Below, piece by piece: positions 1-24,000 of a stretch of 24,000 bases of DNA. Positions within the stretch are counted from its first letter, which is position 1. Each line of letters opens with the position of its first letter. A program made the translations under genes and the position numbers. Under the pieces are notes generated by a model. That model was not told the DNA's origin, did no database searches, and worked only from the letters and a program-made list of their open reading frames with translations. The DNA comes from Congzhengia sp. (GTDB taxonomy: Bacteria; Bacillota; Clostridia; UBA1381; UBA9506), in assembly GCA_045649085.1 (NCBI GenBank), contig JAZRPE010000040.1, positions 14,075 through 38,074 of the forward strand. The letters run 5' to 3'.

Positions 1-172
1 TTTCGACAGGAATTCGGCCTTTTTGAATATAGTGATTGAGCAACTGCTTGTCTATTCCCAGCAGGTTTGCTAATGTCTGTTTTTTAAGGTTATCCAATTC
101 CTCCATACGCAATTCGAGTCTTTTTTGAAACAGTGCTAAATCTTTAATCTCAACAATGTCTTTCTTGGGCAT
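1..172 (-). CDS. XRE-family HTH protein, N-terminal part only (gene runs off the left edge)
   Basis: Not in the ORF track because it is truncated. The reverse complement from the ATG (complement of 170-172) reads MPKKDIVEIKDLALFQKRLELRMEELDNLKKQTLANLLGIDKQLLNHYIQKGRIPVE. The TLANLLGIDKQLLNHYIQKGRIP segment fits the Cro/XRE HTH pattern. An RBS aaggaag lies about 8 nt upstream. Confidence 0.5.
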   Translation of the reverse strand, partial: MPKKDIVEIKDLALFQKRLELRMEELDNLKKQTLANLLGIDKQLLNHYIQKGRIPVE

Positions 173-259
173 AAATACTCACTTCCTTTAAGCTAATTAT
201 ATCAATAAATATAGTGTTTTTCAAGTGACGTAAAACTTGAGTAAAATATTTTTTGCGGT

Positions 260-288
260 TTGACAGAATCAAAATCGGTCTGTAAAAT
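260..288 (+). promoter_or_regulatory. SigA-type promoter (TTGACA, 17 nt spacer, TGtTAAAAT extended -10)
   Basis: ttgaca at 260-265, a 17-nt spacer, and taaaat at 283-288 preceded by tg at 281-282. It is divergent from the XRE gene and upstream of CDS 329-775. Confidence 0.55.
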
Positions 289-328
289 GCACTTGAGCGC
301 TCAGAAAAATCGAGAAAGGAGAAGACCA

Positions 329-775
329 ATGAAAGAATTTGTTTGTATGTTAAAAGAAAAATGGAAATCATCTGAAATGTATACAGGAAGCATTTTTATT
401 GCAATGCGTGAAGATGGTTCATATTTTGTGAGCGAGGGCGATGCACTCGATGTTGTTTACACTATGTATCGGTTAATTTGTCACCCGGATTACAAAACAT
501 ACAAGGAGCAACTGGCGTTTCTTGATGAAGTTGCACCTGCGGCTCAGGAGCTTACATATTATGAAGAGGCAAAGGACTGTGTAATTGTGGCGGAATACTA
601 TGACTATATTTTGACAGTAAATCGTCCCGGAACGCACTCTCAGTTTGCCAGTGTATATTCCAATGCGATAAATGAAATTGCAGACAAGTATGATGTAACT
701 GTGGATTCAATAATCAAACAGCTCAAATACTATGTATGCGATGAAGCAAAGGAGCGAGGCGAATATCAAGATTAA
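329..775 (+). CDS. Hypothetical protein (148 aa)
   Basis: This is the ORF-track frame 260-775. The preferred start is the ATG at 329, preceded by the RBS gaaaggag (313-320). I recognise no motif. Confidence 0.6.
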   Translation: MKEFVCMLKEKWKSSEMYTGSIFIAMREDGSYFVSEGDALDVVYTMYRLICHPDYKTYKEQLAFLDEVAPAAQELTYYEEAKDCVIVAEYYDYILTVNRPGTHSQFASVYSNAINEIADKYDVTVDSIIKQLKYYVCDEAKERGEYQD

Positions 776-807
776 ACCGCTTCCTGCACGCTCTGGCAAA
801 ACCGTTG

Positions 808-2457
808 ATGTTGCCGGAGCGTGTAAGGAACTTTGTTAAAATTAAGTATGAGGAGCGGGTGCTCCAAAGGCCGTATATCGGCGATCAGCTTGATTATGAC
901 TTACTTTGCTGGAGGTCGAGCCGGGCAGTAGTAATTAAGGCTCCCACCGGTGCAGGAAAAACGTGGTTTGCAATCAACAAAATTATCAAACGTGCAAAAA
1001 AGCATAAAGAGAAGGTGTTGATTGTTATGAATCGCAGTCCGTTGAATCTTGCGTATAAAAAGGCAGTTGCAAAAATGGTAGAAAAAGAGAGTTGCTATAC
1101 AGACGAAGGATTGTTGCAGGCGCAGGAGTTTGGCAACGTATTTGTTGTAAACTATCAAGGTCTGGAACACTTTGTGAGGACACATAAGCACGTTGAATTT
1201 TCTTATGTAATATGCGACGAATGCCACTACTTTCTGCAAGACGCATCATTTACTGACTGCACCGGTACGGTGCTTGATATGATTCCCAAGGTATTTGAGT
1301 TTGCTGTAAGAATTTACATCAGTGCAACCATAGAAGAGGTTCTGCCCTTTATCACAAGGGCAGAACTGTATGATTGCAACGTGGATTTTGACGGAAATGT
1401 TTACTGGAAGGACCTGTTACTTGCACAGACCTTTACAGGGCAGTACCCCGTGCCGCTGGTTTACAGAATGGAGTCAGATTACAGTAAAATCAAGCTGCAA
1501 TTTTTTGAAGATACAGAGCTTTTAGCTGAACAACTTAAAGCAGAGCCTTATCAGGTGTTGGCATTTTGCGACACAAAGAAGGAATGCAAAAAGTTTGTTA
1601 AGGCTATAGATAGTGGAAGGGTAATTTATTCGGAGTATCTCCATGAACATCCTGAGGTGCTTAAAAGCCTTGTAGAAAACGAAGGGTTTTCCGGTAAGTG
1701 CCTTGCTGCTACAACTGTATTTTCCAACGGAAACAACATCAGCAGTAAAAATGTAAGGTCGGTAGTTATTACACTATTGGATCAGATTGAGATATTGCAG
1801 ATGGCAGGTCGCAGACGGCTGGATTACTCTGACCCGAACGATGGATTTACTCTGTATCTTAAAATTCCCAAATCAGGGCAAATAAGGCAGAAACTTCATT
1901 CCATATATGCCTTACAGGCAGAAATTGCAGAATGTAAGAAAAATCCTGTTTACCTTATGAGCATCATAAAAGACGGCACCGATGATATGACAGATTCAAT
2001 CCGCCGTGTTTTTGGAATCGACAGGATAACAAAGGATTACAAAATCAATTATCTCTGCGAGGACAAGCTGTATTCACAACAAAAGTATTTAGAATTTATT
2101 GATGCTCTCATAGATGAAAAAGGAGAGGAGGCATACTGCCGGATGATAGCGGAACTTTTTGGTAAAGCATTTGATGAAAGTATGCTCTTTAAAACAAGGG
2201 AAGACAGGAAGATGGAACTCTCGGAGTTTATAAATGGCTATGGATTTCCGTTGTCCTGCGAGGAATTTGAAATCTTCTGTGAAAAATTTACTGAAAAAAG
2301 AGTTCTTCTGTTTGGCAGGAGCGAATCGGATAATTTTGGTATAAACCGCAAAGTACCGGGGTTCCGGTCAATAAACAACCGATTAAAAGAGCTGGGGTTA
2401 GAAATAGAAATCGTAAGAGAAGGCGAAAAATATTATTTAAAAGAGGTATCAGAATGA
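808..2457 (+). CDS. SF2 DEAD/DEAH-box helicase
   Basis: The helicase motifs are visible: Walker A APTGAGKT, motif II ICDECH, motif III SAT (YISATIEE), motif V TTVFSNGNNI and motif VI QMAGRRR. The start is either TTG 805 or ATG 808. Confidence 0.85.
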   Translation: MLPERVRNFVKIKYEERVLQRPYIGDQLDYDLLCWRSSRAVVIKAPTGAGKTWFAINKIIKRAKKHKEKVLIVMNRSPLNLAYKKAVAKMVEKESCYTDEGLLQAQEFGNVFVVNYQGLEHFVRTHKHVEFSYVICDECHYFLQDASFTDCTGTVLDMIPKVFEFAVRIYISATIEEVLPFITRAELYDCNVDFDGNVYWKDLLLAQTFTGQYPVPLVYRMESDYSKIKLQFFEDTELLAEQLKAEPYQVLAFCDTKKECKKFVKAIDSGRVIYSEYLHEHPEVLKSLVENEGFSGKCLAATTVFSNGNNISSKNVRSVVITLLDQIEILQMAGRRRLDYSDPNDGFTLYLKIPKSGQIRQKLHSIYALQAEIAECKKNPVYLMSIIKDGTDDMTDSIRRVFGIDRITKDYKINYLCEDKLYSQQKYLEFIDALIDEKGEEAYCRMIAELFGKAFDESMLFKTREDRKMELSEFINGYGFPLSCEEFEIFCEKFTEKRVLLFGRSESDNFGINRKVPGFRSINNRLKELGLEIEIVREGEKYYLKEVSE

Positions 2458-2551
2458 AAAGTATAGATTTAATTTTAGAAGCAATTTATGAGATATTAAA
2501 TCATAAGAAATAGCTATAAAAGCTAAGTATAAAGCAAAGGAGGTGCAGAGC

Positions 2552-4081
2552 ATGGCCAAAATTTTAAAAGCGGTAGCCTATGCTAGATTTTCAAGTGATT
2601 TACAACGTGAAGAGTCTATTGATGCACAGGTTCGTGCTATAAAAGCTTTTGCAGATGCAAAGGGCTATGCTCTGCAAAAAGTTTATGCGGACCGCGGTAT
2701 CAGCGGGACCACTGATAACAGGCCTGAATTTCAGGCGATGATTGAAGATGTGAAGAATAGTGATATTTCTGCGGTAATTGTCCATAAATCTGACAGATTT
2801 GCAAGAAATCGTGCAGACAGTGCAATATATAGGCGTGAGCTTAAAAAGTATGGGGTACAGGTATTGTCTGTCACTGAGAATATAAATGACGATACGCCGG
2901 AGTCTATAATGTTAACTTCTGTCATTGAAGGAATGAATGAGTATTATTCCGCAAACCTCAGACGAGAGGTTATGAAAGGATTAAAGGAAAACGCTCTGTC
3001 CTGTCGGCATACGGGCGGTAAGCCTTGTCTTGGTTATGATGTAGATAAAAGCACAATGAAGCTTGTTAACAATGAATGGGAAGCTGAAGCAGTTAAACTG
3101 ATTTTTAAACTATATCTGGAGGGGCATGGTTATTCTCATATTATTAATGAACTTAACAAAAGAGGTTATAAAACTAAGAGGGGTGCGGCTTTTGGAAAAA
3201 ATAGTTTATACGAAATATTGCGTAATGAAAAATATACCGGAGTATATGTATATAATTTGTCAGCATCAAAAAATTCCGCAGGAAAATTTAACAGACATAA
3301 AAGCAAACCTGATGATGAAGTAATACGAATTGAAGGTGGTGTACCTCAAATAATACCTACAGAAGAGTTTCAAAAGGTACAACAAGTTATGAAATCAAGA
3401 CAGAGAAAAACCGCCGCCTTTAAAGCGAAACAGGAATATCTGTTGTCAGGTAAAATTATATGTAATGAATGTGGTTGTACCTATGCGGGTAATTCGCGAA
3501 AGGCGAATCCAACACATCCTCTATATGTTTCATATCGTTGCACTAAAAGAAATGGTAAAATAAAATGCAAAAATCCTGAAATCCAAAGGGATTTAATTGA
3601 ATCAATAGTTCAAAAGAAATTAGCAAGTAAGGTTTTTGATGAAAAGGTATTGCCTGAGGTTATCGGCAAATATAATGAGTTTGCTGCTTCAAAAAATACC
3701 GAGCTAATATCTTCCATTAATATGATTAAGGATAAAATTACTGAAGCAGAAAAAGGTATTGCAAATATAGTAAATGTAATTATGCAGACAGGTTCAGTGT
3801 CATTAACAGACAAGTTAAAAGAGTTGGAGAGTGATAAAGCAAAATTTGAACAGACATTGCAAGAAAAACAGATGGAATTATCTGAAATTTCCGTCAATGA
3901 AAAAGTCTTAAAGCGGGCTTTCAAAAAGGCTAAGAAAATGCTCGAATCTGGAACACTATCTAACAAAAAGGCAATTATTGATCGCTATGTAAAGCAAATT
4001 ATATTGGATAAGGATAAAATAGTAATAGAGTTTAATGTAACGGATACATATACAATTACAGAGGAAATAGAGCGTTCATAG
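2552..4081 (+). CDS. Large serine recombinase (resolvase/invertase N-domain, recombinase domain, zinc ribbon, coiled coil)
   Basis: The N-terminus AVAYARFSSDLQREESIDAQ carries the catalytic Ser motif, followed by VHKSDRFARN. A Cys cluster (CNECG...YRCTKR...KCKN) and a C-terminal coiled coil follow. The ATG at 2552 sits 8 nt after the RBS aaggagg; the track start GTG 2543 overlaps that RBS. Confidence 0.9.
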   Translation: MAKILKAVAYARFSSDLQREESIDAQVRAIKAFADAKGYALQKVYADRGISGTTDNRPEFQAMIEDVKNSDISAVIVHKSDRFARNRADSAIYRRELKKYGVQVLSVTENINDDTPESIMLTSVIEGMNEYYSANLRREVMKGLKENALSCRHTGGKPCLGYDVDKSTMKLVNNEWEAEAVKLIFKLYLEGHGYSHIINELNKRGYKTKRGAAFGKNSLYEILRNEKYTGVYVYNLSASKNSAGKFNRHKSKPDDEVIRIEGGVPQIIPTEEFQKVQQVMKSRQRKTAAFKAKQEYLLSGKIICNECGCTYAGNSRKANPTHPLYVSYRCTKRNGKIKCKNPEIQRDLIESIVQKKLASKVFDEKVLPEVIGKYNEFAASKNTELISSINMIKDKITEAEKGIANIVNVIMQTGSVSLTDKLKELESDKAKFEQTLQEKQMELSEISVNEKVLKRAFKKAKKMLESGTLSNKKAIIDRYVKQIILDKDKIVIEFNVTDTYTITEEIERS

Positions 4082-4104
4082 TCGTTAAAACTATTATTGA
4101 AAAG

Positions 4105-4140
4105 CAAAGAACACAGTGAAAATCACTGTGTTCTTTGTAT
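4105..4140 (+). terminator. Intrinsic terminator after the serine recombinase gene
   Basis: A perfect 15-bp stem caaagaacacagtga (4105-4119) / tcactgtgttctttg (4123-4137) with loop aaa and a T-rich 3' side. Confidence 0.7.
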
Positions 4141-4235
4141 CCTAGATTTGTATAATATCATGTCCCTAACTTGATATGTGTTTTGTTATGATGCTGTGCT
4201 TTATGTTACATTTATATTAAATTTTTGATAAAGCG

Positions 4236-4264
4236 TTGACATACGTGTTAATACGTGTTATAAT
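4236..4264 (+). promoter_or_regulatory. Consensus SigA promoter of hicA with a tandem 10-bp repeat in the spacer (candidate operator)
   Basis: ttgaca at 4236-4241, a 17-nt spacer, tataat at 4259-4264. The spacer consists of atacgtgtta repeated twice (4241-4250 and 4251-4260). Confidence 0.65.
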
Positions 4265-4328
4265 GTAATCGTAATATGGAAGCGGCATACTACTTATTAT
4301 AATATTTGAAGAAAGGAGAGCGTTGCCT

Positions 4329-4517
4329 ATGCCAATGAAACCCCGAGAAATGATAAAGCTATTGCGAGATAATGGATTTATCGAAGTATCGCAAAACGGT
4401 TCCCATAAAAAGATGTTTAGGGAAGAAACTAATACTACGGTTATTGTGCCGGTACATAGTAAGGAATTAAAAAAGAAAATTGAAAAAGCAATATTAAAGC
4501 AAGCGGGATTAAATTAA
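4329..4517 (+). CDS. hicA: HicA-family mRNA interferase toxin
   Basis: MKPREMIKLLRDNGFIEVSQNGSHKKM...VPVHSKELKKKIEKAILKQAGL matches the HicA pattern (GSH motif, C-terminal ILKQAGL). The ATG at 4329 lies 8 nt after the RBS aaaggagag. Confidence 0.9.
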   Translation: MPMKPREMIKLLRDNGFIEVSQNGSHKKMFREETNTTVIVPVHSKELKKKIEKAILKQAGLN

Positions 4518-4561
4518 AAATTGAATTAGAATAAGAATTAATAAGGATTTAGAGAACAAAT

Positions 4562-4612
4562 GGTTTTAGGAGCGGTTTGTGATAATTTGTTTGCAAACCG
4601 CATAACCTAAAA
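4562..4612 (+). other. Long imperfect hairpin in the hicA-hicB spacer
   Basis: The arms gttttagg-a-gcggtttg and caaaccgc-ataa-cctaaaac pair as two 8-bp helices around a 14-nt loop. The function is unknown; it could be a terminator, a processing site or a small RNA. Confidence 0.4.
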
Positions 4613-4724
4613 CATATTAGATATATATGTTTATTTGTTGTGCAATTTTTTAGGTTGTTTTTAATGAATTACTTTACACTTAGACCAAATATGTATGAAA
4701 TAAAATAAGATTGGAGATGTGAAA

Positions 4725-5123
4725 ATGAATAGAACTTATTATTATCCTGCAATATTTACTAAAGAAGATGTTGGCTTTTCTGTTAGTTTTCCTGACCTTC
4801 CTGGGTGTTTTACCCAGGGAGATACTATTGAAGAAGCTTATAAAATGTCTTCTTCCGCAATTGGATTATATGCACAAAATGAAGATGGTAAATTTGTTTT
4901 TCCGAATGCTAGTGCTCCTAATGATATTACATTAGAAAAAGATGAATTTTTAGTGCTTGTAGAGTTTAATCTTATTGAATACTTAAAAAACACAAGTGAC
5001 AAAGCAGTGAAGAAAACGTTAACTATTCCATCATGGCTTAATAATTTGGCAGAACAAAACAATGTGAATTTTTCCAATGTATTACAAAATGCACTCAAAG
5101 AATATTTGAATGTAAATAGCTAA
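4725..5123 (+). CDS. hicB: HicB-family antitoxin with C-terminal ribbon-helix-helix-like domain
   Basis: YYYPAIFTKEDVGFSVSFPDLPGCFTQGDTIEEA is the typical HicB N-domain. The C-terminal KKTLTIPSWLNNLAEQNNVNFSNVLQNALKEYL resembles an RHH DNA-binding domain. The ATG at 4725 follows the RBS ggaga. Confidence 0.85.
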   Translation: MNRTYYYPAIFTKEDVGFSVSFPDLPGCFTQGDTIEEAYKMSSSAIGLYAQNEDGKFVFPNASAPNDITLEKDEFLVLVEFNLIEYLKNTSDKAVKKTLTIPSWLNNLAEQNNVNFSNVLQNALKEYLNVNS

Positions 5124-5152
5124 TGTAGCTAATCCATCATCAGATACCAAGA

Positions 5153-5186
5153 CAGACACTCCGCTTTCGTTCGGAGTGTCTGTTTA
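5153..5186 (+). terminator. Intrinsic terminator after hicB
   Basis: An 11-bp stem cagacactccg (5153-5163) / cggagtgtctg (5172-5182), followed by ttt. Confidence 0.7.
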
Positions 5187-5293
5187 TATGTAATAAATTT
5201 GGAAAAAGTTTAAGAGTTGAATAACACAATTGATACATGATATGTAATAGAAAAAAGTAACAATAGCTGTAAAAGCTATTGTTACTAAAAATG

Positions 5294-5323
5294 AAAAGCA
5301 CAGTGATTTTTCACTGTGCTTTT
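5294..5323 (-). terminator. Hairpin terminator downstream (minus strand) of the tRNA remnant
   Basis: A stem aaaagcacagtga / tcactgtgctttt with loop tttt. On the minus strand it is followed by tcattttt. A second 8-bp hairpin tccgtatg/catacgga lies between it and the tRNA fragment. Confidence 0.6.
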
Positions 5324-5348
5324 TGTTCCGTATGATTGTGCATACGGA

Positions 5349-5375
5349 TGGCGGAGAAGGAGAGATTCGAACTCT
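5349..5375 (-). other. 3'-terminal 27 nt of a tRNA gene (T-arm 3' half, acceptor 3' strand and CCA), taken as the prophage att core
   Basis: The minus strand reads AGAGTTCGAATCTCTCCTTCTCCGCCA. It contains the T-loop TTCGAAT, the T-stem strand CTCTC, the acceptor strand CTTCTCC, a G discriminator and CCA. No D or anticodon arms lie upstream on that strand; the integrase gene does. A GGAGAAG-type acceptor with G73 suggests tRNA-Ser, but that assignment is weak. Confidence 0.75.
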
Positions 5376-5430
5376 ATATTTTTCGCGTAAAATAAGGGGG
5401 TTTGAGAGTTTTGACAACTTTTTGACAACT

Positions 5431-6474
5431 TTATGCAGAAATCTTCTGCACATATTCTTGCCATTTTAGGACCGAATTACTTCTTCTCGTGTTGCTTAAA
5501 TGAGTGTATATATCTAATGTTGTTTTTATATCTTTGTGGCCGAGCCAGATCTGCGCTGTTTTGACGTCTATATTTGCATCAAACAGCATTGTGGCGTAAG
5601 AATGCCTTAACATATGTGGTGTAGCGGATACGCCTGCTTCGGCTTTATATTTATTCCATTTCCTTGTGATTTGCGAGTTGTCGAGCAATTCGCCCTCTTC
5701 TGTTTGGAATATATAATTATTTTTCTTTCGCTTTATAAGTTCGCCCATTAACAGGTCAGGCAACGGGAGCGTTCTGTATCCCGCATCGGTCTTTGGATGA
5801 TTCTTTATTTGCGGTTTATTTCCTATCCATTCTACAGTTTTTGAAACGGTAACTGTTTTGTTTTTATAGTCAATGTCTTTTGGAGTGATTGCAAATGCTT
5901 CGCCGCGCCGCAATCCAGTGTATAGTAAAAAAAGTGCAAAAAAACCAAAATATACATCCTTGTTCTCTTTGATTCTCTTTATATCTTCGTCTGATGCAGG
6001 TTGACGTTTTTCTCTTTTATTTGGGATGTTGATGGTTATGAACTGACAAGGATTTGAAGGAATTAGTTGCTCAATAAGCGCGTGTTTCATAATTAGGCTT
6101 AGTATAGAGAGCTTACCCTTTATAGTCTTCTTTGCATAACCTTTTTTCTCGTACATTGACACGAAGTTTTTGACATCTGTGGGAGTTATGTCCTGTACCA
6201 TTCTTCCTTCAAAAAATTTGATACATTCTCTCTGTGCAGGTCTATATGCTTTAAGAGAATTATTCTCGATTCTTCCGAAAGTTTCTTCGGCCCATTGTTC
6301 GGCGATTGTTTTAAAAGAATTTTTGTTTTCTGTTGTGCTTTCAATCTCAAGTATTTGCTTATTAAAATCTTTAACGGCTTCGCGTTCCGATTTTGCGTTT
6401 GAGTAAAAGTATTTTGATGTACCATCGGGGAGCTTTACTTTTTTTACCCAACGGCCATCTTTTCTTTGCTTCAT
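5431..6474 (-). CDS. int: Tyrosine recombinase / phage integrase
   Basis: The C-terminal catalytic region is HMLRHSYATMLFDANIDVKTAQIWLGHKDIKTTLDIYTHL (HxxR...Y), with an earlier GLRRGE Arg motif. The ATG at 6474 follows the RBS gaagg by 8 nt; the track start GTG 6483 abuts that RBS. Confidence 0.9.
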   Translation of the reverse strand: MKQRKDGRWVKKVKLPDGTSKYFYSNAKSEREAVKDFNKQILEIESTTENKNSFKTIAEQWAEETFGRIENNSLKAYRPAQRECIKFFEGRMVQDITPTDVKNFVSMYEKKGYAKKTIKGKLSILSLIMKHALIEQLIPSNPCQFITINIPNKREKRQPASDEDIKRIKENKDVYFGFFALFLLYTGLRRGEAFAITPKDIDYKNKTVTVSKTVEWIGNKPQIKNHPKTDAGYRTLPLPDLLMGELIKRKKNNYIFQTEEGELLDNSQITRKWNKYKAEAGVSATPHMLRHSYATMLFDANIDVKTAQIWLGHKDIKTTLDIYTHLSNTRRSNSVLKWQEYVQKISA

Positions 6475-6563
6475 GTATTGCACCTTCTTTTCTTAAATGG
6501 TAAACACAATAGTAGTCCTATAATTTTCTACTTTGTGTCGTTACCTAAGATGTCGATTAATTT

Positions 6564-7241
6564 TTACGGATTACACAGTTTGCACGGGCGATATGATTTT
6601 GTTGCATCAGAGCGTTTTATTTCCGTTGCATCAGATATTTTTGCATATCTACAAGACGACCTATGGAAACATTCGCCCGAAGGTGTAATAAAAACTGTTT
6701 CCTCGGATGTTGATTCTTGTATAATTTCCTGTGTGGGCGTAGACTGCGGAGCGTATGTTGTTTTGCTTATCGCAGATTTCACAATAATTGTTCCTGTGGC
6801 AGTAAGAAAAAGCACCGCAGAAATTATTGCTATAGCTATTGCTCTTTTAAGAAATTTAAAGTATTTCTCGTTGGCAATTATAAGCCAGGTAAGAGCATCA
6901 GCTTCTATTTCTGCAAAGGTTTTGTCAACCGCCTCGCTATATCCGTCGCCTATGTGCCCTAAAACGATGTGTGACAGTTCGTGGAGTAATAGGTATACTT
7001 GTTCCTGGGTATGCAAATCAAATCGAATAAAAACGAGTTTTGCGGTATGATTATATATAAAGGATTTCTTTCCCCTTGCATAATCTTCTAATTCATATCT
7101 GACAAGTTCTTCATTTCCGTCATCTGTTCCCATAAATGAAACAGAATAACCATAAGTATTTAAAAGGTCCGATATCTCCCTTACACCTAAATTCTTTAAC
7201 TGTCTTTTTATTTTCCTTGCTGTCTTGTTTATATTGTTCAT
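6564..7241 (-). CDS. immA: ImmA/IrrE-type zinc metallopeptidase fused to a TM segment and a C-terminal Cys-rich domain
   Basis: HELSHIVLGH is an HExxH motif in an ImmA-like context, directly downstream of the XRE repressor. A hydrophobic stretch AIAIAIISAVLFLTATGTIIV follows. The C-terminus is ITPSGECFHRSSCRYAK...YRPCKLCNP. The gene order int-immA-immR matches ICEBs1. Confidence 0.75.
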   Translation of the reverse strand: MNNINKTARKIKRQLKNLGVREISDLLNTYGYSVSFMGTDDGNEELVRYELEDYARGKKSFIYNHTAKLVFIRFDLHTQEQVYLLLHELSHIVLGHIGDGYSEAVDKTFAEIEADALTWLIIANEKYFKFLKRAIAIAIISAVLFLTATGTIIVKSAISKTTYAPQSTPTQEIIQESTSEETVFITPSGECFHRSSCRYAKISDATEIKRSDATKSYRPCKLCNP

Positions 7242-7277
7242 TAGTAAGTCCTTCCCGGACTACTATTGTGTACTTAA

Positions 7278-7718
7278 TTATAAAATCTCGGGTTTCTTCT
7301 TTTTTGGTTTACTTACGAAGTCGCCGCCGAATGCTGCAAGCTCTGTTCCGGGAGAAAGATTTATTCTCTTTGTTCTCTGTGACTTTGTAAAGTGTATAAA
7401 ATCTAATACTTTCTGCAACTCTTCTTCTGTTAAGTCATTTATTTCTTCTAGGAATATTTTTTCATTATTTGTGAGCTTATGTTCTACAGGCTTTATTGCA
7501 GGTGTTTCTTCTTCCCACCCCATAAGATATGCAGGGGTAGTGTGTAGAGCTTTTGCTAATAAGGCTATCTTATCGCGACGCATATTAGCTATTGCACCTG
7601 TTTCCCATTTTCTAACCGTGCTTTTTCCTACGCCCACATCTTTGCCAACCTGTTCCAATGTAAGATGATTCTGTTCTCTTAATAATTTTATTTTATCTCC
7701 TATATTTAATTCTTTCAT
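7278..7718 (-). CDS. CI-like XRE-family repressor
   Basis: N-terminal HTH: IGDKIKLLREQNHLTLEQVGKDVGVGKSTVRKWETG. The gene is divergent from the cro-like gene and is followed in the same operon by the ImmA-like gene. Confidence 0.85.
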   Translation of the reverse strand: MKELNIGDKIKLLREQNHLTLEQVGKDVGVGKSTVRKWETGAIANMRRDKIALLAKALHTTPAYLMGWEEETPAIKPVEHKLTNNEKIFLEEINDLTEEELQKVLDFIHFTKSQRTKRINLSPGTELAAFGGDFVSKPKKKKPEIL

Positions 7719-7741
7719 ATAAAACTCTCCTTTGGGTGTCG

Positions 7742-7779
7742 TTTAGTGAGATTATATCACTAAAGTGTCTTTTTTGCAA
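7742..7779 (-). promoter_or_regulatory. Repressor-gene promoter (TTGCAA, 17 nt spacer, TGaTATAAT) overlapping a palindromic operator
   Basis: On the minus strand, ttgcaa lies at 7774-7779 and the extended -10 tgatataat at 7751-7759. The inverted repeat tttagtga (7742-7749) / tcactaaa (7757-7764) straddles the -10. Confidence 0.55.
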
Positions 7780-7830
7780 CATATATTTTCAAAAAAATAA
7801 AAAAAGTTTCTTAAAATACACAAAAAAGTA

Positions 7831-7859
7831 TTGACAAACCAAAAAAATGGTGTTATTAT
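7831..7859 (+). promoter_or_regulatory. Early rightward promoter (TTGACA, 17 nt spacer, TGtTATTAT)
   Basis: ttgaca at 7831-7836, a 17-nt spacer, and tattat at 7854-7859 with tg at 7851-7852. Confidence 0.6.
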
Positions 7860-7861
7860 GG

Positions 7862-7879
7862 AAGTGTCCTAAAAGACAC
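7862..7879. repeat. Operator-like palindrome copy 1 (aagtgtcctaaaagacac)
   Basis: An 18-bp exact repeat of the sequence at 8097-8114. The core is gtgtc-N6-gacac. It sits at the predicted +1 of the rightward promoter. Confidence 0.6.
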
Positions 7880-7900
7880 AGAGAGAAGGAAGTGATAAAA

Positions 7901-8107
7901 TTGGATAAGAAAAAATTAGAAGATGCAATGGATAAAAAGAAAATCCGCAAATCGCAAATGTGTGAATTATTAGGCATATCTCGTTCGGCGTTTTTTAGAA
8001 AATGCAACGGCACTTCTGAATTTACCTTAAGCGAGATACAACAGATGGTTGAAATTTTAGGACTAGAATCTCCTATAGGAATTTTTTTTGCTGAAAAAGT
8101 GTCCTAA
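7901..8107 (+). CDS. Cro/MOR-like small HTH protein
   Basis: KIRKSQMCELLGISRSAFFRKCNG is an HTH. The likely start is TTG 7901, 10 nt after the RBS gagaagga. The track start 7847 lies inside the promoter. The start is uncertain; ATG 7928 is the alternative. Confidence 0.65.
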   Translation: MDKKKLEDAMDKKKIRKSQMCELLGISRSAFFRKCNGTSEFTLSEIQQMVEILGLESPIGIFFAEKVS

Positions 8108-8114
8108 AAGACAC
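8097..8114. repeat. Operator-like palindrome copy 2 (aagtgtcctaaaagacac)
   Basis: An exact 18-bp copy overlapping the stop codon of the cro-like gene, 235 bp from copy 1. Confidence 0.6.
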
Positions 8115-8147
8115 CTAACGAAGTTTACATACATAAGGAGAAGAGAA

Positions 8148-8336
8148 TTGACTGGAATATTAGAAAAATGTCGCTCGATAATAATAATTTGCATTTCGAT
8201 GATTGGAATAATTTATGTTGTTGAGTATGTAGCGAAGCAGGTATTTATTGAGTGGGAAGCTCCCATCATTATAAAGATTGCAGTAGTGGTTGTAGCAATA
8301 CTAATGCTGCTGTTAATATTCCAACAAACAATGTGA
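8148..8336 (+). CDS. Small membrane protein (62 aa)
   Basis: TTG 8148 lies 7 nt after the RBS aaggag. Two hydrophobic stretches are present (SIIIICISMIGIIYVV and IIIKIAVVVVAILMLLLIF). It overlaps the convergent ORF 8269-8856 by 68 nt, so one of the two 3' ends may not be real. Confidence 0.4.
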   Translation: MTGILEKCRSIIIICISMIGIIYVVEYVAKQVFIEWEAPIIIKIAVVVVAILMLLLIFQQTM

Positions 8337-8856
8337 ACGTCAGCAATACATACTTTATAACTTTGTATAGAACAAGAGCAGAGAATTTAATAATGTATTC
8401 GGTTTTATGCATAGTATTGAAAAAATGTTTGTATCTAATGCGATAACTTGCGGACCTTACGGGGAGATTAACTCTTCTGCATAACTTGTCGTAATAGGTA
8501 TCTATATGAGTGCATGCGTTTATGTAAAGTTCTTTTCGGTAATCTTTATTAGATATGTTTTTTGACAACAAATCATGATATTCGAGCAATTCATAATGGC
8601 ATAGCATAGCGTTATCATTTATTGTTTTGCCTAATAATTCCACAAACGCAAGTATTTCATTATTTGATGGTTCGTTGTGAAATGTTGTACTTATATGGCG
8701 AAATAGAGGAAAATATACCCTTTCCAATTGGCTAATGTATACTTCAACAGATTTTCCCCGATTTTCTGAGTAAATACTGATTACGGAAACGATAATAGCT
8801 GCAATGCTGCATATCAAAGTTCCAATATCTATTGTTGATATTTCGTTTGTTGTCAT
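8269..8856 (-). CDS. Membrane protein of unknown function on the lysogeny strand (195 aa)
   Basis: The ATG at 8856 (MTTNEIST...) follows the RBS agaggat. There is an N-terminal TM (IGTLICSIAAIIVSVISIY) and C-terminal hydrophobic segments (LLTFTLFVGILTAALVLL). Its own extended -10 lies at 8886-8894. Confidence 0.65.
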   Translation of the reverse strand: MTTNEISTIDIGTLICSIAAIIVSVISIYSENRGKSVEVYISQLERVYFPLFRHISTTFHNEPSNNEILAFVELLGKTINDNAMLCHYELLEYHDLLSKNISNKDYRKELYINACTHIDTYYDKLCRRVNLPVRSASYRIRYKHFFNTMHKTEYIIKFSALVLYKVIKYVLLTFTLFVGILTAALVLLQPLLQSL

Positions 8857-8885
8857 ATGACTATATCCTCTCTTGTTTTTTGAAA

Positions 8886-8914
8886 ATTTTATCATAAAAA
8901 CAAGAAAAAAGCAA
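8886..8914 (-). promoter_or_regulatory. Extended -10 promoter (TGaTAAAAT) for 8269-8856
   Basis: On the minus strand, tgataaaat lies at 8886-8894 and ttgctt lies 17 nt upstream (8909-8914). Confidence 0.5.
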
Positions 8915-8940
8915 GAAAGCGAATGAAATCACTATACATA
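8909..8940. repeat. 32-bp divergent-promoter/leader repeat, copy 1
   Basis: aagcaagaaagcgaatgaaatcactatacata matches 9304-9335 at 29 of 32 positions. In both copies it occupies the same place between a minus-strand extended -10 and a plus-strand RBS. Confidence 0.7.
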
Positions 8941-8962
8941 TGACAAAAAGGAGGAGAACAAA

Positions 8963-9073
8963 ATGAAAAAACCTTTTTATGAGAAGAATTGGTGGATACC
9001 TTATGTTACATCTTCGGTGGCACTAATAGTTTCAATTGTTATTTTTGTATATCGAGTATTAATGACGCAATAG
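8963..9073 (+). CDS. Mini membrane protein (36 aa), below the ORF-track cutoff
   Basis: The RBS aaaggagga precedes an ATG at 8963. The product is MKKPFYEKNWWIPYVTSSVALIVSIVIFVYRVLMTQ. It resembles the mini-ORFs at 10198 and 10306. Its 3' end overlaps the convergent gene 9039-9251 by 35 nt. Confidence 0.45.
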   Translation: MKKPFYEKNWWIPYVTSSVALIVSIVIFVYRVLMTQ

Positions 9074-9251
9074 CGATACCGAGAGCAACAATGGAAATAG
9101 AAATAGGTACCCAAAATTGAATCCAGGAACGGCGAACATCTTTTTTATAGCGTTCGGCATCTGCCTGGAGCTTAGCTTGTTCCTGAAGGCGTTGTTCACG
9201 CGCACGTCCGAATTGAGCTGCCGCAAAGTAAGAACCGTCAATATTGTTCAT
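9039..9251 (-). CDS. Tail-anchored small membrane protein (70 aa)
   Basis: The RBS taggagg precedes the ATG at 9251. A charged Gln/Arg-rich helix (REQRLQEQAKLQADAERYKKD) is followed by a C-terminal TM (FWVPISISIVALGIAIASLIL). Confidence 0.6.
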   Translation of the reverse strand: MNNIDGSYFAAAQFGRAREQRLQEQAKLQADAERYKKDVRRSWIQFWVPISISIVALGIAIASLILDIQK

Positions 9252-9280
9252 AATAAACCTCCTATTAGTTGTTTTGGTTT

Positions 9281-9309
9281 ATTATATCACGATTCAGGAG
9301 TGAAAGCAA
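9281..9309 (-). promoter_or_regulatory. Extended -10 promoter (TGaTATAAT) for 9039-9251
   Basis: On the minus strand, tgatataat lies at 9281-9289 and ttgctt lies 17 nt upstream (9304-9309). Confidence 0.5.
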
Positions 9310-9335
9310 GAAAACGAACAAAATCACTATACATA
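9304..9335. repeat. 32-bp divergent-promoter/leader repeat, copy 2
   Basis: aagcaagaaaacgaacaaaatcactatacata. See copy 1 at 8909-8940. Confidence 0.7.
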
Positions 9336-9347
9336 AGGAGAAAACAG

Positions 9348-9503
9348 ATGGAAGAAAAACTATTGCAAGCATTTAACGATTTATATGACATTTCCAAAGG
9401 TGCTGCACCTGAACTGAAATTAAAAATTACAAATATGATGTTAGAGATTTATCGCACACTTAAACCTACTAACATAAATGTTGATGATTTATTAAACGGT
9501 TAG
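9348..9503 (+). CDS. Small hypothetical protein (51 aa)
   Basis: The RBS aaggaga precedes the ATG at 9348. The product is MEEKLLQAFNDLYDISKGAAPELKLKITNMMLEIYRTLKPTNINVDDLLNG. This is the in-frame 3' part of track ORF 9117-9503. Confidence 0.5.
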   Translation: MEEKLLQAFNDLYDISKGAAPELKLKITNMMLEIYRTLKPTNINVDDLLNG

Positions 9504-9658
9504 TCTAAATTTTTGATTGCATCATAAAAATCTTTTAAAACTTTTATGACATCTTTTTCTGTTAATGGATAAACAGTGTTGCCGTTACTATCTTTTATAG
9601 CCAAAAGACTGGCGGTATAAGATTTTGTTAACTCTACAGCTAATGATTTATTATCCAT
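9500..9658 (-). CDS. Small hypothetical protein (52 aa)
   Basis: The RBS ggaggtg precedes the ATG at 9658. The product is MDNKSLAVELTKSYTASLLAIKDSNGNTVYPLTEKDVIKVLKDFYDAIKNLD. An extended -10 tgatataat lies at 9705-9713 on the minus strand. Confidence 0.5.
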   Translation of the reverse strand: MDNKSLAVELTKSYTASLLAIKDSNGNTVYPLTEKDVIKVLKDFYDAIKNLD

Positions 9659-9778
9659 ATATGCACCTCCGTTCCGCGAGAGTGTCAGTTCAGGTGCAAT
9701 AAAAATTATATCATAAAGAACCACAAAAAATAAAGATTTTTTTGAAACAACAAAAATGAAACGATAAGGAGGACAGAG

Positions 9779-9955
9779 ATGATTCACATACTCGGAGCAG
9801 CACTTCTTTTAGCATTGTTTTTCTATTTTAAATGGAAAGTGCAAGCGATGGTGCTTGCAGCTTGGATAGCTGAAAAAGGAATTGCACCACCCGAACCACA
9901 AGATGTCAAGCGTCTTAGTGAATGGGTAGTGCAAAGAATGATATCGAAAAAGTAG
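9779..9955 (+). CDS. Small membrane protein (58 aa), below the ORF-track cutoff
   Basis: The RBS aaggagga precedes the ATG at 9779. The product is MIHILGAALLLALFFYFKWKVQAMVLAAWIAEKGIAPPEPQDVKRLSEWVVQRMISKK. Confidence 0.5.
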   Translation: MIHILGAALLLALFFYFKWKVQAMVLAAWIAEKGIAPPEPQDVKRLSEWVVQRMISKK

Positions 9956-9969
9956 TAAAGGAGAAAATA

Positions 9970-10161
9970 ATGGAAAAGTTAACACTTTGTATTGCTTATG
10001 CTCTTGCAGCATTACTGTTTTTTGCGATTTATTTTATTGTTAAATTCATTTCTTGCAAGATAAGCGATACAGCCAAATTGTTTTTTGAAGTATGTCAGCA
10101 ATCAATCTTGTTAAGTATGTCAGCAACGATATTAGTTAATTTGTTAATGGATTTGTTTTAA
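9970..10161 (+). CDS. Small membrane protein (63 aa)
   Basis: The RBS aaaggaga precedes the ATG at 9970. The product is MEKLTLCIAYALAALLFFAIYFIVKF... with a second hydrophobic segment near the C-terminus. Confidence 0.55.
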   Translation: MEKLTLCIAYALAALLFFAIYFIVKFISCKISDTAKLFFEVCQQSILLSMSATILVNLLMDLF

Positions 10162-10197
10162 AGTTCAAATAACTTGAACTTTGGGAAGGGAGATATT

Positions 10198-10284
10198 ATG
10201 AAAAAATTCTTTGCAAAAAATTGGATGGGAATAGTGGCGCTTATTCTATCTAGTGCTTCTTTAGTAATACGATTATTGAAATAA
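10198..10284 (+). CDS. Mini membrane protein (28 aa), below the ORF-track cutoff
   Basis: The RBS aagggaga precedes the ATG at 10198. The product MKKFFAKNWMGIVALILSSASLVIRLLK shares the MKKxFxxKNW-plus-TM pattern with the 8963 mini-ORF. Confidence 0.4.
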   Translation: MKKFFAKNWMGIVALILSSASLVIRLLK

Positions 10285-10305
10285 CAAAGGAGAGGGGGAA
10301 ATTCA

Positions 10306-10386
10306 ATGCCACCTAAACTTCCGTGGTGGGCGTGGATACCACAGTCGGTTATAGGTATAATCGCCATCATATTATCTTTAAAATGA
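10306..10386 (+). CDS. Mini membrane protein (26 aa), below the ORF-track cutoff
   Basis: The RBS aaaggagaggggg precedes the ATG at 10306. The product is MPPKLPWWAWIPQSVIGIIAIILSLK, with the same Trp-rich N-terminus plus single TM. Confidence 0.4.
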   Translation: MPPKLPWWAWIPQSVIGIIAIILSLK

Positions 10387-10403
10387 AACAAAGGAGAGCG
10401 AAT

Positions 10404-10613
10404 ATGAAAAAGAAAATCAGGACTGTAAAAATAAATCCAAGTTCTATTGAAGATGCTTTGGAAGATTTTGTGGAAGAAGATTACAGGGTGCTTTACAGAC
10501 TGCAAAAAGAAAGAGCAGAACATCTGCTGATGGTGGCGACCATAGCATTGTCAGCTCTCTCAAGTCTGATTATGAGTATTCTTGCAGCTTTTATAGTTAA
10601 GGTTATTTTGTGA
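10404..10613 (+). CDS. Small protein with C-terminal TM (69 aa)
   Basis: The RBS aaaggagag precedes the ATG at 10404, in frame within track ORF 10323-10613. The C-terminal TM is LLMVATIALSALSSLIMSILAAFIV. Confidence 0.5.
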   Translation: MKKKIRTVKINPSSIEDALEDFVEEDYRVLYRLQKERAEHLLMVATIALSALSSLIMSILAAFIVKVIL

Positions 10614-10821
10614 TTAACCAAAACAGTAAAGATGTGAGAAAACCCATAATACCACCGCCGATACAACCGAATAATTCAACCTTGTATTCGTGTCGGCGTT
10701 GTTCTTTTAACTGTTGCTTTTCTCTTTGCTCACGGCGAAATTGTTCTTCTACTTTATAGGGCAGAACACAACCGCCTGCAATACCGGAAAGCGTGTTAAT
10801 TGGTTTTGGGGGTTTATTCAT
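10603..10821 (-). CDS. Tail-anchored small membrane protein (72 aa)
   Basis: The RBS aaggaggc precedes the ATG at 10821. A charged helix REQREKQQLKEQRRHEYK is followed by a C-terminal TM GGGIMGFLTSLLFWLI. The architecture matches 9039-9251. An extended -10 tgatataat lies at 10843-10851 on the minus strand. Confidence 0.6.
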   Translation of the reverse strand: MNKPPKPINTLSGIAGGCVLPYKVEEQFRREQREKQQLKEQRRHEYKVELFGCIGGGIMGFLTSLLFWLITK

Positions 10822-10877
10822 CGTAAAGCCTCCTTCAATGCGATTATATCACACAGGAGTTTTAAAAATCAAATAAT

Positions 10878-11030
10878 CTTGCCTAATTATGTATGGTCGT
10901 CAATCGGCAGAGAGGTTTTAATTTCTTGCGTTATCATCTCCTTACAGTATGAAAGACAAAAACATTGCTTAACCGGTTCAATTTAGCAACACATCTCTAT
11001 ACTTTTGGCGGCCAGACATAATTAGGCAAG
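10878..11030. repeat. Long-range 24-bp inverted repeat pair flanking a ~105-bp segment
   Basis: The left arm cttgcctaattatgtatggtcgtc (10878-10901) pairs with the right arm gacggccagacataattaggcaag-like sequence (11007-11030). The core is 15 bp perfect and 21 of 24 positions are complementary overall; two of the three mismatches would be G-U pairs in plus-strand RNA. Confidence 0.75.
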
Positions 11031-11056
11031 GGAGCGGAATAGAAAGGAGAATAATT

Positions 11057-11257
11057 ATGCCAAGAGAAAGGGATGCATATCGAGACAATATTGAAATCAT
11101 ACGAGAAAAATTCCCGGACAAGGCAATGTTTAGACCTGGAGAGGTTTGTGAAGTAGTAGGGTTTAAAAGTATTAAAACTGTAAAGAAACTCTTCACTTTC
11201 CAAAATGGCTATATAAGCATAGCAGACTTAGCGCGACAAATGAGTTGTGCAAAATAA
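11057..11257 (+). CDS. Small putative DNA-binding protein (possibly excisionase/MerR-type HTH)
   Basis: The RBS gaaaggag precedes the ATG at 11057. The segment FRPGEVCEVVGFKSIKTVKKLF looks HTH-like. The functional call is weak. Confidence 0.5.
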   Translation: MPRERDAYRDNIEIIREKFPDKAMFRPGEVCEVVGFKSIKTVKKLFTFQNGYISIADLARQMSCAK

Positions 11258-11288
11258 AACAAAAAATACAGAAAAGGAGGTCTGAATT

Positions 11289-11432
11289 ATGCATGAGTTC
11301 AAACTAATCGTTCGTGCAACCTGGTACACGAGGGGTACATATTATTTCTACTCTCGTGAAAGGGCAGAGCACGAGAAAAAATGGTGGGAGAAACAAGGTT
11401 TTAGATGCACAATTGAGGAGGTGGAAAAATGA
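11289..11432 (+). CDS. Small hypothetical protein (47 aa), below the ORF-track cutoff
   Basis: The RBS aaaggagg precedes the ATG at 11289. The product is MHEFKLIVRATWYTRGTYYFYSRERAEHEKKWWEKQGFRCTIEEVEK. Its stop overlaps the next start in an ATGA at 11429-11432. Confidence 0.45.
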   Translation: MHEFKLIVRATWYTRGTYYFYSRERAEHEKKWWEKQGFRCTIEEVEK

Positions 11433-11668
11433 GGAGATACAGATTGGTAAACAAAGACCGATTCATAAGGTTTATTAAGATGTTGATGCTACTTGGGGCA
11501 ATTTTATTTACGGTGTTGTTCGTAAAGTTTATGGACGCACACAACGGATTAGGACCGAGAACGGTGGAATATCATACATACGAAATCACACGGCAGACAA
11601 GCTCTGAAAATCCCCGTATCAAAGTGCCTGTTGCTCGTGAAGTGGTTTACAGGTATGTATATCAGTAG
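11429..11668 (+). CDS. Hypothetical protein with N-terminal TM (79 aa)
   Basis: The RBS gaggaggtgg is present and the start is ATGA-coupled. The TM is IKMLMLLGAILFTVLFV. Confidence 0.55.
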   Translation: MRRYRLVNKDRFIRFIKMLMLLGAILFTVLFVKFMDAHNGLGPRTVEYHTYEITRQTSSENPRIKVPVAREVVYRYVYQ

Positions 11669-11680
11669 GGAGAGGGGAAA

Positions 11681-11881
11681 ATGTACAGATGCAACGAGTG
11701 CGGAAGTCTTTTTGAAGTTCCATATAAATGGACCGAAAGCTACGGACAAAGTTTTGAAGGTAGTCCCTGCTGCCATGAGAATTTTGAGGAAGTCGAATAT
11801 TGTGAGTGCGGAAATATAAAGGAACCGTACCACAAATACTGTAAACAATGTGAGGAGGGGATAGAAATTGCAAATGAGTGA
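11681..11881 (+). CDS. Small zinc-ribbon protein (66 aa)
   Basis: CNECG...CCHENF...CECG...CKQC are paired Cys motifs. The RBS is gggagagggg. Confidence 0.55.
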   Translation: MYRCNECGSLFEVPYKWTESYGQSFEGSPCCHENFEEVEYCECGNIKEPYHKYCKQCEEGIEIANE

Positions 11882-12203
11882 GTTCGAGATACTGCGTGAT
11901 TACCGACAGGCAAAGAACAAAGTAGATCAGGTGCAGATACTTGCTGATATGAATCTTTGTACCAAAAAGGAGATGACCGCATATCTGAAGAAACAGGGGG
12001 AAGAAGTAGCAGCTAACGATACCCGTAATGAAAGATGGGAGGCTATTCACCGTATGTATGGTCAGGGAATGTACGATGAAGAGATTGCAGAAATATTAGG
12101 CATGAAAGCATCTTCAGTCGGGCAGATAAGAATTAAATTAGGCTTGAAAAAACACAAAAAGAAAAGAAAGCCTGCGGGAACAGACTTTCTTCTCAAAACT
12201 TAA
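11868..12203 (+). CDS. Putative DNA-binding protein with C-terminal sigma-r4/LuxR-like HTH
   Basis: YDEEIAEILGMKASSVGQIRIKLGL is HTH-like and is followed by a basic tail KKHKKKRK. The start is TTG 11868 or ATG 11874. Confidence 0.55.
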   Translation: MQMSEFEILRDYRQAKNKVDQVQILADMNLCTKKEMTAYLKKQGEEVAANDTRNERWEAIHRMYGQGMYDEEIAEILGMKASSVGQIRIKLGLKKHKKKRKPAGTDFLLKT

Positions 12204-12304
12204 TTAAAAAAAAGGATTTGTCAAATAACATTCATTTAGCATGTTAGGAAAGTTGACACCTATGTTATACCACAAAAAAATCAAAAAATCAAGAGGTAAT
12301 AACT

Positions 12305-13216
12305 ATGTACGACAATATATGTAAAGAATGCGGTGCATATTTAGATGCGGGCGAAACTTGCGATTGCCAGTTGAAACCAAAGGAAGAAATCGCATCAGAA
12401 GAAGCTCCACAGGAAGAAACGACTATTATAAGTCTTGTGCAGTTGCCTATTATAGAAGAGCGACTGCAGATGATTAAGGCAGATATTGAAAATCGTGTAG
12501 AAGTGGCATTAAGCCTTGCTTGTACAGAAGACACGGTAAAAAGTGTAAAAAACGAGCGTTCAAAACTAAATGCCGAGCTCAGTGAATTTGAAAATCAGCG
12601 TAAGCAGATTAAAGAGGCTATTATGCTTCCGTACAATCAGTTTGAGGAAAAGTACAAAGAGTGTATATCTAACATATACAAGAGTGCGGATGCTCAACTA
12701 AAAGAAAAGATTGCTAGTGTAGAAGATGAAATTAAAACATCTAAAGAAATGGAAATAGAGGCATACTTTAACGAATATGCAGAGTCGGTTGATATTGATT
12801 TTGTGAAATTTTCTATGGCAAACATCAATATAACGTTATCGGCCAGTCTTAAAAGCTTGAAAAAACAGTGCGCCGATTTCTTGGACAAGGTTGTAAACGA
12901 AGTAAGACTTATCAAAACGCAAGAGTATTGTGACGAAATAATGTATGAATACAAAAAGTCGCTTAATCTTGCTAAAAGCATAACCGATGTTTGTGAGCGA
13001 CATAAAGCTATGGACCAGGCAAAGGCTGATGCAACTACAAAAGCCGAAAGAGAACAGGCTATGTCAAATGCGGTACATAAGGTCGAAGAACTTGCACCGC
13101 CAAAGGAAGTGGAAGACGACCCAACTTTAACACTTGCATTTAAGGTAACTGCTCCAAAGAGCAAGTTAAGGGAATTAAAAGAATTTTTAGTAAAAGGTGG
13201 TTATGACTATGAGTAA
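12305..13216 (+). CDS. Coiled-coil phage protein with N-terminal zinc ribbon (DUF1351-like, usual neighbour of RecT)
   Basis: The N-terminus carries CKECG...CDC. The rest is long and Glu/Lys-rich and helical. The gene sits immediately upstream of RecT, as in many Firmicute siphophages. The family assignment is from memory and has not been searched. Confidence 0.6.
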   Translation: MYDNICKECGAYLDAGETCDCQLKPKEEIASEEAPQEETTIISLVQLPIIEERLQMIKADIENRVEVALSLACTEDTVKSVKNERSKLNAELSEFENQRKQIKEAIMLPYNQFEEKYKECISNIYKSADAQLKEKIASVEDEIKTSKEMEIEAYFNEYAESVDIDFVKFSMANINITLSASLKSLKKQCADFLDKVVNEVRLIKTQEYCDEIMYEYKKSLNLAKSITDVCERHKAMDQAKADATTKAEREQAMSNAVHKVEELAPPKEVEDDPTLTLAFKVTAPKSKLRELKEFLVKGGYDYE

Positions 13217-14156
13217 TATTCAGACAGCACAGAAACCGAGATTTGATGTGATGATAACACAATCTAAGTTTCAAAAGGCTATTAACAACACATTGCAAGA
13301 CCCAAACAGGGCAAGGAGTTTTACATCGTCAATTATTTCTGCAGTATCAACTAATCCTTCGTTGCAAGAATGTGATACAGGAACAATTGTTAATGCTGCA
13401 CTCCTGGGCGAGAGCTTAAATCTTTCTCCTTCGCCTCAGCTTGGTCAGTATTATTTAGTACCTTTCAATGATAAAAAACGTGATTGTAAGGTTGCACAGT
13501 TCCAATTAGGATATAAAGGTTATCTGCAACTTGCAATGCGCTCAGGACATTACAGAAAAATAAATGTTCTCTCAATCAAGGAAGGCGAACTTATAAAGTA
13601 TGACCCGTTGGAAGAAGAAATACAGGTTAACCTGATAGAAGATGAAGAGCAAAGGGAAAAAGCAAATACCATTGGGTATTATGCAATGTTTGAATATCAC
13701 AACGGATTTAGAAAGGCTCTTTATTGGTCCAAAAAGAAAATGATGTGCCATGCAGATAAATATTCACAGGCGTTTTCATTAAATGGCAGCACATTTAAAA
13801 GCAACGGAAAAACCATTACAAAGGTTTCTTTTGAAGAGTTTGAAAAGGGAAATTATCCGCCGGAAGATGCTTGGTTATATTCTTCTTTTTGGTATAAGGA
13901 CTTTGATGGAATGGCATATAAAACAATGCTCCGTCAGCTCATATCTAAATGGGGAATAATGTCCGTAGATTTACAAGAAGCATTTGTCAAGGATATGGGC
14001 GTTATTAATGATGATAGCACAGTTGAATATATAGAAAATCCTTCTTCTGATGATGAAGTGATTATTCCACAAGAAGAGCCAACTGTTGTTGAGACAAAGG
14101 ATGGACTTGCTGATGCTCCTGATGAAGCACCGTCTGTTTCTCTTGATGATATATGA
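13203..14156 (+). CDS. recT: RecT-family single-strand annealing protein
   Basis: SIISAVSTNPSLQECDTGTIVNAALLGESLNLSPSPQLGQYYLVPF...QFQLGYKGYLQLAMRSG is the RecT core pattern. The start is ATG 13203 or 13209, after the RBS aaaggtgg. Confidence 0.9.
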   Translation: MTMSNIQTAQKPRFDVMITQSKFQKAINNTLQDPNRARSFTSSIISAVSTNPSLQECDTGTIVNAALLGESLNLSPSPQLGQYYLVPFNDKKRDCKVAQFQLGYKGYLQLAMRSGHYRKINVLSIKEGELIKYDPLEEEIQVNLIEDEEQREKANTIGYYAMFEYHNGFRKALYWSKKKMMCHADKYSQAFSLNGSTFKSNGKTITKVSFEEFEKGNYPPEDAWLYSSFWYKDFDGMAYKTMLRQLISKWGIMSVDLQEAFVKDMGVINDDSTVEYIENPSSDDEVIIPQEEPTVVETKDGLADAPDEAPSVSLDDI

Positions 14157-14803
14157 TTGACTACAAAATTTTAGCAAGTGGTTCTAAGGGGAACGCCGTT
14201 ATAATTGACAAATTTATAATGATTGATTGCGGTGTTCCTTTCAGAACACTTAATGACAACTATAAAGATTTAAAACTGTTGTTGCTTACACATAGACACA
14301 AGGACCACTTTTACATACAAACAATTAAAAGGCTTTCAACGGAAAGACCTACATTAAGAATAGGTTGTTGTGAATGGTTGGTACAGGCTTTAGTTGATGC
14401 AGGTATCAATAAGAGAAATATTGACGTGTATGAAATAGGCAAAATATACGATTATGGCTCTTTTAAAATTTCGCCTGTTAAGTTGTACCACGATGTTCCA
14501 AACTGTGGTTATCGCTTGTTTTTGGAAGGTGGAAAGGTGCTATATGCAACAGATACTAAGCATTTAAGCGGTATTGTTGCAAAAGACTATGACCTTTACT
14601 TGTTAGAAGCCAATTATACAGACGATGATATCAGCGCCAGGATAGAAGAAAAAGAACAAACCGGAGCATTCTCTTATGAAAGGCGAGTTGTAAACACACA
14701 TTTATCTCAAAAGCAATGTGATGATTTTATTGCAGAGAATGCAGGTGGCAGAAGCCTATATGTATACTTACATCAGCACAAGGAAGGTGGCAGGGATGTA
14801 TGA
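14153..14803 (+). CDS. MBL-fold metallo-hydrolase (probable nuclease partner of RecT)
   Basis: ILASGSKGNAVII and LLLTHRHKDH give the HxHxDH-type motif. The start is ATGA-coupled to recT. Confidence 0.8.
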   Translation: MIDYKILASGSKGNAVIIDKFIMIDCGVPFRTLNDNYKDLKLLLLTHRHKDHFYIQTIKRLSTERPTLRIGCCEWLVQALVDAGINKRNIDVYEIGKIYDYGSFKISPVKLYHDVPNCGYRLFLEGGKVLYATDTKHLSGIVAKDYDLYLLEANYTDDDISARIEEKEQTGAFSYERRVVNTHLSQKQCDDFIAENAGGRSLYVYLHQHKEGGRDV

Positions 14804-15434
14804 AGAAGTAGGCAGCATATACAAGGTCAAGGACAATCAGGCCATAATCGTTGCTCCTGTATCTCCTTACCTTTTGGAAAAGCAAAAAATAAATAAGTGT
14901 CTCGTGCGGTTTGACGATGGCAGAACCATAAACGCCGAGCAACGAAAGAAAGCTTATGCGATACTTTCTGACATTACAGAATTTACAGGAAATCTTCCTG
15001 AATATGAAAAGGAATTGCAAAAGTACTTTTACATAGCAAGGTACGGCGCTGAGTATTTCAGTTTATCAGACTGCACGGTATCAGAGGCAAGAGAATTTAT
15101 ATCATATCTTATTGATTTTTGCTTTGAAAACAATATAGGCACACGAGATACTCTCTTGAATCAAACAGACGATATAGGCAGATATTTGTATTCCTGTATC
15201 GCAAACAGAAAGTGTGCGGTATGTAATGCAAAAGCAGAAATACATCATTGCGAAGGCTCCCGTGTCGGTATGGGATTTAACCGAAACAAAATCGACAATG
15301 TAGGAAGAAAAGCAATAGCGTTGTGCCGCAGGCATCATAATCAGGCACACAATGACGAGTACGGCTTTTTTGCAAAGTATCACATATACGGCATACCGTT
15401 GGATGAGTATCTTGTTAAGAAATTGAAACTATAA
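14796..15434 (+). CDS. Phage protein with C-terminal HNH-like nuclease motif
   Basis: CAVCNAKAEIHHCEG...CRRHHNQAHND shows a Cys/His arrangement of the HNH type. The ATG at 14796 follows the RBS aggaaggtgg; the track start 14718 lies inside the upstream gene. Confidence 0.6.
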   Translation: MYEEVGSIYKVKDNQAIIVAPVSPYLLEKQKINKCLVRFDDGRTINAEQRKKAYAILSDITEFTGNLPEYEKELQKYFYIARYGAEYFSLSDCTVSEAREFISYLIDFCFENNIGTRDTLLNQTDDIGRYLYSCIANRKCAVCNAKAEIHHCEGSRVGMGFNRNKIDNVGRKAIALCRRHHNQAHNDEYGFFAKYHIYGIPLDEYLVKKLKL

Positions 15435-15445
15435 CGAGGTAAATT

Positions 15446-16216
15446 ATGAATTATATTGCTGAACTTAACGCCTTTGAGCGTGCGCTCGAAACTGTTCGGC
15501 TGCCAGCAAATGCTCAATTGCTTTGGTACAAGCTTATGTGCCTGGCAAATAGGAGTAATTGGTCTGAGTGGATAGAAGTAGATAACGGACGGCTTGCAGG
15601 AATGTTAGGTATTCATCGCAACTCTGTAATTTCCGCGCGTGATAAGTTAATTGAGAAAAATTTCATAGAGTATCAGCGAGGAAAAGGCAGAGGAATAGGA
15701 AGGTATAAAATTATCTCTTTGATGCACAAAAAAGATGCATCTACAAATGATTTGATGCACAATAACAGGGCAACAACTTGTGCATCAACCTGTGCATCAA
15801 ATTGTGCAGAAGGCGTAAAGAAAGAAAAGAACCAAAAGAAAGAAATAATAAATAATAATATTATTAAAACAAAAACAGAAACAGAAAAAAATGCTGCTGC
15901 GGTTGTGAAAGCATATCAGGACAATATCGGTTTTGTAAGTCCTGCGGTTTTTGAAAAGATTTGCGCTTGGCTTGATGATGTAGATGAAAGTCTGATTATT
16001 TACGCCATAGAACAGGCGGTATTTAACAACAAGCCTAATTGGCAGTATATAAATGCTATTCTCAATAATCACTTTAAGGCAGGGCGCAAGACAAGAGCCG
16101 ATGCAGAGAATGTGCCAAAGGCTAAGCCTAAAGAGGAAAAGAAAAGCCGATATGATTTTGCAGAGCTTGAGCGCAGAGCATTTATGAAAGTAGCGAAAGG
16201 AAATGATGATATATGA
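15446..16216 (+). CDS. Phage replisome organizer / DnaD-domain replication protein
   Basis: The N-terminal winged-helix-like part is LAGMLGIHRNSVISARDKLIEKNFIEYQRG. The C-terminal DnaD-type repeat is AYQDNIGFVSPAVFEKICAWLDD...LIIYAIEQAV...NWQYINAILNNHFKAG. Confidence 0.85.
   Translation: MNYIAELNAFERALETVRLPANAQLLWYKLMCLANRSNWSEWIEVDNGRLAGMLGIHRNSVISARDKLIEKNFIEYQRGKGRGIGRYKIISLMHKKDASTNDLMHNNRATTCASTCASNCAEGVKKEKNQKKEIINNNIIKTKTETEKNAAAVVKAYQDNIGFVSPAVFEKICAWLDDVDESLIIYAIEQAVFNNKPNWQYINAILNNHFKAGRKTRADAENVPKAKPKEEKKSRYDFAELERRAFMKVAKGNDDI
15779..15895. other. Candidate phage origin: 12-bp-periodic tgtgca(tcaa) repeats followed by an A-rich tract inside the organizer gene
   Basis: tgtgcatcaa occurs at 15779 and 15791, and tgtgca at 15803. 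gatgca(c/t) occurs at 15721, 15734 and 15754. A strongly A/T-rich tract spans about 15825-15895. Confidence 0.35.
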
Positions 16217-16533
16217 ACTTAACTAGATTTTCAAAAGATGTACATAAAAATGCAGTTGAACACGGTTGGTGGGAAGAAGAAAGAACTCTTGGCGAGATTA
16301 TAGCTCTTTGTCATAGTGAACTTTCAGAAGCTTTGGAAGAATACCGAAACGGAAAACCGTGTCTTTATTATGTAGATGGAAAGCCTGAAGGAATTGGCGC
16401 CGAATTGGCAGACTGCATCATTCGTATTTTGGACTACTGCGGAAGGCAGGGAATTGATATTGAGGAAATCATAAAGGAAAAGCACGAATTTAATAAATCA
16501 AGACCGTACAAGCACGGCGGAAAGGTTATATAA
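16213..16533 (+). CDS. MazG-like nucleotide pyrophosphohydrolase
   Basis: ALCHSELSEALEEYRNG and AELADCIIRILDYC give the EExxE/D-type helices of small phage MazG proteins. The start is ATGA-coupled. Confidence 0.7.
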   Translation: MNLTRFSKDVHKNAVEHGWWEEERTLGEIIALCHSELSEALEEYRNGKPCLYYVDGKPEGIGAELADCIIRILDYCGRQGIDIEEIIKEKHEFNKSRPYKHGGKVI

Positions 16534-16544
16534 GGTGCAGAGGA

Positions 16545-16793
16545 ATGAATGCAGAAAGTAGAGAGGTATCAAATTATATTATTAAAGAAAATTGTGGTAA
16601 GTGTTGCCATAATGAAGTATGTCAATACAAAGGCGCTTTTGATAGTGTCGTAAAGCGAGTTATTCACGAAGCACAAAAAGACAGTTATTTAATTGAAATG
16701 GATTTTAAGTGTAAATTTCATATGTACAAAGGCGGTACTACATACAAATTTAACAATCAACTTGAAACGTATACGAAAGGTGGTGCAGAGTAA
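16545..16793 (+). CDS. Hypothetical Cys-rich protein (82 aa)
   Basis: The ORF has the RBS ggtgcagagg. It contains CGKCCHNEVC. No family was recognised. Confidence 0.5.
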   Translation: MNAESREVSNYIIKENCGKCCHNEVCQYKGAFDSVVKRVIHEAQKDSYLIEMDFKCKFHMYKGGTTYKFNNQLETYTKGGAE

Positions 16794-17122
16794 TGGAGAT
16801 ATATGTAAATGCCAAAGGGCTGATAAAAGTATTTATGTTGAAAAATAAAGAAAAATTAAGGCTCGGCACCGTAATTAACGAAATTGAGCTTGCGGAAAAA
16901 GGACTTAACAGGCACGTCGATTTTGTAGAAGTGAAGCACGGACATAACAAAACAAGTATGCATCCTGTTGATGAGTTTTGGTGTTCAGAATGTGGCTTTT
17001 GTTGTGCCGACTATACTGAAACAAAGTATGACGAAGACGGAGATTACACCTATTCCTGCGAATGTGAATTCGATTATTGTCCTCGTTGTGGTGCAAAGAT
17101 GGACAAGGAGAGTGCACAATGA
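16793..17122 (+). CDS. Hypothetical zinc-ribbon protein (109 aa)
   Basis: CSECGFCC...CECEFDYCPRCG. The gene is coupled to its neighbours by overlapping start and stop codons. Confidence 0.5.
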   Translation: MEIYVNAKGLIKVFMLKNKEKLRLGTVINEIELAEKGLNRHVDFVEVKHGHNKTSMHPVDEFWCSECGFCCADYTETKYDEDGDYTYSCECEFDYCPRCGAKMDKESAQ

Positions 17123-17478
17123 CAATAACAATCCCCGACACACCGCCCTCGAACAATCTTTATATGGGCAATAGCCGTAATTTTAATGACTATCGTTTAA
17201 AAAAGCAAGAATGGCATTGGCTGATTAAGGCGGCACTAAGGATGATAGAAAAACCAAAAACACCATACCAAAAGGCGCTTGTAGAAATTACATATTATTT
17301 CAAAAAGCGCGGGCGTCGTGACCCTGACAATTTCAGCGGTAAAATGCTTCTTGACCCACTCGTGAGAGAAGGTGTTCTGATAGACGATAGCTTTGACAAT
17401 GTAGAGCTTCGGTTAAAAGGAAATTATGATAAGGACAATCCAAGAACGGAAATAAAAATAACTGAGATTAAGGAGTAA
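17119..17478 (+). CDS. rusA: RusA-family Holliday junction resolvase
   Basis: ITIPDTPPSNN...RRDPDNFSGKMLLDPLVREGVLIDDS is the RusA signature region. The ATG at 17119 is ATGA-coupled; the track start 17077 lies inside the upstream gene. Confidence 0.85.
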   Translation: MTITIPDTPPSNNLYMGNSRNFNDYRLKKQEWHWLIKAALRMIEKPKTPYQKALVEITYYFKKRGRRDPDNFSGKMLLDPLVREGVLIDDSFDNVELRLKGNYDKDNPRTEIKITEIKE

Positions 17479-17482
17479 TGAT

Positions 17483-17920
17483 ATGAACAGAAAACAAACA
17501 CAACTTGAAGTGTGTAAAGCTTTATTAGATAAAAGCAAGACCTGTAGAGGTCATAAAATCAATGAAAAGGAAATAGCCGTTACAGTTGACGGATTTACGG
17601 CGTATGTCTTTGATATAACCGAATGTGTGTTTGACACAACGAAGTTACTATCTATGCCGAATATTAAAGACTTTTTATCAGAAAATGCCAAGGATATTGA
17701 AATTACAAAAAGTAAAAAGTTGTTCGAATCAAACGGCAGAATTATTGAAAAGTATATTGGCGAAGGTATCGAGCTATATGCGTTTGCGGATAATACAAAG
17801 CATTTCAAAGGGTTACATTTGTTTGCTAATTCGCCGTTAAGTAGAGTGATAGCAAGGGATGATTTCGGTAGCACAATAGGACTATTTCTTCCTGTTAGAT
17901 ATGCTGAAAAAACAAATTAA
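17483..17920 (+). CDS. Hypothetical protein (145 aa)
   Basis: The ORF has the RBS taaggag. No motif was recognised. Confidence 0.55.
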   Translation: MNRKQTQLEVCKALLDKSKTCRGHKINEKEIAVTVDGFTAYVFDITECVFDTTKLLSMPNIKDFLSENAKDIEITKSKKLFESNGRIIEKYIGEGIELYAFADNTKHFKGLHLFANSPLSRVIARDDFGSTIGLFLPVRYAEKTN

Positions 17921-17942
17921 GTGCTGAAAGGAATGTAAATGT

Positions 17943-18341
17943 ATGAATAAAGTTATACTTGTTGGCCGCTTAACCAAAGACCCCGAACTGCGTGCAACAA
18001 CATCAGGTGTATCGGTAGCAAGTTTTACCGTAGCCTGCGACAGACGATTTGTAAAGCAGGGCGAGGAAAGAAAAGCAGATTTTATAAACTGTATTGCCTG
18101 GCGTCAAAGTGGCGAGGCAATTTCAAGATATTTCAAAAAGGGAGACCGTATTGCCCTTGAAGGAAGTATTCAGGTAAGAGATTGGCAAGACAACGACGGC
18201 AAAAAACGCTATGCAACAGAAGTTGTTGTGGATGAGTGGGAATTTGCACAGAGTAAAAATGAAGGTGCACCTGCAGTGTCAAACACAGAAGCAGACCTTG
18301 ACGGATTTATGCCTGTTGACGATGAAGACCTTCCGTTCTGA
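17943..18341 (+). CDS. ssb: Single-stranded DNA-binding protein
   Basis: MNKVILVGRLTKDPELR...F is an OB-fold start. The acidic C-terminal tip is DDEDLPF. Confidence 0.92.
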   Translation: MNKVILVGRLTKDPELRATTSGVSVASFTVACDRRFVKQGEERKADFINCIAWRQSGEAISRYFKKGDRIALEGSIQVRDWQDNDGKKRYATEVVVDEWEFAQSKNEGAPAVSNTEADLDGFMPVDDEDLPF

Positions 18342-18352
18342 TGAGGTGCGAT

Positions 18353-19753
18353 ATGAGAGAATTATTTATAGATAACTTCGCCGGCGGTGGCGGTGCTTCT
18401 ACAGGAATAGAAGCGGCAATAAAAAGGTCTGTTGATATTGCCATAAACCACGACCCCGATGCGATTGCAATGCATAAGGCAAACCACCCTAACACGAAGC
18501 ATTATTGTGAGGATGTGTGGGAAGTATCTCCAAAGGAAGCCTGCGGAGATAACCCTGTGGCACTTGCCTGGTTCAGTCCTGATTGCAAACACTTTTCAAG
18601 AGCGAAAGGCGGAAAGCCTGTTGATAAAAACATAAGAGGTCTTGCGTGGGTTGCAATAAAATGGGCGTATGAAGTAAGACCGAGAGTGTTGATGCTTGAA
18701 AATGTACCTGAGATACAGACGTGGGGACCATTGGGAGAAGATAACAAACCAATAAAGGAAAGAGCCGGAGAAACATTCAGAGGTTTTATTGCAGTATTAT
18801 CAGACGGACTGTCTAAGGAACATCCGGCGTTTGCTGAAATGTGTTCGGCGCTGAATATTGACATTAACTCTGATATGGCAGACGAACTTTCAAAGGGTTT
18901 GGGATATAAAGTAGAGTTTAAGGAATTAGTATCTTGTGACTACGGCGCTCCAACGTCACGAAAGCGATTCTATATGATTGCAAGATGCGATGGTAAGAAG
19001 ATTGTGTGGCCGTCGGCAACACACGCCCAACGAGAGAGTTTATTTGTACATAGCGGACAATGCAAACCCTATATATCTGCTGCAGAGTGCATTGATTGGA
19101 CTATTCCCGGAAAGAGCATATTTGACAGAAAGAAACCGTTGTGTGAAAAAACAATGAGACGCATCGCAAAAGGATTTAAAAAATTCGTCTTAGATAATCC
19201 TGAACCGTATATTGTTGACGATAAATATGTTCCGTATTTGATACAGTATCACGATGAAACGAGTGAAGATGAGGTGCGCGGACAAAGTGTTCTAGACCCC
19301 ATAATGACTTTAGATACATCGAACAGATATGCTCTTATCGCCCCTTATATTGTTACTTTGAGAAATAATATGACAGGGCAGCAGGTAGAAGAACCTATAA
19401 GCACAATTACCTGCAAAGACCATCACGAAGTCGTGTATGCTTATTTGATTAAATATTATAGTGGCATCCTTGCAAGTGATGTAAGCAAACCGATAGATAC
19501 ATTAACTACAATGGATAGATTTGCTTTGATAACAGTTCTCGGGGAAAAATATTATGTTAAAGACATACTTATGCGATTTTTAGAACCACGAGAAATGTTT
19601 AAAATGACAGGGTTCCCGGCAGAGTACAAAATTGATTATGACATAGACGGAAATGTCATATCAAGAGAGAAAAAGGTTGCTAAGTGCGGAAACGCAGTAA
19701 CACCGCCCGTAGCTACGGCGTTGGTTAGAGCGAATCTGCCTGAATATTGTTAG
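18353..19753 (+). CDS. DNA (cytosine-5)-methyltransferase, orphan
   Basis: Motif I is DNFAGGGG, motif IV SPDCKHFS, motif VI LMLENV, motif VIII TSRKRFYMIA, motif IX EPREMFKMTGFP and motif X CGNAVTPPVA. No restriction endonuclease gene is adjacent. The ATG at 18353 follows the RBS gaggtg; ATG 18341 is the alternative. Confidence 0.9.
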   Translation: MRELFIDNFAGGGGASTGIEAAIKRSVDIAINHDPDAIAMHKANHPNTKHYCEDVWEVSPKEACGDNPVALAWFSPDCKHFSRAKGGKPVDKNIRGLAWVAIKWAYEVRPRVLMLENVPEIQTWGPLGEDNKPIKERAGETFRGFIAVLSDGLSKEHPAFAEMCSALNIDINSDMADELSKGLGYKVEFKELVSCDYGAPTSRKRFYMIARCDGKKIVWPSATHAQRESLFVHSGQCKPYISAAECIDWTIPGKSIFDRKKPLCEKTMRRIAKGFKKFVLDNPEPYIVDDKYVPYLIQYHDETSEDEVRGQSVLDPIMTLDTSNRYALIAPYIVTLRNNMTGQQVEEPISTITCKDHHEVVYAYLIKYYSGILASDVSKPIDTLTTMDRFALITVLGEKYYVKDILMRFLEPREMFKMTGFPAEYKIDYDIDGNVISREKKVAKCGNAVTPPVATALVRANLPEYC

Positions 19754-19763
19754 GAGTGATTAT

Positions 19764-19994
19764 ATGTCGCAATGTGAAAGAATTGTTCAGTACATAAATC
19801 AGCACGGAAGTATTACACCGTTAGAAGCGGTAAACGACTTGGGGTGTATGAGGCTTGCAAGTCGCATAACAGATTTAAAACAGCGTGGAGTTTCCATTAT
19901 AAGCGAATGGGAAGAAGGTAAGAACCGCCGCGGCGAAAAAACAAGGTACAAAAGATATTTTATATTAAATAATACAAAGGAGAAAACATCATGA
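19764..19994 (+). CDS. Small winged-helix DNA-binding protein
   Basis: ERIVQYINQHGSITPLEAVNDLGCMRLASRITDLKQRG fits the phage wHTH pattern. Its stop is ATGA-coupled to DGR target 1. Confidence 0.6.
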   Translation: MSQCERIVQYINQHGSITPLEAVNDLGCMRLASRITDLKQRGVSIISEWEEGKNRRGEKTRYKRYFILNNTKEKTS

Positions 19995-20599
19995 AAAACT
20001 ATTTAAGGTTAAACGGAAAAGACATTGAGTTGACGGATGCGCAGGTCGAGGACATTAAAAAGTCCTTCGGTCTTGGCTCAAAAGAATTGGGAAAGGTCGA
20101 TGTAGGTAAAACTGCAAGAATTGGTGAGTTTGAGTTTGTTGTGCTTGAGCACAGCGCAGAAACAACAGCGGTTATCTTAAAGGGCCTTTACAAAGAAAGC
20201 GAAGAGTTCGGCAAAAACAATAATTTTGACGGCTCTTATGCGGACAAGCACTGCAAGGAGTTCGAAAAGAAGTTTGCCAAAGTTATCGGTTCTGAAAACA
20301 TCATTGAGCACAAGGTAGATTTAACAGCTGATGATGGTTTGAAGTGTTATGGTACAGTTCGCCGCAAGGTTTCATTATTAACTACAGACCTTTATCGCAG
20401 ATATGTATACATATTAGACGAATACAATCCTGAAAAATGGTGGTGGCTTGCTACACCGCACAGCACACCCAAGCATTGTGGCTATAACTGGGTAAAATGC
20501 GTTGCGCCCTCGGCTTACTTGTACTACAACTTCTACTACGACTATTACGGCGTGCGTCCGTTTTGTATCTTGAAATCTTCTATCTTTGTATCAGAATAA
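19991..20599 (+). CDS. DGR variable target protein 1 (202 aa)
   Basis: The C-terminus WWWLATPHSTPKHCGYNWVKCVAPSAYLYYNFYYDYYGVRPFCIL contains VR1. The WW..(S/T)P ... GVRP pattern resembles C-type-lectin-fold/DUF1566-like DGR targets. It is a paralogue of target 2. No signal peptide or TM is visible. Confidence 0.85.
   Translation: MKNYLRLNGKDIELTDAQVEDIKKSFGLGSKELGKVDVGKTARIGEFEFVVLEHSAETTAVILKGLYKESEEFGKNNNFDGSYADKHCKEFEKKFAKVIGSENIIEHKVDLTADDGLKCYGTVRRKVSLLTTDLYRRYVYILDEYNPEKWWWLATPHSTPKHCGYNWVKCVAPSAYLYYNFYYDYYGVRPFCILKSSIFVSE
20498..20561 (+). repeat. DGR variable repeat VR1
   Basis: The sequence tgcgttgcgccctcggctTacttgTacTacaacTTctacTacGacTatTacggcgtgcgtccgt has 9 differences from TR, all at TR adenines (capitalised). 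Confidence 0.9.
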
Positions 20600-20619
20600 A
20601 TTAAAAAAGGAGCATAATT

Positions 20620-21144
20620 ATGAAAACATTAAAAGAAATTGGAACAGGAAAAACATTTAGAGTGGCAGACATTGAGTTTGTCAAGGTAAAGGAAACCGAC
20701 AAAGGCACGATAGTAGTTACAAAGGATTGTCTTTTTGATTCTACATTTGGTAGTGACAATAACCTGCATGAAAGCAAAATTTTAAAAAGACTGCAGGAAG
20801 AAATCTTACCTAAGATTGAAGAGGCTGTAGGAGCTGAAAATGTACTTGAATTTGAAACAGACCTTACAACTCTTGACGGATTAAAACCTTATGAACCTTT
20901 AAAGTCAAAAATCAGCTTACCGACATTAGACTTCTATCGCGAGAATGTGGCGGTATTCGATGAACATAAAATTGACGGTTGGTGGTGGTTGGCAACTCCT
21001 GAAAGCGCAAAGCCACACAGTAACCCTACTTGGATAATTTGCGTTGCGCCCTCGGCTAACTTGAACAACAACCTCTACTACGACAATAACGGCGTGCGTC
21101 CGATTTTGTTCTTTGTATCTAATATCTCTGTATCTGAGAAATAA
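20620..21144 (+). CDS. DGR variable target protein 2 (174 aa)
   Basis: The RBS aaaggag is present. The C-terminus WWWLATPESAKPHSNPTWIICVAPSANLNNNLYYDNNGVRPILFF contains VR2. No signal peptide or TM is visible. Confidence 0.85.
   Translation: MKTLKEIGTGKTFRVADIEFVKVKETDKGTIVVTKDCLFDSTFGSDNNLHESKILKRLQEEILPKIEEAVGAENVLEFETDLTTLDGLKPYEPLKSKISLPTLDFYRENVAVFDEHKIDGWWWLATPESAKPHSNPTWIICVAPSANLNNNLYYDNNGVRPILFFVSNISVSEK
21038..21102 (+). repeat. DGR variable repeat VR2
   Basis: The sequence tttgcgttgcgccctcggctaacttgaacaacaacCTctacTacGacaataacggcgtgcgtccg has 4 differences from TR, all at TR adenines. Confidence 0.9.
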
Positions 21145-21151
21145 CAGGGTT

Positions 21152-21178
21152 CCCACGCTGCGCAGTACGCAGTGTGGG
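21152..21178 (+). promoter_or_regulatory. GC-rich hairpin 50 nt downstream of VR2 (candidate DGR target-recognition hairpin)
   Basis: The arms cccacgctgcg (21152-21162) and cgcagtgtggg (21168-21178) form an 11-bp stem with one G-T pair and a 5-nt loop cagta. No U-tract follows. Confidence 0.5.
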
Positions 21179-21254
21179 AGAGAGGACGAACTACGAAATG
21201 AAAATGATATTTTCTCACGGGAAAATATCTAAGAAATGGAGTAAGTGAGGACGA

Positions 21255-21626
21255 ATGAATGATGCCGATTTAAAGGTAATTGGAAAGGCAAAAGAACTCG
21301 CAAAGCATACTTACATACTAACAACGAACGCAGACAGATTTCCTAAAAAGGTCCGCCATTCCCTGGTGGATAAAATGCAGATAAAGTGCCTCGAAATTTA
21401 TGAGGCACTCTTTGAAGCAAATCGCATAAACAATAAAACCCATAAGAACGAACGATGCGAAAGAATTACAGATGCAATTACATATTGTGATGAGCTGCAG
21501 TTCTTTATAGAGCTTTCTATGGACTTGGGATATGTGAAGGATAAATCTGCAGGTTATTGGTCGGGGTTGGTAACGGATGTAAAGCGTATGTCTATTGCCT
21601 GGAGAACAAGTGAAAGAAAACAATAA
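21255..21626 (+). CDS. avd: Avd-like accessory variability determinant (four-helix-bundle protein)
   Basis: A 123-aa helical, basic protein (KAKELAKHTY...FPKKVRHSLVDKMQIKCLEIYEALFEAN...). It sits between the targets and TR exactly as bavd does in the BPP-1 DGR. Confidence 0.8.
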   Translation: MNDADLKVIGKAKELAKHTYILTTNADRFPKKVRHSLVDKMQIKCLEIYEALFEANRINNKTHKNERCERITDAITYCDELQFFIELSMDLGYVKDKSAGYWSGLVTDVKRMSIAWRTSERKQ

Positions 21627-21654
21627 TAAAATTAGGTTGTATGTTGTATTTTTC

Positions 21655-21720
21655 TTTGCGTTGCGCCCTCGGCTAACTTGAACAACAACAACTACAACAA
21701 CAATAACGGCGTGCGTCCGT
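21655..21720 (+). repeat. DGR template repeat (TR)
   Basis: The sequence is tttgcgttgcgccctcggct AAC TTG AAC AAC AAC AAC TAC AAC AAC AAT AAC ggcgtgcgtccgt. It has 19 adenines, all confined to 21675-21706, and both flanks are A-free. Confidence 0.9.
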
Positions 21721-21830
21721 ATTGGTGGAATGTCAGACAGAGTAGGCACTATGCCCAAATCAGAACACCCCTAACAAAAGAACATACAACCTTTCCTCTT
21801 ATGAGGATAAACAAAAAGGACTGTTGCTGT

Positions 21831-22871
21831 ATGACCGACTTTGAAAAAGTTATTGATTTTAATAATATGTATCGAGCGTTCCGCAAATCAAAAAGCGGTA
21901 AAGGCTTTAAGAAAAGCTCTGCAAGGTTTAATGCTATGGCTTTAGACGGGATAAATACCCTGATAGAACAGTTAAGGTCGAGAACCTACACAATATCAGA
22001 GTACCACGAATTTAAGGTCTACGAACCAAAAGAGCGTGTAATTAAGACCACATCTTTTAAGGACAAGGTCGTGCAGCACAGTTTATGTGATAATGTATTA
22101 CTTCCCAGGATGCGTGAGATTTTTCTAAAAGATAATTGTGCCGGGCAAAAGGGAAAAGGTACCGACTTTGGCTTGGACCGATTAAGTGAGCAAATGAAAG
22201 CCTTTTATAAGCGGTACGGCACGAAAGGATATATCTTAAAATGCGATATTTCTAAGTTCTTTTATAACATCTCGCACGAGCAGTTAAAAGATATAGTCGA
22301 ATACTATTTCGGCTATGACGAGGGAATTTTGTGGCTCTGTAATCTGTTTATAGACAGTACAGAGGGCAAAGGCATACCGTTGGGAAATCAAATCAACCAG
22401 GGTTTGGCACTATTGTACCTTGACGGAATGGACAAGCTCATAACTAGTGAATTAGGTATCGAGTTCTACGGCAGGTATGCGGATGATTTTTATTTGATAC
22501 ACCAGGACAAAGAATATCTTAAGTATTGCCTGCAGGTTATAACGGAATTTCTTGAAACTCTTGACCTGAAGCTGAACGGCAAAACACAAATATTCCCAAT
22601 AAAGAACGGCGTGAATTACCTCGGTTTTCATACCTATATCACGGATACGGGGAAAGTAATACGCAAATTAAAGAATCAAAATAAACGCAATAAACAAAAG
22701 AAATACTTGAAGATGGCCCATCTTGTGGCAGAAGGTAGGCTCCCTATTGAAAAGTTTTACGCCTCATATAACGCCTGGCGTAATCATATCTCCCACGGGA
22801 ACTGTCACAATCTTGGCAGGGCGGTCGATAAGAAGGTAAGAGAAGTGCTGCGGGAGGAGCGTGAAAAATAA
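21831..22871 (+). CDS. DGR reverse transcriptase
   Basis: The RT motifs are LKCDISKFFYNI (motif A Asp), GIPLGNQINQGLALLYL (a variant of the DGR-type (I/L)GxxxSQ), GRYADDFYLIH (YADD) and VNYLGFH. The ATG at 21831 follows the RBS aaaaagga. The track ORF start 21678 lies inside TR. Confidence 0.92.
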   Translation: MTDFEKVIDFNNMYRAFRKSKSGKGFKKSSARFNAMALDGINTLIEQLRSRTYTISEYHEFKVYEPKERVIKTTSFKDKVVQHSLCDNVLLPRMREIFLKDNCAGQKGKGTDFGLDRLSEQMKAFYKRYGTKGYILKCDISKFFYNISHEQLKDIVEYYFGYDEGILWLCNLFIDSTEGKGIPLGNQINQGLALLYLDGMDKLITSELGIEFYGRYADDFYLIHQDKEYLKYCLQVITEFLETLDLKLNGKTQIFPIKNGVNYLGFHTYITDTGKVIRKLKNQNKRNKQKKYLKMAHLVAEGRLPIEKFYASYNAWRNHISHGNCHNLGRAVDKKVREVLREEREK

Positions 22872-23067
22872 GTGCAAAGGCGAAGATGCGTATATCAAAA
22901 AAGAGCACATGGATATTATTGCAGGTGTGTTAGAGACGGAAGTTTGCGACGGTGGTTTTCGTGCAGAGTTAATTGTCGTTTCTTTAAGCCTACACTATGG
23001 GCAAAGATTTGTCGGTATTTATTCGGGAGTTTTTAATATGGGAACAGGAGATAAACCAATTTTATAA
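22861..23067 (+). CDS. Hypothetical protein (68 aa), doubtful
   Basis: The GTG start overlaps the RT stop region and the SD spacing is too short. The alternative start is ATG 22909. No motif was recognised. Confidence 0.3.
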   Translation: MKNKCKGEDAYIKKEHMDIIAGVLETEVCDGGFRAELIVVSLSLHYGQRFVGIYSGVFNMGTGDKPIL

Positions 23068-23083
23068 GGAGTGCGATTCGTAA

Positions 23084-23275
23084 GTGGCAGAAAAAAGCAA
23101 GATAAAAAAGGATTGTTTTCATTATTGGCGTAAACAGTGTCAAGTATTAGAATGCTTAGTGTGTGAGGAAAGAGACTGCAGCTTTTATGAGACGGAAGAA
23201 GAATACATAAAGCGGCAAAAGGAATTTAGGGAAAAGTATAAACCTATAGAACTGAAAAATGCACCGAAATATTAA
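23084..23275 (+). CDS. Small Cys-rich hypothetical protein (63 aa)
   Basis: The GTG start lies 11 nt after aaggag. The Cys pattern is CFHYWRKQCQVLECLVCEERDC. Confidence 0.4.
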   Translation: MAEKSKIKKDCFHYWRKQCQVLECLVCEERDCSFYETEEEYIKRQKEFREKYKPIELKNAPKY

Positions 23276-23288
23276 AGGAGTGTTCTAG

Positions 23289-23729
23289 TTGGAAGAAACA
23301 AAGAAATGGCTGAACCGCGCATATGCAATAGACAAAGAAATAAAAGTTCTTAAAGCGGAATTAAAAAAGGCAAACCTTGCAGCGACATCTCTTGCGACAC
23401 AACGAATCGAAGAGAAGGTTCAAACCTCGAAAGTAAACAATGCAGACTATGCAATACTCAAATGTGTAGAGTACTCTGAACAGATAACGAAGAAACTTGG
23501 CGAACTTTATTCTGCAAAAATCGAAATAAGCGAAGCTATTTCGTGTGTAGATGATGGTAAATTAAGAGTGCTCCTTAGAATGAGATATTTAAGTTATATG
23601 CAGTGGAATGAAATCGCAAACAAAATGAACTTTTCAGTGCGTAACATTCAATACATGCATGATAAGGCGGTAGAAGAGGTAAAATACATCATTGCACACA
23701 ATTTCATATCAACCTGTGATATTGTGTAA
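23289..23729 (+). CDS. Putative late-gene transcriptional activator (sigma-70 region-4-like HTH; ArpU/RinA/DUF1492-like position and pattern)
   Basis: TTG 23289 lies 8 nt after aaggag. The N-terminal coiled coil is WLNRAYAIDKEIKVLKAELKKA and the C-terminal part is LRVLLRMRYLSYMQWNEIANKMNFSVRNIQYMHDKAVEEV. It lies directly upstream of the packaging region. Confidence 0.55.
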   Translation: MEETKKWLNRAYAIDKEIKVLKAELKKANLAATSLATQRIEEKVQTSKVNNADYAILKCVEYSEQITKKLGELYSAKIEISEAISCVDDGKLRVLLRMRYLSYMQWNEIANKMNFSVRNIQYMHDKAVEEVKYIIAHNFISTCDIV

Positions 23730-23737
23730 AATGTAAT

Positions 23738-23780
23738 AAAAGGACAAAGCAACATGACGAATGCGGCTTGGTCCTTTTTT
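23738..23780 (+). terminator. Probable intrinsic terminator
   Basis: aaaaggac (23738-23745) pairs with gtcctttt (23771-23778), and 4 inner base pairs extend the stem. A T6 run is at the 3' end. Confidence 0.5.
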
Positions 23781-23919
23781 GTGCCGGAAACGCATTGCCG
23801 GTGGATGAGGTTGGAGGGAATAAACGAATAAGATAGGAGCTGATACCCTGTATGAATCCGAATAATAAAGCTGATGCCGCAAGGGTGTCGGCTTTTTCAT
23901 TTATAGTGGGGTGGTAAGG

Positions 23920-24000
23920 TTGGCAAATAAAGATAACCTTATTCCCCAGGCGCACACCCTAACTGTCGAAGAGCAGTCGAAGGGCGGAAAAGCAAGTGTA
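23920..24000 (+). CDS. 5' end of a probable small terminase subunit gene (runs off the right edge)
   Basis: TTG 23920 follows ggggtgg. The open frame reads (M)ANKDNLIPQAHTLTVEEQSKGGKASV. The NLIP...T.EE.SKGGKAS pattern and the position after the late activator suggest a terminase small subunit. Only 27 codons are visible. Confidence 0.35.
   Translation, partial: MANKDNLIPQAHTLTVEEQSKGGKASV

Follow-up and report, generated by a model that had tools for sequence, protein, structure and literature searches.

A compact diversity-generating retroelement with one template repeat and two small DUF6273-type targets in a Congzhengia contig

The window analysed here, a stretch of 24,000 nucleotides of a Congzhengia sp. 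contig (JAZRPE010000040.1, assembly GCA_045649085.1, positions 14,075 to 38,074 of the forward strand), very probably contains a complete diversity-generating retroelement (DGR) that belongs to a temperate phage residing as a prophage in a gut Clostridia genome and diversifies two small proteins predicted to be lectin-like. The components of a DGR were all found: a reverse transcriptase (RT) predicted to be of the DGR type, the accessory variability determinant Avd, an intergenic template repeat (TR) beside the RT gene, two variable repeats (VR1 and VR2) placed in frame at the 3' ends of their respective target ORFs, and a GC-rich 3' boundary. The initial annotation, which had described a complete DGR with one TR and two VRs arranged in the gene order of the BPP-1 element (target-avd-TR-RT), was borne out when every defining component was tested. 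About 130 related loci with the same layout were collected from gut MAGs, metagenomes and IMG/VR phages, the nearest relatives being Congzhengia and Oscillospiraceae MAGs; exactly two VRs were present in 112 of the 131 loci with enough upstream sequence.

A repeat finder returned a three-copy family at 20496-20567, 21038-21109 and 21655-21726. The TR (21655..21720, + strand), delimited by the repeat finder, by base-by-base comparison and by a degenerate pattern, is intergenic, lies immediately 5' of the RT gene and consists of a 5' flank (21655-21674), a 33-nt mutagenic core (21675-21707; AAC TTG AAC AAC AAC AAC TAC AAC AAC AAT AAC) and a 12-nt GC-rich 3' element (21708-21719). The 66-mer contains 19 A and 47 non-A positions, and its flanks are free of A, as had been annotated. 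VR1 (20498..20561, +) aligns from TR 21657, which corresponds to VR1 20498, and VR2 (21038..21102, +) aligns with TR 21655 to 21719, so that the repeat measures 63-66 nt across the three copies. VR1 differs from the TR at nine positions (TR 21675, 21681, 21684, 21690, 21691, 21696, 21699, 21702 and 21705) and VR2 at four (TR 21690, 21691, 21696 and 21699); all 13 differences fall on TR adenines (hypergeometric P 3.9e-6 for VR1 and 6.5e-3 for VR2), and the coordinates and counts given previously agreed with this alignment. When N was placed at the TR adenines, the resulting pattern matched exactly these three sites with 0 mismatches, and gave 0 matches in 100 shuffles.

The adenines occupy codon positions 1 and 2 of nine AAY codons and one TAC codon that are in frame in both target ORFs, as calculated from the coordinates. 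The variant space per target is 15^9 x 4 = 1.5e11, the figure put forward earlier, and stop codons are unreachable. The TR would encode NLNNNNYNNNN, whereas VR1 encodes YLYYNFYYDYY and VR2 NLNNNLYYDNN. Family-wide positional selection was considered as the source of the [F/L]-Y-Y-D stretch shared by VR1 and VR2 and was rejected; codons 6, 8 and 9 showed no preference of this sort in 173 family pairs. The description of the TR as unusually short held in part: the core is near the lower bound of the published range of ~30-100 bp and the GC-rich flank is shorter than the usual 20-40 bp (PMC5758913), but short TRs (63-78 nt) are found throughout the clade, which counts more than 100 loci.

The GC-rich element GGCGTGCGTCCG is common to all three copies, and the bases that follow it differ (TATTGG in the TR, TTTTGT in VR1, ATTTTG in VR2); the relatives repeat this TR-versus-VR difference in the hexamer downstream of the element. 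By analogy with the IMH of BPP-1 (PMC5758913), we infer an IMH/IMH* role for the element and the following bases. The putative IMH of VR1 (20549..20580, +) comprises GGCGTGCGTCCG at 20549-20560 followed by TTTTGTATC..., where it diverges from the TR, and that of VR2 (21091..21122, +) comprises GGCGTGCGTCCG at 21091-21102 followed by ATTTTGTTC.... If the homology is extended by 4-5 nt past the GC-rich element, a tenth difference of VR1 appears (TATTG in the TR versus TTTTG, A-to-T); since the relatives show it as well, it seems to be a fixed distinction between IMH* and IMH and not a product of mutagenesis.

A GC-rich inverted repeat just past the IMH occurs in only about 34% of DGRs and is not strictly defining; such a repeat is not found directly downstream of the IMH here, and a search for a hairpin after VR1 gave none (z +1.3). 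A 12-bp hairpin at 21151-21180, within a 110-nt intergenic segment, was rejected as a DGR cruciform, as it lies 48 nt beyond the VR2 boundary and has no counterpart after VR1. It was likewise rejected as a conserved part of the element: the segment is unmatched in two of the closest relatives (L147 and L026), and a third (L001) has no room for it.

The 110-nt spacer between TR and RT (21721..21830, +), presumed to be the Sp part of the DGR RNA, was analysed for conservation and covariation. Identity with the spacers of the nearest relatives is 92.7-97.2%, versus 81.8-93.3% for the RT gene, so that the spacer is conserved above its coding flanks. The consensus structure from a 51-sequence alignment is 94% paired, versus 22-37% with the partners slid; nine pairs show compensatory changes, and the observed covariation score was reached by 0 of 500 shuffles. 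The helices that covary pair GGUG with CAUC and UGCGU with ACGCA. This structure is seen by comparative analysis only, as the stability of the single-sequence fold of TR plus spacer did not exceed that of shuffled sequences (z -0.08). A search of the whole window against Rfam at gathering thresholds returned no family.

The variable proteins are encoded by target gene 1 (19991..20599, +; 202 aa) and its paralogue target gene 2 (20620..21144, +; 174 aa), both delimited by ORF and domain searches. The two small proteins share 42% amino acid identity, the second being without the first ~30 residues, and their genes are adjacent and directly upstream of avd. Pfam DUF6273 was matched by the C-terminal ~50 residues of both (target 1, E 7.3e-5, residues 149-196; target 2, E 5.9e-4) with scores of 23.1 and 20.2 bits, just below the cut-off of 23.5; elsewhere in target 1 there was no Pfam match. 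Both match phrog_9958 (E 5e-34 and 1e-31, respectively), many of the 1678 homologues of target 1 carry a precomputed PF19789 match, and the AF2 model of target 1 (pLDDT 77.8) has DUF6273 phage proteins in BFVD as its top match (E 2e-5, TMq 0.63). Both targets are DUF6273 proteins in which the VR occupies the C-terminal end of the domain, and DUF6273 is a published C-type-lectin-like DGR target domain. They presumably bind ligands or receptors.

A mechanism can be proposed on the BPP-1 paradigm. A transcript running from the 3' end of avd through the 66-nt TR and the 110-nt spacer would fold through the conserved spacer helices and be bound by an RT-Avd complex. The RT would copy the TR into cDNA with misincorporation opposite the 19 template adenines, and the cDNA would replace the matching stretch of 63-66 nt in the 3'-terminal part of one or the other tandem paralogous gene, the direction of transfer being set by GGCGTGCGTCCG and the bases following it. 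Ten codons in the distal part of the DUF6273 domain of each protein would thereby be randomised with stop codons impossible.

Judged from sequence, this copy of the DGR is probably active at present; the support is indirect and comes from bases specific to the TR lineage that occur in both VRs and from the many VR alleles of sister elements with an identical TR. The TR of the window differs from those of its nearest relatives (L001, L147, L225 and L026, of which L225 comes from SRR24653698) at non-A positions (GGCT versus GGGT; TTG versus ATC/ATT). Both VRs carry these window-specific bases, so transfer from TR to VR postdates the split from the nearest relatives. An element that looks complete but has fallen silent or is decaying within a fixed prophage, with differences that record past retrohoming, is a rather unlikely alternative, although several observations are in its favour. 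The closest relatives are only some 88-95% identical, and a near-identical copy was not found: the exact flank pattern was unmatched in viral or metagenome contigs, exact-protein look-ups with RT, Avd and target 1 had no hits, and megablast against a phage collection gave no match. VR2 is nearly TR-like and the least diversified among 173 family pairs; the TR of one relative (L188) is corrupted, two others (L226/L227) keep the targets without an adjacent cassette, and a survey dropped over half of its candidate DGRs as non-functional (PMC5758913). Against inactivity stand the ORFs of RT, avd and both targets, which are intact with no frameshift or stop, the catalytic YADD of the RT, VR flanks that match the TR at 100% of positions, lineage-specific non-A bases included, the well-conserved spacer, and sister elements that are clearly diversifying.

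The element resembles the BPP-1 DGR (mtd-avd-TR-brt) in its order of a target with a 3' VR, then avd, TR, spacer and RT, in the presence of Avd and an RT homologous along its full length, in adenine-only TR/VR differences and AAC-rich TR codons, and in a GC-rich 3' element beyond which TR and VR diverge, as in IMH/IMH*. It differs in having two tandem targets instead of one, and the TR is 66 nt long, as compared with 134 nt in BPP-1. The targets here are DUF6273 proteins of 174-202 aa encoded upstream of packaging genes, in contrast to the tail-fibre protein Mtd, and a conserved hairpin does not directly follow the VRs. The GC element of 12 nt compares with one of 14 bp within the 34-bp IMH of BPP-1 (PMC5758913).

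Two-target DGRs and DUF6273 targets have already been published, and the element belongs to a large recognised kind of gut-phage DGR. Two DUF6273 targets are found in the DGRs of the nd4/nd12 "tentaclin" phages (PMC10743442), of Toutatisvirus (bioRxiv 10.1101/2024.10.15.618418) and of the Faecalibacterium prophages Lelie and CP11 (PMC11792537). There, too, a single TR serves two proteins, whose DUF6273 (C-lec-like) domains it diversifies at the C-terminal end; nd4 also has a small single-domain target (nd4_tgt2), and phages that retain both targets without a DGR have been described as well, in agreement with L226/L227. In all of them, however, one target is large with Ig-like domains (tentaclin or Hoc-like), whereas both are small here, and in Toutatisvirus one target lies 17 kb from the cassette, whereas here both are directly upstream of avd. 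The element also shares with the virus-restricted clades 1, 4 and 6 of a global survey (PMC8144416) its occurrence in phages of the human or animal gut that infect Firmicutes, together with an adenine share of at least 75% among the mismatches. Our current understanding of DGRs is unchanged by it. Its value is that of a clean annotated example of a compact DGR (66-nt TR, 110-nt spacer, 346-aa RT, 123-aa Avd), and such a small natural scaffold could interest those who engineer DGR-based mutagenesis. Members of the clade are common in phages of the human and animal gut, with more than 100 loci recovered, and may be under-counted, because their repeat, at 63-72 nt, is below the 90-nt minimum alignment that at least one published pipeline requires for detection (PMC11792537). 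The ligands of the paired small, putatively lectin-like targets bear on the adaptation of gut phages to their hosts.

The target genes lie between replication/methylase genes and late regulator/terminase genes, outside any tail module. A more speculative and distinctly improbable reading is that the clade represents a distinct minimal DGR design (TR of 63-78 nt, mutagenic core of ~33 nt, 12-nt GC boundary, compact conserved spacer RNA, and two tandem stand-alone DUF6273 paralogues outside the tail module). On that reading the targets might act as paired soluble or detachable binders, for example adaptors, capsid decoration proteins or lysogen-expressed proteins, instead of classical tail receptor-binding proteins, and the pattern partly shared by VR1 and VR2 could amount to coupled diversification.

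The avd gene (21255..21626, +; 123 aa) was assigned by profile searches. An Avd-like gene of this length had been placed between VR2 and TR, and the assignment was upheld by phrog_3206 ("Avd protein of DGR", E 5.7e-24). Matches below the respective cut-offs were obtained with NCBIfam DivGenRetAVD (E 2.4e-10, 40.7 bits, cut-off 80), Pfam bAvd (E 3.2e-6, 28 bits, cut-off 40) and Pfam 23S_rRNA_IVP (E 3.9e-7); a PDB sequence search with the product gave no match.

The RT gene (21831..22871, +; 346 aa) starts with ATG at 21831, the mechanical ORF beginning with TTG at 21678 inside the TR, and the YADD RT described about 110 nt after the TR is found at that distance. The protein matches Pfam RVT_1 (E 1.8e-15) and phrog_1423 (E 3e-102). 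Its best match in the PDB is the BPP-1 DGR RT (8ub7; E 7.2e-33, 117.6 bits, residues 5-329); YADD aligns with YMDD of bRT, and LGNQINQ with IGSLTSQ. An RT of another class (group II intron, retron or Abi/DRT defence RT) that happens to stand beside unrelated repeats would account for the NCBIfam search, in which no DGR-RT family was among the matches and the best ones were group II RT (91 bits versus 300), Drt3a and retron RT, all far under their cut-offs. That alternative is exceedingly improbable: the full-length match to the BPP-1 RT is far above the best group II maturase RT in the PDB (E 5.4e-13, 52 bits) and a chain deposited as "retron-type RT" (E 2.8e-7, 33 bits), the protein has 346 residues and no maturase or endonuclease extension, Rfam revealed neither a group II intron nor a retron ncRNA, and Avd is encoded upstream. 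The comparison with other RT classes thus came out as the initial annotation had anticipated and points to an RT of the DGR type, not of the group II intron, retron or Abi/DRT type.

Duplication or gene conversion between the paralogues together with a stray third copy, in which the RT takes no part and the adenine restriction is due to chance or codon-level selection, could draw on the paralogy of the targets, on their C-terminal tails, which are 81% alike over 107 nt beyond the VR as well, and on the four changed positions of VR2, which are a subset of those of VR1, but it is next to impossible given an adenine restriction of P about 1e-6 in the window that recurs in 215 independent pairs, and given a third copy that is intergenic, rich in Asn codons and always immediately 5' of a DGR-type RT, the invariant copy always being the non-coding one, which this alternative leaves unexplained. 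It is effectively refuted by the family counts. Among the 215 TR/VR pairs, 2272 of 4358 TR adenines differ (52%), versus 61 of 9714 other bases (0.4-0.9%), and at informative non-A sites the VR matches the base of its own TR 99.3% of the time. Where VR alleles share an identical TR, polymorphism affects 398 of 501 A columns, versus 16 of 949 non-A columns. TR and VRs evolve in concert and sister elements diversify in nature: elements with an identical TR carry up to 19 distinct VR alleles, one TR allele being linked to 19 and 15 distinct VR alleles.

The template repeat (TR, 21655-21720) was compared base by base with the two variable repeats, VR1 (20498-20561) and VR2 (21038-21102), with the shared GCGTTGCGCCCTCGGCT as anchor. 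Together they make up one direct-repeat family of the window, present in three copies (20496-20567, 21038-21109 and 21655-21726). VR1 differed from TR at 9 positions (homology begins at TR 21657) and VR2 at 4 (homology spans TR 21655-21719). All 13 differences fell on adenines of the TR 66-mer (19 A, 47 other bases), the same counts as in the initial annotation; the hypergeometric chance of adenine-only differences was 3.9e-6 for VR1 and 6.5e-3 for VR2. A degenerate pattern with N at each TR adenine matched exactly these three sites with 0 mismatches, and 0 of 100 shuffles matched. The TR adenines occupy codon positions 1 and 2 in nine AAY codons and position 2 in one TAC, so the earlier estimate of about 1.5e11 variants per target is correct (15^9 x 4 = 1.5e11). 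The reading frame of these codons is kept in both target ORFs (target 1, 19991-20599, 202 aa; target 2, 20620-21144, 174 aa), and no stop codon can arise from TR adenine changes. The flanks are A-free and, as had been noted for the VRs, identical across the three copies, although the target proteins are only 42% identical. The element was rightly observed and rightly interpreted as a diversity-generating retroelement (DGR).

The reverse transcriptase (RT, ATG 21831 to 22871, 346 aa) gave a full-length match to the DGR RT from BPP-1, a Bordetella phage (bRT, PDB 8ub7, E 7.2e-33). In the same PDB search the best group II intron RT reached E 5.4e-13 and a chain deposited as "retron-type RT" E 2.8e-7; the wide margin upholds the proposed DGR type of this YADD enzyme. 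YADD aligns with YMDD of bRT, and LGNQINQ with IGSLTSQ. The positions of Arg74 and Ile181 in bRT are important for adenine mutagenesis; the residues opposite them are Arg and Leu, respectively. No DGR-RT family was among the NCBIfam matches of the RT, which were only far-sub-threshold group II, DRT and retron models. The mechanical RT ORF begins at TTG 21678, within TR; the probable start is ATG 21831, with AAAAAGGA in front of it, and choice of the long ORF by gene callers would mask the intergenic nature of TR and spacer (21678-21830). Between VR2 and TR, the ORF at 21255-21626 matched phrog_3206 ("Avd protein of DGR", 5.7e-24), in agreement with the Avd-like gene annotated there; matches to NCBIfam DivGenRetAVD and Pfam bAvd were both sub-threshold. 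Both targets were matched by phrog_9958 (5e-34 and 1e-31) and, just below the cut-off, by the C-terminal part of Pfam DUF6273. Target 1 had 1678 database homologues, many annotated PF19789. Its AlphaFold2 model (pLDDT 77.8, VR loop below 50) had DUF6273 phage proteins as best BFVD match (E 2e-5, TMq 0.63), and a PDB structure search with this model gave no significant match. The literature treats DUF6273 as a C-type-lectin-like domain whose C-terminal end is diversified by DGRs, often in two proteins of the same phage (PMC10743442, PMC11792537, bioRxiv 10.1101/2024.10.15.618418).

RT-based scans yielded 66 gut Clostridia MAG loci (Congzhengia at 95, 89 and 88% identity, Oscillospiraceae and others), 80 metagenome loci and 78 IMG/VR viral contig loci. 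Each whole locus was compared, without bias and without gaps, with the 420 nt upstream of its RT. Nearly all loci with an RT identity of at least 52% and enough upstream sequence shared one layout, in which two genes with VRs, spaced about 540-610 nt from each other, are followed by avd, a TR of 63-78 nt, an approximately 110-nt spacer and the RT. Exactly two VRs were present in 112 of the 131 loci with enough upstream sequence. With RTs below 50% identity, TRs were longer (about 104-125 nt) and targets lay downstream. Across 215 distinct TR/VR pairs, 2272 of 4358 TR adenines differed (52%), as against 0.44% of C, 0.93% of G and 0.60% of T; the changes were A>G (56%), A>T (36%) and A>C (7.5%). 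Where related TRs diverge at a non-A site, the base in the VR agreed with that of its own TR in 99.3% of cases. When VRs were compared across samples between elements with identical TRs and RT genes at least 97% identical, 398 of 501 A columns were polymorphic versus 16 of 949 non-A columns, with up to 19 VR alleles per TR allele. Such elements differ between samples almost only at VR adenine positions, and taken together these results show that the clade is diversifying in nature.

Two phage contigs (L226, 3969-5113; L227, 5001-6146) carry the same target pair (202 and 173 aa), 86% identical to target 1 of the window. Their VR1 still shows adenine diversification against the family TR, and no avd or RT was called within the fetched downstream 3-5 kb; these are orphan targets, the cassette being lost or elsewhere. 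In IMGVR_UViG_3300045988_035166 (L188, 9830-9904) the TR position itself holds a diversified sequence, with GGTTTCGTCAGCCGCGATAGC... in place of GGTAACATCAACAACAATAAC..., so that most of its TR/VR mismatches lie off adenines. Mutagenised cDNA appears to have overwritten this TR, an event that would self-inactivate the element.

No identical or near-identical copy of the window element was found in the searched collections (phage, viral and metagenome contigs; exact-protein look-ups). At non-adenines its TR differs from those of its nearest relatives (L001, L147, L225 and L026) by GGCT for GGGT and TTG for ATC/ATT. Because VR1 and VR2 alike carry these window-specific bases, TR-to-VR transfer occurred after the split from these relatives, at about 5-15% nucleotide divergence. 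This is good indirect evidence that the copy is probably active at present. All ORFs of the DGR are intact. Of 173 comparable family pairs (median 11 changes), VR2 with its 4 has the fewest; at the family rate the P is about 0.006. VR1 is altered at each of these four positions as well, with the identical base at three, so that both proteins read [F/L]-Y-Y-D, and A>T accounts for 10 of the 13 window changes versus 36% family-wide (P 0.003). Family-wide codon preferences do not explain the sharing. Gene conversion between the VRs, a cDNA lineage common to both or phage-specific selection may have caused the pattern.

With the five closest relatives, the TR-RT spacer shares 92.7-97.2% identity (RT gene, 81.8-93.3%; target genes, 78.6-91.1%). 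A consensus structure from a 51-sequence alignment contained a long-range helix of UGCGU at the TR 5' edge with ACGCA in the spacer, a GGUG/CAUC helix starting right after TR (12-17 compensatory changes per pair), and a small GGC/GCC hairpin with invariant loop within the conserved CAGAGUAGGC...GCCGAAAUCAG block. Paired cells amounted to 94%, versus 22-37% with partners slid by 1-3 columns, and the observed covariation was reached by 0 of 500 shuffles. The BPP-1 DGR RNA requires a structured spacer, and the covariation fits a like requirement here. The bases 3' of the GC-rich GGCGTGCGTCCG are TATTGG in TR and TTTTGT or ATTTTG in the VRs; this contrast is repeated across relatives, as expected of putative IMH* and IMH boundary elements.

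No conserved hairpin followed the VRs when VR1, VR2 and relatives were compared; such hairpins occur in only 34% of DGRs surveyed (PMC5758913). Target 2 and avd are separated by a 110-nt intergenic segment (21145-21254), which includes a 12-bp hairpin with perfect pairing (21151-21180, DNA z -3.7, no T tract) as well as another inverted repeat, GATATTTTC...GAAAATATC. The segment is 95% conserved in L225 and has no match in L147 or L026; in L001, avd begins about 50 nt after VR2, leaving no room for it. Rather than being a core part of the DGR, it looks like an inserted element or a regulatory or terminator element specific to the lineage.

The avd-TR-RT architecture of the element is a standard one, with two targets upstream. 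DGRs with several targets, DUF6273 targets and phages keeping both targets without a DGR have already been published (PMC10743442, PMC11792537, bioRxiv 10.1101/2024.10.15.618418, PMC5758913). The TR had been called unusually short: it is short yet precedented, since its 33-nt core lies at the bottom of the published range (about 30-100 bp) and its 12-nt 3' GC flank is below the usual 20-40 bp (PMC5758913), and the trait is clade-wide. The window DGR belongs to a compact, abundant gut-phage lineage.

The DGR sits inside a prophage with a tyrosine integrase (5431-6483, minus strand), an ImmA-like peptidase and HTH repressor, RecT, a DnaB_2 replication protein and SSB. Immediately upstream of the targets lie a C5 cytosine DNA methyltransferase (18341-19753, 470 aa) and a small HTH_39 winged-helix protein (19764-19994). 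Downstream of the DGR come small ORFs and a DUF1492 late regulator. In the corresponding region of L225 the terminase comes directly next, which places the targets just upstream of the packaging module, outside any tail module. The methylase slot varies between related phages, as an unrelated 313-aa ORF occupies it in L225. Upstream of the integrase, a ResIII/DEAD helicase (805-2457), a large serine recombinase (2543-4081) and a HicB-like antitoxin (4719-5123) may form a second mobile element (805-5123) abutting the prophage attachment site.

Follow-up and report, generated by a model that had tools for sequence, protein, structure and literature searches.

Diversity-generating retroelements (DGRs) of phages are usually read as tropism switches that diversify tail or decoration proteins. 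In phage BPP-1 the target Mtd, a protein of 381 aa encoded beside a tail-fibre gene, carries its variable region (VR) at the C-terminus and is followed by avd, a template repeat (TR) of 134 nt and the reverse transcriptase (RT) gene; it has an N-terminal beta-prism and a beta-sandwich domain presumed to link it to the tail fibre (PMC10743442). The tentaclins and Hoc-like targets (Mushu, Brigit gp60, nd4_tgt1) are 400-620 aa long, contain Ig/Fn3 domains and have a VR domain of DUF6273 type at the N-terminus, which is diversified from AAC-rich TRs; their genes lie beside structural or lysis genes. Small stand-alone targets that consist of DUF6273 only and have a C-terminal VR are also found in gut Clostridia phages. 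In nd4 and nd12 such a protein (nd4_tgt2, nd12_tgt2) is the second and remote target, the main one being the large Ig-domain tentaclin; nd4_tgt2 lies in the early/replication region, and the authors proposed an Mtd-like receptor-binding role but did not discuss the genomic module (PMC10743442). The small proteins FP_Toutatis gp24 and Lelie orf58 are likewise reported DGR targets (bioRxiv 10.1101/2024.10.15.618418; PMC11792537). In the Bacteroidetes phage Quimbyvirus a second target, single and on the opposite strand, lies distal to the structural module near methyltransferases and counter-defence-type genes, together with a frameshifted RT; it was proposed to be non-structural with a role in phage-host conflict (Benler et al. 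2021, PMC8008677).

The locus described here, within a 24,000-nt stretch of Congzhengia sp. DNA (the window), has two small paralogous targets, T1 and T2, in tandem directly before avd-TR-RT, unlike nd4 and nd12, to whose small targets they are 29-33% identical. FP_Toutatis gp24, Lelie orf58 and FP_Brigit gp06 belong to the same family (28-31% identity) and also lie in the early region, but they are single-copy genes 15-41 kb from their TR. With Mtd the locus shares the DGR mechanism, the C-terminal VR and the order avd-TR-RT, whereas T1 and T2 (202 and 174 aa) are smaller than Mtd, are encoded in an early operon and have a TR of 62 nt. With Quimbyvirus they share a place outside the structural module and near a methyltransferase, here a C5 enzyme 240 nt upstream of T1. 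The family of small targets is already published, as guessed receptor binders, and the locus is less novel than the first-pass annotation implied: small DUF6273-only targets are in PMC10743442, PMC11792537 and bioRxiv 10.1101/2024.10.15.618418, and a non-structural reading of a phage DGR target beside methyltransferases is in PMC8008677. What appears to be new is the early-operon position across the family, even with the RT beside tail genes, the conserved asymmetry of T1 and T2, and two independent fusions of T to MazG-type NTP pyrophosphohydrolases.

The DGR Locus

Table 1. Features of the DGR locus and its flanks; positions are those of the window.
Feature	Position	Strand	Evidence
C5 cytosine DNA methyltransferase (MTase), early operon	18341..19753	+	Pfam DNA_methylase E 4.6e-25; phrog_116 E 2.5e-92
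Small winged-helix (wHTH) protein HTH_39	19764..19994	+	Pfam HTH_39 E 7.8e-19
T1, DGR target 1, 202 aa	19991..20599	+	phrog_9958 E 5e-34; DUF6273 23.1 bits; AF2 pLDDT 86.5
VR1, 62 nt, in T1 residues ~170-190	20499..20560	+	TR alignment
T2, DGR target 2, 174 aa, T1 paralogue without N-terminal extension	20620..21144	+	phrog_9958 E 1e-31
VR2, 62 nt, in T2	21041..21102	+	TR alignment
GC-rich hairpin, 12-bp stem, 5-nt loop, in 110-nt T2-avd spacer	21151..21179		DNA fold z = -4.0
avd, DGR accessory variability determinant, 123 aa	21255..21626	+	phrog_3206 'Avd protein of DGR' E 5.7e-24
TR, 62 nt, 19 adenines, mostly AAC/AAT codons	21658..21719	+	alignment with VR1/VR2
DGR reverse transcriptase, 346 aa, intact, YADD present	21831..22871	+	RVT_1 E 1.8e-15; phrog_1423 E 3e-102
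Late-gene activator, DUF1492 / ArpU-like, sigma-r4-like	23289..23729	+	DUF1492 E 6.9e-7; phrog_36 E 3e-23

T1 and T2 are small, single-domain paralogues of 43% identity, and the earlier description of their ORFs is correct in coordinates and sizes (Table 1). The N-terminus of T1 has about 28-29 residues more than that of T2, in a beta-beta-alpha arrangement. VR1 differs from TR at nine positions and VR2 at four, and every one of these mismatches (9/9 and 4/4; 13/13 pooled) falls on one of the 19 TR adenines. The translated repeats read VAPSAYLYYNFYYDYYGVRP in VR1, VAPSANLNNNLYYDNNGVRP in VR2 and VAPSANLNNNNYNNNNGVRP in TR. Both VRs form the 3' end of their target ORF and close, as does TR, with the same GC-rich element, GGCGTGCGTCCG, of which the window holds three exact copies versus 0.04 expected; such a shared element is characteristic of DGRs. 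The Avd protein scores 28 bits with Pfam bAvd and 40.7 bits with NCBIfam DivGenRetAVD, both below the curated cut-offs, and by tblastn the RT matches proteins annotated as phage RTs, among them those of the nd12 (51%), FP_Brigit and BPP-1 (Brt, 29.5%) DGRs. RT and Avd are thus both encoded, and tandem paralogues that differ from TR at adenines only are the signature of mutagenic retrohoming, whereby adenine-mutagenised cDNA of the TR RNA would retrohome into VR1 and VR2. Represented by one sequence, the locus is a complete DGR of compact layout, T1-T2-avd-TR-RT, and probably an active one. No third VR was found in the window, and the exact degenerate TR pattern had no match in IMG/VR. The hairpin of the T2-avd spacer, which also holds a second inverted repeat of 9 bp (21206-21229), was considered as a DGR target-recognition hairpin and rejected; it is absent 3' of VR1 and from 16 related loci, and the spacer is missing in relatives.

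The substitution load of the two VRs bears on an earlier suggestion that VR1 had drifted to a Tyr-rich surface, that VR2 had stayed close to the template, and that the two copies were under independent selection. VR2 is indeed near its template, the 4/19 changed adenines being the lowest number among 62 comparable loci. VR1 has an ordinary load (9/19), but 8/9 of its changes are A->T (P = 0.004 versus the family spectrum). Independent selection does not follow: the VR1 and VR2 loads show no difference family-wide (Wilcoxon P = 0.37), and of the four sites changed in both VRs (positional overlap P = 0.03) three carry the same substitution, which is within expectation (P ~0.4) because the A->G/T spectrum is skewed. 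Against a family-wide background of 58% identical substitutions at co-mutated sites, a common cDNA or gene conversion was likewise rejected as the source of the shared changes.

Position in the Phage Genome

The gene order in the window starts on the minus strand with an integrase and a CI-like repressor, followed by genes for DUF1351, RecT, a hydrolase, HNH, a DnaD-like protein, a MazG-like protein, RusA, SSB and the MTase, and then by the wHTH protein, T1, T2, the DGR and the late activator. The stop of the wHTH gene (19994) overlaps the T1 start as ATGA. A terminator scan found no plus-strand terminator-like site from 12.3 to 23.87 kb, the sole one lying after the late activator at 23867-23895. 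The terminase is past the end of the window. The closest relatives are in Congzhengia MAGs. In the relative L006 (87% identical) three ORFs come after the activator, one terminase-small-like, one of 404 aa with a Walker-A motif and one of 446 aa, the latter two judged by eye to be large terminase and portal; in L004 Pfam marks Terminase_6N and a P22 portal. T1 and T2 stand at the distal end of the early operon, which runs rightward and serves replication and recombination, in a temperate phage of Clostridia. The first-pass annotation had placed them in just this way, coupled to the early module behind the MTase, upstream of the late activator and terminase, and outside a tail-fibre module; all of this stands, the terminase order by way of the two relatives and the separation from tail fibres both in the window and across the family. 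HTH_39 was considered as a fixed part of the cassette and rejected on account of its variable offsets in relatives. In what follows the early-operon position serves as no more than a proxy for expression. An early-made protein can still enter virions, a point against a cytoplasmic reading of the position.

The Target Family in Related Phages

Homologues of T1 and T2 number 1678 (618 clusters at 50% identity, E<=0.001), nearly all of them stand-alone proteins of 170-270 aa; tblastn of T1 and T2 against a phage collection gave matches only in Faecalibacterium, nd and further gut phages. The commonest layout of the related loci is T-T-Avd-TR-RT (76/156), and in 62/90 tandem loci a single TR matches both VRs, adenines accounting for at least 90% of the mismatches. 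Within 98 tandem pairs the median identity of T1 to T2 is 42%, and the N-terminal extension is present in the first gene of 79 and missing from the second gene of 96. The pair is thus an old conserved duplication with a fixed asymmetry. Relatives differ mainly in the VR, indicating past DGR activity in the family, and most of them have no third VR within 10 kb.

The early setting is also shared. An integrase lies upstream on the opposite strand in 51 related loci, and at least one marker among the same-strand neighbours of T (SSB, replication-initiator, Sak, RecE, NinB, SbcC or RecT) is found in 96/156; TerL or portal is downstream of T in 27 loci and upstream in three. Methyltransferase matches within 10 kb of T are divided between upstream (10) and downstream (11). 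The TerL proteins that accompany the cassette fall into separate, unclustered groups, and the cassette is also found with a P22-type portal and with a P2-like myovirus baseplate. No lineage-specific anchor domain is present in T.

Four phages, FP_Brigit, Toutatis, Lelie and nd4, keep the small T gene among the early genes at a distance of 10-41 kb from avd-TR-RT, which indicates that the position belongs to the target gene and not to the RT. In FP_Brigit 41 kb separate gp06 from its TR, from which it differs at adenines only (7/7 mismatches), and the Brigit RT cassette directly follows the tail fibre gene; the Toutatis cassette lies in a hotspot between tail genes and integrase. In Toutatis, Lelie and Brigit a Hoc-like target accompanies the RT cassette, apart from the small target.

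The T domain has been fused twice, independently, to NTP pyrophosphohydrolases of MazG type. One type, in seven loci, matches phrog_2245 (E 5e-20); in the other the partner is MazG (Pfam 28.1 bits, above the GA of 22; phrog_1992 E 3e-41). The VR is still hypervariable in the fused T genes. The fusions are sporadic (8/156 loci) and could be fusions of operon neighbours, which would count against a cytoplasmic reading.

Fold and Localization of the Targets

The absence of a signal peptide or membrane segment reported earlier is borne out, the best 19-residue Kyte-Doolittle windows of T1 and T2 being 0.89 and 0.37, versus ~1.6 for a TM helix, and the N-termini having neither a hydrophobic core nor a lipobox. 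The virion proteins of phages, among them Mtd, are synthesised in the cytoplasm and freed by lysis. The missing signal peptide consequently says nothing about virion membership, in contrast to the use first made of it.

PF19789 (DUF6273) scores 23.1 bits with T1 and 20.2 bits with T2, versus a GA of 23.5, and in both covers the C-terminal part only; it is present in many close homologues and reaches 38-50 bits in more distant members, and the profile of phrog_9958, a family related to DUF6273, covers nearly all of T1 and T2. Of the structural comparisons suggested at first pass, AF2 models searched by Foldseek against BFVD matched DUF6273 proteins (E 3e-7 to 3e-6, TM 0.55-0.61), and the best PDB match, to the DUF6273-containing T. 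ramosa IgA peptidase, has E 0.099. The modelled fold of T1 and T2 is that of DUF6273 proteins. The diversified segment, with ~11 AAC/AAT-derived codons, maps to the surface of the DUF6273-type domain, in a stretch modelled with low confidence close to its C-terminus. Ig/Fn3 domains, as in tentaclins, gave no match in T1 or T2. The comparison with Mtd, carried out as a family alignment by hhalign, returned a probability of 0.2%, and homology to Mtd is accordingly rejected. N-terminal domains of the kind that attach to tail fibres were not found, T2 being a bare domain to which T1 adds about 28 residues only. A T-T interface was sought in a natural two-domain fusion (P0170) and set aside, the single-sequence AF2 model having a pLDDT of 38.9. 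DUF6273 is found, besides, in proteins of extracellular or virion type (tentaclins/Hoc-like proteins and the NTD of the T. ramosa IgA protease, which is secreted), and PADLOC and NCBIfam gave nothing informative on T1 or T2; both observations weigh against a cytoplasmic reading.

What the Targets May Do

The targets stand among early DNA-replication genes and not tail genes, and probably act inside the infected cell. T1 and T2 would be co-transcribed with the early genes as soluble cytoplasmic binders, and we give about even credence to the reading that they are cytoplasmic, early-acting, DGR-diversified binders whose specificity is re-rolled by the phage, rather than tail-fibre receptor binders. 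This was one of the options raised in the first-pass annotation; family-wide residence in the early operon and the two independent MazG-type fusions lean towards it, and a virion role remains as its rival. What such binders would be for is more tentative. They may be a re-programmable weapon in intracellular conflict that neutralises or senses varying host defence proteins or competing phages. Equally tentatively, the binder might in some lineages be joined to an NTP pyrophosphohydrolase effector, which would make it a phage-side counterpart of adaptive recognition, unlike tropism switching. DGR-diversified bacterial conflict sensors (PMC7159879, PMC10907252), which join a cytoplasmic diversified binding domain to an effector, resemble the fusions in concept and are host-encoded.

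A possible, though not favored, explanation is that T1 and T2 are virion-associated adhesins, either receptor-binding accessories or decoration proteins with an Mtd-like role, whose genes happen to lie outside the structural module and which attach to the particle, perhaps by way of the N-terminal extension of T1. Every phage DGR target characterised by experiment is a virion protein, most viral targets were classed as tail proteins by Roux 2021, and the nd4/nd12 and Toutatis authors favor such a role. The VR domain of tentaclins and Hoc-like proteins is DUF6273, the BFVD fold matches include large DUF6273 proteins auto-named tail proteins, and the Tyr-rich VR1 resembles a paratope for an external ligand. 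Against this, the early position is kept family-wide even where the RT and large target adjoin tail genes, there is neither an anchor domain nor profile similarity to Mtd, one conserved protein accompanies unrelated head and tail types, and the domain has been fused to cytoplasmic NTP pyrophosphohydrolases. The single capsid-T fusion (P0252), considered as virion display, is a probable chimera because it is known from one 1291-bp contig with the C-terminal half of T only.

It is unlikely that T1 and T2 are soluble, non-virion, lectin-like proteins that work extracellularly, once freed by lysis or in vesicles, by binding glycans of the host cell, a neighbouring microbe or the mucosa, e.g. for masking receptors on debris or aiding lysogens. 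Release by lysis needs no export signal, the DUF6273 fold is reported to be C-type-lectin-like, and a 2026 preprint reports that a Faecalibacterium prophage encodes a DGR-diversified DUF6273 tentaclin which turns up in the bacterial secretome and in vesicles, without particles; however, the latter is a large Ig-domain target and not of the small family, a promoter or terminator of the T genes' own, which would point to expression in the prophage state, is not evident, and early-operon expression and the MazG fusions better fit a cytoplasmic role. Least probable is the proposal that the position has no functional meaning, a mobile DGR cassette having settled in a permissive early spot or needing replication-time expression for retrohoming, and the target genes simply travelling with the cassette: DGR cassettes do occupy hypervariable hotspots in Toutatis-like phages and the immediate upstream neighbours of the cassette vary between phage groups, but the small target stays early in phages with a remote avd-TR-RT, is in Toutatis a core gene reported in 98.8% of phages with or without a DGR, and persists as T-T pairs in early operons without avd/RT.

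Implications

Prophages that carry the T family are present in many MAGs of gut Clostridia. If the T proteins work intracellularly, DGRs would also have a part in conflicts of a phage with its host or with other phages once it has entered. That idea has a single precedent so far, for the Bacteroidetes phage Quimbyvirus (PMC8008677). The Faecalibacterium hosts of FP_Brigit, Toutatis and Lelie are cultivable, and the question is therefore directly testable.

Organization of the retroelement and its targets

Profile matches place the left arm of a temperate phage in the window, with a long plus-strand early operon (DUF1351, RecT, metallo-hydrolase, HNHc_6 nuclease, DnaD/DnaB_2 replication protein, MazG-like pyrophosphatase, RusA, SSB and C5 methyltransferase); 3' of the methyltransferase come, in order, an HTH_39 gene, the targets T1 and T2, avd, TR, RT, three small ORFs and the late activator. 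In a consensus scan, which reports pattern matches only, the single good plus-strand promoter-like site is at 12253, and from there no plus-strand terminator-like site appears until 23867; this pattern would be consistent with a single long early transcript. Left of the tyrosine integrase, at 805-4081 and 4719-5123, lie a helicase-like ORF, a serine recombinase of large size (Resolvase + Recombinase + Zn ribbon) and an ORF that looks HicB-like by eye; the region could represent another mobile element or else the flank of the prophage.

Features of the phage left arm and DGR cassette
Feature	Position	Strand	Remarks
Tyrosine integrase	5431-6483	minus	
CI-like repressor	7278-7718	minus	
MazG-like pyrophosphatase	16213-16533	plus	stand-alone; phrog_3301, E 1e-38
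HTH_39 winged-helix gene			76 aa; 3' of C5 methyltransferase; stop overlaps T1 start (ATGA)
T1	19991-20599		202 aa
VR1	20499-20560		in T1
T2	20620-21144		174 aa
VR2	21041-21102		in T2
avd	21255-21626		
TR	21658-21719		62 nt
RT	21831-22871		
Three small ORFs			between RT and late activator
Late activator	23289-23729		DUF1492/ArpU-like

The DGR is real: in ungapped alignment to TR, VR1 has nine mismatches and VR2 four, all 13 at TR adenines (of which there are 19), the GC-rich 3' end common to TR, VR1 and VR2 occurs three times against 0.04 expected, and both RT and Avd are recognisable. Together with the 43% identity of T1 and T2, this bears out the first-pass annotation of two small tandem paralogous targets, whose placement by ATGA overlap with the winged-helix gene, downstream of the methyltransferase and upstream of the late activator, agrees with the coordinates. 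VR1 was also rightly called Tyr-rich and VR2 close to template: the load of VR1 is ordinary for the family, but eight of its nine changes are A to T, yielding Tyr (P = 0.004), and VR2 is the least diverged among the 62 tandem loci compared. Of 90 tandem loci, 62 have two VRs that both fit a single TR with no fewer than 90% of the mismatches at adenine. The substitution spectrum over 62 tandem loci is strongly skewed (A to G 53%, A to T 41%, A to C 7%), and the median fraction of TR adenines changed (0.53 in VR1, 0.50 in VR2) shows no systematic difference.

T2 and avd are separated by a 110-nt spacer (21145-21254) that contains a GC-rich hairpin with a 12-bp stem (21151-21179) and, further on, an inverted repeat of 9 bp without mismatch (21206-21214 / 21221-21229); both are absent from close relatives, where avd directly follows T2. 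The longest RT-containing ORF (21678-22871) begins at a TTG inside TR, and ORF callers thus join the TR-encoded 'NNNNYNNNNGVRP' to RT, an artefact that for many relatives also accounts for double T/RT matches; RT itself probably begins with the ATG at 21831.

Family, fold and recurrence of the cassette

T1 and T2 match phrog_9958 over their full length and the C-terminal part of Pfam DUF6273 with scores just under the cut-off. The family has 1678 homologues in a large collection and 618 matching clusters at 50% identity, and among the best 150 of these nearly all members are 170-270 aa with the domain C-terminal. Structure prediction and comparison, proposed in the first pass, gave an AF2 model of T1 (pLDDT 86.5, confident save residues 175-182 within the VR) that matches viral DUF6273 models (E 3e-7, TM 0.55-0.61); its best PDB match, a weak one, is a DUF6273-containing IgA peptidase of Thomasclavelia ramosa. 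The likewise proposed comparison with Mtd, made by profile, revealed no similarity for T1 or T2.

Among 156 usable loci (from 79 fetched from IMG/VR and 80 from GTDB genomes of Congzhengia, Oscillospiraceae, Acutalibacteraceae, Faecousia, Ruminococcus and other Clostridia MAGs), the layout T-T-avd-RT occurs in 76, T-avd-RT in 20, T alone in 23, and T-T with neither avd nor RT in 7 uncut loci; the arrangement is a recurrent cassette. T1 has an N-terminal extension of about 28-29 residues that T2 lacks, and across 98 tandem pairs it is present in 79 of the first genes and missing from 96 of the second; since the pairs also have a median identity of only 42%, the duplication is old and asymmetric. 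Residues 1-28 of T1 (19991-20074) are conserved (MKNYxxLNGxxIELTxxQVxxIKxSFG) and beta-beta-alpha in the model, a pattern that may recall half an AbrB/SpoVT swapped hairpin. Targets persist without the retroelement in the early operons of L054, L055, L059, L062, L065 and L082, which hold tandem T-T without avd and RT; the sister loci L058, L060, L061 and L063 do carry both.

Early-operon residence and enzyme fusions

The commonest same-strand neighbours of T are SSB, replication initiator, metal-dependent hydrolase, Sak-like and RecT-like annealing proteins, RecE-like exonuclease, NinB and SbcC-like proteins, and single-T loci have neighbours of the same kind. In 51 loci an upstream integrase is encoded on the strand opposite to T; TerL/portal markers are downstream in 27 and upstream in 3. 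Sixty loci are flanked by 8 kb or more on each side: 41 of them contain a replication or recombination marker and 33 have an integrase or lysin upstream, which none has downstream. In the phage FP_Brigit, avd-TR-RT and a Hoc-like target (gp60) come after the tail-fibre gene, while the small gp06 directly follows the cro-side regulators, before the exonuclease and RecT genes. Between the VR of gp06 and the TR 41 kb away there are seven mismatches, all seven at adenine, which by sequence marks gp06 as a remote DGR target. This gene is annotated hypothetical (L002 3948-4559; L167 ~5412). The small targets Toutatis gp24, Lelie orf58 and nd4_tgt2 show the same pattern. The early position is therefore a property of the target gene and not of the retroelement, and that it should be functionally meaningless is very improbable.

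Seven IMG/VR loci (L064, L068, L069, L075, L076, L080, L081) encode a 287-aa fusion of T to a C-terminal NTP pyrophosphohydrolase domain (phrog_2245, E 5e-20), L074 (9773-10609) joins T to a true MazG domain (28.1 bits in Pfam, where GA is 22; phrog_1992, E 3e-41), and one more representative has a C-terminal domain otherwise found in nucleotide pyrophosphohydrolases. The fusion genes too lie among replication genes. Among near-identical loci their VR is the most variable mid-gene segment, equalled only by the gene 3' end, and no RT lies within 10 kb, implying a remote TR; they are probably DGR targets. MazG-type enzymes act on cytoplasmic nucleotides, so that at least the fused T domains would work in the cytoplasm. 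The stand-alone pyrophosphatase of the window, 3.5 kb 5' of T1 in the same operon, is of the enzyme class fused to T in other phages. P0170 (355 aa) naturally unites two T domains in a single chain; P0252 (L086), a capsid-protein N-terminus joined to the C-terminal half of T, is probably a chimera, on a single 1.3-kb contig.

Site of action of the targets

Hydropathy reveals no signal peptide, lipobox or TM segment in T1 or T2, as the first-pass annotation had stated, and a hydrophobic N-terminus is seen in only one or two of 270 family members, where it seems to result from ORFs called too long. Phage virion proteins are likewise cytoplasmic until lysis, and the missing export signal therefore cannot tell virion from non-virion proteins.

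Viral DGR targets are mostly classed as tail proteins (Roux et al. 2021). Small DUF6273-only targets are already known, and the locus is a DGR of this kind: for nd4/nd12 the authors "hypothesize" an Mtd-like role, mentioning neither replication nor early genes (PMC10743442), and for those reported in Lelie/CP11 and Toutatis (PMC11792537, bioRxiv 10.1101/2024.10.15.618418) the function is "not entirely clear" in the former, and the Toutatis second target, a core gene "of unknown function", is considered likely receptor-binding. A virion-attached adhesin is nevertheless a possible but unlikely role for T1 and T2, given early-operon residence family-wide and the pyrophosphohydrolase fusions. These two features favour the earlier proposal of intracellular binders, to which the lack of an export signal, also adduced, adds nothing. 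The protein family is known, and that idea has precedent: a non-structural, conflict-related DGR target beside methyltransferases was proposed in Quimbyvirus (Benler et al. 2021, PMC8008677), and T1 and T2 similarly lie downstream of a C5 methyltransferase. In the DGR-target literature cited here, no description was found of a compact tandem cassette, of early-operon residence across the family, of asymmetry between T1 and T2 or of fusions to pyrophosphohydrolases.

There is about an even chance that T1 and T2 are cytoplasmic early binders, which would be co-transcribed early with the operon, act in the cytoplasm and recognise a ligand belonging to phage-host or phage-phage conflict; that they are extracellular soluble lectins is improbable. 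The locus sharpens a question that can be put to the test, namely whether intracellular proteins, too, are diversified by phage DGRs.
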